Counted from the first letter of the stretch, positions 1 through 58,727 are shown. The stretch: 58,727 nt of DNA from Rhizobium sp. Q54 (GCA_945875865.1 CAMCMF010000005.1:1-58727), one strand, 5' to 3'. The notes: generated from the sequence alone by a model not told the origin. Made by a program: numbers and translations.

Positions 1-145
1 AGGGCGCCTCTAAAAATTAGGATTTTTCGAGGAATTTTGAGTTTTAACAAATTTGCGAGAAGGTAAGCGTATTAGATATACGTGCTCTCGAGCAAATTTG
101 TTAAAACTCAAAATTACCGGAAAAGACAATTTTTAGAGATGCCCT
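1..145. repeat. ~145-bp long palindromic element (RPE/MITE-like), family A
   Basis: Ends AGGGCGCCTCTAAAAATT / AATTTTTAGAGATGCCCT are imperfect inverted repeats, with inner arms TTTTGAGTTTTAACAAATTTGC / GCAAATTTGTTAAAACTCAAAA. Partial copies at 36076-36307. Confidence 0.85.
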
Positions 146-146
146 T

Positions 147-236
147 AAAGATGGACCCCGTCATGCGACGGGGTGACAATTCTTGTAAGACACCTACTAA
201 AGTTTGTCACCCCGTCGCATGACGGGGTCCATCTTT
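147..236. repeat. Inverted pair of REP-like palindromes (GTCACCCCGTCGCATGACGGGGTCCATC), family B
   Basis: 33-bp perfect inverted repeat at 147-179 and 204-236; same unit at 4039-4256 and 25419-25565. Confidence 0.9.
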
Positions 237-346
237 TAAAATTTTATCCTTAAGGAAATAATTACCTAAGTTTTAGAGGAAATTTTGTCGGCGATTCTTT
301 AGAAAAGTTTTCAAAAAACAATTTGAAATTTTATTAAAATTTTAAA

Positions 347-395
347 TCCTCCGACTTCGCCTTTCAGGCGCAGCCACCTCCTTTTGCAAAGGAGG
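347..395. repeat. Two-hairpin REP-like element, family C (possible popZ terminator)
   Basis: CCTCCTTT-TGC-AAAGGAGG hairpin (377-395) preceded by a small GC hairpin; similar architecture at 18384-18434 and 39629-39688. Confidence 0.5.
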
Positions 396-408
396 CCTTC
401 CACAAAAA

Positions 409-1941
409 CTACTCCTGCGGAATAATTTTTTTAATCTCTTCGCGGACAATTTTTTCAACCAAACTTCCGAGATTTTCATTCAACCATTTTTCTAATTTCG
501 GCTCCATCAATTGCGTTGCCAATTCAGCAAGCGCAGGACTTTGCGAGAAATTAGAAATTCCCGCTACCACATTTTTTGCATCAACAAGTTTACGAATCGA
601 CTCGTTGGTTTGCATGATAGTTGCCTCATTTAAAATACGAGATTCAACTTTATTATTTTTACCCATATCAAGTGAAAATATTTGATTTTGCTGATTTTGT
701 ACTGACATAAATTCTTGAGAATCTGTAACAAAATTAGCTGGAGATTCTTGTGTTTTTTCAAAACTAAATTCATTTTTTTCAACAGATGATTTTTCTACAA
801 TCTCCATCTCATCAAATGGTTTTTTTACCTCGCTTACTGCAGAAGTTTTTTGATCAATCGCTCTAATTTCTTGCTCAAATTCCAGATCGATTTCCTCATG
901 TTTTGAAACTTCAAGCGGAGTTGATTTTGGCTGAGACTCCGCTTTTTTAGCAAGCTCTTCATCTAATTCTTCAAGTTCATTTTGAAAAGAATCTATTTCT
1001 TGAACTACAGCAACCTTATCAATTGGCGATTTTATTGCAGGAAGATCTTCTTCAACATCCAGCATGTCCGAAAAATCTAACTCATCACTTTTTTCGGCTG
1101 ACTGATTAATTTGTGACGCAGCAGGCTTTGATGTTTGCAAAATTATCTCAGGTTTTTCTTCAAGATTTAATGGATCCGAAATTTCTTCCGATTCTTCTTC
1201 AAGCTCAAAATTTTCTTCTGGCAATTCTTGCTGCCCTTCCAAATTCAACGGATCCGAATCTACTTCGGACTCTTCCTCCTCGAGGTTCAACGGGTCAGAA
1301 TCTATTTCCGGTTTTTCTTCGAGATTAAGCTCGTCCGAAGTTTCGTCTGCTAATTCTAGCTCTTCATTTGAATCATTATCTTCGAAACTAAGCTCATTTT
1401 CTTCCTCTTCATCTTCCTCATCTTCCTCATCTTCCTCATCCTCTTCATCTTCCTCATCTTCCTCATCTTCCTCATCATTCTCTTCGGCAAAATCAACTTC
1501 ATCTTCGTAATCTTCGATATCCTCCTCGTCCATTTGTGAGTCGACCTCAATATCTTTCTCGATATTTTTTTTAGAACCTTCTTCCGCAGGAATATTTCTT
1601 TCTTCTATTGCCGCAGCGGAAATTTCGCTATCCATATCGAAGTTAGAAACTTGAACAATCGGAGCGACAATTTCTTCTTTTTTTTCTTCAAGAAATTTTT
1701 CATTAAAATCATCAAGATTTAATTCATCCGATGGTTTCAAATCATTTTTATTATTTGCTGTTTCTAAATTTAAAGATTTCTCCGTCTCAACAGCTAGGCT
1801 TGCTGTTTTTGCGGTGGGAGTTATATATTCAAACTCAGAGGCCACTTCAGAAATCTTTGAAGTTTTTTCAGTTTTTGAATCGAACTTACTTAGTTTTTTC
1901 TTGATAGTTTCTAGGAGGGAATGAGTATTTTTTTCTGCCAT
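409..1941 (-). CDS. popZ: PopZ-like polar organising protein (DUF2497 C-terminus) with a very long acidic linker
   Basis: C-terminal LAELATQLMEPKLEKWLNENLGSLVEKIVREEIKKI matches the PopZ helical C-terminus; N-terminal SLLETIKKKLS resembles helix H1; the middle is D/E-rich and low complexity. Confidence 0.8.
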   Translation of the reverse strand: MAEKNTHSLLETIKKKLSKFDSKTEKTSKISEVASEFEYITPTAKTASLAVETEKSLNLETANNKNDLKPSDELNLDDFNEKFLEEKKEEIVAPIVQVSNFDMDSEISAAAIEERNIPAEEGSKKNIEKDIEVDSQMDEEDIEDYEDEVDFAEENDEEDEEDEEDEEDEEDEEDEEDEEEENELSFEDNDSNEELELADETSDELNLEEKPEIDSDPLNLEEEESEVDSDPLNLEGQQELPEENFELEEESEEISDPLNLEEKPEIILQTSKPAASQINQSAEKSDELDFSDMLDVEEDLPAIKSPIDKVAVVQEIDSFQNELEELDEELAKKAESQPKSTPLEVSKHEEIDLEFEQEIRAIDQKTSAVSEVKKPFDEMEIVEKSSVEKNEFSFEKTQESPANFVTDSQEFMSVQNQQNQIFSLDMGKNNKVESRILNEATIMQTNESIRKLVDAKNVVAGISNFSQSPALAELATQLMEPKLEKWLNENLGSLVEKIVREEIKKIIPQE

Positions 1942-2045
1942 TTAATCCTCTGAAGAGTCTTTGATTTTACTGTCTGTAGCAACATAGTTTAACTACAAAA
2001 ACTTACCTGAGATAATTTTTACTAATTCCAAAATTACAACAACCA

Positions 2046-4028
2046 ATGCTGAAAAAATTATCTCATATTTCGCTGTGGATTTTTATCGGAATTTTAGGCG
2101 CTTCTTCGCTGGCTGGAATTGCGTTAATTCGCGACGAAAAAATTTCTTCACTGTGGTTTATCACTGCCTGTGTTTGCACGCAACTTATCGCTTATCGTTT
2201 TTATTCTGCTTTTATTGCGGCAAAAATTTTACATCTCGATGGTCGTAACGCAACTCCGGCGCGACGAATTAATGATGGCAAAGATTTTGTTCCCACCAAT
2301 CGCTGGATTGTTTTTGGACATCACTTCGCCGCCATCGCTGGGCCCGGTCCACTCATTGGCCCTACCCTCGCCGCACAATTTGGATATTTACCTGGAGTTT
2401 TGTGGATCGTGATTGGATCAGTGCTCGCCGGCGCAGTGCAAGATATGGTAATTTTATTTTCATCAATGCGACGCGACGGAAAATCTTTGGGACAAATGAT
2501 TAAAGATGAAATTGGTTCGGTCGCTGGATATGCAGCGTTAATCGGCACTCTCGCCATCATCATAATTTTAATTTCGGTTCTCGGTCTAATAGTTGTGAAA
2601 GCTTTGATGCACAGCCCGTGGGGCGCCTTCACGGTTTTGATGACGATTCCAATTGCGATGCTGATTGGAATTTATCTTTATTACATTCGGCCCTCCGGCG
2701 TTTTAGAAGCGAGTTTGGTTGGTTTAATTTTATTTTTGTTGGCAGTTTATGGTGGAAAAATTGTCCATTACGATTCAACTCTCGCGGCAATTTTTGATCG
2801 CAAAGCAGAGTTCATCGCTTTCGCAATTATGATTTATGGATTTGTCGCGGCAACGCTTCCAGTCTGGCTTCTGCTTGCTCCACGCGATTATCTTTCGTCA
2901 TTTTTAAAACTGGGAACCATTGCACTTTTAGCAATCGCACTTTTGATTTTTCGACCAGAAATTCAAATGCCGGCGCTGACGCAATTTATCGATGGCTCCG
3001 GCCCAATTTTCAGCGGAAAAATTTTTCCATTTTTATTTATTACAATTGCCTGCGGCGCAATTTCTGGATTTCATTCTTTGGTTGCTTCTGGCACTACACC
3101 AAAAATTATTTCCGATGAGCGCGATGTAAAACTTATCGGCTATGGAAGCATGTTGCTTGAAGGTTGCGTGGCGATGATGGCATTGATCGCAGCTTGCGTT
3201 TTGGAGCCAGGAATTTTCTTCGCGATTAATTCACCGCAAGCAATTTTGGGCGACAATCCAGCGCAAGTAATCAACTCATTTGGCTTTGAATTTAGTTCCG
3301 AAAAAATGGATTTATTGGCGGCGCAAATGGGCGAAAATACTCTTTTTTCCAGAACGGGCGGCGCACCTTCTTTGGCGGTTGGAATGGCGAATATTTTCTC
3401 TTCGGCTTTCGGTTCCAACATGCTTTCAATGTGGTATCATTTCGCCATCATGTTTGAAGCGATTTTTATTTTAACCACGCTGGATGCTGGGACGAGAGTG
3501 GCGCGTTTTATGTTAGAAGATTTATTGAAATTTCGTGATCGCAAACTTCATGAATCAAATTTAGCGGCGATGTTTTCGAGCTTCATAATCGTGGCTTCTT
3601 GGGGATATTTTCTTTACATGGGCGTGATTGATCCAAGTGGTGGCATCAATATTTTATGGCCGCTTTTTGGGATGTCGAATCAGATGCTGGCTGGAATTGC
3701 ACTAACTTTGGCGACGGTGATAATTGTAAAAACTCCGCAAAGAAAATTCGCTTTTATCACCGCAATTCCGCTGATTTTTATTTTGATTACAACCAGCACT
3801 GCGGTGATCGAAAAAGTTTTTTCTAGCGATGTGAGAATCGGATTTCTGGCGATGGCAGAAGTTTGGCAACAAAAAATTTCCAGCGGAATTTTAGATGAAG
3901 AAAAAACTGCCTTTGCGCAAAAAGTTATTTTTAACCAAAAATTAATTTCCGGAATTGCTTTAAGTTTCTTGGCAATTTTATGGATTGTGGTGATTGATGC
4001 AGGAAGAAAATTAATTACGCGGAAATAA
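2046..4028 (+). CDS. cstA: Carbon starvation protein A family transporter (CstA/BtsT; pyruvate or peptide uptake)
   Basis: GHHFAAIAGPGPLIGP, FITIACGAISGFHSL and TTLDAGTR motifs; many TM segments. Confidence 0.95.
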   Translation: MLKKLSHISLWIFIGILGASSLAGIALIRDEKISSLWFITACVCTQLIAYRFYSAFIAAKILHLDGRNATPARRINDGKDFVPTNRWIVFGHHFAAIAGPGPLIGPTLAAQFGYLPGVLWIVIGSVLAGAVQDMVILFSSMRRDGKSLGQMIKDEIGSVAGYAALIGTLAIIIILISVLGLIVVKALMHSPWGAFTVLMTIPIAMLIGIYLYYIRPSGVLEASLVGLILFLLAVYGGKIVHYDSTLAAIFDRKAEFIAFAIMIYGFVAATLPVWLLLAPRDYLSSFLKLGTIALLAIALLIFRPEIQMPALTQFIDGSGPIFSGKIFPFLFITIACGAISGFHSLVASGTTPKIISDERDVKLIGYGSMLLEGCVAMMALIAACVLEPGIFFAINSPQAILGDNPAQVINSFGFEFSSEKMDLLAAQMGENTLFSRTGGAPSLAVGMANIFSSAFGSNMLSMWYHFAIMFEAIFILTTLDAGTRVARFMLEDLLKFRDRKLHESNLAAMFSSFIIVASWGYFLYMGVIDPSGGINILWPLFGMSNQMLAGIALTLATVIIVKTPQRKFAFITAIPLIFILITTSTAVIEKVFSSDVRIGFLAMAEVWQQKISSGILDEEKTAFAQKVIFNQKLISGIALSFLAILWIVVIDAGRKLITRK

Positions 4029-4033
4029 CATTT

Positions 4034-4283
4034 TTATTTTGTCACCCCGTCGAATGATGGGGTCCATCTTTTGTTACGTACTCTTGACGAAATGGACCCC
4101 GTCATTCGACGGGGTGACAAGAAAGAGCGAAGGAGAAAAAATAAAATAATTAGCAGAAAATGAATTATATTATTTTGTCACCCCGTCGAATGATGGGGTC
4201 CATCTTTTGTTACATACTCTTGACGAAATGGACCCCGTCATTCGACGGGGTGACAAGAAAGAGTGAAGGAGAAAAAATAAAAT
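4034..4283. repeat. Two 114-bp direct repeats (period 136 bp), each holding an inverted pair of family B REPs
   Basis: 4034-4147 and 4170-4283 differ at 2 positions; located between convergent genes. Confidence 0.9.
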
Positions 4284-4472
4284 GAAAAAATTTTGGAAAT
4301 TTTTACTGCTGCTAAAAAAACATCTGAACGGTGAATTCGCTTATGAAAATTATTGTGATCATGCGAAAAAAAATCATTTGGGGGAAAAGATTTTAGATAA
4401 AAAATCTTTTTTGCTGCAGCGACAAAATGAGAAGTGGAGGAAGGTGAATCGGTGTTGCTAATCCGCTTGAGA

Positions 4473-4904
4473 CTACCTCCAACCAATCACCGAATAACCC
4501 TTCCGCGACAGACAATTCGTAATGTAAGTTTGTTTGATGTGATCAGGTTTCACCTTATCTTCGCCATAAACCGAAATGCCAGCGATCATTGCGCCGGCAC
4601 CAGCGCCAATTGCAGCTCCAAGCAAAGCTGATTTACCGCTTCCACCCATAATCAACCCCGTTCCCGCACCAATTATTCCACCAACAATCGCTTTGCGACC
4701 CGCTTCTCTAGCAGCGCGCTCCGCTTTAAATTTATCGAGATAATCCTCAGCCTCCACTTTGCATTGGCTAATATCCTCATCAGCTTGAGCCTCTCCAGAC
4801 TCAAGATATTTACTATTGGGATCAAGAATTGGTCGGTAAGATGAGCAAGCAAGGATGGAAAAAACTGCGGATAAAATTACGAATTTTTTAACAATATTTT
4901 CCAT
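4473..4904 (-). CDS. Glycine-zipper lipoprotein
   Basis: Start re-assigned to ATG 4904 (MENIVKKFVILSAVFSILAC, lipobox ILAC); GGIIGAGTG...GAAIGAGAGA glycine zipper; C-terminal CLSRKGY. Confidence 0.8.
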   Translation of the reverse strand: MENIVKKFVILSAVFSILACSSYRPILDPNSKYLESGEAQADEDISQCKVEAEDYLDKFKAERAAREAGRKAIVGGIIGAGTGLIMGGSGKSALLGAAIGAGAGAMIAGISVYGEDKVKPDHIKQTYITNCLSRKGYSVIGWR

Positions 4905-4905
4905 T

Positions 4906-7440
4906 TTATTGTCTGTTATTGCCGCTATCTCGGATTGCCTTATTTCTTTGAAAAGCTTGAATGGCTGATGCTGCTTGGATAGTTGTGAATGGCGTAATAA
5001 CATTATTATCAGCAGAGACCCTTTCAGCATACTGACTATAGGTCTCAGGCGGCAGGTTTGCATTATTATCGCGAGGGTTAGAGTTATTAGCAGGACGTGT
5101 ATTCTTATAATAAGCCATCAAAGCATTATTTATCACTTTTGTATCTATCTCAATCTTACCCCTTGCAATTTTTATTATTTTCTCATCCGGTTTTATCATC
5201 TCAGAAGTGGTTTTTGTCTCTCCATTTTCGTAATGCTCATAGGTAAGAATTATGCCACTAAGATCATGAGTAATTTCATATTTTATCAATGTTTTAGCTG
5301 CTCGTTGTGCAGCCAAGTCGGATTTTGCCTTTGCTAAATATTTCTCTCTCGGGGTTGTAGGTTTTTTAGCTGGATGTTTTGCCGCCACAGGCACAACAGG
5401 GGCGGGATTCTGAAGAAGAAGTGCTTGGTCAAGAGTGTTAGTAACACCAGTTCTTACCAAAGCCGGTCCCACTAAATCTGGATCTGGGTTTTTTTTAGGA
5501 GGAGTTCTTGCTGCTTCTTTTGCCAGATCTTCTTCAGCTTCTCGCCCTGCCTGAACTAAATAATCAGCAGGAGCTACTGGCGCCTTTTCTGGCGCTTTTC
5601 TACCAGTTAAATTCTCAACTAGTTGATCTATGCTACCCATCATCTCCTTTGCTTCGACCCTCTCTGCATCAGTAATATTTGCTGCAGAAATAACTTCAGC
5701 TATAAAATTATCTTTACCCTTTTGATCCCCATATACCGAACGCAGATAATTTGATACATCATCTACACCACCACCATCATGCGCGTGAAGTTCACTCGGA
5801 AGTGAGTATTGAACTCCTAAGCCTTGTAGAGCATAGCCCATACCTTCACTTTCGGTATAGTTGTCACTCTCAACAATATCTCTAAAAATCCTATTACGTG
5901 TGTCTTTCGCGACCTCTTGTTCTCTCATGGCCTTAAAAGCGCAAGAAGCAACAAATTTTCTAGCAAGTGCTGCATCTGTGACTGAACCTTTCTTCTTGCC
6001 AAAAGCTCCATTTATAACCTCTTTCTCCTTCTCAGTAAACATTGGTTTTGTACCATTTTTCATGTTCAAAACTTCTTGTATTGAGCACAATTTACTTAAC
6101 GTTGGATCGGCAGCTATAAGACCAATTATAGCAAAAGAAGCGCAGGCACTTCCTCTTCCGCTAACAGTGTGATGCTCTTGTTTTTCAAGAGCACCACCTG
6201 CCTCGATTTTATGTCTATCGAACTCCCAATGGTTTCCCGATTGGTTGTCAAAAATAAAAATATTTCTACCAACATGATCTCCTTTAACCTCTTTTAAATA
6301 TAATATGCAGGCAGCAGCGACGGCGTCAGGATCCATGCCAAGATTAGGAGTGCCTTGTTTATAAAAACTGCCATTGGTAAAAATAACTAACGTTTTATTA
6401 TTTGTGAATTTTGAAATATCCTCTTTTTGCGCATCCTTATTTTGTTGCGCTAGATATGGTTGATATCTCTCATTAATGGCCAAATTAATCTTTGCTTTTA
6501 AAGCGGCGGTTATCCCGGCTTTATCTAGTGGAGGCGGAGGAAGACCATCTGCAGAAGTATTTGGTAATGAATTCGCTGCAGCTTTTTTGCCTAATAAATT
6601 GCTCAGATTGCTAAGTTCGTCAGCGCGCAGTTTTCCAGGAACAGAGACTTGTTCTGTATAACCTTTAGGATCAGAGAATTCTTCTTGACCACTCGCTAGA
6701 CTCCCATCAACCTCCGCACGACGGGCTTTAAAATCCTGTTTTAATATTAGAGCAGCTTTCGCCACAACTAAAGCTTGATCCAAAATAGCCATATAGGCCT
6801 TATCACAAAAATAAATATTTTGTAAGATTGGAGACGAATCATTTTGCATTTCGGATAAAAGGCCTTCCATAAACCATAGAGGTAGCGAAGCTACATTGGC
6901 CGCAGCAAGCCTATTAAGGCCAAAAATATCTGGGATAACCAAGTTTTGAATATCAGTGCCGTTAGCTTTTAAACGCTTTATTTCTTTATAAAAATTACCA
7001 CCAACTTCACGAATTTTTTTAGCTACCTCTTCGCTGCTTTTAGAAAACTTAATTTCTGAAGCAGACGGAAATTTTACACAAAGAACTTTTTTTACCGGCA
7101 ATTTTCCGACACCACCTAGATTAATTCCTGCATGCTTACCGTCAGCAAGGTTTGCTTCCATGACCGCACCATTCTTACTATCTCCAGCTTTGTTTAAACG
7201 TACTGCCTCATCTTTAAACCAGTCCTCCTTACGATTTTGATCTTTTATGTATTTGGCCAAGTTTGTCCCTCTTGTAGGACTTGAAGAACCTAAATTCCAT
7301 TTCTCATCAACATCAATTAAAAAATGGGCATTTAAAGCGTCTTGGGATGCAACATTATTAGAATCAAAAACATTCTGCATTGCTTCACCAGTGCCTATCA
7401 AACTAAATTTTACGCCCAGAATATCTTTATCTTTACTCAT
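4906..7440 (-). CDS. Hypothetical 844-aa protein, candidate secreted effector (macrodomain-like N-terminus, Cys-protease-like middle)
   Basis: Long ORF; GKLPVKKVLCVKFP, IQNLVIPDIFG and LQNIYFCD resemble macro-fold strands; NHW(403-405) and GRGSAC(428-433). The domain calls are inference. Confidence 0.75.
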   Translation of the reverse strand: MSKDKDILGVKFSLIGTGEAMQNVFDSNNVASQDALNAHFLIDVDEKWNLGSSSPTRGTNLAKYIKDQNRKEDWFKDEAVRLNKAGDSKNGAVMEANLADGKHAGINLGGVGKLPVKKVLCVKFPSASEIKFSKSSEEVAKKIREVGGNFYKEIKRLKANGTDIQNLVIPDIFGLNRLAAANVASLPLWFMEGLLSEMQNDSSPILQNIYFCDKAYMAILDQALVVAKAALILKQDFKARRAEVDGSLASGQEEFSDPKGYTEQVSVPGKLRADELSNLSNLLGKKAAANSLPNTSADGLPPPPLDKAGITAALKAKINLAINERYQPYLAQQNKDAQKEDISKFTNNKTLVIFTNGSFYKQGTPNLGMDPDAVAAACILYLKEVKGDHVGRNIFIFDNQSGNHWEFDRHKIEAGGALEKQEHHTVSGRGSACASFAIIGLIAADPTLSKLCSIQEVLNMKNGTKPMFTEKEKEVINGAFGKKKGSVTDAALARKFVASCAFKAMREQEVAKDTRNRIFRDIVESDNYTESEGMGYALQGLGVQYSLPSELHAHDGGGVDDVSNYLRSVYGDQKGKDNFIAEVISAANITDAERVEAKEMMGSIDQLVENLTGRKAPEKAPVAPADYLVQAGREAEEDLAKEAARTPPKKNPDPDLVGPALVRTGVTNTLDQALLLQNPAPVVPVAAKHPAKKPTTPREKYLAKAKSDLAAQRAAKTLIKYEITHDLSGIILTYEHYENGETKTTSEMIKPDEKIIKIARGKIEIDTKVINNALMAYYKNTRPANNSNPRDNNANLPPETYSQYAERVSADNNVITPFTTIQAASAIQAFQRNKAIRDSGNNRQ

Positions 7441-7609
7441 TTTTTAAATTTTTAATTGTTAAGCGAAGTTATGCAAAAATTTTGCTCTAACGCATGAAGA
7501 AGCAAGGTGAATTTGATTGTTACACCCAGTTGAAGTGATTGCGGATTAAAAAAATTCGTTAGACTAAATTATTAATAATCCCCCAAAACAGCAGACGAAT
7601 AGAGCTTAC

Positions 7610-9445
7610 ATGACCAAAACACCACCTCTGCTCTCCGTTCGCGGCGCGACAATTTCTTTCGCCAAAAAAACACTTTTTGAAGATCTTGCTTTCAATATTT
7701 TTCCCCGTGATCGCATTTGCTTGATCGGAAAAAATGGTGTAGGAAAAACTACTTTGATGAATGTTATTTCTGGCGATTTTGATCTTGATTTGGGCGAGCG
7801 CTGGATTGCGCCGCAGTCGGTTTTGGGATATCTTACTCAAAGCGAAAAGTTGCCGAAAAATGTTTCGGTTTTTGATTTTATCATGTCGGGTTTGGCGATT
7901 GATGAGCATAAAAGTTATCTGGTCGACATCATTTGCGATCACTTAAAAATTGATAAAAATGCTTTCACGCAAAATCTTTCAGGGGGCCAAAAACGTCGCG
8001 TAAGTTTGGCGCGCGCTCTTGTTTTAGAGCCGGATATTTTGATGCTTGATGAGCCAACCAATCACCTCGATTTAGAAATTATCGAATGGCTGGAAAATTA
8101 TTTACAAAACTATCAAGGCGCGCTGTTGGTGATTTCGCACGATCGAAAATTTCTTGAAAAAGTTTCCAATAAAGTTTTTTGGTTGCGCGCCGGAAAATTA
8201 AAAGTGAATCAACAAGGCTACAAAAATTTCGACGAATGGTCGCAAAATATTATCGAACATGAAACGCGCGAATTGAGCAATCTCGAGAAAAAAGTTCAGC
8301 TCGAAAGCGGCTGGTTGCAAACTGGCGTGACTGGAAGGAGAAAAAGAAATATCGGTCGTTTGCATTATTTGAAAGATTTACGAGTGAAGTTAGAAGCGCA
8401 GCGACAGTTGGTTAAAAGCAATGCCAATCGCATGAATATTATCGCCCAAAAAATGTATGAGGATGCGCCACAGGTGATTTTGGCGTTGAATAATGTTAGC
8501 AAAGGTTTCGACGAATCGAAATTAATCGATAGGCTTTCGATGAAAATTCTGCGCGGCGAACGCATCGGAATTATCGGTCGCAATGGTTCGGGAAAATCGA
8601 CTTTGCTTAAAATGATTATTGGCGAAGAAAAAGCGGATTCGGGAACCGTAAAACCGGCGAAAGATATCAGCATTTCCTATTTCGATCAATCGCGCAGCGC
8701 CATTAAACCTACATCCTCGATCAAAGAAATTCTCTGCGATTCTGGATCAGATTACGTCAAACTCGCCGGCGGAAAAACCAAACATATTTGCGGCTATTTG
8801 CGCGATTTCATGTTCGATCCCAATGATCTCGAAACCTTGGCTGGCACACTTTCCGGCGGACAACAAAATCGTTTATTGCTCGCAAAAACTTTAGCTAATC
8901 CGGGAAATTTTATGATTCTCGACGAGCCAACAAATGATCTCGACATGGATAGCTTGGATATGCTTTCGGAATATTTGGAAAAGTATCAAGGCACGCTGGT
9001 AGTGGTTTCGCACGATCGCGATTTTTTGGATAACGTGGTGACGAGTATTTTATCTTTCGAAGGAAATGACGAAGTTCAAACTCACATTGGCGGTTATTCG
9101 GATTATCTAGAATATACGCAGAAACAATTGCCGACAAAAAATTCTGAAAAAATTCGTCAGACTTCCGCAATTGAAGAAGTGACTTTGGAAACGCAAAAAC
9201 CTCTCAAACAATTTTCTTTCAAACATAAAATCGAACTCGAAAAACTTCCGGCAAAAATTGAAAAGCTCGAAGAAAAAATTCGCGAATTAACTGAAGAATT
9301 AAGTGAAACTGAAGATCGTAACTCCGCTAATTTAGCACATATTTCGATGGAGATTGCTAAATATCAGAAGGATCTTGATGAGTCGGAAAATAGATGGCTG
9401 GAACTTGAGAATTTAAAACCCGTCTTAAAATTTTTTCCAAATTAG
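7610..9445 (+). CDS. uup: ABC-F family ATPase Uup
   Basis: Two ABC cassettes (GKNGVGKTT, LSGGQ, LDEPTNHLD; GRNGSGKST, LDEPTNDLD), GVTGRRKRN linker and C-terminal coiled coil. Confidence 0.92.
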   Translation: MTKTPPLLSVRGATISFAKKTLFEDLAFNIFPRDRICLIGKNGVGKTTLMNVISGDFDLDLGERWIAPQSVLGYLTQSEKLPKNVSVFDFIMSGLAIDEHKSYLVDIICDHLKIDKNAFTQNLSGGQKRRVSLARALVLEPDILMLDEPTNHLDLEIIEWLENYLQNYQGALLVISHDRKFLEKVSNKVFWLRAGKLKVNQQGYKNFDEWSQNIIEHETRELSNLEKKVQLESGWLQTGVTGRRKRNIGRLHYLKDLRVKLEAQRQLVKSNANRMNIIAQKMYEDAPQVILALNNVSKGFDESKLIDRLSMKILRGERIGIIGRNGSGKSTLLKMIIGEEKADSGTVKPAKDISISYFDQSRSAIKPTSSIKEILCDSGSDYVKLAGGKTKHICGYLRDFMFDPNDLETLAGTLSGGQQNRLLLAKTLANPGNFMILDEPTNDLDMDSLDMLSEYLEKYQGTLVVVSHDRDFLDNVVTSILSFEGNDEVQTHIGGYSDYLEYTQKQLPTKNSEKIRQTSAIEEVTLETQKPLKQFSFKHKIELEKLPAKIEKLEEKIRELTEELSETEDRNSANLAHISMEIAKYQKDLDESENRWLELENLKPVLKFFPN

Positions 9446-9555
9446 GCACAATTAGAATCATCTCTTGCGAGTTAGAAAATCGAAATTTAAAAAGACCAGC
9501 CCAACCATGTTGTCGTTTAACAACATGTCTCTCTACAAACTAATAAGAAAATACA

Positions 9556-9762
9556 ATGGCTATCGGAATCGTAAAATGGTTTAATCCTACTAAAGGCTAC
9601 GGCTTTATCGCCCCAGAAGGCGGTGACAAAGACATCTTTGTTCACATCACAGCTCTTGAAAAAGCTGGCTTAAAAACTCTAAATGAAGGTCAGCGTGTTA
9701 GTTATGATCTAACTACCAGCAAAGGCAGAACCTCAGCAGACCAAATCAAATTACTTGATTAG
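9556..9762 (+). CDS. cspA: Cold-shock protein (CspA family)
   Basis: [13 protein letters not shown] and [12 protein letters not shown] motifs. Confidence 0.95.
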
Positions 9763-9793
9763 TTTTAGCTAATAAGTTTTAAGCAAACTAAAC

Positions 9794-9837
9794 AAAAATA
9801 AGGCGGGAGAGTTTTGACTTTCCCGCCTTATTTTTTT
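9794..9837 (+). terminator. Rho-independent terminator after cspA (probably bidirectional)
   Basis: AAAAATAAGGCGGGA / TCCCGCCTTATTTTT stem followed by a T run. Confidence 0.85.
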
Positions 9838-9924
9838 GCGCGTTATTTTTTTTGAAAGGTAAGCGTACTTAGAATTGCGAAAAATTCGACGAAAATTTTG
9901 ATTTGCAACAGCCTCATTATGGTT

Positions 9925-10293
9925 CTATCGAACCACTGAACAGGTCATGTAAAGCTTGGCTTGTGTTTCAACGATAAGAGCAAGAAAGATTTTGCTATTT
10001 TTAACATCCGCAGCACAAACATCTTTTTGTAAAAATAACTCAGTATTTTGAGACAATAAAACACACAGACCCAACTCCATCTTTTTTTTCATCTCCTCCA
10101 TATCCTTATTAATAAAATTCTGGGAAATTTCTTGAAGAGATTCCTGCGTTAAACAACCGATTGTAGATGATACCGTGATTTTGTGCGGCTCATCAAATTG
10201 TAGGGGCTCTTCGTTTAAATGAAAAAGATCTAAAGTGCTGAAAAGCCAAGTAATGACCGTTCCAACTAATATGCTGAGAATAATATCCTTCAT
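9925..10293 (-). CDS. Hypothetical protein with N-terminal hydrophobic segment
   Basis: 122-aa ORF directly downstream of and co-oriented with ppdK. Confidence 0.65.
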   Translation of the reverse strand: MKDIILSILVGTVITWLFSTLDLFHLNEEPLQFDEPHKITVSSTIGCLTQESLQEISQNFINKDMEEMKKKMELGLCVLLSQNTELFLQKDVCAADVKNSKIFLALIVETQAKLYMTCSVVR

Positions 10294-10315
10294 GATGATT
10301 AGGCTGCATTGCTTT

Positions 10316-12973
10316 TTACAATGCCGCTCTAGCTGCTGCTAATCTTGCGATTGGAACTCGGTAAGGCGAGCAAGAAACATAATTCAAACCTGCGTGATGA
10401 CAGAACTCAATTGATGCGGGATTTCCACCATGTTCGCCACAGATTCCGAGTTTGATGTCTTTTCTAACTGACTTACCTTTTGCAGTAGCAATTTTTATTA
10501 ATTCACCAACACCTTCTTGATCTAGCTCGGCAAATGGATCTTTTTCGAAGATTCCGGCTTTTTGGTAGTGACCTAGAAAGCTTGCAGAATCATCGCGAGA
10601 TAATCCAAAAGTTGTTTGGGTTAAATCATTTGTTCCGAAGCTGAAAAATTCTGCCTCAAGAGCAATTTGATCAGCGATCAATGCGGCTCTAGGAAGCTCG
10701 ATCATCGTGCCCACCATATATTGCAGATTTTGACCTTGTTCTTTTTCAACTTCTTTCTCAACGCGAATCACTAATTCGCGCATGATTTGAATTTCTTTTC
10801 GAGTCGCAACTAAAGGAATCATCACTTCCAAAAGCACGTCTTTTCCAGTTTCTTTTTTTACAATTGAAGCAGCTTCAAAAATCGCCCTCGCCTGCATTTC
10901 ATAAATTTCCGGATAAGAAATTCCGAGACGACAACCGCGATGTCCTAACATCGGATTTTGCTCTTTAAGTTGTGAAGTACGATATTTTACGTAATCAATT
11001 TCAACGGCGGCAACTTTTGCAACTTCGGCAATTTCTTCTTCCTTATGCGGTAAAAATTCGTGAAGTGGCGGATCAAGCAAACGAATCGTCACTGGCAATC
11101 CCGCCATGATTTTAAAGATCGAGACAAAATCGGCGCGTTGCATCGGTAGTAATTTTGCCAGCGCTTTTTTTCTACCTTCAAGATTGTCAGCCAAAATCAT
11201 TTGGCGAACCGAAATGATGCGATCTTCACTGAAGAACATATGTTCAGTTCTGCACAGACCAATTCCCTCACAACCGAAATCGCGCGCTACTTGGCAATCG
11301 AGTGGAGTTTCAGCATTTGTTCTAACTTTTAGCACACGAACTTCATCCGCCCATTTCATGATGGTTTGAAAATCGTCGGAAAGATTTGGTTTTAGAGTTG
11401 GTACTAAACCTAAAATTACATCACCGGTTGAGCCGTTGATAGTGATGGTTTCGCCCTCTTTCACTTTCACGCCGCCTGCGGTGAAGAAGCCTCCTTTGTG
11501 ATCAACATGAAGACCAGAAGCGCCGGAAACGCAAGGTGTTCCCATGCCACGAGCCACAACGGCTGCGTGTGAAGTCATGCCACCGCGCGCGGTTAAAATT
11601 CCTTGCGAAACATGCATGCCTTTGATGTCTTCTGGACTAGTTTCGACACGAACTAAAATTACTTTTTCGCCATTAGTTGCTTTTTTTTCTGCTTCAGCGG
11701 AAGAAAAAACTACAATGCCAGAAGCGGCACCAGGAGAAGCTGGAAGACCTTTGGCAATAATTTGAACTTTAGCTTTTGGATCGAGAGTTGGATGTAAAAG
11801 TTGATCTAAACTTGCGGGATCGATGCGACGCAAAGCATCTTTTTTATCGATCAATTTTTCATTGACCATATCAACAGCAATTTTTACTGCAGCATGCGCC
11901 GTGCGTTTACCATTGCGGGTTTGTAGCATCCACAGCTTTTTATTTTGCACGGTGAATTCGATATCTTGCATATCGCGATAATGAGTTTCCAGCTTCTGAT
12001 AAATTTTTACCAATTCAGAAAAAACTTCCGGCATGGTTTCTTCCATTGAAGGAAGTTTTGAACCAAGTTGTTCTTTACCAGAAATTGTGATTGATTGAGG
12101 CGTGCGAATTCCGGCAACAACATCTTCGCCTTGCGCATTGATTAAATATTCGCCGTAAAGTTCTTTAGTGCCATTTGAAGGATTTCTAGTGAAGGCAACT
12201 CCGGTTGCAGAAGTTTCTCCCATATTTCCGAAGACCATTGACTGCACGTTTACTGCCGTTCCCCAGCTGGCAGGAATGTCATTTAATTCGCGATAAGTGA
12301 TGGCGCGATTATTCATCCATGAAGCGAAAACAGCTTCAATTGCGCCCCAAAGTTGCTCGTGAACATTTTGTGGAAAATCTTTTTTATATTCTCTTTTGAC
12401 TTCAGCTTTGTAGAGCAAAACTAAATCTTCGAGATCTTCGGCGGTGAGATCAGTGTCAGCGCTGGCGCCAACTTCCTGTTTTTTCTCATCCAAAATTACT
12501 TCGAAATTATGGTGATCAACTTCCAAAACTACGTTGGAATACATTTGAATGAAGCGACGGTAAGAGTCGAAAGCGAAGCGTTTATTGGCAGAATTTGTGG
12601 CGAGACCTTGAACAGTTTTGTCATTCAATCCCAAATTCAAAACGGTGTCCATCATTCCCGGCATTGAGGCGCGAGCACCAGAACGTACGGAAAAAAGTAG
12701 CGGATTTGTTTCATCGCCAAAATTAGCACCGATTTTTTCTTCGATAATTTTAAGCGCCGCTTCAACTTCTTTTTTTAATGCGTCAGGAAATTTTTTTTCG
12801 TTTTTGTAATAAACGTCACAAACTTCAGTTGTGATGGTAAAACCAGGAGGAACAGGCAAGCCCATTTTTGACATCTCAGCCAAATTCGCGCCTTTTCCAC
12901 CAAGTAGATTTTTCATCGAAGCATCGCCTTCAGATTTTCCGTCACCGAAAGAATAAACAAATTTTTCCGTCAT
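10316..12973 (-). CDS. ppdK: Pyruvate, phosphate dikinase
   Basis: LGGKGANLAEM, SMPGMMDTVLN, GGMTSHAAVVARG (catalytic His), FSFGTNDLTQ and GICGEHGG. Confidence 0.98.
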   Translation of the reverse strand: MTEKFVYSFGDGKSEGDASMKNLLGGKGANLAEMSKMGLPVPPGFTITTEVCDVYYKNEKKFPDALKKEVEAALKIIEEKIGANFGDETNPLLFSVRSGARASMPGMMDTVLNLGLNDKTVQGLATNSANKRFAFDSYRRFIQMYSNVVLEVDHHNFEVILDEKKQEVGASADTDLTAEDLEDLVLLYKAEVKREYKKDFPQNVHEQLWGAIEAVFASWMNNRAITYRELNDIPASWGTAVNVQSMVFGNMGETSATGVAFTRNPSNGTKELYGEYLINAQGEDVVAGIRTPQSITISGKEQLGSKLPSMEETMPEVFSELVKIYQKLETHYRDMQDIEFTVQNKKLWMLQTRNGKRTAHAAVKIAVDMVNEKLIDKKDALRRIDPASLDQLLHPTLDPKAKVQIIAKGLPASPGAASGIVVFSSAEAEKKATNGEKVILVRVETSPEDIKGMHVSQGILTARGGMTSHAAVVARGMGTPCVSGASGLHVDHKGGFFTAGGVKVKEGETITINGSTGDVILGLVPTLKPNLSDDFQTIMKWADEVRVLKVRTNAETPLDCQVARDFGCEGIGLCRTEHMFFSEDRIISVRQMILADNLEGRKKALAKLLPMQRADFVSIFKIMAGLPVTIRLLDPPLHEFLPHKEEEIAEVAKVAAVEIDYVKYRTSQLKEQNPMLGHRGCRLGISYPEIYEMQARAIFEAASIVKKETGKDVLLEVMIPLVATRKEIQIMRELVIRVEKEVEKEQGQNLQYMVGTMIELPRAALIADQIALEAEFFSFGTNDLTQTTFGLSRDDSASFLGHYQKAGIFEKDPFAELDQEGVGELIKIATAKGKSVRKDIKLGICGEHGGNPASIEFCHHAGLNYVSCSPYRVPIARLAAARAAL

Positions 12974-12990
12974 TTTTAGATAATTAAAAG

Positions 12991-14376
12991 TTATTTAGAA
13001 TTGTTGTTAAGCGGGCTTTTGCGATAGCCGTAGCAGAAATAAACTAATAATCCTGTGATGGTCCAGAGCAGAAACCAAAAGCCGTTTCTTGGTAGTAAGG
13101 TGTAAATTAGATAGCCGCAGCTCAACACAGAAAGTGGCATAACGATGTTAATTGCTGGACATCTGAAAGGACGCTTAATCGTTGGCTCAGTGCGGCGCAA
13201 AACAAAAACTCCGATCGATACAATCATGAAAGAGAAAAGTGTTCCGATGCAAGTAAGTGAGCTGAGAAGTTCGAGAGGAACTAAGCCCGCAACCAACATT
13301 GCAACGACTGAAGTTAGTACGACGCTAAAACTTGGAGTGTGAAATTTTTTATGCATTTTGCTGAAAACCGCCGGGATTAAACCGTCGCGCGACATCACAA
13401 AAAAGATGCGCGATTGTCCGTAAATTAAAATCAATAAAACTGAAGTGATGCCGGCTAGAGCGCCAGTTGCGATTAAAGCCGAGCTGATGTTGCTGCCATT
13501 TTCACGAAGCGCGCGAGCTAGAGGTTCAGGATTGTTGAGAGTTGAGTAATCAGCGATTCCCGTCAGAACTAGTGCCACAGAAACATAAACTATCATGCAG
13601 ACTACCAGCGAGCCGATGATGCCGTAAGGCAAATCGCGTCCGGGATTTTTACATTCCTCCGCCGCAGTTGCTACCGCATCAAAACCGATATAGGCGTTGA
13701 AGACAATCGCCGCTCCAACCATCACGCCGGAAAAACCAAATGGCATAAAATCTTCCCAACGAGATGTTTGAACCATCGGTGCGGCGATGATTAAAAAAAT
13801 CAAAATTACGGTTAATTTTATTCCAACTAAAATGCGATTTAACATCACGCTTTCCTTGGTTCCGCGATAAACTAAAACACCGATGAAGAGAAGAATACAC
13901 ATCGCTGGAACATTGATGATTCCACCATCACTTGGCGATTTTGTAAAATGTTCGGGAACGATATAACCAACAGATTTGAGGATGCCGACAATATAGCCCG
14001 ACCAACCAGAAGCAACAACCGAGGCGCCAATTCCATATTCTAGAATTAATCCCCAACCCACAACCCAAGCTAAAAATTCGCCCATTAGCGCGTAGGAATA
14101 AGTGTAAGCGCTGCCAGAAACTGGAACCATCGCAGCGAACTCGGCGTAGGTTAAGGCGGCAAAAATACAAACGAGAAATGCGATCAAATAAGAAAGGGAA
14201 ACTGCTGGCCCAGAATATTTTGCCGCGACAATTCCGGTAATAACAAAAACACCCATGCCAATCGCGCATCCAACACCAATCATGATCAAATCAAAAACTC
14301 CTAAAGTTTTTGAAAGAGGATTTTTTTTGGCATTAGCAATAATCTCATCAACGCTTTTTTTGCGGAAAATTTTCAT
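12991..14376 (-). CDS. APC-superfamily amino acid permease (CAT-like), paralog 2
   Basis: GCAIGMGVF, YAEFAAMVPVSGSAYTY, AYIGFDAVATAAEE and RPFRCP. Confidence 0.93.
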   Translation of the reverse strand: MKIFRKKSVDEIIANAKKNPLSKTLGVFDLIMIGVGCAIGMGVFVITGIVAAKYSGPAVSLSYLIAFLVCIFAALTYAEFAAMVPVSGSAYTYSYALMGEFLAWVVGWGLILEYGIGASVVASGWSGYIVGILKSVGYIVPEHFTKSPSDGGIINVPAMCILLFIGVLVYRGTKESVMLNRILVGIKLTVILIFLIIAAPMVQTSRWEDFMPFGFSGVMVGAAIVFNAYIGFDAVATAAEECKNPGRDLPYGIIGSLVVCMIVYVSVALVLTGIADYSTLNNPEPLARALRENGSNISSALIATGALAGITSVLLILIYGQSRIFFVMSRDGLIPAVFSKMHKKFHTPSFSVVLTSVVAMLVAGLVPLELLSSLTCIGTLFSFMIVSIGVFVLRRTEPTIKRPFRCPAINIVMPLSVLSCGYLIYTLLPRNGFWFLLWTITGLLVYFCYGYRKSPLNNNSK

Positions 14377-14408
14377 GAATAATGGAATTGTTAGGAGATG
14401 ATTTTCAG

Positions 14409-15794
14409 CTACTTTTCTATGTTCAAATTACTTCTCTTGCGACTGTATAAAAAGTAAAATAACAGACCAAATCCAAACCAGATTAATGCTGGTTTGCCAG
14501 TTTCTTGCAACAAAGTATAAATCAAATATCCGCAACTAATTATCGCAAAAGGCGCGACAATAAAAAGCCATGGACATCTAAAGCTTCTGTGAAGATCGGC
14601 TCTAGTAAAGCGCAAAACCAAAACTCCAATCGAAACGATGAGGAAGGCGAATAAAGTTCCTAAGCTACTCAGCTGACCCATAATTCTTATCGGAGTAAAT
14701 CCTGCAATCAGCGAAACTACCAAAATTACAAAAAGGCAACTGAGGTGGGGAGTTCCATGCTTTTCATGAACCTTGCTGAAAAAATTTGGAATCAGACCGT
14801 CGCGCGACATCACAAAAAAGATTCGCGATTGGCTATACATCATCACCAACAAAACTGTTACCATGCCAATAAGGGCGCCGGCTCCAATTAAAGCCGAACC
14901 GACATTGCTGCCATTTTCACGCAATGCACGAGCCATCGGCTCAGGATTATCTAGCGTGCTGTAATGCGAGATTCCCGTTAATGCGAGAGAGATAAGGATA
15001 TAAACCGAAGCACAAATTAACAGTCCAACGATGATACCAATTGGCATATCTCTTTTAGGATTTTTACATTCCTCAACTGCGGTGGCTAAAGAATCAAAAC
15101 CAGTATAAGCAAAAAATATTGTTGCTGAGCCAAGCAAAACGCCATGCCATCCGAAGGGCATAAATTCTGCGTAATTTTCCATTTTGATATGAGGAGCCGC
15201 AACTAGTAAAAATATCGTGATGATAACGAGTTTTATACCGACTAAAATTCTATTCGCCATCGCGCTTTCTTTGGTGCCACGATAAAGCAACGCTCCCACA
15301 AATAAGACGATTAAAATTGCCGGAAGATTTATTATTCCACCTTCAACTGGAACTGTGGTTATAGCTTGCGGAAGATTGACTCCACCCTGCTTGAGCATTC
15401 CGACAAAATAGCCTGACCATCCCGCGGCAACTGTTGATGCAACCACCGTATATTCTAAAACTAAACCGCAAGCCACTAACCAAGCGACAGATTCGCCAAG
15501 CGAAACGTAGGAATAAGTGTAGGCGCTACCTGATGCAGGAACTACTGAAGCAAATTCGGCATAAGCAAGGCCGGCACACACGCAAACTACAGCGGCTAAA
15601 AGACAGGAAATCGCAACAGCTGGACCAGCATGTCTAGCGGCAACTAAGCCCGCTAACACAAAAATTCCAACTCCAATTGCACCGCCAACTCCAAGTAAAA
15701 CTAAATCAAGAGCACCTAAAGTTTTTTTAAGTGATTTGTTTTTTACAGACTCCAACACAGCTTCAACACTTTTAGTTCGAAATAGTGATTTCAT
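14409..15794 (-). CDS. APC-superfamily amino acid permease (CAT-like), paralog 1
   Basis: GGAIGVGIF, YAEFASVVPASGSAYTY and AYTGFDSLATAVEE. Confidence 0.93.
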   Translation of the reverse strand: MKSLFRTKSVEAVLESVKNKSLKKTLGALDLVLLGVGGAIGVGIFVLAGLVAARHAGPAVAISCLLAAVVCVCAGLAYAEFASVVPASGSAYTYSYVSLGESVAWLVACGLVLEYTVVASTVAAGWSGYFVGMLKQGGVNLPQAITTVPVEGGIINLPAILIVLFVGALLYRGTKESAMANRILVGIKLVIITIFLLVAAPHIKMENYAEFMPFGWHGVLLGSATIFFAYTGFDSLATAVEECKNPKRDMPIGIIVGLLICASVYILISLALTGISHYSTLDNPEPMARALRENGSNVGSALIGAGALIGMVTVLLVMMYSQSRIFFVMSRDGLIPNFFSKVHEKHGTPHLSCLFVILVVSLIAGFTPIRIMGQLSSLGTLFAFLIVSIGVLVLRFTRADLHRSFRCPWLFIVAPFAIISCGYLIYTLLQETGKPALIWFGFGLLFYFLYSRKRSNLNIEK

Positions 15795-15809
15795 AAAAAT
15801 TATTCAAAA

Positions 15810-16838
15810 TTATTCGTTATAGTCCAAAGCTTCTTGGGTAGTTTCCTTGGAAATGAACCCTTTATTTAACAACTCGTTAACCGAATTTCTCATGAGGCAC
15901 ATGCCACTCTTTTTGCCGAGCTCAATGATGGAGTTAATTTGTGGAATTTTATCTTCGCGAATTAAATTTCGTATCGATGGATTAACAATCATGACCTCGT
16001 AGGCAGCACATCTTCCACCACCAGTTTTTTTCAAAAGTAGTTGCGAAATTATCGCTTTGATCGAACCGGAAAGCATAGTGCGCGCAACCTCCTTATCTTG
16101 CGGAGGAAATGCGTCAATTATTCTGTTGATGGTTTGAGCTGCAGAAGAAGTGTGTAGAGTTGCGAGAACCAAGTGACCAGTCTCTGCGGCGGTTAATGCC
16201 AGACGAATGGTTTCAAGATCGCGCAATTCACCAACTAAAATTACGTCAGGATCTTCACGTAAAGCACTTTTTAACGCAGCGGCAAAAGAGAGAGTATTTT
16301 TACCAACTTCGCGCTGATTAATTAGAGATTTTTTATTTTTATGTATGAATTCAACTGGATCTTCGATGGTAATAATATGGGCAGAACAAGTTTCATTAAT
16401 GTGATCAAGAATCGCTGACAAGGTAGTTGATTTTCCACTACCAGTTGGACCAACAACCAGAACCAAGCCTTTGCCACAAGTTGCCAAAGAGTACAGGATT
16501 TCAGGCGCATGAAGCGCTGCGAGACTTTTTATATCGGCAGGGATTTCACGAAAGACCGCAGCTGGACCGTAAATATTGTGAAAAGCGTTAACCCGAAAAC
16601 GCATATCTTTAGCAATTTGCACCGAAAAATCAATTTCCAAACTATTTTCATAAACTTTTTTTTGATCCTCGCTCATGATAGATGTAATCATAGTCGCGAC
16701 TTGTGCAGCAGTGAGTGCTGGAGTATTTGGAATCGCCATTATTTCACCATCAACTCGCAACATGGGGAACGATCCAGTTGAAATATGAAGATCAGAAGAG
16801 CCGCGCTTTTTCGCGTAAGAAAGAATTTTTTCGATCAT
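15810..16838 (-). CDS. pilT: Type IV pilus retraction ATPase PilT
   Basis: SDLHI, GPTGSGKSTTL, TIEDPVEF, ALREDPDVILVGELRD, AETGHLVLATLHT and the SIRNLIRE motif. Confidence 0.93.
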   Translation of the reverse strand: MIEKILSYAKKRGSSDLHISTGSFPMLRVDGEIMAIPNTPALTAAQVATMITSIMSEDQKKVYENSLEIDFSVQIAKDMRFRVNAFHNIYGPAAVFREIPADIKSLAALHAPEILYSLATCGKGLVLVVGPTGSGKSTTLSAILDHINETCSAHIITIEDPVEFIHKNKKSLINQREVGKNTLSFAAALKSALREDPDVILVGELRDLETIRLALTAAETGHLVLATLHTSSAAQTINRIIDAFPPQDKEVARTMLSGSIKAIISQLLLKKTGGGRCAAYEVMIVNPSIRNLIREDKIPQINSIIELGKKSGMCLMRNSVNELLNKGFISKETTQEALDYNE

Positions 16839-17698
16839 AATTTCTGCCTGATAAATTCGATGCGTTTTTTGATCTGATCAAGTGGAATTGTTTGATCATC
16901 CGACGCATTTCTAAGTATTTTTGAATAGAGATCTATCGCTTTTTCATAATTAGCATTTTTATCATAAGTCACCGCTAAATTATACTGATAATCGATGCGA
17001 CTTGAATCGATAATTACCGCCCTTTCAAACAAGGAAATTGCCTGAGGATAATTGTCCATTTTGTCGTAAGCATTTGCTGCAGAAGCAAGAATTGTAGCTG
17101 ATTTTGGATTTTGAGTAGAGAGGCGCGAGATCAAATAAATAGCGTTACGCGGAGATTCTTCGGTGAGTATTACTAATAAATTTCCGATGATAGCTTCTTG
17201 ATTTTCGATGTCGGATTTTAGCAGTTGGTAATAAAGAGATTTCGCTTGGTCAAATTGTCCAACTCTTTGATAAACAGTAGCCAGAGCAAACTTGATGTGA
17301 TTATCCGCCGGTTCTTTTGCCAACACTTGTTTGTAGAGCTCTATTGCAACTTCATATTGCTCAATCAACGCCGCATTATAGGCCAATTTTTCTTTTTGCC
17401 TTAAATCAAAACTTCCAATATTTTCATCATTAACAACTATGTCGACAGAGGATAAATTTTCACTTTTATTAAAGTCGCTAGATTTGATGCTAAAACTACT
17501 TTTCTTTTTTGAATTATCGCTTTGATAAAAGTCGATTTTTTGGCGGGATTCCTTGTCAAAAATTAAGCTTTTTTCTATCTCCTTAAAGATTTCTGTGGTA
17601 GAGATTGCAGCATCTTGCGCATAGGAAAAACCTGAGGAAAAAACCGCAAAAAAAACTGCGAGCTTCTTCAATGAATTTGTAAGAAAATCATTCTGCAT
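16835..17698 (-). CDS. Exported tetratricopeptide-repeat protein
   Basis: Signal peptide (ending SYA-Q) and several TPR motifs, e.g. [22 protein letters not shown]. Confidence 0.85.
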
Positions 17699-19733
17699 TT
17701 TTTTGTTTTAGTAATGGGTTTTTAGGATTTTTTATGTAAATCATCACCGCCATGATGGAAGCTGGTGTGATGCCTTGAATTTTAAAAGCCGCGTTGATCG
17801 TTGGCGGTCTAAACTTCATCAATTTTTCACGCACTTCATTTGACAGACTTTGTATAGAAGCGTAGTCAATATCAAGTGGAATTTTCATCTGTTGATCTTG
17901 ACGAAATATTTCGATATCTCGCTCTTGGCGCCTGATGTATGAAGCATAAATTGCGTTGATTTTTATTTGCTTTTTTATCGCACTTTCAATCACCGAAATT
18001 TCTGGCCAAATTTTTTCAACTATTTCGAAATCAATATCGGGAAAAGTTAAAATCTGAAAAGCATTGCGCACGATTCCATCTTGCTTCACTGCAACTCCAA
18101 ATTCCGCAAGTTTATGCGGAGAAATTTTTAGCGATTCGAGCAATTCCATCGCTGCTGAAATTTTTAATTTTTTTTCGGCAAAATGTTTTTGTCGCTCCTC
18201 GCCAACAATTCCAAATTTAATTCCCATTTCAGTGAGACGAAAATCGGCATTATCTGCCCGAAGATTAAGTCGATATTCAGCGCGTGAAGTTAGCATGCGA
18301 TAAGGCTCAATCGTGCCGAGAGTTGTGAGATCGTCGATCATCACGCCGATATAACTTGAGGCACGATCCAAGACGAATTCATTCACCCCCATCGCGGCGC
18401 TAACGCGTCCGCTCGATCCCCCTAAATAGGGGGAACCTGACTCACCTTCATTAACTTTTTTATTCGCGACTAAAGCTGCATTGACTCCGGCAACAATTCC
18501 CTGCCCTGCAGCTTCTTCGTAACCCGTCGTTCCATTAATTTGTCCGGCGAAAAAAAGTCGGCGGATTTTTTTGGTTTCGAGGGTTGGAAGTAATTCGCGC
18601 GGATCAACAAAATCATATTCGATGGCGTAACCTGGTTGCGTCACCACGCAATTTTCTAAGCCGGGAATTGTTTTTAAAAATTCGATTTGCACTTCCAGCG
18701 GCAATGAAGTTGAAATGCCATTTGGATAAATTAAATCACTGTCTAAGCCTTCAGGCTCTAGGAAAATCTGATGACGCTCTTTATCAAAAAAGCGATGAAT
18801 TTTATCTTCAATCGAAGGGCAATAGCGCGGCCCGGTTCCGGAAATATGTCCGCCATACATTGCTGAACGGTGCAGATTTTTTTTAATAATTTCGTGAGTT
18901 TTAGAATTGGTGTAAGTGATGAAGCAGGTGGTTTGAGGAGTTTTTATTTCATCATTGAGATAAGAAAAAGGTTGCGGCGTAGAATCACTTTCTTGCTTTT
19001 CGAGATTTGAAAAATCGATCGAATCCTTGCGAATTCGTGGCGGCGTTCCGGTTTTAAGGCGAGCTAGAGAAAAATTATGACGCTCTAAAGTTTTTGAAAT
19101 TCCCAAAGATGGTTTTTCGCCAACACGACCGGCAGGAATTTTTTCTTCACCGATATGAATCATGCCGCGGAGGAAAGTTCCTGTTGTTAGGATGGCGGAT
19201 TTAGTTGATATACGCACCTCCAGTTTGTCATCCCCGCGAAGGCGGGGATCCAGCTTTACTTCAAGATCTTCTGGATCCCCGCCTTCGCGGGGATGACAAA
19301 CTGTCGATAGGATTTTGACCGCTACCACTTCGCCATTTTCGATTTCGATGTCTTCGACGGAGCCAAACATGATTTCGAGATTGGGATAATTTTCTAAAAT
19401 TTGATTAATGGCTTTTTTGTAGAGCTTGCGATCGGCTTGCGCGCGCGGCGAATGAACTGCGGCGCCTTTTGAAGCATTTAAAATTCGAAAATGAATACCC
19501 GCCATATCGATGGCTTTTCCCATCACGCCATCAAGAGCATCAACTTCGCGCACGATTGTTCCTTTCGCAATGCCACCAATTGCGGGATTGCAGGACATTT
19601 CACCGAGATTTTCGTGAGATTTTGTAACGAGAAGAGTTTTTTTCCCTAGGCGCGCGGAGGCGCATGCCGCTTCAATTCCGGCATGGCCCGCGCCAATCAC
19701 TATGACATCGAATTTAGTATTTTGGTGTTTCAT
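17688..19733 (-). CDS. mnmG: tRNA uridine-5-carboxymethylaminomethyl modification enzyme MnmG (GidA), carrying two repeat-derived in-frame insertions
   Basis: [35 protein letters not shown] and [16 protein letters not shown]. Confidence 0.97.
18378..18455. repeat. Family C-like hairpin element inside mnmG (69-nt in-frame insert)
   Basis: TCCCCCT-AAAT-AGGGGGA hairpin at 18417-18434; flanked by TTCATTCAC / TTCATTAAC, 69 nt apart. Confidence 0.7.
19221..19303. repeat. Inverted REP pair (GTCATCCCCGCGAAGGCGGGGATCCAG), family B', inside mnmG
   Basis: 33-bp perfect inverted repeat at 19221-19253 and 19271-19303; identical core is intergenic at 38421-38494. Confidence 0.93.
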
Positions 19734-19754
19734 TTCATCTGTAAACTTTGGGTC

Positions 19755-22700
19755 CTAAATAGAGCTACTTTTACCTTGATCTTTACCCATAAATATTAAT
19801 CCCATGTTCTGTGCAGAAGTCGCTGGCGCAAGAATACCTGTTGTAGGTTGAGGAAGAGTTACCTCATCTCTAAATCTTGGTCGCTGCACCCCAAATACTC
19901 CTGATGCAACTCCCTCCACTACTGCAGGCAGCACTATAACAACACTAGCTACATCTAATGCGGTATTTACAACTTTTTTAACGACACCATCTGACCTTAC
20001 CTCTTTAACCCTTAATCCATCAGATGAATTATGTTTTTCTCCCCTCGGAATTTCTAATGTTGCTCCCACAACTGCTTCCGCCACTCTACCTATCACTGTC
20101 AGATTAATCGCTGTTCTCAAAACCGCATTTGCAACGGTTCGAATGCCCGCCTTAAACCAGCGATCATCAGTCGACTCCAGGATTGAAGTAGCCTCGTCTC
20201 CTTTAGGACCTTTAACACCAACCACCACGTCTGCTTTTTTCGCCAAAGCTTCCATCTCAGAAATAAAAGCTGTGTGATCAAATCCATCGGTGGTTACTTT
20301 TGCCAATCCCGCCTTATCCAAAGGTTGATATTCAGGATCACCCTTTGCATCAAAGGTTTCGATTACCAACTGCTTAGCAAAACTTTGGTTACCCTTTGCA
20401 TCCTCAAGAACACAAACTCTCAAAGCAATCTTGAAGGGTTTCGTAATGTAAGGTGTGGTATCATTGGATTCCATCTGATGATAAGCATCATCCTTGCCAT
20501 AAAACGTCCTCACCTCAGACATTCCATGAGCGATTACTTTGTGCTTGGGATAATCTTGATGTTTAGTATGTCGACTACCGTCAGAAACATATCTACCCTC
20601 CCCATCAACTTCAAACACTGTTGAGATATTACGATCTGGCGCATCTGGATCTCTATACGGCGAAAGTCTTGCTTTTACCAATTTCCTGCTGTCACAAGTT
20701 TTTCCATTAAAAGAAACCGCTACTGCGCATGCCTCATTTCCAATTACGGAACTTGCTACCACGCTAAAATTTGCAGCAATTTCTCTTATATCAGCACCTT
20801 TGGCTTTGCCGAAATGTTTGGTTAAATCGGACGTAGCAACAGTGGTTGAAGCGGTACTAATTGCATCGTAGCTGCCATCCTTATTTCTATGAAAGACATA
20901 GCCTTCAAAAATTTTTACATCTCCTTTTTTTACATCCGCTTTTTTACCACCCGGAAGATCCATAACCCCATCAATTCTTGCGACTCCAACTTGAATGTAA
21001 ATATTGTTAGTTCCTGGAAGGCAAATAAAGGCTCTGTCATCACCCGTAAAATTACCATCAGCATCAGCAGCGAAGGTAACTTGGGCAAAGTTTGGCCCTC
21101 CATTAGAATTATTTTTAGATGGATCTGCGAACCTGATAAAATCCTTGTCTCCCAATCTCGGCTTAACGATTGAAACTCCGCCTGGAACTGGCGAAACCGG
21201 CAAAGCAGCTCGCAACAATCTTTCAAAATCTTTTTTGTCAGTACCCTTCATCCATAAATGGCCATCGTTAGAGCCATATTGATCCATCATCTTTTCAATC
21301 TGATGAGAATCTAAATGAATTCTGAAATGATTATTTAATAATTGTTTGTTAGCTGACTTAGAAAGATGATCGTTGGTGGCGTGTGAAGCGTAGGCTTGAG
21401 CTTTTGTTCTTGCTTCAATGCTAATTTCATTACCGCTCAGCATTCTGTCTTTAATATCGACAATTCTTTCTCTGCCCGATTTAGCAATTTCTGTGGCCGA
21501 AAAATTGAAAATTGTGCTTTTGTTTTGCTCGAGACTTACCTTAACTATTGCCATCGCGTTATCGATTTGAACGGCAGTTTCTCCACCCTCAAACGTAACA
21601 CCTTCAACCGAATTATAGGCTAACCATCGATTCAATCTGGCAATTTCTTTAGGATCTATAGGTTTGGCAAAAACTTCATTTCGCAGCTTTTCTAATTCCT
21701 TTGTTTGTCGCTCTAATTTAGTTTTCGGGAAGCTGTTGAATCTATCAATTTTTTTTTCTCTTTCTTCAACGGAATCAGTATCTGAAAAACTAATAGCACC
21801 CAAGAATTTTTTCAGCTCATCCGCTTCTTTGGCGAGAGATTTCGCCTCATCAACTTTTTTATCAGCAATAAGATCAGCAAGACTGACATACATTATGTCG
21901 AGTATTTCTTGTAAACCTTTCTCTCTTGTTAAGTGCTTGGCATAACGCTGAAAATCAGCAGCATTTTGCTCAGCAATTTTCGTAAAAGTTGCCTCAGTTA
22001 TAAAAGTTTTCGTAGTGTTCTGTGGCGTTACCGTAACGATACAATAATCATTACGTGTTCCATTGCCATCACCATGATCTCGATCATCAAAACGAGCTAT
22101 CGAGCAAATTGGTCTGCCTGTAAATTTAACATCACTTAAGGCTTCAAATTGTTTTGAATGCCTATCGAAACCTTCATTGCCAGTATATACCTGAACTACC
22201 AAACCACCATCAAGAGAGATGACTTTATCACCTTTCATCTCCTCTATGTACATGGTGCGATTGCCGTCGTGAGAATATAGATTTGCATTTGCAGCAGTTA
22301 GTGGAGTTTGAGCATTCAAATCAGCATCCGTAATTTGTAAGTCCAGAGGTTTGAATTTATATTCTCCAACAACTTTTAGTTTTTCTATTTGCCTGTCATA
22401 TTCACTGATTAGTGCCTCAAGTTGACCTTCCGCATCTATATCTGAAGCTGCCAAATCAAGCTTAAATTCTTTGCTTTGCTCCTCTGACTTTAGATCAATA
22501 TAGGCCTGCAATAAAGTTCTTTTTTTTACAACGTCGGATCCTTCAAGGATGACTTTGTTGGTTCGGAATAATTTTATCTTTTCATGAGTCCACCATTCTG
22601 GCTCTTCTTGAGGATCCAAAGAATTTACTAATCTTTTTCTAGCAGCAAAGATTTCTTCAAGAGGAACTAAAATTCTACCTTGACGCCCTTTTTCAGCAGC

Positions 22701-24296
22701 TTCGATCACTACAGCAGATCGATTTTCTACGGCATCAACCAAGCAGGCGAATTCTTTCTCAGTAAGATCAAAAATAAGATTTCTATCCTCCTTTAAATTC
22801 TCAGCAAAATTAGACTCTCTCGAAAGACGAACTCTAAAGGCACCATTCTTATGTACCTCAATAGCAGCAGCAAGTAGATCGCCGTTATCTTCCATCATTC
22901 TTAAAAAAAGGAGAGAATATCTTCCCATTCCATCAAGACCGCGATCAAGGTTTCCTTCAAACTTTCCCGCAGAACCAACCAAAGCGGATAATTCCATATC
23001 TGATTTTCTTGTCAGATCGGCGAATTTATCTCCGTCCATTTCCGCGCGCTGTTTTTTTACCAGCAACCCTTCATATCTTTTTTGCAAAGAAATCTTGCCA
23101 TCCTTAATCCCAGATAAATACTGCTGAACAGTTGCATCATTAGCCTCAAATTTTCCGTCCGCGATTCCTGCGTCAATTTCTCGCTTTTTTAGCAATGCTT
23201 GCTGCCACAACCTCTCTACTTCTTTAATATCCTCCTCTACTTCTTTAATATCCTCTTTAATGCGACCAAGCAATGCCGCATCATGTTCTATAGCCTTTCT
23301 TATGAAGGCGCCAAATTGATTATAGCTTAAATTTTCCAAAGCTTCTTGTAAATGTTCCAAAGCTTCTTGTGGATCTGTAGTGTCGCTACGGCGAGGTTTG
23401 GCGGCAAGTTCTTGGTATCTTCTATGAATCCCCTCTTCAAATCTTGCATCCAATCCAAGACCAAGCCAAGTTGGATTTGAATAATCGGAATTGGTATCAT
23501 CATAGGCTTTTTGTAGACCAAATGTTTCACCGTTCCCGAGCTGTCTAAGTTGTGCTTTTACTTTTGAGATTCCATTAGAATCTTTTGCTTTAACTTGATC
23601 TGAAGTGCTAGCCAAAAGAAGTCTTTGATGAAGAAATTTTAGCGGATCATCACTTGGATTAGGAACCCATTCTATGTGATTTTGTTCTCCCCTCGCACCT
23701 TTTATAAAACCAACCGCGGCGGCATGATCGTTAGAAACTAATCCTTCTCCATTTTTCGCAGCAGAAACAAATACTACAAGCTTGGCTGTATCATTAAGCT
23801 TCAAATTAGGCTTCAAACTCGCCAATTCCTCTGCAGAAAATGCTGATTTAACCAACCCATCAATATCGGCGGCAGTAATATTGCCCTTAATATCCATAAT
23901 TGCACGAGCAAGATCGTTCAATTTTTTGCGCAATCCTGCATCTGCAACTCTCGCTGGAGAAAGTTCTCTTGGAGCTGCTAGAGGTTGGGCATCAATTGGA
24001 GAAGCCACTTCTTCGTCCACTACAACGTCATCATCTACTGCACTGTTAACGGATCTGACTCTATCTCGTCTAACGGGAGGATTAGCGCCGTAAGTATCTT
24101 CTTCCCCTATGTAATAATACATTGGATTCGAATGTTCTTCTTCTGGCATCCCATCTTCTTGGATCCCAGCAACATCAAAGTTGTCATAGTAGATATTAGC
24201 AGTAGCGGTAGCATACTCAGGACTAATCTCAGCTCTTTCCTCAATCAATCCCTCTTCATCATTACTTGCGTCTATTCTTCTACGTCTTTTAGGCAT
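19755..24296 (-). CDS. Hypothetical 1513-aa protein, candidate secreted effector
   Basis: Long uninterrupted ORF; N-terminal PKRRRR, Tyr-rich acidic segment, coiled coils and two hydrophobic segments near the C-terminus. Confidence 0.8.
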   Translation of the reverse strand: MPKRRRRIDASNDEEGLIEERAEISPEYATATANIYYDNFDVAGIQEDGMPEEEHSNPMYYYIGEEDTYGANPPVRRDRVRSVNSAVDDDVVVDEEVASPIDAQPLAAPRELSPARVADAGLRKKLNDLARAIMDIKGNITAADIDGLVKSAFSAEELASLKPNLKLNDTAKLVVFVSAAKNGEGLVSNDHAAAVGFIKGARGEQNHIEWVPNPSDDPLKFLHQRLLLASTSDQVKAKDSNGISKVKAQLRQLGNGETFGLQKAYDDTNSDYSNPTWLGLGLDARFEEGIHRRYQELAAKPRRSDTTDPQEALEHLQEALENLSYNQFGAFIRKAIEHDAALLGRIKEDIKEVEEDIKEVERLWQQALLKKREIDAGIADGKFEANDATVQQYLSGIKDGKISLQKRYEGLLVKKQRAEMDGDKFADLTRKSDMELSALVGSAGKFEGNLDRGLDGMGRYSLLFLRMMEDNGDLLAAAIEVHKNGAFRVRLSRESNFAENLKEDRNLIFDLTEKEFACLVDAVENRSAVVIEAAEKGRQGRILVPLEEIFAARKRLVNSLDPQEEPEWWTHEKIKLFRTNKVILEGSDVVKKRTLLQAYIDLKSEEQSKEFKLDLAASDIDAEGQLEALISEYDRQIEKLKVVGEYKFKPLDLQITDADLNAQTPLTAANANLYSHDGNRTMYIEEMKGDKVISLDGGLVVQVYTGNEGFDRHSKQFEALSDVKFTGRPICSIARFDDRDHGDGNGTRNDYCIVTVTPQNTTKTFITEATFTKIAEQNAADFQRYAKHLTREKGLQEILDIMYVSLADLIADKKVDEAKSLAKEADELKKFLGAISFSDTDSVEEREKKIDRFNSFPKTKLERQTKELEKLRNEVFAKPIDPKEIARLNRWLAYNSVEGVTFEGGETAVQIDNAMAIVKVSLEQNKSTIFNFSATEIAKSGRERIVDIKDRMLSGNEISIEARTKAQAYASHATNDHLSKSANKQLLNNHFRIHLDSHQIEKMMDQYGSNDGHLWMKGTDKKDFERLLRAALPVSPVPGGVSIVKPRLGDKDFIRFADPSKNNSNGGPNFAQVTFAADADGNFTGDDRAFICLPGTNNIYIQVGVARIDGVMDLPGGKKADVKKGDVKIFEGYVFHRNKDGSYDAISTASTTVATSDLTKHFGKAKGADIREIAANFSVVASSVIGNEACAVAVSFNGKTCDSRKLVKARLSPYRDPDAPDRNISTVFEVDGEGRYVSDGSRHTKHQDYPKHKVIAHGMSEVRTFYGKDDAYHQMESNDTTPYITKPFKIALRVCVLEDAKGNQSFAKQLVIETFDAKGDPEYQPLDKAGLAKVTTDGFDHTAFISEMEALAKKADVVVGVKGPKGDEATSILESTDDRWFKAGIRTVANAVLRTAINLTVIGRVAEAVVGATLEIPRGEKHNSSDGLRVKEVRSDGVVKKVVNTALDVASVVIVLPAVVEGVASGVFGVQRPRFRDEVTLPQPTTGILAPATSAQNMGLIFMGKDQGKSSSI

Positions 24297-24305
24297 AAAT
24301 TTTCC

Positions 24306-25376
24306 CTAATTTTTAATACTAATTTTGCTATTTTGCCAATAACTATCGGACTTAATTTCGTTTAAACGTGAGGTGGTGCGCTTAGAACCTTCGGCACCGA
24401 TCACATCTAAGAAAATTTTTTCCGCCTTAGTTTTGGCGAGAATAATAAGAGCAGTTTTATTTTCATAAATTTCGTCAATAAAAAGCGTCAAGCGACGCGC
24501 CTCATTAACTTCTTCTTTTGTCAGACAAGGTAGTTTCAATAAAAAAATCAAATCAAAATTTTGACATATCGCAGAATAGTCGGAAGCAGAAAGTGGATTT
24601 CGACATAAATCATCGAAGTCAAAAACCGCAATTTTGTCATAGGTTTTTTTGATTTTAAGCTCACGTCCCCAAACCTTTAATTTAGAGACTTTAGCACGCT
24701 TTCCTTCAGCAAAAATTTCGATGATTTTTTTAACCTCTTGGCGGTTGTTTTTATTGGAGATAAAATAACGTTTAACCAAACTATCCCGATATTGTTTTCG
24801 GTAATCAATTTCGGAATTAAGGTGCAAAACTTGGCAATTTTTTAATAAAACCTGGTCAATAAATTCTAAAAAAACTTCACGCTGTAAGCCATTTTTATAA
24901 AGATCTTGTGGAGAAGAATTTGAGGTAAAAATTACCAGAATTCCTTGTGCAAAAAGATGAGAGAAAATTCGCGAAAGCAACATTGCATCGGCAATATCGA
25001 CAACTTGAAATTCATCAAAACAAATTAACTTTTTTTCACCAATCACGGAAGAAACCGCCAGAAGCAATTCATCTTTTACAGCTTTTTTTTCACCGACTTT
25101 TTTCTCACTGCGAATATCACGCAAAGCTTCGTGAATTTTTTGCATGAAAGCGTTGAAGTGAAAATAAATTTTCGGAGTTTTTTTTATCGAATCAAAAAAA
25201 CTTTTCATCAACATCGTTTTGCCGCGACCAACATCGCCGTAAATATAGCAGCCTTTAATTTGCTCTTTTTCGGAAATAATTTTCTGCCAAAAATTTTGTG
25301 AAGAATTTTCTTCGAGCACTTTGGACAAGGCTTCTAGCTTATTTTTAATTGCAATTTGCCGCGAATCTAAATTCAT
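24306..25376 (-). CDS. zapE: AFG1/ZapE family ATPase
   Basis: YIYGDVGRGKTML, CFDEFQVVDIADAM and LYKNGLQRE; start moved to ATG 25376 because the longer ORF begins inside a REP. Confidence 0.92.
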   Translation of the reverse strand: MNLDSRQIAIKNKLEALSKVLEENSSQNFWQKIISEKEQIKGCYIYGDVGRGKTMLMKSFFDSIKKTPKIYFHFNAFMQKIHEALRDIRSEKKVGEKKAVKDELLLAVSSVIGEKKLICFDEFQVVDIADAMLLSRIFSHLFAQGILVIFTSNSSPQDLYKNGLQREVFLEFIDQVLLKNCQVLHLNSEIDYRKQYRDSLVKRYFISNKNNRQEVKKIIEIFAEGKRAKVSKLKVWGRELKIKKTYDKIAVFDFDDLCRNPLSASDYSAICQNFDLIFLLKLPCLTKEEVNEARRLTLFIDEIYENKTALIILAKTKAEKIFLDVIGAEGSKRTTSRLNEIKSDSYWQNSKISIKN

Positions 25377-25418
25377 TTTAAAATATTGAGTAAGTAAGTA
25401 GCCAATCTCCACCCTCGG

Positions 25419-25565
25419 TGTCACCCCGCACTTGTTGCGGGGTCCATCTCGTCACAAGTACAAAACCGCATTTGTAGCACGATGGACCCCGTCATGCGAC
25501 GGGGTGACAAATTTGAGTGTGTAATTTACTAAGATTGTCACCCCGTCGCATGACGGGGTCCATCT
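25419..25565. repeat. Three alternating family B REP units
   Basis: Units at 25419-25449 (variant loop), 25481-25510 and 25535-25565, in a divergent intergenic region. Confidence 0.9.
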
Positions 25566-25659
25566 ATTTTAATATCGAGTTTTTTGCACATTGCTTTTTG
25601 CAAAGTCTATTCCTAAACAGCGCCCCTTCATTTTTCTTCCACAGAATTTCTAATTGATC

Positions 25660-25989
25660 ATGGATCTAATCAACAAGATTTGCATTAAACTTTCCTGCAA
25701 AAAAATTGGTGCCGATGAATTTGGTAATCAATATTTTCAAAATAAAATCGGCAAAAGATTTGTCTCTTATAACGGCATGCCAGAGCCTTCGAAAGTGCCC
25801 GCGGAATGGCATGGCTGGCTTCACTATTCAACAAATATTGTGCCACTAAATATTAATACTCATAAATTTTCTTGGCAAAAAATTCATTTGCCTAACCTTA
25901 CTGGCACAAAAAATTCTTACTCGCCGGCAAAATCTTTGGAACAAAAAACTTCCTCCCAATATAAATCTTGGAATCCAAATCATGAATAA
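25660..25989 (+). CDS. NADH:ubiquinone oxidoreductase accessory subunit NDUFA12 (17.2-kDa) family
   Basis: GADEFGNQYF, SKVPAEWHGWLH and PNLTGT; typical alphaproteobacterial position upstream of mlaD. Confidence 0.9.
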   Translation: MDLINKICIKLSCKKIGADEFGNQYFQNKIGKRFVSYNGMPEPSKVPAEWHGWLHYSTNIVPLNINTHKFSWQKIHLPNLTGTKNSYSPAKSLEQKTSSQYKSWNPNHE

Positions 25990-26461
25990 AAATAATAATT
26001 ATTTCGAAATTATCGTCGGAACTTTCGTTTTATTCTGCGCGATATTTTTCTTCTTCACTTCTTTCAAAAGCGCCAAAGTCGGCACTACAAGCGGCTATCA
26101 TGTCATTGCAAAATTTGATAATGTTGACGGAATTTCTGGCGGCAGCGATGTCAAAATTGCCGGCGTAAAAGTTGGTACAGTTGTTGATCAATCCTTGGAT
26201 GAAAAAGATTTTCGCGCCACCTTGAAACTGAACATCGAAAATAAAGTTAAATTATCCACCGACTCTTCAGCAAAAATTTCCTCAGAAGGACTTCTCGGTT
26301 CAAAATATTTATCACTCACTCCCGGTGGCGATGAGGAAAATCTTAAGGAAGGTGACGAGATTCAATATACTCAATCATCAGTAAGCTTCGAAGATCTTTT
26401 AGGAAAATTTATTTTCGGCAATAATGATAAAGGTGACAAGGATAAGAATGAAAAAAAATAA
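25982..26461 (+). CDS. mlaD: Outer-membrane lipid asymmetry protein MlaD (MCE domain)
   Basis: N-terminal TM, GSDVKIAGVKVG and SEGLLGSKYLSLTPGG. Confidence 0.93.
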   Translation: MNKNNNYFEIIVGTFVLFCAIFFFFTSFKSAKVGTTSGYHVIAKFDNVDGISGGSDVKIAGVKVGTVVDQSLDEKDFRATLKLNIENKVKLSTDSSAKISSEGLLGSKYLSLTPGGDEENLKEGDEIQYTQSSVSFEDLLGKFIFGNNDKGDKDKNEKK

Positions 26462-26876
26462 TCTAAAATTCAGCGCCAAAATATTTTTTTTTGTCACTCT
26501 TTTTGCCTCACTTTCTTTTGCCCAAGATGCTGAAAAATTATCCAGCGACAATATTGATCCTTCGCGTTTTTCTGCGATTGCTGTGATTCAAGGTTTAAAT
26601 AAAACTACTGCAAAAACTTCAGTCTTAGAAATAAAAATCGGCGAAAAAATTAGTTTTGGAACTCTAAAAATAATCGTCCGTAAATGTTGGCAAACCCCTT
26701 TAGATCAAAAGCCAGACAGCAAAATGCTGCTCGAAGTTTTTGAGACTAAAAATGAAGATAGTAAGGTAAAAGAAGTGAGAATTTTTTATGGCTGGATGTT
26801 TGCCTCAAGCCCCTCAATTTCCGGTTTAGAAAATCCAATTTACGACCTAACCGCCATCTCCTGTAAAAATAAATAA
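26448..26876 (+). CDS. DUF2155 exported protein
   Basis: GLNKTTA...FGTLKI..RKC...[20 protein letters not shown]; signal peptide from ATG 26448. Confidence 0.88.
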
Positions 26877-26884
26877 CTAGCAGC

Positions 26885-27529
26885 ATGATAAAAATTTCTC
26901 CCTCGATTCTTTCGGCAAATTTCGCCAAGCTTGGTGAAGAAATTTCTGCCGTAGAAAAAGCTGGCGCCGATTACATTCACATCGATGTTATGGATGGAAG
27001 TTTTGTGCCAAATATCACGATTGGAAATGAAGTTGTCAGATCTCTGCGAAAAGTATCTGCGCTACCATTCGATGTTCATTTGATGATAAATAATCCCGAC
27101 AATCACATCAAAGCCTTTGCTGAAGCGGGATCAGACATCATCACCATTCACGCCGAAGCAGTTACACATCTCGATCGCTCAATTGATTTAATAAAATCTT
27201 TTGGAAAAAAAGCTGGAGTTTCCCTTGTTCCATCAACTCACGAAGATGTTCTTGATTATGTTTTAGAGAAGATCGATTTGATTTTAATAATGACGGTAAA
27301 TCCTGGATTCGGCGGACAAAAATTTCTTTCATCGCAATTGAAAAAAATTGAAAATCTACGCAATAAAATAGAAAAAATCGGCAGAAAAATTGAGTTGGAA
27401 GTTGATGGTGGAGTTAATGAAGAAACTGCAAAAATGGTAATCGCAGCCGGCGCCGATGTTTTGGTTTCCGGTTCTTATATTTTTGGATCAGAAAGTTATG
27501 CCGACGCAATCGCAAAACTTCGCGGCTAA
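26885..27529 (+). CDS. rpe: Ribulose-phosphate 3-epimerase
   Basis: [24 protein letters not shown] and EVDGGV. Confidence 0.97.
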
Positions 27530-28914
27530 TGAAATATGTCGTTTACGGCCTTGGAATTTCAGGCATTTCCACCGCGAAATTCTTAGCAAAAAATGGTGAA
27601 GAAATAATCGCCACCGATGATAATGAAAACACTCTCGCTGAAGATATAAAAAAATATCCCGAATTAAAATTTGCTAAATCTGACGAAATTTTATTCGACT
27701 CACAAACCATAGTCAGTCTAGCTCCCGGCATTCCACTTTATTTTCCCAAGTCGCACAAAATTTTAGAAATCTGCAAAAAAACCGGCGCGATTTTAGCATG
27801 TGATATCGAAATTTTTTATCGCAAAAACATTGAAGCAAAATTTATCGGGATTACCGGAACCAATGGCAAATCAACCACCACGGCACTCAGTGGATTTATT
27901 TTCGAGCAATTAAAAATTCCCTCAAGAATTGGCGGAAATATCGGCACACCCTGCTTCGACCTACTTACGACTTACGACTTACGACTTACGACTTTCATTT
28001 TCGAAACCTCATCCTTTCAACTCGATCTACTTTCCCAAACTCATTTCAAAATCGCCGCACTTTTAAACATCACGCCGGATCACCTTGATCGCCATGGCTC
28101 GATGGAAAATTATATCGAAGCGAAAAAAAGAGTTTTTAGAAATCAAACTTTCGGCGATTTTGCTTTGATCGATGTTGATAATGAAAATTCCAAAAAAGTT
28201 TTTGCGGAGTTGCAAGCGGATAAAAATTTCAAAGCAACTTTAGTTCCGATCTCCACGAAAAAAATTCAGGAAAATGGTGTTTCACTTATTAGTGGAAATT
28301 TAGTTAGTAAAATCGGCGGCATAAATCTTGAACTAGAATTAAAATCAGAATTTTTGCGCGGTGAACATAATGATCAAAACATGGCTTTCGCTTTTGCGAT
28401 CGCTTATTGCCACATGATTCAACAAGGCGAATACGGACTTGAGGAAAAAATAATTTCTGCAATAAAAAAATTTCAAGGCTTACGTCATCGCATGCAAATT
28501 GTTGGAAAAATTGCTGATGTAAGTTTCATCAATGATAGCAAAGCAACCAATGCCGAATCAACAGAGCATGCTCTCAAAGCCTATGAAAATATTTTTTGGA
28601 TTGTCGGCGGCAAAGCAAAAGATGGTGGAATAGAAAATCTCACACCTTATTTCAAAAAAATTTCTAAGGCCTATTTGATTGGCGAAGCTACTGAAAAATT
28701 TGCAAAAACTTTAGAAAAAAATTCCGTAATTTTTGAAAGATGCGGTGATTTAAAAACAGCTTTTGAAAAAGCTTTAGACGACACAAAAAAATCTAGCCTA
28801 ACAGAAAAAAACATTTTACTTTCGCCGTCTTGCGCTTCTTTTGACCAATGGAAAAATTTTGAACAGCGCGGCGACTACTTCTGCAAACTTTTTGATGAAT
28901 TACCAAAATCTTAA
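27529..28914 (+). CDS. murD: UDP-N-acetylmuramoyl-L-alanine--D-glutamate ligase
   Basis: GLGISG, ITGTNGKSTTT, ETSSFQL, DHLDRH, NDSKATN and LLSPSCASFDQW. Confidence 0.96.
   Translation: MKYVVYGLGISGISTAKFLAKNGEEIIATDDNENTLAEDIKKYPELKFAKSDEILFDSQTIVSLAPGIPLYFPKSHKILEICKKTGAILACDIEIFYRKNIEAKFIGITGTNGKSTTTALSGFIFEQLKIPSRIGGNIGTPCFDLLTTYDLRLTTFIFETSSFQLDLLSQTHFKIAALLNITPDHLDRHGSMENYIEAKKRVFRNQTFGDFALIDVDNENSKKVFAELQADKNFKATLVPISTKKIQENGVSLISGNLVSKIGGINLELELKSEFLRGEHNDQNMAFAFAIAYCHMIQQGEYGLEEKIISAIKKFQGLRHRMQIVGKIADVSFINDSKATNAESTEHALKAYENIFWIVGGKAKDGGIENLTPYFKKISKAYLIGEATEKFAKTLEKNSVIFERCGDLKTAFEKALDDTKKSSLTEKNILLSPSCASFDQWKNFEQRGDYFCKLFDELPKS
27963..27994 (+). repeat. Heptamer tandem repeat (ACTTACG)4-ACTT inside murD
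   Basis: Directly visible; translated as part of LLTTYDLRLTTF. Confidence 0.9.
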
Positions 28915-31900
28915 AACATTAATAAAAGCTAAATTTGCAAAAAACCTAACCGCTTTTATTGTCCTCACCTTAAGTGTTTTTCTGATATTTTTTTCTAAAA
29001 CAAGCGTTCCGCAATCTCTTCCTGATTGCGCTACTGCCGTTGGAGCTCTTCAACCTGGAAATAATTGTTTATTTTACGGACTGCCTCTTTGTAATAATGT
29101 TCCCGGTGCTGGCTATAATATCCCCGGCTCTTCGATTACTTCACAAGCCCCAAATCCCCGCATCAATTGTGCCAACTTAAGTGATTTACCTCTTTGCACT
29201 CAAATTGATGTTACAGCCACTCCAATAAAAAATTGTGTAAAAGAATGTAGCGACGCTTCCTTTGATAGATATGCTGGAGTTAGAGGGCAAGATTACGCCA
29301 TACATAATCGCGATTGTATTAGATTTTGCGACGCTCCAGAAGTTGGAGTTATCGCCGACTCCTCTATAAATTGTACAGCAAGAAAATGTCATCAATTAGG
29401 AAGCGACATAACTCCTAATCCTACAGTTGCTCCGACTAATTGCGAAATTTTTAAATGTAATCTCCTAACTCCGGACGAGTTAAATGAAGTTAAAATGGAT
29501 GATTCTGCAAAAAAATATTGCGAAGGAAGTAATCTAAAATGTTATGACTTTACCATTGCACAACTTACTTACACTAAACTTAGAGCAATTAATAGCATGT
29601 GTGAAACTCATGATTGCCGAACAGATTCTGAAGAATGTGTTCCTTACCAATATCGTAAATTTCGTTGCGATGAGGCAACTCATACAATTTTAAATCCATC
29701 TTGCGATCTAGACTCTACTTGTGATGCGTTGGGATATTGCACCAAAAGAGATCCCGACAATGTGCAGAAAATTTTAAATAAAGGATCTTCTTACATCGCT
29801 GCCTACCAAAACTACATCAATTTCGGCTACGATATTCAAGCAAAAACCATTTGTAAATTAATAATATGCAGACCAGTGGTATATCGCGAATATCGCTGCT
29901 CACCTTTTGCAGACATAGATCCAATAACTCTCAATGTTTCCTGCGATCCAACAACTATCAATCCTATTGGAGGAGCTACAGTTGCTGCAACTTGTAGCGG
30001 AGGATATTGTACAAAAAAACTCGACTGCAACAAGCCTGAAAATAACAACGAACCAGAATGTAGCAATTCAAATCTTGGCACTTCTAGCGGCTCTGTTGAT
30101 GATACCGGAATTGATTCCTGGTTCTATCGTCCAAAACCAGACTCAGGCGCAGTTACTAACTCTGGGATTTTAAAAACAATGGACAGTATTTGTTATACTA
30201 AAGGTCAGATGTTGTCTCATGGCTGGGGTGAGGATCCTGAGATCGATTTTGGGCTTTTTACAATTCCTCTTGGATATTTTCATTGGGATAACCGATCTCC
30301 TGAAATGTGCGGCACGCCACGAGTTGGTCATAGAGGAAACGGATATATCTATCTTTGTGGCGCCGATGGTTTGCTATATCGCAAAGCAAAACCATATACC
30401 GCCTATCATAAAGGCTACGTAAAAACAGATTACGTTGAAGGAGATGCTACTCACAAAATAAATATTTGCGTTAGGTATAATAACACCATGAATGTAAGGC
30501 GAAGCTGCGGATCAAGAGAATGTATGATTGTTTGCGCTTTTGGTATTTGCACGCAGCAATGCGGCTCCGATATTTGTAGAGAATTAACGCTAACCGATAG
30601 TCATCCCGATGATTGTGCGATGGAAAAGGGTGGATCAGGAGACTGCTCATCGACTCTCGAGACTTATGTCCGCATGAGAGCTATAAAATACAAGGATTAC
30701 ATCTGCACCTTCCTTGATATGAAAGGAACATTGGCCTATGATCCACAATATTATAACGGTACAGAAAAAATGGCCGATGGCACCTGCTTCTCTGGAACAA
30801 ATGTTGATGGAGCTTGTGCTGGAGCACAAAATACTAATGATGACGAAGGATCTGCTAGCGTTTGGCGCACCCTATTCCAAATTCCTTATGTACAAAATAA
30901 CAGACCAGCGGGACAGCCTAGAGGCTATCTCAATCTCGCCGGAAGATTATTCAAAGAGCATGAATGTATTAAAGTACCTTACAGAATACACATACCAAAA
31001 ACCTACAATATTGCCAACCTAACAAATTCACCAAATTTATTCACGCCGCCTCTCTATGTTTTAAACTCAAGACTACAAAGAGGAGCGTTAATCTCAGTTG
31101 GAACTGCCCAAGATCCTTTGGGGCCTACAGATTTTAACTATCCTGAGCTTGAAGTAAGATTTGGCATCACAACTCAAAAACTAAGCTTAGGAATTGGCAA
31201 GACCGGATATGAAACTGGTGGTAATGTTGATAATCAAGGCAGCGCCAACATCTCAACTGTGATTAATGGATTCACTTATGAAGTAGAAATCTTTGTTCGA
31301 AAAGAAGAATTTCCTAATTCCGGCCTGCCAATTTTTTGCCTCTATCGCAAAATCAAAGATTCAAGCGGCGTTTATCTTGATCCACTAAGAGTAAAATGCA
31401 TAAATCGCTTCTTTCCAGAAGTTAACAATATTGCTACAAAAATCATAACGCCTGCAATCGATTTACGAAGAGTGATAATCTCTACAGGTCTTGGCAATAG
31501 CTACTCTAGCTCGAGCATAGTTTTGCGTTACTTAAGCGGCACAACTCTCAGTAGCATAAATTGTAGTTCCGCAGGGGCATCCTGCACAGCAGAATTACCT
31601 CTCAGCAATCTAGATCCAGCTATTCCAACCTGCGATGTCACTTTAGAGCGTCATGAAGTTTGCGCACAAAGAGAAGAATGTAGCAAACTGAATGTCGAAT
31701 GTATGCAAAATGAAGTCGATATATACGCCGCACTAAACGCTGCACAGCCGATCGATTCATTCCTTACAGTTCGTCAAAATTGCAATGAAATTTTACTACC
31801 TCTTTGCAATAGTAAAAAAGGTCTTGTTACAGAACCCTCATCAACGATTATAGGCTCCAATCCCAATAGAAGCCCGACTGATGTAAAAATTTATGGCTGG

Positions 31901-34816
31901 TTTAATGAGCTTTGTTTCTCATCTGGCTTTGAAAAAAGATTAAAAACTATTGTCGCTCATGATCTTAGAGACGACCTAAAGGGAAAATGTGTTATTAATG
32001 TATCGAGCCCTTATCTCACAGATTCTGACGCTAGCACAAATTGCAATGATGGTGGCAAAGCTCCAAACTGCTTATGCGTTGAAGCCATACAAGATGTTGA
32101 TCTAGGTCCGGGATATGAAGCAAGAACTCAAACTCCACGAGAAGCTGGGTTATGTATTGATATTCCTATACCGCAAACTTGTCAGGCAATTGATTATAAT
32201 CTAACTGTAAGCCCTTCTAACGATTCTGAATTCATCGCTTCTTCGATAAATAATAATGTCTATGGTACCTCTACCAGCGATATCTCTGGAAAGGTTCATA
32301 TCTCTCACAGATATCGCAGTGAAGGAAAGCCAACTCCAAATGCAATTCTGCTAAAAGGTCACGCTGAATTTCCGGTCAGCGTTATTGGAACAGTCAATGT
32401 AAATGGTGAATGTAAAGGTTTCTGGACTTACCAAAGATCGGTAGGTGGCACAATGCAAAGACCACTATTGAATTGTATTAACACTTCCGGAACTGCAGCT
32501 TGGGAAGCTGATGCTCGTAATGCTTGCACCCGCTATCAATGTAGCCAAGTATTTACCGCCGGACCAGCTATAAATGGGTTCTATCAAGGCAATTATGGTT
32601 TACTAGAAACTGCAGAAGATAAGGGTTTAAGCCATGGATTTGCTATATGGCCAAGCTATCTCAAAACCGATGATTTTACCGAAACAGTAAATGCCACAGC
32701 TTGCATAACAGGATTTAAAAAACTTGGAGCAATTACAACCACTTTAGCTGGAACTGTAAGTGGATCGAATGCCGTTACAGCATCTCTTTACAACTTGATA
32801 ACGTCATATAGCGGCGGCACTTCTGCCAGCAGACAATGTAATCAAATGGGTCAATGGTTGCCGCCAATAAATCTTTGCCAAAGAATTTCTTGTCCGGCAG
32901 TAAATCCTCCAATCCCTAGTGGTTCAGCTGATAACACAGCTTGGGAATTATGGAGAAATTCCGGCGGCGCAACCTTTCCCGCTGTCAATGCTTCAAGAAG
33001 CACTTCAAATATTCAGACCGAATCAATTTCAACCGGAATTTGCAATAATAGTTTGGGTTATTTCCGTAGCACAGGTGGATTACCACCAACTCGTGAATGT
33101 AATTATCTTGGCAATTTGAGCGAGGTAATAAATCCTTGCTCTACAGCTTGTACAGCAATTACTGAAGGTGGAGCTGGTGGCGTTGGTGGCGCTGGCGGTA
33201 CTGCAAATAATTTTAATAATGGTTTTGCTAAATGGGGAATCATCAAGAAAGAAGTGATCCTTTACGAACACTGTAACTACGGAGGATGGGCTGTCGCTGT
33301 TGAGCTCGGAGATTATCCTAGCAATCCCTGGGGGCAAGCCAGCTCTTTTAGAATAAATGGTAGTAGCGTTAAAATAATTCTTTACTCCGGAGCAAACTTC
33401 ACTGGATTATCAGAAACCCTGACCGGAGACCATGAATGCTTCGTTTACATTGGTTTAAATGACGCGATTGGATCTTTCAAAATTCAAACCGCCAGCGGAA
33501 ATTCATTAGTTGGAGAATTCCAAGGATGTGTTGCTGGCTATGTAACCAATCCATATTCATCAAGATTCAATATTGATGGCACTCCTTTGTCCGATGCTGT
33601 TGCAAATGACCTAACCAGACCAGCACAAAACCCACAAAGATTATGTCAAATCACAAATAATACCGGCTTCACTTCAAGTGTTTGGGGCGGAGTTGTTAAT
33701 GGATGTATCAATCAATGCCCTGGCTCTGACGAAGATCCAAGAGTTGGAGTTGGTGTTACTTCTCATCCAACATCAAGTGGCACTACTTTAGTAAATTGGC
33801 CAGCAACCCCATTTGGCCAAGATGCTTATGTCAGCAATCACGGTAATGAAGCGGTGCTTGGCGCCTCCTTCTTCCTACAAAATAGAGCCAATGGCTTTTA
33901 CTTATTACGTCGCCATTGTGGAATTGATGGAAAATGGACCGCGCCAGATGTGATGTGCTCTGCCAATAATGGTCAAATCAATAATAGCGTTTATTTACTT
34001 CCCGCAGTAACTGGATTTAAAAATTCAATAGTTGCAGGAGGTGGAACTGTAGTTACCGGAGCCTGTGCAAGTAACTCTTATTGGAAATATAATTATGACC
34101 AAGATCCATTCCCACAAATGTCATGTAATTTTGATGCCACCAACAAAATTGATAAAGTTTATTTAACTCTAACTGGCGGAACTCATGATTGCGAACAAAG
34201 AAGATGTCGCGCTTTCACTGCTTACAAAGGCATACGCGCCTCAATTCCAGCTATAGCTTTTGACGACGCGAGAACAGCTGTAAATGGACAGATACAAGGC
34301 ACTTGTTTGAACAGCACAACTAACTCAGCAGGAACAACGGTTTATACCACTTTAGAAAATGAAACCAACGCTCCTCGCGTTAGTTGTCAATCCAACGGAA
34401 CTTGGTCTGCAGTGGTTGGCGAAGCAAATTGTAAACATGGTTGTGATTTTGGCGGCTGGGGCACTATCAGAGTGAATCATGGTGGTTGCGGAGATGGAAT
34501 GTTCTACGCTGGTCCAGCCTTTAACTTTAAACATGGACAACAAATGAGATATGGCATTACGGATGATTGCGATAGATGGTGCGGCGCTCTAACAACAGGC
34601 TATTATTGCAATGACGGAAATGGATATTTGAATTACTCATGGGCATGGGATCCAAATTGGAACGTGTGTCGCTTTGCTAATTATAACGGACCAACGAACT
34701 CTTTTAGTGGAAGCATTGATACGGGCGCATTTTCTTCATTCTACTTCCCCGAAGGCGATAGCTACACCGATAAATATGGCAACGCCAGAAGCTTCTGGTT
34801 CTCGGTTTGGGATTAA
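28895..34816 (+). CDS. Giant Cys-rich exported/surface protein with CCP/HRM-like repeats and a beta/gamma-crystallin module
   Basis: ~1973 aa from ATG 28895; N-terminal hydrophobic helix; recurring C-x3-G-x-W...C motifs; [10 protein letters not shown]...SSFRI and [10 protein letters not shown]...GSFKI Greek-key pair. Confidence 0.85.
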
Positions 34817-34826
34817 TTTTATATAT

Positions 34827-35294
34827 ATGATTTCAGTAATAATGGGCAGCAAGTCAGACTTCGCTACCATGAAACATTCCTGCGAAATATTGGATGATTT
34901 TGGTATCAAATATGAAGCCAAAATCATCTCCGCACATCGCACACCAAAAAGACTCTATGATTTTTGTGAAGCAGCAAAAAAAAATGGAATCAAAATAATT
35001 ATTGCTGGAGCTGGCGGTGCCGCACATTTACCCGGCATGACCGCGGCGATGACTTCTATTCCTGTTCTTGGCGTTCCGGTTGAAAGTCGCACCCTTAAAG
35101 GTCTCGACTCACTTCTTTCAATCGCACAAATGCCATATGGAATTCCAGTTGGAACTTTAGCTATTGGTGAAGCGGGAGCAAAAAATGCTGCTCTTTTGGC
35201 AATCGCGATTCTCGCATTAAGCGACGAAAAACTAGCAAAAAAACTGGAAATATTTCGCGCAAAACAAACTAAATCTATCGCCATCAAGCCATAG
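34827..35294 (+). CDS. purE: N5-carboxyaminoimidazole ribonucleotide mutase
   Basis: [24 protein letters not shown] and SIAQMP; start at ATG 34827. Confidence 0.97.
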
Positions 35295-35327
35295 TTTACA
35301 TTTAAAAAACTAACTCTTAAAATGTTC

Positions 35328-35507
35328 AACCCTAATCCGTCATTAGAAATTCAGGATAGTTTGGCTAAAGCTTGAAAATGAAGGGCGAAATAATGTTTTT
35401 AAAACGTAAACTTACTCAGCGTAAGTGCAGATTTAAAAACATTGTTTCAACCGCGCAGTTTCAAGTTTTAGGCAAAGTAGACGAATTTCTAATGACGGAT
35501 CTGGGTT
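35328..35507. mobile_element. ~180-bp MITE/RPE-like palindromic element, family D
   Basis: Terminal IR AACCCTAATCCGTCATTAGAAATT / AATTTCTAATGACGGATCTGGGTT with nested inner IRs; second copy from 58584. Confidence 0.8.
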
Positions 35508-35715
35508 CAAGCAACACCACTTATGCAAGATAATTTATTAACCAAATCTCCAATTCCATTGTCACTAAAATCAATCAAATCAGCGCTGAAATATTTGTGC
35601 TGCTTCCTTGCAGGATTCGCTTCGGTTTCAACTTTTACTCTTACTAAATCCAATAAGAGCAACAGCAACTTCAGGCCCCGACTTGGTGAAAAAGAGAATA
35701 ATTCTAATCAACAAA

Positions 35716-36075
35716 ATGAAAGAAACTAAACATACTAACTATCAGGAAGATAGGCCAAGAGATCATAGAAATCACGATAGCAGATGGCACAATGAACATC
35801 GTCACAAAAGAAATAGCTTTTTTCGCGCCGGTCAAATTTTCAGCATCCTCTATCACTTAAGCTCTTTTGCCTTAGCGTATCTTTTGGTAAAAGAAGGAGA
35901 GCAAACTCTAGCTTTCAAGCTTCTTCTGCTAAATGCCGGCCTAGTTATTTTTGCACTTTTGCTCGCAGCAATTGAAAGAAGATTTAACTCGAGCAGATAT
36001 TCAAACAGAGGCGGCAGAAATAACAGCAGACCTCAAAACAGAAGACCAAATCCTAGATTATCAGCTCGGGCATAA
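35716..36075 (+). CDS. Small membrane protein (two TM helices; resembles the DUF2335 C-terminal half)
   Basis: ATG 35716; RAGQIFSILY followed by two hydrophobic helices and an Arg/Asn-rich tail. Confidence 0.6.
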   Translation: MKETKHTNYQEDRPRDHRNHDSRWHNEHRHKRNSFFRAGQIFSILYHLSSFALAYLLVKEGEQTLAFKLLLLNAGLVIFALLLAAIERRFNSSRYSNRGGRNNSRPQNRRPNPRLSARA

Positions 36076-36307
36076 AGGACGCCTCTAAAAATTAGGATTT
36101 TTCGAGATACCATAAATAGGACTTACGCAAAATGTCACATCCCCCCCCCCCCTTCAAACTTCGGGGTCTTAAAAAAGCCGTTTGGAATTTTAATTTCCAA
36201 ACGGCTTTTTGTTAGCAAATAAAACTAAAGGGCGCCTCTAAAAATTAGGATTTTTAGAGGCGCCCTAAATTCAAAATTACCGGACAAGACGATTTTTAGA
36301 GATGTCC
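36076..36307. repeat. Composite of family A fragments, a C12 tract and a terminator hairpin
   Basis: 36076-36106 and 36229-36307 match the ends of element 1-145; C12 at 36141-36152. Confidence 0.75.
36172..36210. terminator. Bidirectional Rho-independent terminator
   Basis: AAAAAGCCGTTTGGAA / TTCCAAACGGCTTTTT between convergent genes. Confidence 0.75.
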
Positions 36308-37245
36308 TAGACGCAGCCAGTGGTAATATTAAGCCACGAACCGTAGGCCTCACATTTTCTACTTTGAGAAAGTCCCACACCGCAAGCTACCGTAGATCTA
36401 GTAACGATTTGTCCGTAATAGGCGCTTGCTGAAGTCGTGACGCTTCCTGACGCAGTTGCGCCATTACATGGAATTAAAAACATCGCTTTAAAATCTTCGA
36501 CAAAATCATTTCGACGTTTGAAGAAAACGATGTCGTCAAAGACATCGCTGTTTGAAGAAGAGGCGAAAATCGTATTATTAAAAAATGTGGTCGGCTCATT
36601 AGCGTCATTATCTCGCTCATCCGTATCAGTAGCGCGAGTATTTTGCGTTGAAGCATTAGAATTGTAACCACTGGCCTTATTGGCCCCATGACTAATCAAA
36701 ATAACTATCGCATCAGCGGTAACTGCTTGCGTCACTCCAGAAGGTTTTTCATTAACCGTGATTATTCCCGTGCTAGCCGTAGTGGAAAAAGTTGTGACGC
36801 CAAAATTAGGATCTACTGCGCTCGCGATAGTGAAATTTTTATCAACAATATAAACCATTTTAGTTTCAAAAGCATCTTCCGCCATATCGTTGGAAAGTCC
36901 TAAAGTTCTCGATGGAACCATTCCATAAACTAAATTTGTGGATGAGCCAGATTGGATAACTCCAGCGTCAGAGCAATTTGCACCCACAACTGCATTACCA
37001 TAATCAGCATCAACAGTTTTAACTTTCAGCAAGGATGCTGGACAAGGCAATCTTTTATTAGTAATCAAAAAATTTCCAATCGCCTTATAAACTTCGCGCT
37101 GACGATCATTAGTAGTTTTGATTTTTGCATTATTAATGCTGCCTACGGAAACGGATAAAGCTCCGGTAATCAAAATCGATATGATCAAAATCACGATCGA
37201 AAGTTCGAGCAAACTGTAAGCTTTTTTAAATTTTCTTTTATTCAT
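36307..37245 (-). CDS. Prepilin-type N-terminal cleavage/methylation domain protein (minor pilin or pseudopilin)
   Basis: Basic leader then A|YSLLELSIVILII (Glu+5), RLPCPA, YGMVP and ISHGAN motifs, C-terminal Cys residues. Confidence 0.88.
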   Translation of the reverse strand: MNKRKFKKAYSLLELSIVILIISILITGALSVSVGSINNAKIKTTNDRQREVYKAIGNFLITNKRLPCPASLLKVKTVDADYGNAVVGANCSDAGVIQSGSSTNLVYGMVPSRTLGLSNDMAEDAFETKMVYIVDKNFTIASAVDPNFGVTTFSTTASTGIITVNEKPSGVTQAVTADAIVILISHGANKASGYNSNASTQNTRATDTDERDNDANEPTTFFNNTIFASSSNSDVFDDIVFFKRRNDFVEDFKAMFLIPCNGATASGSVTTSASAYYGQIVTRSTVACGVGLSQSRKCEAYGSWLNITTGCV

Positions 37246-37333
37246 TAATTTCCCAAAATTGGTTTTGACAATTGTAACTTCGTTCCTATTTTTCGCGCCC
37301 GCAAATTTTTACCAACTTGCGGAAAAACTTTAA

Positions 37334-37409
37334 GGGGGCATAGCTCAGTTGGTAGAGCACCTGCTTTGCAAGCAGGGGGTCAGGAGTTCGAGTCTCCTTG
37401 CCTCCACCA
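37334..37409 (+). tRNA. tRNA-Ala (anticodon TGC)
   Basis: 76 nt; GGGGGCA/TGCCTCC acceptor stem with G3:U70; D-arm TAGCTCAGTTGGTAGAGC; TTCGA T-loop; encoded CCA. Confidence 0.97.
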
Positions 37410-37520
37410 GCCTTCGCTCTTACGAGCTTCGGCTGGCAAGCCAGCCCGTCAGGGATGGACTGTTAGATGAAGATCGTTAGAGCGAAGGCTGTCCGCCGTA
37501 GCTTCAGCGAAGGAGGACTG
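37410..37520. repeat. tRNA-adjacent palindromic element, family E
   Basis: GCCTTCGCTCT ... AGAGCGAAGGC inverted repeat followed by a GTCCGCCGTAGCTTCAGCGAAGGAGGAC hairpin. Confidence 0.65.
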
Positions 37521-37558
37521 GTTCACCAACGAACCAAATCATTTTTAATCTCCCCTCC

Positions 37559-38380
37559 CTACTTCCCCACAAACTTCTCAACTTCGTCCGCCAAAAATTC
37601 CGCAGAAAATCCAAGATGTCCAGCACCTTGCACTTCAATAAATTTTTTCGGCGCCTTAATTAAATCAAAAAGTTTTTTTCCTTCAGTAAAAGGAACTATA
37701 TTGTCAGCAGTTCCGTGGATGATAAGGGTTGGTGAAGAAATTTCTGACGCAAATTTTGCTGAATCAAAAGTATCTTTTAAAATCCAAGAAACTGGAGCGA
37801 ACCAATAAATTTTTTGTGCAACCGAGGTAATCGAAGAATATGGGGATTCAAGAATTACCGCCGCCACATCAAATTTTGCTGCCAACTGAACCGCAACTCC
37901 AGAACCAAGAGATTCACCATATAAAACAACGTCTTTTGGTAAATATCCGATATCTAAAATAAATTTTAATGCCGCTTTTCCATCATTTATCAAGCCAGCT
38001 TCCGTCGGCTCTCCTTCTGATCCGGGATAGCCACGATAAGAAATTGCCAAAACACCAAAACCAGAATTAATAAAAGCCTCCAAACGATCCTGACGTCCTC
38101 CCAAATTTCCCGCATTGCCGTGAAAATAAAGAATGATTTTTTTGTTTTCTTTTGGCTCTCTAAACCAAGATAAAATTTTAACATTATCTTCGGTGGTAAG
38201 AATTTTTTCTTCAAAACTTTCCGGTATTCCAGAAATTGTTCCACTAGGAATATATTGCAAATTTCTCTGAAAAAAGAATATAGCCAAAAGCAATAAGCAA
38301 TAAGTGAAAAAAAATATCGTTAAATTCCAAGCCGAAAAAATTTTCACAAAATATTTAAATAAAAGTTTTCGGATTGTCAT
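37559..38380 (-). CDS. Alpha/beta hydrolase (BEM46/ABHD13-like)
   Basis: N-terminal TM, FHGNAGN, YRGYPGS, GESLG nucleophile, IHGTAD and GAGH. Confidence 0.92.
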   Translation of the reverse strand: MTIRKLLFKYFVKIFSAWNLTIFFFTYCLLLLAIFFFQRNLQYIPSGTISGIPESFEEKILTTEDNVKILSWFREPKENKKIILYFHGNAGNLGGRQDRLEAFINSGFGVLAISYRGYPGSEGEPTEAGLINDGKAALKFILDIGYLPKDVVLYGESLGSGVAVQLAAKFDVAAVILESPYSSITSVAQKIYWFAPVSWILKDTFDSAKFASEISSPTLIIHGTADNIVPFTEGKKLFDLIKAPKKFIEVQGAGHLGFSAEFLADEVEKFVGK

Positions 38381-38540
38381 AGTAATTGGTTTTTGTCTTT
38401 CGACATAGCATCATCCTCAGTGTCATCCCCGCGAAGGCGGGGATCCAGTGTTACAGCATGAAAGAGCTGGATCCCCGCCTTCGCGGGGATGACACTGAGA
38501 GTGTTGCTCGTTAGTAAGAAACCAATTACTATGACAATCC
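38371..38540. repeat. 22-bp inverted repeats enclosing a family B' REP pair
   Basis: GGATTGTCATAGTAATTGGTTT (38371-38392) / AAACCAATTACTATGACAATCC (38519-38540); inner 33-bp IR at 38416-38448 and 38467-38499. Confidence 0.85.
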
Positions 38541-38658
38541 CAAAGTTTTTATACCGAAACCAATTCAAGTTACCGATCTCAAAAATAAAGAGTCGGTATA
38601 TGGGGTTCCCCACGACCGTGGGGCGCAGGCCATCCTGCGTAAAAATAAAATCAATATA

Positions 38659-39606
38659 CTAAATCGGCTTCTTGAAGCTGATTTGGTATAGATCTTCAGA
38701 ATTTTGAATCGAACGCGATTTTAAATTTGGACAAGTTCGACCAACTAAACCGGCCAAAACTTTTCCCGAACCAATTTCGATAATTTCTTCAACGCCTTGT
38801 GATTCCATGAAGAGCATGGTTTCACGCCATCTAACTGCACCAGTAATTTGTTTAGCCAGTAAATCACGAATCTCATTTGGATCAGAAACAATTTTTGCAG
38901 TTACGTTTGCAACAACCGAAACAATTGGTGATTTAATTTCTGCTTTTGCCAATGCATCACGCATAATATTTTGCGCATCCAACATTAAAGCGGAGTGAAA
39001 TGCACCACTCACCGGCAGAGCAATAGCGCGCTTTGCACCCTTCCCTTTAGCAATTTCAATCGCGCGATCAATCGCAATTTTAGAGCCAGAAATTACGATT
39101 TGTCCGACAGAATTATCATTAGCAACTTGGCAGACATCACCTTGCGCCGCCTCTGCTGCGATTGCTTGCGCCACATCAATTTCAACTCCTAAAATTGCCG
39201 CCATCGCGCCTTGAGTTTTTTCGCCGCACTTCGCCATTTCACGTCCGCGCACCTGTAAAAGTTTTGCAGTTTCTTCCAGCGTTAAAGCCTTTGCAGCACA
39301 AAGCGCAGAATATTCTCCTAAAGAATGTCCTGCAGTAAAAGCGCAAAGATCAGAAAATTTTTTACCGAATTCTTTTTCCAAAACTTCAATTAAAGCAATC
39401 GAAACTGCCATCAAAGCCGGCTGAGTATTTTCAGTTTTTGTTAGCTCTTCGCTTGGACCTTCAAACATAATTTTGGATAAATTTACGCCCAAAATTTCAT
39501 CAACCTTTTGAAAAACTTCGCGTGCTGCAGCAAAATTTTCGAATAAATCTTTTCCCATTCCGATTGCTTGTGAACCTTGTCCTGGAAAGACGATAGCTGT
39601 TTTCAT
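38659..39606 (-). CDS. fabD: Malonyl-CoA:ACP transacylase
   Basis: FPGQGSQ, TQPAL, GHSLGEYSAL and VSGAFHS. Confidence 0.97.
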   Translation of the reverse strand: MKTAIVFPGQGSQAIGMGKDLFENFAAAREVFQKVDEILGVNLSKIMFEGPSEELTKTENTQPALMAVSIALIEVLEKEFGKKFSDLCAFTAGHSLGEYSALCAAKALTLEETAKLLQVRGREMAKCGEKTQGAMAAILGVEIDVAQAIAAEAAQGDVCQVANDNSVGQIVISGSKIAIDRAIEIAKGKGAKRAIALPVSGAFHSALMLDAQNIMRDALAKAEIKSPIVSVVANVTAKIVSDPNEIRDLLAKQITGAVRWRETMLFMESQGVEEIIEIGSGKVLAGLVGRTCPNLKSRSIQNSEDLYQISFKKPI

Positions 39607-39628
39607 AATTTTTATTTTTTTGATAAAT

Positions 39629-39688
39629 CACCCGTCATCCACTTACGCCAAGGCTACAGCGGACGCCAGCCTCTTTTTTCAAAGAGGG
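39629..39688. repeat. Family C-like two-hairpin element between galU and fabD
   Basis: CCTCTTT-TTTC-AAAGAGG hairpin preceded by a GC-rich segment, as at 347-395. Confidence 0.45.
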
Positions 39689-39689
39689 C

Positions 39690-40568
39690 TTAAACGGAGT
39701 ATTTTTTGATAATTTTTTTAACGCCTTCATTAATTGCGGGGTCATTTAGCGCGAAAGCTAAATTGGCTTCGAGATAACCCAAAACATTGCCGCAATCGAA
39801 ACGAACTTCGTCAATTTTTTTGTAATAGTAAGGTGATTTTTTGCACATTGCTTTCATGGCATCGGTCAGTTGAATTTCACCGCCAGAGCCAATTTCAAAT
39901 TTAGAAAGATATTCAAAAATTTCCGGCTGTAAAATGTAGCGACCAGTAATGGCGAGGTTCGATGGCGCATCTGCGGTTTTTGGTTTTTCAACCATGTCGG
40001 TGATTTTTTCGTCACCTGCAATTTTAATGATACCATATTTGTTAGTATCCTTCATCTCGATTTCATCGACAGCTACAACGCTTGCCAGCTCTTCTTTTTT
40101 GTAATAAAGATCAATCATTTCACCTAAAAAATTTCTCTCACGATTCTGACTTTGCATCATCATTTCATCAGCAAGAATCACTACAAAAGCTTCATCCTTA
40201 GCGATAAAATTTCGCGCACACCAAATTGCATGGCCAAGACCAAGTGGGCTTTGCTGGCGCACGAATGCTAGTTGCCCAGCTTCTGGCATCCAACCCATAA
40301 CTTGTTTTAGTTCCAAAGATTTATTTTTTTCATCGAGCTTCGATTCTAATTCGTAAGCATGATCGAAATGATTATTGATGGCGTTTTTATTGCGACCGGT
40401 AACGAAAATAAATTTTTCAATTCCAGCATTCCGCGCCTCTTCAAAAGCATATTGAATGATCGGCTTATTGGCGATTGGAAGCATCTCTTTTGGCATTGAT
40501 TTTGTTGCCGGTAAAAAGCGCGTTCCAAGTCCACCAACGGGGAAAATTGCGGTTTTAACTTTTCTCAT
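39690..40568 (-). CDS. galU: UTP--glucose-1-phosphate uridylyltransferase
   Basis: GGLGTRFLPATKSMPKEMLP, LGLGHAIWCA, VEKP and GEIQLTDA. Confidence 0.95.
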   Translation of the reverse strand: MRKVKTAIFPVGGLGTRFLPATKSMPKEMLPIANKPIIQYAFEEARNAGIEKFIFVTGRNKNAINNHFDHAYELESKLDEKNKSLELKQVMGWMPEAGQLAFVRQQSPLGLGHAIWCARNFIAKDEAFVVILADEMMMQSQNRERNFLGEMIDLYYKKEELASVVAVDEIEMKDTNKYGIIKIAGDEKITDMVEKPKTADAPSNLAITGRYILQPEIFEYLSKFEIGSGGEIQLTDAMKAMCKKSPYYYKKIDEVRFDCGNVLGYLEANLAFALNDPAINEGVKKIIKKYSV

Positions 40569-40636
40569 TCATGCCTCTTCTTAAAAAATATTATTTCTGG
40601 ATCCCGCAACAAGTGCGGGATTCTTAATGAAGTTGC

Positions 40637-42082
40637 TTATGCCTCTTCATTAAGAATTTTCAATTTGCGATAGATCGTCGAGCGGCCGATATCAAGCTTC
40701 TTTGCCACTTCTGAAAGATTCCCGCTATAAATATCAACCAATCTTCTGATGATTTCCTCTTCGATAACTTCGATGGTTTTACACTTCCCTTCATCATCAA
40801 AAATATCAATCAATTCGCTGTTAATATCGGAATTTTTTTTGATCACCGATTTAGCTTTAGTCAGACTATTATTTTCTTTATTTAGCAATTGTGGAAAATG
40901 TTCTGACTTCAGCGTATCGCTATCACATAAAACCACTGAACGGAAAATAGAATTTTTTAACTGACGAATATTATCTTCCCAATCGTAGTTGTAGAGCAGG
41001 TAAAGCACGTCTTGACCGATCGCCTTGATTTTTTTATTTTCATTCACACTAAAATCGCGACAAAAAGTTTCGGCGAGAAGCTTAATATCTTCTTCGCCTC
41101 TTTCCTTCAGACTTGGAATTGTAATCGGAAAAGTTGCGATGCGATAAAATAAATCTTCGCGAAACTTTTTGGCTAAAACTGCTTTTTGTAAATTATTTAT
41201 TGCCGAAGAAATCACCCGCACATCAACGCGCACCGGGAATTTTCCTTGTACTGGAGTAAACTCACCTTCTTGCATGAAGCGCAAAAGTTTTGTCTGCAAA
41301 TCTGACTTCAATAAATCAATTCGTTTGAAATAAATTGTACCGTTATTTGCCTCGCGCAATTTTCCGATATTTTTTACTACACCATCTGACAAAGCTTTTT
41401 CTGAGCCGAATAATTCTTCTTCAGCACTCCCGCTTTTTAATGAATCACATTCAACAACAATAAACGGTTTTCCTGAACGAGAACTTGAACCATGAATTGA
41501 GCGCGCAAGCAGTTCTTTCCCCGCTCCACCCGCAGCTTCAATCAAAACTGGAATTGTTGAATTCGCAACTTTTTTTGCCAATTTTATGACGTTAGAAATC
41601 ATTTCGCTTTGACCGATAATATCAGAAAAAACTACTTGGTCTTTGCTCTTCCTTGCAAGATGAGAAACTTGATATTTTAGATTTTTTTTATCGATGGCAT
41701 TGTTGATCGAAGCGGTGACGCGAGCAAAAATATCGCGCTCACCTTTTACGATATAATCAATGGCGCCGTAATTGATGGCAGTAACCGCCAGAGTAACATC
41801 CTTATTCGCCGTTAAAACTATCACCTGCAAATCGCCTTTGATGTGATCGATTTGTTTTAGCACCGTTAATCCATCAAGATCTGGCATTGATAAATCGAGC
41901 AACATCACATCGACGTCATGACAAGAAACTCCTTTGATGACTTTTTTATTCATGAAAAAATCCACCACTTCCATGCCACTACTCATCACTAAATAGCCGT
42001 AACCTAAATCTTCGATGAATTTACTTAGAACCTTGCGCTGCGTTGGCTCGTCGTCAACAATTAATATCGTATGCTTAGCCAT
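40637..42082 (-). CDS. NtrC/TacA-like response regulator (REC-AAA+-Fis HTH) with degenerate ATPase and GAFTGA motifs
   Basis: ILIVDDEPTQR, LLDLSMP, FREDLFYRI and GNLSEVAKKLDIGRSTIYRK; the GAFTGA position reads KALSDGV. Confidence 0.88.
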   Translation of the reverse strand: MAKHTILIVDDEPTQRKVLSKFIEDLGYGYLVMSSGMEVVDFFMNKKVIKGVSCHDVDVMLLDLSMPDLDGLTVLKQIDHIKGDLQVIVLTANKDVTLAVTAINYGAIDYIVKGERDIFARVTASINNAIDKKNLKYQVSHLARKSKDQVVFSDIIGQSEMISNVIKLAKKVANSTIPVLIEAAGGAGKELLARSIHGSSSRSGKPFIVVECDSLKSGSAEEELFGSEKALSDGVVKNIGKLREANNGTIYFKRIDLLKSDLQTKLLRFMQEGEFTPVQGKFPVRVDVRVISSAINNLQKAVLAKKFREDLFYRIATFPITIPSLKERGEEDIKLLAETFCRDFSVNENKKIKAIGQDVLYLLYNYDWEDNIRQLKNSIFRSVVLCDSDTLKSEHFPQLLNKENNSLTKAKSVIKKNSDINSELIDIFDDEGKCKTIEVIEEEIIRRLVDIYSGNLSEVAKKLDIGRSTIYRKLKILNEEA

Positions 42083-42101
42083 AATCACTTAAAGAAATTT
42101 A

Positions 42102-42962
42102 TTAATTGGATGGGATTTGTGTGGCGCTGAAAGTATTTTTCTCTTTTATTCTTTTTTCCTGCAAGAGCTGAATAATCTTTGCTGCCGTTTCTTCAACAGA
42201 TCTTTTTGTGACATCGATTACAGGACAAGCTAATTTAGAAAAAAGTTTGCGCGATTCAACAACTTCTTGCTCAATCGCTTCAATATTAATGTAATCGGTA
42301 GCACTTTCTTGACCAAGAGAAGTCAAGCGAGTTTGACGAATCTGCACTAATTTTTCGGGATTAATTGTGAGGCCCACAATTAGTGGCTTTTTTAAATCGT
42401 AAATAGTTTGCGGAATTGTCGAAATCGAAACGAAAGGAATATTGGCGGTTTTATAACCACGACAAGAAAGATAAATTGAAGTTGGAGATTTTGAAGTTCG
42501 CGACACGCCAACAATGACAATATCAGCATCGTACAAATCCCAAGTTGATTGACCATCATCGTGAGTCATGGTGTAGCTAATTGCTTCCACGCGCGAAAAA
42601 TATTCATTATCGAGCAAATGCTGACGACCAACTGTGTGGCTGATATTCATGCCGAGATAACCAGAAAATTCCGCAATAATATGCGATAAAACCGGAATGC
42701 AGGGAATTTTTAATTCGAAACATTTGCGGCGTAATTCTTCCACCAAATCATCATGCAAAATTGTATAAAGAACAATTCCGGGACTTTGCTCAATCGCGCT
42801 GATAACGCGATCCAATTGCGGCTTGGTGCGAACCAAAGGCCAAATAAAATCACTAGATTCAGCTCCCTCAAATTGCGATAAAACTGCACGGGCGACCGAA
42901 CTCAAAGTTTCGCCAGTTGAGTCGGAAATTAGGTGGAGGTTGATGGTTTTTTTTGAATTCAT
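42102..42962 (-). CDS. PPDK/PEP-synthase regulatory kinase/pyrophosphorylase (PDRP, DUF299)
   Basis: ISDSTGET, HDDGQ, GVSRTSKSP and SVEETA. Confidence 0.95.
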   Translation of the reverse strand: MNSKKTINLHLISDSTGETLSSVARAVLSQFEGAESSDFIWPLVRTKPQLDRVISAIEQSPGIVLYTILHDDLVEELRRKCFELKIPCIPVLSHIIAEFSGYLGMNISHTVGRQHLLDNEYFSRVEAISYTMTHDDGQSTWDLYDADIVIVGVSRTSKSPTSIYLSCRGYKTANIPFVSISTIPQTIYDLKKPLIVGLTINPEKLVQIRQTRLTSLGQESATDYINIEAIEQEVVESRKLFSKLACPVIDVTKRSVEETAAKIIQLLQEKRIKEKNTFSATQIPSN

Positions 42963-42986
42963 ATTTTTTGAATTATTTGTTTCGTT

Positions 42987-45900
42987 CTAGATTTCTAATC
43001 TCGGCAAAGCTTTTACAATCTTTATGGTTTCAAGACTCACGGTGATCACTCGCAAAAGTAGATCAAGTGGGTAGCGGGCGTTGTTCATAGTTTCAATTGC
43101 CCAAAGGTTGGCGTCGTTGACGATGCCGCTTTCTTTGTGAGTTGAAATGCCTTGGCGTTCCATCACCCATTCAATTGCTGGTTTGCCGTTGACCACGTAT
43201 GAGTAAGCTTCGAGTGGAATATTTTCGATCGTGATTTTAGAATTATAAATCACTTTGGTTTTGTCGGTTTCTTTTCCAGTTTTGGCAAATTTCATTTTCT
43301 CAACTTTAAAATCTGCGTCTTTCAACATTTCAATTGCCAAAGCTCCACCAGCAAAATTTGCCGCAAAAGGCGAAACATTTTCGTAATTGATGTGAAGTTC
43401 AGCAAGCTCGCGCCCCGCTTTGCTAAAATGCCAAAAGTCGGTGGCTTTTTTTACTCTTGGAATGCGCGGCAATTCTTTGGTGAGGTTGTCAGCAAATCTT
43501 TGTTTGTAATCTTCCGAGTGCAAAAGCCCGTAAATGTAATAAAAAACATCTTCCTTCGAAATTTTTTCACCCACGTAGTTTTTAGAAAAATGCGCCAAAC
43601 CTCCATCAGTAATGCCATCCTTCACCACAAAATTTCCTTCGGTTTTTTCGTCAAATAAACTGGCTGGCTTCGGAGCGTCTGCAAACAAGCTGTCTTGCGG
43701 ATTTGAATCTTGAACTGAGGAAGTCTCGTTGGTTTTTGGGGAGAATAGTTTAAACGGGAAGCATTGCGCACCAGCTTCCAGCATGTTTAAATCAACCAAG
43801 CAGTCACTAATTAAAGCGCTAATTCCGTTTCGTGAGCCTTTGCCATTAATAAGAATCACCCGATTTTTAACCGAAGCATCCGGGAAAATTTGCGGCATTT
43901 GATAGACCACCTCATTGAGCTGGCGATTAAAATACATCCATTGCTTTGTAAAAGGGCGATAGCTTGCAAAAACCAAACTATTCTTTTGGAAAGAAGCATC
44001 TTTCTTTAGACTCAAATCTTTTTTTAAGGCTCGCGACCAACTAATTTGCCTTGGATCGCTTGAAATAAAATCGTCAACTTTTGGAAAATTTTCTTTTGCT
44101 AAACTTCCGCAAGCCGCTTGATAACGAGATACTTCGCTGCAATAAAAATTAATCATGCCGCTCATATTTTGAGCAAGCTGGTTTTTAGAAAAATTATAGC
44201 ACCAAGCATCGCGATTGGTGGCAACGCCCAAGGAATAATTCTCAAAAATCACCGCTTCGTTTTTGTTTTTTTTATCACCGAGTGAAATGTGATTGGCAAA
44301 ACTTTCCTCGCGCTGGCTTAACCAATCGCCGTGAGAATCAGGTTTAATTTCTTGCCACAAATTATTTTTTGAAATTCCCGAAATACTTTTGAGCTCAATG
44401 AGTTTTTCTAGCTTCTCTTGCAGTTTTAAATCATTGCCAATGTCGTGATAATAAATTTTGCCGCGTTCTTTTGTTTTGGGATTTTTAATAAAAAGCGTGA
44501 TCGCAATTCCAGTCATTGAGCCGCTACCAAAAACATTTTGACCTTCTTTTACTCTTCCCTTGCTGAGCATGTTTTTGCGAATGTCACCACGCAAATTGAA
44601 AGTATAAATGCTCGAGAATTCTTCAGCCAAGCATTTACGCATGCCATCCATTGCAGCTTTTTCAAGAAAGCCATTACCAGAAACAAACCCAATCACTCCC
44701 GCATCTTTAATTCGATCCGAAGCCCAACGAATTGAACGAACGTAAGAATCGTAAAGATTTTTTTGCAGAGTTGCTTTTGAGTTTTTGGCATAAGTTTCGC
44801 GGATGCCTTCATCCAATTTTTCATATTCGATATTGGCATTGTTGTCATTTTCGCTTTTCTGTCCTGATGAATAAGGCGGGTTGCCAATAATCACCCGAAT
44901 ATCCAACTTCTTTTGCCGCGTACGGCGCGCGCTGTTATCAACCATAATCTCGCTGATTAAATCTTCTTTTTCGTAAAGTTGAAAAGTGTCAGTAAGGCAA
45001 ATGCCGTTAAATGGTTTGTAATCGCCGCCCATGATGTCGTGGTAAACTGACTCAATGTTGATGGCGGCAATGTAGTAGGCCAAAAGCACAATCTCGTTGG
45101 CGTGAATTTCGTGAGTGTATTTGTGGGCGAGTTGTTCTTTTGAAATTAAGCCGCTTTGCATTAGGCGGGTGATGAAAGTGCCAGTTCCTGTGAAAGGGTC
45201 GATGATGTGAACATTTTCGCTGCCTAAGGTTTGACCGAATTCGTTTTTTAGCGCGTCGTTTACCGAGTGAATGATGAAGTCAACCACCTCAACTGGCGTG
45301 TAGACAATGCCCAAACGCTCAGTCATTTTTGGAAAGGCGTTTTTGAAGAATTTGTCGTAAAGCTCGATGATGATTTTTTGCTTGGCCGCTACATCGTTAA
45401 TGCCTGCGGCGCGCTGTTTTACGCTGTCGTAGAATTTTTGCAGAGTGTTTGCTTCTTTTTCCAAATGGTGTTGGCTTAAAACCTCAACCACGCCTTGCAT
45501 GGCTTTGGAAACTGGGTTGTTTTTGGCAAAGCTGTAGCCTTCAAACAATGCGTCAAAAACTGGCTTGGTGATTAAATGTTGGGCGAGCATTTCAATTGCT
45601 TCGCCTTCGGTGATTTGGTTGTTTAGGTCGTCGCGCAGCTCGTTTAAAAATTCTTCGAAAGCTTTGATTTCTTTGGTGTTTTCTGGGTTCTTTAAAATTG
45701 AGTTGATGCGTGCGATGTGATTTTTGGCAATTGAAGAGATGTCATTTGCCCACTCTTCCCAATGGTGGCGATTGCCGCATTTCTTGACAACTTGGGCGTA
45801 AATGGCGCGCTCGATTTCGCTTACTTCAAATTTTAAATTGGTTTGGATTGCTTGGTTGATGCTTGATTTTACAGATTCGCCAATGCCAAAGCTGTTTTGA

Positions 45901-47969
45901 GCTTGTTGATTTTCGTTTGGTTTTGGCTGTTTTTTGGCGTCAATTTTGTTGGTGATGCAAATTACTTCCATTTTGCTTAGGTCGCGCACGCCAAGATCGA
46001 GTTTATTTGTAAGGGCGTCGAAGCTGTCATCGTGTGAGCGCAAGGCTTGCAATACTTGCCACACAACTTTGTAGTTTTGGTTTTTGTCTAGGCTTTCGTT
46101 GGCTTCCATTCCTGAAGGAATCACAACTGGCAAAATTACGTAGCCGCGTTTTTTACCTTCGGCGTTGCGCATTACGCGACCGACAGATTGAACAACATCA
46201 ACTTGCGAATTTCTTGGGGTTAAAAACAAAACTGCGTCAAGTGCTGGAACGTCAACGCCTTCAGAAAGGCAGCGCACGTTGCTTAAAATGCGGCAGGTGT
46301 TTTGTGGGGCTTCTTCTTTTAACCAATTGAGCTTTTCTTCTTTTTGGCTGGCATTCATTGAGCCGTCAACGTGTGCGGCTTCGCAAACTAGTTTGGTTGC
46401 GAGTTGGTCGCTGGCAGCTTCTTGTTTTTTATATTCTTCAACAACAGCCGAAAACATGCTGGAGATTTTTTTGGAGCTGACTTTATTGGTTTTGGAAGTG
46501 GTGCTTTGTGGCTCAATCACTTGGCAAAATGCAACTGCGCGGCGCATTGGGTTGGTGTCGTCGTTTAAATCTTCGGAAGTATCTTGTTTTGAAAGTGCTT
46601 TCCAACAACCAATGATTCTGGCGGCGTCGTCAACTTTAAGGGCATTGTTTTCATCTTTTAGTAAATGCTGAAGGCGGTCGCTGACATGTTGAGAATCAAC
46701 GGCCAAGACGATTACTTTGTAATCAACTAGAAGGCCTTGTTTTACGGCTTCAGAAAAATTGATGGTGAAAAGAGTTTTGCCGTAAAGCGTCTCATCATCA
46801 AATGAGCAAATGGCGATTTTATCTTTTTCAGCAACAGCTTTGGCTTCATTGCCGTAGATGCGGGGAGTTGCCGTCATGTAAAGGCGCTTTGCTGATTTGA
46901 TGAAATTGGCATCGTGAACTTGCACAAAAGTTGATTCGTCTTTGTCATCAAAAGTTTGGCCAGTGGTACGGTGGGCTTCGTCGCAAATGATTAGGTCAAA
47001 ATCTTCGAGGCCGTGATTTTTTTGGGCTTTAGAAATTACTTCAATTGAGTGGTAGGTTGAAAATACTACGCTCATGTGGTGCGAGTCGTGGCGTTTTTGC
47101 ATTTCAAAAGCTAGGCGCGCAGAGTTGGTGGTTGCGGGGTAGCGTAGCTCGTGGGTGAAAGTTTGAACGATGTCGTCTTCGTTTTTGCGTTTTTTACCAA
47201 CGTCAGAGTCTGAACAAACGGCAAAGCTATTTAGTGGCGTGGCGCTTTCCTGTGTCCATTCAGTTAGTGTTTGAGAAAGTAGCGAAAGTGAAGGGACTAA
47301 AAATAAAACTCGCTTGTTTTTGCCAGCTAACTTTTCAGCAATTTTTAGAGAGGTGAAAGTTTTTCCAGTGCCGCAAGCCATGATTAACTTGCCGCGAGCC
47401 GCTTCCCGCAAACCTTCTTCAACTGATTTTAGGGCGGCTTTTTGATGGTCGCGAAGTTCTTTCTTTTTCTTTAAGGTTGGTTGCTGGTTTGGTTGATATT
47501 TTGACCAATCAATTTGGCTATTTTCTAAATCGTTTAAATCGATTTTGGTGACGGGTGGTTGTTGATTTTGTAGCGCATCTTCAGCATGTTCAGACCAATT
47601 GTTGGTAGTGGTGACAATGATTCTTTGGCTGAATTGTGTTTTGCCTGAGGCTGTAAAAAAGCTGTCGATGTCAGATTTTTGAATGCGGTAGGTTTCTTCG
47701 TAAAATTTACACTGAATGGCGTGAAATTCATTAGTGCCGTGAGTTGTAGCAACTAGATCGATTCCGGTGTCGCGCCGATCTATTTTTTGTCCGACTAAAT
47801 TTTGCTCGTCTGCCCAAGTGGAGTAGGTTGAAACTTGGCTGTAAAGGTTTTGGTAAAATGGCTCATTCTTGAAATATTGGATGGTGAGATCTTCAAAATA
47901 GGTGCCTTGTTCACGATTAGTTTGCGCGTTTTGACGAAGGGTTTTTAGCAGGTTTTGCAATGCTGTCAT
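42987..47969 (-). CDS. Type ISP single-chain restriction-modification enzyme (LlaGI/LlaBIII-like)
   Basis: Mrr-like nuclease DTGIDLV...AIQCKFY; SF2 helicase MACGTGKT, DEAHRT, LSEGVDVP and QSVGRVMR; N6-MTase DPFTGTGTF and GNPPY; C-terminal TRD. Confidence 0.93.
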   Translation of the reverse strand: MTALQNLLKTLRQNAQTNREQGTYFEDLTIQYFKNEPFYQNLYSQVSTYSTWADEQNLVGQKIDRRDTGIDLVATTHGTNEFHAIQCKFYEETYRIQKSDIDSFFTASGKTQFSQRIIVTTTNNWSEHAEDALQNQQPPVTKIDLNDLENSQIDWSKYQPNQQPTLKKKKELRDHQKAALKSVEEGLREAARGKLIMACGTGKTFTSLKIAEKLAGKNKRVLFLVPSLSLLSQTLTEWTQESATPLNSFAVCSDSDVGKKRKNEDDIVQTFTHELRYPATTNSARLAFEMQKRHDSHHMSVVFSTYHSIEVISKAQKNHGLEDFDLIICDEAHRTTGQTFDDKDESTFVQVHDANFIKSAKRLYMTATPRIYGNEAKAVAEKDKIAICSFDDETLYGKTLFTINFSEAVKQGLLVDYKVIVLAVDSQHVSDRLQHLLKDENNALKVDDAARIIGCWKALSKQDTSEDLNDDTNPMRRAVAFCQVIEPQSTTSKTNKVSSKKISSMFSAVVEEYKKQEAASDQLATKLVCEAAHVDGSMNASQKEEKLNWLKEEAPQNTCRILSNVRCLSEGVDVPALDAVLFLTPRNSQVDVVQSVGRVMRNAEGKKRGYVILPVVIPSGMEANESLDKNQNYKVVWQVLQALRSHDDSFDALTNKLDLGVRDLSKMEVICITNKIDAKKQPKPNENQQAQNSFGIGESVKSSINQAIQTNLKFEVSEIERAIYAQVVKKCGNRHHWEEWANDISSIAKNHIARINSILKNPENTKEIKAFEEFLNELRDDLNNQITEGEAIEMLAQHLITKPVFDALFEGYSFAKNNPVSKAMQGVVEVLSQHHLEKEANTLQKFYDSVKQRAAGINDVAAKQKIIIELYDKFFKNAFPKMTERLGIVYTPVEVVDFIIHSVNDALKNEFGQTLGSENVHIIDPFTGTGTFITRLMQSGLISKEQLAHKYTHEIHANEIVLLAYYIAAINIESVYHDIMGGDYKPFNGICLTDTFQLYEKEDLISEIMVDNSARRTRQKKLDIRVIIGNPPYSSGQKSENDNNANIEYEKLDEGIRETYAKNSKATLQKNLYDSYVRSIRWASDRIKDAGVIGFVSGNGFLEKAAMDGMRKCLAEEFSSIYTFNLRGDIRKNMLSKGRVKEGQNVFGSGSMTGIAITLFIKNPKTKERGKIYYHDIGNDLKLQEKLEKLIELKSISGISKNNLWQEIKPDSHGDWLSQREESFANHISLGDKKNKNEAVIFENYSLGVATNRDAWCYNFSKNQLAQNMSGMINFYCSEVSRYQAACGSLAKENFPKVDDFISSDPRQISWSRALKKDLSLKKDASFQKNSLVFASYRPFTKQWMYFNRQLNEVVYQMPQIFPDASVKNRVILINGKGSRNGISALISDCLVDLNMLEAGAQCFPFKLFSPKTNETSSVQDSNPQDSLFADAPKPASLFDEKTEGNFVVKDGITDGGLAHFSKNYVGEKISKEDVFYYIYGLLHSEDYKQRFADNLTKELPRIPRVKKATDFWHFSKAGRELAELHINYENVSPFAANFAGGALAIEMLKDADFKVEKMKFAKTGKETDKTKVIYNSKITIENIPLEAYSYVVNGKPAIEWVMERQGISTHKESGIVNDANLWAIETMNNARYPLDLLLRVITVSLETIKIVKALPRLEI

Positions 47970-47989
47970 TTGAGAGTGCTGATTATTGG

Positions 47990-48832
47990 TTATTTTTTTA
48001 AAACTTTGGAACTTTTCAGCGACTTTTTTTCTTCCGAACTCAGACGTCTTTCAACCTTCTTCACATCCTCTACAGCGAATAATTTTTCAGGAACAATGCC
48101 ACGCTCAAGCAAAGTGCTTCTGACCGCTTTGTTATTTATGATGTGTTCGTTAGAAATTTTTAGCTCATTCTTCATTTGATGCTGGCGAGCATTGAAAATA
48201 GTGATTTCACTGGCAAAGTCTTTGGCTTTTAGAATGATGGTTGGGGCGTAGTCGGCAAGTGGACGAGTGTCTGGAACATTCCAAATTTCTTTCATTTCTT
48301 TGGTGGTTTTACTAAATAGAGCTTGGTCGCCTTTGCTTCGAATTAGGGCAAAATTTTTGTCGCTACCGGTTTGTTCGAAAATGGTTTTGGAAAGTTCTTT
48401 TTCAGTCTCGCTGAGTTTTTTGCGAGCCACTACGCGCTCAGATTCCAAAAGCCTTTGTTCGATTAATTCAGCGCGACGAGTTTGAATGGCGAAGTAAGTT
48501 TGAGCAAAGGCGATTTCTGGCTTTGTAGGATCGCCATTTTGGGCGATTAGGTAGCAGGCGTAGCGGGTGAGCATTATGTCTTCAACTTCGCGTTGACTAC
48601 CAGAGCCAAGATCAACCATTTTCCTGACGTCAGGAAAATGGTCTGAGACTTTATGTTTAGAGGTTTTACAGGAAATTTTAGCTTTAGAAATTACACTAAG
48701 AAAGTTGCCCCATTTGGCGTAACCAAGCAAATCTTGTAGATCGCGAGCGAGCCAAAATTCAACACCATCTTTGGTTTGTTTGGCGTGAGATTCAAAATTG
48801 AGAGTGAGAGTTTGAACTGTTTCGGTTTTCAT
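47990..48832 (-). CDS. dinD: DNA damage-inducible protein D (Bro-N family)
   Basis: FWLARDLQDLLGY, LTRYACYLIAQNGDP, AFAQTYFAIQTRRAE and RPLADY. Confidence 0.9.
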   Translation of the reverse strand: MKTETVQTLTLNFESHAKQTKDGVEFWLARDLQDLLGYAKWGNFLSVISKAKISCKTSKHKVSDHFPDVRKMVDLGSGSQREVEDIMLTRYACYLIAQNGDPTKPEIAFAQTYFAIQTRRAELIEQRLLESERVVARKKLSETEKELSKTIFEQTGSDKNFALIRSKGDQALFSKTTKEMKEIWNVPDTRPLADYAPTIILKAKDFASEITIFNARQHQMKNELKISNEHIINNKAVRSTLLERGIVPEKLFAVEDVKKVERRLSSEEKKSLKSSKVLKK

Positions 48833-48873
48833 TTTGTGGTGAGTGGTTGGTTGAGGTGGAATGGGTTAACTAT

Positions 48874-50193
48874 TTACCTTTTAGACATTGAAGGAACTTT
48901 GATATCAGCATTAACAATAACCGTGATTCTAGTTCCTTGTGGAACGCGAATAACTGGAGTTAAATCGAGTGCGCTATTTACGATTTGACCAACCGTGTCG
49001 ACGATAGTTTTAGTGACATCATAAAGAGCCTGATTCGTAGCATTGCCAGTTGTTGTTGTGGTTCCTTGTGTTGGATTAGCTGTAGTTGTTGTGGCTTGAT
49101 TTCCCAAAAGACTTTGAGCTGCTGCAACACCACCAACTGCTAAAACACTTGTGAGTAAAGAGTTAGTGATCACGGAGCTATATTTATTATCAACTTCACC
49201 AGCGATACCAGCTCTACCAAATTGATCTGCCGCAACAGAAGAAATTGCTAAGTCAACTCCATCGGGACGAATCAAGCGGCTCCAATTAATTTGCACTCTG
49301 CCCTGACCTCTTTTTATTTCACTGGAATAAGCTCCGAATAAACGCGAACCCCTTGGAATTAAAACATCATTTCCTGATTCACCATAAACATCCCTACCAA
49401 TCACCGCACGAACTGATCCCGGAATTTCGGTATTGATTGCAGTTTCCAGAACTGCCGTGAGTAATTTACCCTGTGCAATTGTGTGAACGCGATCGGCAAT
49501 GTAAGTAGTGACAACTGCGGATTCAGTTTCTTCTAATTCTTCCAGCGGATCTTTTTTTAGCTTCACGATATTTTTTTCGTAACCCACTCCTCGCGAAGGT
49601 AGGTTGGCATTACCACCAGCAAAAACAATGATTGGAGCGTAACGAGGATCGGTTGGTTTTTTTTCTTCTCCCATTTTCACTTCACCATTCAGCTGATTGG
49701 TTTGAGCTGTTGGATCATTGGGATTTATAATCGGAAATTTATCACCGGACATAACTTGCGTTGGCAATAGAGCGTTAGGATTTTGCTGATTTGGATTTAT
49801 AATATCCGCTAAATTCAATTGATTACCCGCCGTAGAATCCTTTGGCAATTCTGGCAAAGTTGGAACATCTGGGGTTGAGGGCTTTGCTAAATCTTCTACT
49901 TCTTGTTTTTGCCGTTCTTTTGAATCATCAAATTCAAACAAGGATTTTCCATTATCACTTTGAGTAATAGATGCCTTTGGCAACTCGATCGCTTCTAATT
50001 TTTCATTGGGCTTTTCTGGCTCCTTGAAGAAGAAAAAATAAAATACCATCACTGTCAAAATAGTTGAAGCAGCGATAATCATCATTTTACTTTTTTTTGC
50101 AGCAGCAATCGCCGGACCATTCGATGCGACGTCAATCGAGTCATCCCTATCTTCTTGGATTTCAGCAGGGCGCTGTTTAACTTTTGGTTTCAT
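48874..50193 (-). CDS. virB10: Type IV secretion VirB10/TrbI family protein
   Basis: Single TM, Pro-rich linker, AVLETAINTEIPG, VLIPRGSRLFG, WSRLIRPDG, DQFGRAG and PVIRVPQGTRI. Confidence 0.93.
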   Translation of the reverse strand: MKPKVKQRPAEIQEDRDDSIDVASNGPAIAAAKKSKMMIIAASTILTVMVFYFFFFKEPEKPNEKLEAIELPKASITQSDNGKSLFEFDDSKERQKQEVEDLAKPSTPDVPTLPELPKDSTAGNQLNLADIINPNQQNPNALLPTQVMSGDKFPIINPNDPTAQTNQLNGEVKMGEEKKPTDPRYAPIIVFAGGNANLPSRGVGYEKNIVKLKKDPLEELEETESAVVTTYIADRVHTIAQGKLLTAVLETAINTEIPGSVRAVIGRDVYGESGNDVLIPRGSRLFGAYSSEIKRGQGRVQINWSRLIRPDGVDLAISSVAADQFGRAGIAGEVDNKYSSVITNSLLTSVLAVGGVAAAQSLLGNQATTTTANPTQGTTTTTGNATNQALYDVTKTIVDTVGQIVNSALDLTPVIRVPQGTRITVIVNADIKVPSMSKR

Positions 50194-50194
50194 G

Positions 50195-52378
50195 CTAGAT
50201 TATTTTCGTCTTAAAGAGAAAAGTTTTTATCATATTAAAAATTTCTTCTTTTCTTTCTGAATTGATGATCACGTGATTTGAAAAATCAACTTCCTCAAGC
50301 TGTTTCTCTTTAGAATTAATTTGATCATAAATCATTCTTCCGCTAATTGGATTAACCACAGGATCTTTGTTCGCCTGAATAATCAAGGCATTAGCTGATA
50401 CCCTGCTAAGATTTCCTTCACAAAGCTGCATCAATTTTTCTAACTCGTGAACACCTTTAATGTAATTGCGACTATAGTTAATCTCAGGATTTTCTGGATG
50501 ATCATCAACATATTCAAAGCGACCTTTTCCGATATTAAATTTTTCCAACATCTCATTCCACAAATCTATTCCGGGAACCATGCGAGCTTTAATATCTAAT
50601 AATTTTAGCGCGGCATTAATCGAAATAACCGCATGAATTTTTTTTGCTCGCGCAGCTTTTCTAGCGCAAGAAAGTAGACTCAAAAGACCTCCGGTCGAAA
50701 AGCCGATTATCACAATTCTTGAAGAAATATTTTGTAAAGCGGCGTAACCACGCTGCACTGAATCATACCATTTTTCAACACTAGTATCCCGAAGATTTAT
50801 CGGTGCCGTGCCGTGTCCATGAAGCCTCGTTACATAAACCTTAAAACCAAAACCATTTAAGAATTTTGCTAGTGATTCAGTTTCTTTTGGCGCAGATTTA
50901 TAACCATGAACCAATAAAATTCCGACTTTTTTCACTCGTGATGGAGCTTTGATTTTTGTATCAAGAAAAAATGGCGAGCCAACAGATTTATCTTTAGAAA
51001 ATTTTTCATCAAAATAAGTGGCGTAATCGGAATTAAAATTTTCTAAATCACACTTTTGAATCCCAGCAAAAACTTTTTTTCTTAACTCCTCATCAGGAGT
51101 TTTGGCATTTCTTTTTACAATTCCATTCGCCACTTCTAACAAAAAGAATTCATTGGCAACAACGTGTAAAGTGTTCTCGCGCCTGATCTCATGGAAATCA
51201 TATTTTTTATTAAATGAGCCTCTATTGATTCTGATTTTATCGCCCGGAGTTTCTACAATCAGATTCTGCTTTTTTGCTAATTCAAAAACGCTGTCAAATT
51301 CTTCATGAGGCTCATCGATAAAAATTTTATAAAGATTTTCCTCAAAAATACTTTGATTGGGACGATATTTTCCGCTTTTTCTTATCATCGAAGCCGATAA
51401 ATAAATCACTCTTTTCAAACGATTAATTTCGACTTCGCCTTCGCTAAAATGATGTAGAGCTGCGATAAAAATATGATCTAAATTAACCTGAACATCAGAA
51501 TAGATCCTGCTCATAAAATCATTGGTGAGCGAGGATTTAAAATAGCGCAGAATAAAATTATTTTTTGTTTCATCCTTAATGATCGGAATTTGTGAAATCA
51601 CATCGCGGGTTTTTTTAATATATTCTCCCAGACTGATCGGATCGCCAAAATTGACATTGATTTCAGCGCCCAACAAAAGATTTCCTTCTATTTCTAATTC
51701 TTCCACAACTTGCTTGGGAATATCTTTGATCAATCGGTTGGCTAATCGTTGAATGGCATTATTTCCAGGACGAATCGGATAATAAGTGATGTTGAGCGGA
51801 ACGATATTGGTGTTAAGATCCTTGAGGCGATCATCATATTTTAAATGGAAAGTCCGTTCAAATTCATCTAAAGCGGTTTGATTTTTTTGCGCCGCAGCCT
51901 CGATTAGATCAGAGCGGTAAAGCTGCGATTTTAAAGCCAACACAGAGGATCCTGTACGCACCGGTCCAACGCGATGAGGGGTATAATTCATGAATAATCC
52001 TTCATGACGAATTTCTTTGCTTTTCAGCATGCCGCCTTCGGGATAGATCATCCAATCATAATCACCGGTGATCAAATCTTTTAATATGATATTATCGCGC
52101 TTAGGATCTTTGGTGGAGATAGTTCCAACTGAGCTTAAAAAATTTCCTAAAGCACCGAAATAAAGTCCGGAATCGGCCAAACAGCGCACTTGGCGGCCAG
52201 TATATTTGTAAATTAAATAGGGAATAAAAAATGTCTCGGAGCGCGTAAAATGATTGGCTACAAACAGAGTCGGCTGTTTAGGCAATTTTTCTAAACCACT
52301 AATAGAAAATCGCGAACCCAAGATTTTTTCCAAAACCCGCAAGGCAATCGAAGCATAGTGGAAGGTTTTTGCTGCCAT
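50195..52378 (-). CDS. PlsC-like acyltransferase fused to an alpha/beta carboxylesterase
   Basis: FVANHFTRSE and IYPEGGM (acyltransferase); LVHGY, GFSTG, DPVV and NHVI (hydrolase triad). Confidence 0.85.
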   Translation of the reverse strand: MAAKTFHYASIALRVLEKILGSRFSISGLEKLPKQPTLFVANHFTRSETFFIPYLIYKYTGRQVRCLADSGLYFGALGNFLSSVGTISTKDPKRDNIILKDLITGDYDWMIYPEGGMLKSKEIRHEGLFMNYTPHRVGPVRTGSSVLALKSQLYRSDLIEAAAQKNQTALDEFERTFHLKYDDRLKDLNTNIVPLNITYYPIRPGNNAIQRLANRLIKDIPKQVVEELEIEGNLLLGAEINVNFGDPISLGEYIKKTRDVISQIPIIKDETKNNFILRYFKSSLTNDFMSRIYSDVQVNLDHIFIAALHHFSEGEVEINRLKRVIYLSASMIRKSGKYRPNQSIFEENLYKIFIDEPHEEFDSVFELAKKQNLIVETPGDKIRINRGSFNKKYDFHEIRRENTLHVVANEFFLLEVANGIVKRNAKTPDEELRKKVFAGIQKCDLENFNSDYATYFDEKFSKDKSVGSPFFLDTKIKAPSRVKKVGILLVHGYKSAPKETESLAKFLNGFGFKVYVTRLHGHGTAPINLRDTSVEKWYDSVQRGYAALQNISSRIVIIGFSTGGLLSLLSCARKAARAKKIHAVISINAALKLLDIKARMVPGIDLWNEMLEKFNIGKGRFEYVDDHPENPEINYSRNYIKGVHELEKLMQLCEGNLSRVSANALIIQANKDPVVNPISGRMIYDQINSKEKQLEEVDFSNHVIINSERKEEIFNMIKTFLFKTKII

Positions 52379-52380
52379 GC

Positions 52381-53403
52381 TTAAGAGAAATGTTTTTCGA
52401 AAACAGATTCATTGAGTTTTGCTAACTCTTTGATTTCAACTTCAGAGGAATTGATGCGAATTTTTTCTTTTACAACCACACCAATTTTAAAAACTGCGAT
52501 AGATTTTTTTTCAGCTTTTTTTCTTAATTCCTTAACCATCGAAGAATCAAGAGTGACAATATAACGTGACTGATCTTCGGCAAAAAGAATTTTATTTTCA
52601 TCATTTTCACCAGCTGCTTTCAGTTCAGATAAATCAATATCGCAACCGAGTTTGAGGTTAGACATTTCAAATAAAGCAACCAGCAATCCACCGTCAGAAA
52701 TATCGTGACAAGCGTTGATGGAAGCGCTCTCAATTAATTCGCGAACAAATTCACCATGTTTTTTTTCTTCAGCTAAATCAACGATTGGGGGATTTTTTTT
52801 GCTTTCAATTTTCAAAATTTCGCGCTCGAAAAGAGAACAGGAAATATGGCCAGCAGTTTTGCCAATTACGATAATTTCATCACCGATCATTTTGAATTTT
52901 GAGTCACATCTTTTTTGAAAATCTTTCAACAATCCAACACCGCCAATTGCTGGAGTTGGCTGAATCGCCTTGCCATCAGTTTCATTGTAAAGTGAAACAT
53001 TTCCGGAAACGACGGGATAATCCAAAGCCTTACAAGCTTCTGTTATTCCTTGAATTGCACGCACAATTTGTCCCATGATTTCGGGCTTTTGCGGATTACC
53101 AAAATTCAAACAATTTGTAATCGCCAAAGGTTTGCCACCAACTGCAGAAATATTGCGATAAGTTTCTGCAACCGCTTGTTTAGCGCCTTCAAAAGCATCA
53201 GCTTCAACATAACGCGGAGTACAATCTGCCGTTAGCGCTAAAGCTTTTTGAGTGTTGTGAACACGAATAATCGCAGCATCTCCACCAGTTTGAATAGTAT
53301 CGTTCATCACCTGCGAATCATATTGCTCGTAGATCCATTTTTTTGAGGCAAGATCAGGAACTTGCAGGAGTGTTTTTAAATTTTCGAGAATTTGTGAAGA
53401 CAT
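52381..53403 (-). CDS. purL: FGAM synthetase PurL, C-terminal half (split gene)
   Basis: DLASKKWIYEQYD, ITNCLNFGNP, VSGNVSLYNET and HDISDGGL; own ATG at 53403 (TTG at 53412), with an in-frame stop just upstream. Confidence 0.92.
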   Translation of the reverse strand: MSSQILENLKTLLQVPDLASKKWIYEQYDSQVMNDTIQTGGDAAIIRVHNTQKALALTADCTPRYVEADAFEGAKQAVAETYRNISAVGGKPLAITNCLNFGNPQKPEIMGQIVRAIQGITEACKALDYPVVSGNVSLYNETDGKAIQPTPAIGGVGLLKDFQKRCDSKFKMIGDEIIVIGKTAGHISCSLFEREILKIESKKNPPIVDLAEEKKHGEFVRELIESASINACHDISDGGLLVALFEMSNLKLGCDIDLSELKAAGENDENKILFAEDQSRYIVTLDSSMVKELRKKAEKKSIAVFKIGVVVKEKIRINSSEVEIKELAKLNESVFEKHFS

Positions 53404-53409
53404 TTGGGG

Positions 53410-53466
53410 CAATTATCAATTAACAATTATCAATTAACAAAAGTTGGAATTTGTTAATTGATAATT
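53410..53466. repeat. Heptamer repeats (CAATTAT/CAATTAA)4 with an inverted partial copy
   Basis: CAATTAT CAATTAA CAATTAT CAATTAA CAA ... TTGTTAATTGATAATT; related array at 56705-56733. Confidence 0.8.
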
Positions 53467-53562
53467 ACTACTTGTTACTTGATTCGCATTGACTCAGAAC
53501 CCTTGAAGACAAGGTTTTGATGGAAGTTTTTTATGATTTCATAATTTAGATCACAAGAAAAT

Positions 53563-55503
53563 TCATTGATGTGAATACTGTGTTTTTGCGTCCTGAAGAT
53601 TGACGACCGCTGATGTAGAAAAATTTTCAACTCTCGCTCTAGGCTTAAAAAAAACCAATGCAGCTTCACGCCCAACTTTAAATGCTTGGTTCACTTCATC
53701 ATTATTAATAGCCCAACTAATATTTGAAGATTTTATATCCACCTCGCCACCATAAATTTTTGACGAAATCATGCCATCACCAAGCATTGATCTACAAAGA
53801 GGATCCTCAGATTTTCTTAAATCAAAATTAAATCCTCTTGCACTAATCATCACATCATATTCCAACTTTTTTCCATCAGACATTTGAATAATAATTTTCT
53901 CATTTTCTCCTTGCGCTTGAGCGGCATCGCGCCCGATTACTCTCGCATTAAAAATTCCACTTTTGACAAGAGACATCATCTCCTTTACTGATTGAATTGG
54001 CACTTTTTCTTTATGAAAGGAATTAGCGATGTGGGCAATTGCGTAAAATATTTGCGAATCAGATGCTTTTTCTAACGCATGCGATTTTTCATCGAGCGAA
54101 TAAAATTGTTTAAAAATATCATTCAAAAAAAGATATCCCTCCGCCTTATCTCCTTTTAAAAACATCGCTTCAAAAGCTACAAAAATTTTTAGATAATCCA
54201 CATCTTTTGCCTCCACTTTAAAAGCTTTTTGTATTTTTTTGAATTGAGACAGTGGCTCACAAATATTCGCAGCTATTTCATCTAGTTTTTTATCAATTTC
54301 CTCATCCGTAAATGATGATGATTGAGCGATCATAATTTTAATAAACTTTTTCGCTGTATCAGCATATTCTTTGTTTTTTACTCGATTAGAAATTTCTGCC
54401 GTTCTAGCAAAAATCATCAACACTTGCCATAAATAAATTTGTCCACCCTGCTCCTTTACAAGATTCTCAATTACATTACGAGATTTAAGTAATTCATATG
54501 TAAGGTCATTTTTTCTTGGTAAAATTTGCGGTCCTGGGTTAATTTTTTTCATTACATTGGTGCGCGAAAGCATCTCGACAGAAATCACATATCCCTCCCC
54601 ATCATCTGGAGTAAATTTCAAATTACCTTCACCATCCTCTTCAAAAAAACCCCCGCTAGTAGCAATTGTTTTTAAGGCATCTAGCGCACTTAAACCATTT
54701 CCCTGAATTGCTATTGAGATTATTTTATTTTCATCGCCAGCAGCTTTTCTTTTTGCAATCTCCATTGCAATTATTCTATCCAAATTTGCCGTTAAATTTT
54801 TTGATGGCCAAACTTCTGGAATATATCTTTCCGATTCAACATCACCCTTCGTAAATTGTGAGCCCGTTGAAATTATTGCATGATCAAATTTTATAAATTT
54901 ATCAGCACAACCAAGAGTTAATTCGCCAGATTGTTTATCTTCTGTTAAAGAGGTTACTTTGCCGCGGGGATGAAGATTTACAAGAACGCCGTGAGCTTTA
55001 ATTTTTTCTACTGTTTCTGCAAAAATTTGACTGGAATAAATTCCAAAAAGAATTCTTGGATGATGGATATCAATAGTTTCTAAATTTAAATAACGCTTTT
55101 GAAAACCTGCCCAAATTTTATCGCAATGCTCTCGTAAAGCTTTTTTTTCATTGAAATTTGGCTCAATGATTCCCTCAAATTTGCCAAAGCGTTGCTCGAA
55201 TTTTCTTACAAATCTCTCTTCAAAAATTCTATAAAAACGCTCAATAATTTTATCTTTTTTAGATTTAATAAATTCGAAATAATTATCCGAATCAGGAATT
55301 TTAATAGCGTTGGATTTGAAATTAAATAACTGCCAAGAATCGGTTGTTTCAGGATTGAAAGCTAGTCCAGCACCCATGATTTCTGATTTATCAAAAATAT
55401 CAATTTGCACGATATCCGTGACTTCCTTTTTATCTAATTTATCCGCTATTTCAAAAATAGCTCCTAAGCCAGTTAGGCCGGCGCCAATAATGGCAATCCT
55501 CAT
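53563..55503 (-). CDS. FAD/NAD(P)-binding domain protein of unknown function
   Basis: MRIAIIGAGLTGL Rossmann motif, PRILFGIY and a second GNGLSALD motif; ATGA overlap with the dctA stop. Confidence 0.8.
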   Translation of the reverse strand: MRIAIIGAGLTGLGAIFEIADKLDKKEVTDIVQIDIFDKSEIMGAGLAFNPETTDSWQLFNFKSNAIKIPDSDNYFEFIKSKKDKIIERFYRIFEERFVRKFEQRFGKFEGIIEPNFNEKKALREHCDKIWAGFQKRYLNLETIDIHHPRILFGIYSSQIFAETVEKIKAHGVLVNLHPRGKVTSLTEDKQSGELTLGCADKFIKFDHAIISTGSQFTKGDVESERYIPEVWPSKNLTANLDRIIAMEIAKRKAAGDENKIISIAIQGNGLSALDALKTIATSGGFFEEDGEGNLKFTPDDGEGYVISVEMLSRTNVMKKINPGPQILPRKNDLTYELLKSRNVIENLVKEQGGQIYLWQVLMIFARTAEISNRVKNKEYADTAKKFIKIMIAQSSSFTDEEIDKKLDEIAANICEPLSQFKKIQKAFKVEAKDVDYLKIFVAFEAMFLKGDKAEGYLFLNDIFKQFYSLDEKSHALEKASDSQIFYAIAHIANSFHKEKVPIQSVKEMMSLVKSGIFNARVIGRDAAQAQGENEKIIIQMSDGKKLEYDVMISARGFNFDLRKSEDPLCRSMLGDGMISSKIYGGEVDIKSSNISWAINNDEVNQAFKVGREAALVFFKPRARVENFSTSAVVNLQDAKTQYSHQ

Positions 55504-56705
55504 TCTTTAAATTCTTTTTCCAATTTACTAATCGCCACTGCAGCAGTGGCATTGCCGATCAGATTAGTAACGGCGCGGGCTTCGGACATGAAGCGGTCGA
55601 TTCCTAAAATTAAAGCCAAGCCGGCAACTGGAATAGTTGGAAGCACCGAAAGCGTTGCTGCTAAAGTGATGAAGCCACTTCCAGTAACTCCAGCCGCACC
55701 TTTGGAAGTGATCAATAAAACCAACATCATGGTTAAAATTTGATGCAGCGATAAATCAATATTGAAAGCCTGAGCCAAGAATAAAATCGCCATCGTAAAA
55801 TAAATGCAGGTGCCGTCGAGATTGAAGGAGTAGCCACTTGGAATCACCAATCCCACAATCGATTTTGGACAACCAAAATTTTGCATTTTCAACATCAAAC
55901 TTGGCAAAGCTGATTCGGATGAAGAAGTGCCGAGCACTAAAAAAATTTCTTCTTTGATGTGGGAGATGAGCTTGAAAATGCTCGAGCCACAAAGTTTTAA
56001 AACCAAACCAAGGGCAAAAATTATAAATAAAATGCAGGTGATGTAAAAACAGATCATGAGTTTAGCCAGCGGCAGCAGTGAAGCGAGACCGTATTTTCCA
56101 ATCGTGTAACTCATGGCGCCGAAAGCTCCGATCGGCGCTAGTAACATAATTTTTGAAATGAGTTTGAAAGCGATTTCCGATAAATCGCGGATGCCCTCAA
56201 TTAATGTTTTTGTACGCTCTTGCACTGAAGAAATTGCCAGGCCAAAAATTATTGCGACAAATAAAACTGATAAAATTTCACCGTGAACAAAAGCAGAAAA
56301 TAAAGTATCGGGAATGATATTGAGGAGAAAATCTGTGAAGCTGGAAGTTGGTTTGGAATAGCTAGAAATTGCCGAAGCATCTAACGTTGTGACATCAATA
56401 TTCATACCGCTTCCCGGCTTTAAAAAATGCGTGACGACGAGTCCGATTAGAAGTGCGATCGTGGTTAAAACTTCAAAATAAATCAAAATTTTTAAACCAA
56501 CTTTTCCTAATTTTTTGAGATCAAAAGAATCAATAATTCCCAGCACAATAGTGATAAAAATAATCAGCGGCACGCACATTTTTATCAACTTGATGAATCC
56601 ATCACCCAGTGGCTTCATCGCCTCAGCTTGCGTCGGAAAATATACACCAAAAATTATCGCAAGGACGATTGCAGCGAGAACTTGGAAATAGAGGGGGAGG
56701 CGCAT
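55500..56705 (-). CDS. dctA: C4-dicarboxylate:H+ symporter
   Basis: LYFQVL, FIKLIKM, LGTSSSESALP, GYSFNLDGT, SKGAAGVTGSGF and GIDRFMSEAR. Confidence 0.95.
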   Translation of the reverse strand: MRLPLYFQVLAAIVLAIIFGVYFPTQAEAMKPLGDGFIKLIKMCVPLIIFITIVLGIIDSFDLKKLGKVGLKILIYFEVLTTIALLIGLVVTHFLKPGSGMNIDVTTLDASAISSYSKPTSSFTDFLLNIIPDTLFSAFVHGEILSVLFVAIIFGLAISSVQERTKTLIEGIRDLSEIAFKLISKIMLLAPIGAFGAMSYTIGKYGLASLLPLAKLMICFYITCILFIIFALGLVLKLCGSSIFKLISHIKEEIFLVLGTSSSESALPSLMLKMQNFGCPKSIVGLVIPSGYSFNLDGTCIYFTMAILFLAQAFNIDLSLHQILTMMLVLLITSKGAAGVTGSGFITLAATLSVLPTIPVAGLALILGIDRFMSEARAVTNLIGNATAAVAISKLEKEFKE

Positions 56706-56733
56706 TTAACAATTAACAATTAGCAATTAACAA
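56705..56733. repeat. Heptamer repeats (CAATTAA/CAATTAG) abutting the dctA start codon
   Basis: TTTAA CAATTAA CAATTAG CAATTAA CAA. Confidence 0.7.
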
Positions 56734-56774
56734 AGGGGGTTGGAACGTAATGATGGATCTTGGTTAAACTTAGA

Positions 56775-57073
56775 GAATATTTTTTTCGCAACAGCCACAA
56801 ATCGCGTGCTGGGCGTGGTTTGTAACCGCGTGCTGGGCATGGTTTGTAACCGCGTGCTGGGCGTGGTTTGCAACCGCGCCCTTAAGTTCATAAATTAATT
56901 TCAATTTTGTAAAACATTAAGGCGGCATTGCAAATGCCGCCTAGCGCCGGAATATTTTTTTCGCTCAATCACCCTAACCCCAGCCCGCGTGCTGGGCGTG
57001 GTTTGCAACCGCGTGCTGGGCGTGGTTTGCAACCGCGCCCTTAAGTTCATAAATTAATTTCAATTTTGTAAAA
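56775..57073. repeat. Duplicated module with 24-bp tandem palindromic units (3+2 copies), family F
   Basis: CGCGTGCTGGGCGTGGTTTG(T/C)AAC at 56803, 56827, 56851, 56986 and 57010; each block is followed by the same 40-bp tail. Confidence 0.9.
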
Positions 57074-57140
57074 TATTCAGGTTTTTCTGGATCCCCGCTT
57101 TCGCGAGAATTACAACGAAAAAATAAATCATAGAAAAATA

Positions 57141-58280
57141 TTAAACCCACGGACGATCATATTCCGGAGCGCTTTCCGACAAAGGCTCCGACGGAATGTC
57201 GGCGTAAACTTCGCCTCTCATTTTAATCACCACGCGACCAGTATCGGTCACTTTTCCAATCACCGCAAAATCTAAATTCCATTTTTCAAAAACTTCACGC
57301 GCCACATTTTCTTTTTCGGGCTTGATGATCATTAACATTCTTTCCTGACTTTCGGAAAGCATGATTTCGTAAGGCGTCATGCCAGTTTCGCGTTGTGGGA
57401 CATTTTCTAAATTCAATTCAATTCCGGTTCCGCCCTTCCCTGACATTTCGAATGAAGATGATGTCAAGCCCGCAGCGCCCATGTCTTGAATCGATAAAAT
57501 GCAATCGAGCTGCATTAATTCTTGGCAGGCTTCGAGCAAAAGTTTTTCCGCAAAAGGATCACCCACTTGAACTGTTGGACGCTTATCTTCATCGCCTTCT
57601 TTAAATTCATCTGATGCCATCACCGCACCATTTATGCCGTCGCGGCCAGTTTTTGATCCGACATAAACTACCGATGCGCCAACTTGCGATGCCGCGGAAT
57701 AGAAAATTTTATCTTTGCTGGCGAGACCAACAGTCATGGCATTAACAATAATATTTCCGTTGTAACTTTTATCAAAGGTAACTTCTCCCGCCACAGTTGG
57801 AACACCGACGCAATTGCCGTAGCCGCCAATTCCCGACACAACTCCATTCACCAATTGTTTAGTTTTTGGATGATTAATATCGCCGAAACGCAATGCATTT
57901 AAATTAGCAATCGGACGCGCACCCATCGTAAAAACGTCGCGCAAAATTCCACCAACTCCAGTCGCCGCACCTTGATATGGCTCGATGAATGACGGGTGAT
58001 TATGACTTTCCATTTTAAAAATTACCGCTTGACCATCGCCAATATCGATCACACCAGCATTTTCACCAGGACCACAAATTACCCATGGAGCGGTAGTATG
58101 CATGGTTTTAAGCCATTTCTTGGTTGATTTATAAGAACAATGTTCCGACCACATCGCCGAAAAAATTCCGAGCTCGGTGATGGATGGAGTGCGCCCAAGA
58201 ATTTCCAAAAGTTTCTGATATTCGCCTTCGGTAAGATTGTGATCTTTAACCAATTGTGGCGTGATTTCGATGTGCTTCAT
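57141..58280 (-). CDS. purL: FGAM synthetase PurL, N-terminal half (split gene)
   Basis: [37 protein letters not shown] and LSESQERM; ends APEYDRPWV-stop. Confidence 0.93.
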
Positions 58281-58516
58281 TAGTTAAGTTTTTTAATTAC
58301 ATATTTATTAAACCAAGCAGGAATGCTTTCGGTTTTTATTTCAACAATTTTTCCATTTTGCGTTTCAGCAAGCCAGAATTCTTTGCTACCGGAAGGAGCA
58401 TCGTGCCCACCCCGACTTACCCGATATTTCACACGAGAAATATTAATTTTTGGGCTTTCGGTTGCAATGAAATAAAGGTAAGTTTTATATCCCAATTCAT
58501 TCGCTTTTTTTAGCAA
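58280..58516 (-). pseudogene. Fragment of a zeta-toxin-like/AAA P-loop protein
   Basis: GYKTYLYFIATESPKINISRVKYRVSRGGHDAP matches the mid-section of this family; no Walker A, weak start, upstream MITE. Confidence 0.6.
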
Positions 58517-58583
58517 AGAAATTTTATCACCAAGAAATTAGGAAAGGAAATTTTCTTAGCAAGACTGGGCTGAGATCAGATTC

Positions 58584-58727
58584 AACCCAGATCCGTCATT
58601 AGAAATTTAACAGAATTTGGCTTAGCCAAGAAAATAAAGGGCGAAGCGGGATTTTTTAGGCGTAAGCTTATCACTTGATAAGTGCGCACTAAAAAATTCT
58701 GATTCAACCGCGTATTTTCTTGGCTAA
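58584..58727. mobile_element. Family D element, truncated by the window end
   Basis: AACCCAGATCCGTCATTAGAAATT start and shared internal blocks (AAGGGCGAA, CGTAA.CTTA, TTCAACCGCG) with 35328-35507. Confidence 0.75.

Follow-up and report, generated by a model that had tools for sequence, protein, structure and literature searches.

We find that in the small-genome freshwater Rickettsiales family to which the window belongs (the window being the whole 58,727-nt stretch of DNA analysed here), the FGAM synthetase gene purL occurs as two separate genes, purL-N and purL-C, which very probably encode a functional two-chain small PurL that is fixed family-wide. The gene structure, its conservation throughout the family, purifying selection on both halves, their co-occurrence with purQ and the absence of any other purL are directly observed. 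Small PurL is the textbook PurM-like homodimer made into one chain by duplication and fusion, in which catalysis was retained by one half while the other turned into a structural pseudo-site. The family presents the natural reverse experiment, in which the halves are separate in at least 11 genera, sometimes hundreds of kb apart, with purifying selection on both. This opens the questions of whether the halves need a covalent link at all, what the degenerate half adds and how fission affects the evolutionary rate of each half.

Structure of the split purL locus

The features of the window on which the argument draws are as follows.

34830..35282, plus strand: purE, intact (TIGR01162, 208.9 bits; cut-off 149.6)
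50195..52378, minus strand: acyltransferase and alpha/beta-hydrolase protein, 727 aa, beginning 2 nt past the purL-C stop
52381..53403, minus strand: purL-C, 340 aa from the ATG at 53403, the A2 and B2 half
53406..53481: palindromic copy of the A/T-rich element (I1, D4), ending just before the purL-C ATG
53563..55503, minus strand: FAD/NAD(P)-binding protein, 646 aa (PF13454)
55500..56705, minus strand: dctA-type C4-dicarboxylate transporter, 401 aa (PF00375; NF002461, 569.5 bits; cut-off 513)
56699..56734: 36-nt copy of a 7-mer-based A/T-rich dispersed element (family D4), directly upstream of the dctA start
56800..57081: repeats separating purL-N from dctA, with five 24-nt GC-rich tandem units in a 159-nt direct duplication (D1, D2)
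56920..56942, minus strand: terminator-like hairpin ~200 nt beyond the purL-N stop, 10 pairs of which 6 are G-C, followed by a T-rich tail
57141..58280, minus strand: purL-N, 379 aa, linker domain with A1 and B1, ATG start, C-terminal end APEYDRPWV before the stop

Neither PurL-N nor PurL-C of the window contains an internal stop or frameshift. PurL-N carries the FGAR-AT_linker (PF18072, residues 13-51), AIRS (PF00586, 72-186) and AIRS_C (PF02769, 199-353) domains, and PurL-C carries AIRS (PF00586, 43-161) and AIRS_C (PF02769, 177-317). Specifically, PurL-N matches positions 1-364 of the 718 in the NCBIfam profile TIGR01736 (592.9 bits; cut-off 525.75) and PurL-C matches positions 380-712 (325.7 bits), so that the halves are complementary and just about 15 linker positions of the profile are absent; PurL-N alone narrowly misses NF002290 (640.1 bits; cut-off 648). 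ORF calling gives a longer frame for purL-C (52381..53412, 343 aa from a TTG), and the ATG at 53403 (MSSQILENLKTLLQVPDLASKKW, 340 aa) was chosen as the start by homology. The purL-N stop and the purL-C start lie 3737 nt (~3.7 kb) apart, with dctA and the FAD/NAD(P)-binding gene between them and all four genes on the minus strand. An earlier note on this DNA had described purL as two intact genes that keep their motifs and are co-oriented with a 3.7-kb cargo of dctA and an FAD-protein gene, near an intact purE, and the reading frames, domain and profile coverage, and alignments bear this description out.

The gap is rich in repeats. The 24-nt unit has 19 matches across the genome at up to 3 mismatches and the A/T-rich D4 element has 58 at up to 4 mismatches, the D4 copy at 56699-56734 being 89% identical to the copy at 53406-53441 directly upstream of purL-C. 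The hairpin at 53406..53481 folds at -24.4 kcal/mol (z = -5.26), and none of 200 shuffles folds equally well. Terminator-like sites, which are consensus matches only, are no more frequent than in shuffles (5 found, 6.6 expected), promoter-like sites do not exceed shuffles either (18 found, 16.9 expected), and on reading the sequence there is no clear Shine-Dalgarno upstream of the purL-C ATG. Logan contigs from one run match 52906-56832 and 57031-58609 without any difference and break at the repeat 56832-57031, which no single contig of that run bridges. Contiguity, a concern of the earlier note, is thus confirmed on both sides of the repeat and not across it, and the purL-N/dctA joint in the window's strain rests on the window's own assembly. 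The order purL-N then dctA is also found in assemblies of three other species (L031, L033 and L066). Strains in three other lake-water runs (X2, X4 and X5) lack 1035 nt of the FAD gene, in frame, with a joint from 54035 to 55071. No RNA run appears among those listed as containing the stretch.

The genome from which the window comes (98.9% complete) contains no second purL and no full-length purL frame. It encodes purQ (327 bits; cut-off 177.8) and purS (79.1 bits; cut-off 39), which adjoin on contig C1, and also keeps purF, purD, purM, purE and purH, each above its curated cut-off. The absence of another full purL and the presence of purQ and purS, which the earlier note had named as points to check, therefore hold in this genome.

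Distribution and evolution of the two halves

We scanned 120 genomes from 17 genera of the family and found purL in 89, with both halves in 80 of these and an uninterrupted full-length frame in none of the 89; the sole long match, in G083, reads through two TAA codons. The split purL occurs in 11 of the 17 genera, the same 11 that carry purQ, and the other six are missing both. One half alone is seen in nine genomes, all at most 92% complete, and purQ without any purL half in three same-genus genomes, G006 (94% complete), G131 (89%) and G135 (80%). Other families of the order encode purL as one frame of 730-790 aa.

The breakpoint is identical in all 15 loci aligned: the N half ends at ...PEY(D/E)R..., and the C half starts with a methionine a few residues before ...LK.LL..P(D/N)LASKKW. 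At this point ten fused outgroups have ~20 extra linker residues. Every purL-bearing relative in the family shares the breakpoint, as the earlier note would lead one to expect, and in the tree the genomes with the split form one monophyletic clade on a long stem. Across the family PurL-N is 81-93% identical and PurL-C 56-83%. PurL-N is only 81% identical to its best fused relative. Among 5.8 billion database proteins, the best 120 stand-alone relatives of PurL-C are all 329-356 aa long. Annotation pipelines give the name 'PurL' to the N half, and call the C half either 'AIR synthase related protein' or 'hypothetical'; such naming may lead pathway reconstructions of these abundant lake bacteria to misjudge purL.

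The spacing of the halves varies widely. Five of the 27 genomes extracted have the halves adjacent, 15-150 nt apart: two of the same genus (G024 and G013) and three of other genera (G062, G083 and G054). Such genomes occur on both sides of the deepest fork of the family. In the others the halves are 0.7-10.5 kb apart, unlinked at 113 kb (G058) or 210 kb (G066), or on separate contigs (10 of the 27). All three relative frames are seen between the halves, and in G054 an in-frame ATG overlaps the purL-N stop as TAATG. The gap content is also variable: dctA is present in seven of the nine same-genus gaps of 3.7-10.5 kb examined, the FAD protein has no tblastn match in other gaps and is found in the window alone among the loci compared, and gaps elsewhere hold MBOAT and AlgX-like genes, an AT3-SGNH acyltransferase, ankyrin proteins or a beta-carbonic anhydrase. 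The same breakpoint with short spacers, together with species-specific gap content, indicates that the cargo is secondary and entered an older intergenic gap afterwards, lineage by lineage. On the other side of purL-C, the acyltransferase/hydrolase gene follows in 11 of 14 other loci, from the same genus and one other (G024, G004, G018, G015, G075, G109, G002, G007, G062, G074 and G083), and gave no match in the remaining three (G013, G008 and G054).

Substitution rates indicate that both halves are under purifying selection. In 55 pairs from 11 same-genus genomes, dN/dS has a median of 0.046 and a maximum of 0.071 for PurL-N and a median of 0.123 and a maximum of 0.185 for PurL-C, values that are approximate owing to high dS (medians 1.3-1.4; undefined in three N pairs) and far below 1 for both halves, in agreement with the selection that the earlier note had supposed. 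Relative to PurL-N, PurL-C has changed faster within the family than among the fused outgroups, with a C/N ratio of 2.7 versus 1.5 in maximum-likelihood tree length on a fixed topology and of 2.9 versus 1.7 in raw protein distances. This faster relative evolution after the split could reflect relaxed constraint or a partly changed role.

In alignments of 33 rows, residues invariant in fused PurLs are retained in both halves, and H47, E91-S97 and R114-P123 of PurL-N are invariant in all 33 sequences, split and fused. We take the histidine motifs SEHCSYK and ESHNHPS and the D-x4-G-A-x-P of PurL-N to be functional residues of the catalytic half. D-x4-G-A-x-P, presumably the canonical motif, occurs in one half only; the other has N-x4-G-x-x-P in the alignments. 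PurL-N and PurL-C are ~23% identical to each other.

Proposed pairing of the chains and alternative explanations

A structural model of PurL-N with PurL-C gave an ipSAE of 0.95 in each of three runs, with 0.00 for the best control; 58 of 80 solved complexes attain that mark, as do 2 of 110 mismatched pairs. Between runs the contacts match at 98% or more, and the partner pLDDT is 94. The modelled interface joins A1 (PurL-N 46-186) to A2 (PurL-C 16-158), plus the new termini. The model thus passes its controls, a check the earlier note had put forward, but since its score may stem from the solved single-chain PurL structures (3VIU, 1VK3 and 3D54), it speaks for likeness rather than binding. That note had read the locus as fission at the linker yielding a functional heterodimer; fission at the linker stands, and the function of the heterodimer is what comparative data and the model suggest.

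From these data we infer the binding of the halves, their enzyme activity and the order of events. The purL gene would have undergone fission in the ancestor of the family, through a cut in the variable ~20-residue linker between the two PurM-like halves of small PurL. PurL-N would have retained the linker domain and A1/B1 with the catalytic motifs, and PurL-C A2/B2. The chains are predicted to pair non-covalently via their A domains, as the subunits of the PurM dimer and A1/A2 within fused PurL do, and this pairing would rebuild the FGAM-synthetase core, working with PurQ (the glutaminase) and PurS in a PurL-N/PurL-C/PurQ/PurS assembly. The split probably started as adjacent genes with a short spacer; the gap would later have taken different cargo in each lineage (here dctA and the FAD protein), and the halves would have become unlinked in several genera.

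An unlikely alternative is that PurL-N works as the enzyme by itself, for instance as a PurM-like A1-A1 homodimer, and that PurL-C has been retained for some other function, possibly together with its acyltransferase/hydrolase neighbour. The motifs of the catalytic half lie in PurL-N, which by itself passes the PurL equivalog cut-off, and both the faster relative change of PurL-C and the 2-nt linkage of purL-C to the 727-aa acyltransferase/hydrolase gene, in this and one other genus, would suit such a role. Yet both halves and purQ are present or missing together by genus, and PurL-C keeps the residues invariant in fused PurL at a dN/dS of 0.12. Its synteny with the acyltransferase gene is also found where the halves are adjacent, so it is probably older than any change of role. 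Additionally, in the model the A domain of PurL-N is buried against PurL-C; an A-domain barrel requires two A domains, as in the solved PurL and PurM structures.

Very improbable, and close to refuted, is the reading of the two frames as remnants of a decaying purL in a host-dependent, purine-importing lineage. In its favour are the small genomes, the loss of purL and purQ from six genera of the family, and the three same-genus genomes mentioned above, in which no purL is seen. However, the halves are stop-free in nearly all of ~80 genomes from 11 genera, their dN/dS is 0.05 (N) and 0.12 (C), PurL-N is 83-93% identical across genera and the window's own genome keeps the other pathway genes intact. 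Nor would decay preserve one exact breakpoint and no others.

There is scarcely any probability that one continuous chain is still produced, whether through recoding over the gap or through RNA or protein splicing (introns or split inteins), or that the gap is an assembly artefact. The short spacers of the adjacent cases, the TAATG overlap in G054 and the unbridged repeat at 56832-57031 are what such readings could draw on, but the halves stand in all three relative frames and are divided by whole genes, by 113-210 kb or by contig boundaries, and 52000-58727 has no match in Rfam, to introns or to any other family, at E up to 0.1. Intein halves would not fit, as PurL-N stops at its last conserved residues and only a few residues precede the first conserved helix of PurL-C. 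Both the stop and the start fall in unique sequence that independent contigs cover without difference, and both recur in dozens of independent assemblies, so misassembly is rejected as the explanation. Finally, that insertion of the dctA/FAD cargo split the gene in the window's lineage, as the earlier note's title implied and as 3.7 kb of co-oriented genes and repeats exactly at the breakpoint might suggest, is refuted by the same breakpoint with 15-150 nt spacers in five of the 27 genomes, by the different cargo elsewhere and by the monophyly and long stem of the split clade; it applies only if taken to describe an insertion after the split.

The two-chain small PurL also admits a bolder reading, which we offer tentatively. 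Two fused proteins of 737-740 aa, P0397 and P0398, have a linker without the (K/V)P(T/S)xxR motif of the ancestral linker. Possibly, an anciently fixed PurL-N/PurL-C/PurQ/PurS assembly has genomically free halves whose constraint shifted upon release (the rate of C over N being ~1.75 times that in fused relatives), and the P0397/P0398 sublineage re-fused them with a new linker. If so, PurL would offer a natural example of the full course from duplication and fusion to fission and re-fusion.

Comparison with known systems

Small PurL (TIGR01736/NF002290; 3VIU, 725 aa; 1VK3; and 3D54, which we take to be the PurL chain of the PurLQS complex) has the same domain order, linker domain-A1-B1-A2-B2, with residues 4-368 of 3VIU aligning with PurL-N and 393-682 with PurL-C. 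The invariant residues are common to both, and the partners purQ and purS are also present in the window's own genome. Unlike small PurL, which is one polypeptide of ~720-790 aa, the window encodes two ORFs of 379 and 340 aa; its family is without the ~20-residue linker between the halves, its two genes are often distant or unlinked, and its PurL-C evolves relatively faster.

Each purL half also contains the AIRS and AIRS_C pair of the subunit of PurM (AIR synthetase) and of the homodimers ThiL, HypE and SelD. In the PurM dimer, A domain packs against A domain, and the modelled A-versus-A interface resembles it, a likeness in which the model may echo solved fused PurL. Distinct from the PurM-superfamily homodimers, which consist of identical chains, the purL halves are two unlike chains at ~23% identity with the canonical motif in one only, which points to an obligate heterodimer rather than a homodimer.

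Two-ORF purL was also found in the single genomes G205 (same order) and G707 (same class), as adjacent frames meeting at about profile positions 371-395. In contrast to the window's family, their sampled relatives have an intact gene, and neither fixation nor unlinking nor cargo is in evidence; these may be frameshift errors or young events. Literature searches on split purL and purL gene fission found no report, and the words 'purine' and 'purL' are absent from the main text, supplements aside, of a preprint on family UBA1997. For archaea, passages of PMC3261824 describe purC and purP as split and name no split purL, the list of split loci in its Additional file 1 aside.

Large single-chain PurL (lgPurL; 1T3T) is an FGAM synthetase of the same modules with more modules fused in one chain, whereas the window has a cut inside the synthetase core. 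Likewise, the mdPurL described for some methanogens (PMC3261824) is a PurS-PurL fusion that adds modules to one chain, and the window's family goes the opposite way. Because lgPurL and mdPurL are built from the same modules, FGAM synthetase evidently tolerates different ways of linking its parts.

Complementary purL genes and their genomic setting

The purL locus of the window comprises the following features.

57141-58280, minus strand: PurL-N, the N-terminal half of small PurL (379 aa)
55500-56705, minus strand: dctA-type transporter
53563-55503, minus strand: FAD/NAD(P)-binding protein (646 aa)
52381-53412 counted from a TTG, with an ATG start at 53403 by homology, minus strand: PurL-C, the C-terminal half (340 aa, MSSQILENLK...)
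Two bases beyond PurL-C, minus strand: acyltransferase/hydrolase (727 aa)
48874-50193, just downstream of the acyltransferase/hydrolase: TrbI/VirB10-type type IV secretion protein (439 aa; PF03743, E = 6.9e-45)

In Pfam, PurL-N contains a linker domain followed by AIRS and AIRS_C domains, and PurL-C contains AIRS and AIRS_C domains. Against the NCBIfam PurL model of 718 positions, PurL-N covers positions 1-364 and PurL-C positions 380-712, so that, judged by their sequences, the two frames are complementary halves of one small PurL. The closest solved structure, 3VIU (725 aa), aligns with PurL-N over residues 4-368 and with PurL-C over residues 393-682, and the cut falls between subdomains B1 and A2. 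These complementary domains and profile ranges bear out the earlier note, which had read the locus as a purL split into two intact genes. The assembly holding the window, itself one entire contig, measures 1.51 Mb in 57 contigs and is 98.9% complete. A search of all 57 contigs with the PurL model finds no second purL, the sole additional match being purM. On contig C1 of this genome, purS and purQ are neighbouring and both intact; additionally, purF, purM, purH, purD and purE each score above the curated cut-off.

The contiguity of the locus holds in part. In the sequencing run that best holds the stretch, contigs match 52906-56832 and 57031-58609 without difference, thus placing the PurL-C start, the cargo (the genes between the two halves) and the PurL-N stop each within unique, well-covered sequence, but no single contig bridges the repeat at 56832-57031. 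Specifically, at 56800-57081, between purL-N and dctA, summed contig depth rises about eight-fold and contigs break; this interval contains five GC-rich tandem units of 24 nt inside a 159-nt duplication. Genome-wide, this unit is matched 19 times at up to 3 mismatches, including 5 in the window, 5 on contig C47 and 3 on contig C2. A terminator-like hairpin lies in the same gap; a promoter and terminator scan returns sites not above shuffles, and no Rfam family is found at E ≤0.1 in 52000-58727. The sequencing runs in which the stretch is listed come from lake-water and freshwater metagenomes, with no RNA run among them. In three other lake-water studies, contigs at 95-99% identity keep purL-C, the FAD gene and dctA in this order. 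They skip from 54035 to 55071, an in-frame loss of 1035 nt (54036-55070) inside the FAD gene with 4 nt of microhomology, such that the FAD protein would be about 301 aa versus 646 in the window, and they carry 13 additional nucleotides at 53467. At the contig end (58525-58727), summed contig depth in the best-holding run is about 20 times that of neighbouring sequence and contigs of several runs stop; a multi-copy repeat probably ended the assembly here, 447 nt upstream of purL-N.

A 36-nt A/T-rich element built of TG(T/A)TAAT heptamers, often in inverted pairs, stands directly upstream of the dctA (56699-56734) and purL-C starts. The copy before purL-C is part of a palindrome at 53406-53481 (fold -24.4 kcal/mol, z = -5.3), within which the 13-nt insertion of the lake-water variant falls. 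Copies also occur just upstream of purS and purD (C1:116009-116032 and C2:101324-101347). Genome-wide, the element has 58 matches when up to 4 mismatches are allowed, and the purL-C spacers inspected from other species show no copy of it; we therefore reject it as a purine operator and regard it as probably a dispersed, genome-specific palindromic repeat.

Distribution of split and fused purL

According to the main text of a preprint on UBA1997, the family consists of freshwater epibionts of cryptophyte algae, and the words "purine" and "purL" are absent from that main text (10.1101/2023.01.31.526412). Among 120 family genomes scanned, 89 have a purL match and none of these 89 contains an uninterrupted full-length frame; both halves are found in 80 and a single half in nine, all of them 60-92% complete. 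The sole long match, in G083, reads through two TAA codons. In 24 genomes drawn from the window's own genus, purL, wherever it occurs, is in two pieces, an N-terminal one of about 380 aa and a C-terminal one of about 340 aa. The split gene is present in 11 of the 17 family genera, and purL is absent from the other six (genomes of 0.7-1.8 Mb as listed). By genus, purQ follows purL: the 11 genera with purL have it and the six without purL lack it. Counter to this simple picture, however, three genomes of the window's own genus have purQ and no purL found (G006, 94% complete; G131, 89%; G135, 80%), and two others have purL and no purQ found (G023 and G138). In other families of the order, purL is either a single frame of about 730-790 aa or missing.

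Outside the family, an order scan of 251 genomes and a class scan of 401 genomes at least 90% complete (including G561, counted as one full-length match) yield few genomes with two matches, of which ten were checked and G219, G244, G304, G311, G327, G329, G350, G430, G520, G597 and G709 were left out. Among the ten, G215, G179, G466 and G601 are rejected as contig breaks, and G318, G146, G573 and G654 as one long frame of 822-1078 aa. In G205 (loci L148/L152) and G707 (L158/L163), two adjacent purL frames meet in the same linker region and sampled relatives are intact; these may be either sequencing frameshift errors or independent young fissions. A lengthened form of the gene was seen in those four long-frame genomes and in six of one family of the order (G144, G177, G199, G217, G234 and G324), where purL is one frame of 775-1078 aa to which the PurL model aligns as two pieces; the region between the halves is lengthened by insertion, not cut.

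In a collection of 5.8 billion proteins, the best 120 stand-alone relatives of PurL-C are all 329-356 aa long. A Pelagibacter-like protein, P0138, clusters with proteins of 343-366 aa on contigs of up to 463 kb. It is rejected as a second split lineage, since the lengths of its close relatives are scattered between 359 and 628 aa, up to the 630-aa ceiling of the search, and one of them carries the name "PurL, partial [Candidatus Pelagibacter ubiqu...". Such a pattern points to inconsistent gene calling or to pieces of a fused gene rather than to a fixed split. Five further proteins of about 340-367 aa (P0165, P0222, P0236, P0244 and P0248) either stand alone in their clusters or have no start. 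Among fused proteins, the best relatives of PurL-N are P0397 (737 aa, 81% identical) and P0398 (740 aa, 79%), from metagenome contigs of 3-5 kb. In a quick tree they nest within the split clade, on a long branch beside genera with adjacent halves, and share the long stem of the split family; their linker is without the (K/V)P(T/S)xxR motif of the outgroups, that is, of fused PurLs outside the family. A tree that keeps all split rows as one clade without these two is not rejected by the AU test (p = 0.256). They may be either a basal lineage of the family that never split or the product of adjacent halves joining again.

Breakpoint, spacing and cargo

We extracted the halves from 27 family genomes, hand-picked from the match lists to cover nine genera and to include adjacent-looking cases. 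In all 15 loci inspected, PurL-N ends in ...PEY(D/E)R.. followed by one to seven further residues, and PurL-C starts with a Met a few residues ahead of the conserved ...LK.LL..P(D/N)LASKKW helix, so these relatives share the breakpoint, for which the note had proposed a survey. At this point, ten fused outgroups have about 20 extra residues, mostly beginning (K/V)P(T/S)xxR. The spacing between the halves is 15-148 nt in five of the 27 (G083, G062, G054, G024 and G013), 0.7 kb in G074 and 3.7-10.5 kb in nine, the window included. In two genomes the halves are distant on one contig (113 kb in G058, 210 kb in G066), and in ten they are on separate contigs. All three relative frames of N and C are represented. 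At one junction (L037, in G054), the stop codon of the N half shares bases with an ATG in the C-half reading frame, giving TAATG, as is typical where the translation of two genes is coupled; inserting or deleting one base there would fuse or split the frames.

The cargo varies among these loci. Seven of the nine same-genus gaps of 3.7-10.5 kb contain dctA, usually with MBOAT and AlgX-like genes next. The gap of G075 holds an AT3-SGNH acyltransferase and that of G074 a beta-carbonic anhydrase; the FAD protein occurs, among the gaps compared, in that of the window only. In G018 (L030), three ankyrin-repeat proteins (698, 1114 and 211 aa) lie alongside dctA, MBOAT and AlgX-like genes; the gap seems to gather accessory genes, possibly ones for host interaction. 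The order of purL-C and the acyltransferase/hydrolase is conserved in the window's genus and in one other. In a quick maximum-likelihood tree of N plus C, all 26 split genomes group together as a single clade (SH-aLRT 100, stem 0.54), with adjacent-half genomes on both sides of its deepest fork. The cargo is, by these comparisons, evidently secondary to the split. In the simplest history, a single fission of purL would have occurred in place, and insertions and translocations would have followed.

Constraint on the halves and the two-chain reading

Both halves retain the residues that are constant in split and fused sequences alike, among them SEHCSYK, ESHNHPS and D-x4-G-A-x-P in PurL-N and a degenerate N-x4-G-x-x-P in PurL-C, motifs to which we presume a functional meaning. 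Across the 55 pairs among 11 same-genus genomes, Nei-Gojobori dN/dS has a median of 0.046 (maximum 0.071) for PurL-N and 0.123 (maximum 0.185) for PurL-C, values that are rough because dS is high (median 1.40, undefined in three pairs, and 1.28, respectively). Both halves are clearly under purifying selection. The ratio of C to N protein divergence is 2.9 within the family versus 1.7 in the ten fused outgroups, and that of maximum-likelihood branch lengths on a fixed topology is 6.95/2.59 = 2.7 inside versus 5.52/3.61 = 1.5 outside. These ratios indicate that the balance of constraint between N and C has shifted in the family.

A complex model of N with C, built on 33-row alignments, reaches an ipSAE of 0.95 in three of three runs versus 0.00 for the best control, a pass that may only reflect the solved structures of fused PurL. 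Among 80 solved complexes, 58 attain the ipSAE mark, as do 2 among 110 mismatched pairs. Contacts are at least 98% alike between runs, and partner pLDDT is 94. The modelled interface pairs N residues 46-186 with C residues 16-158, that is, A1 with A2, and also takes in the last four residues of N and residues near the C terminus of C. The model shows that the predicted halves still resemble the two sides of the fused-PurL interface, which is a likeness and not binding.

Taken together, small PurL has undergone a fission that is shared throughout the family and kept under selection, at the linker joining the two PurM-like halves. We consider it highly probable that this gives a two-chain synthetase core that acts with PurQ and PurS. 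The earlier note's interpretation, fission at the linker and a two-chain enzyme, is thus supported by the family-wide split and by purifying selection, the two-chain core being its most likely outcome. Text searches of the literature, covering article text, find no report of a split purL, and none is reported in the accessible text of PMC3261824.

PurL was made by duplication and fusion. The split purL offers a clean natural test of whether this duplication-fusion can be undone, and exposes a pitfall for annotation in lake bacteria of an abundant group, numerous in spring blooms. The split enzyme is a known one in variant form rather than a novel type of system.
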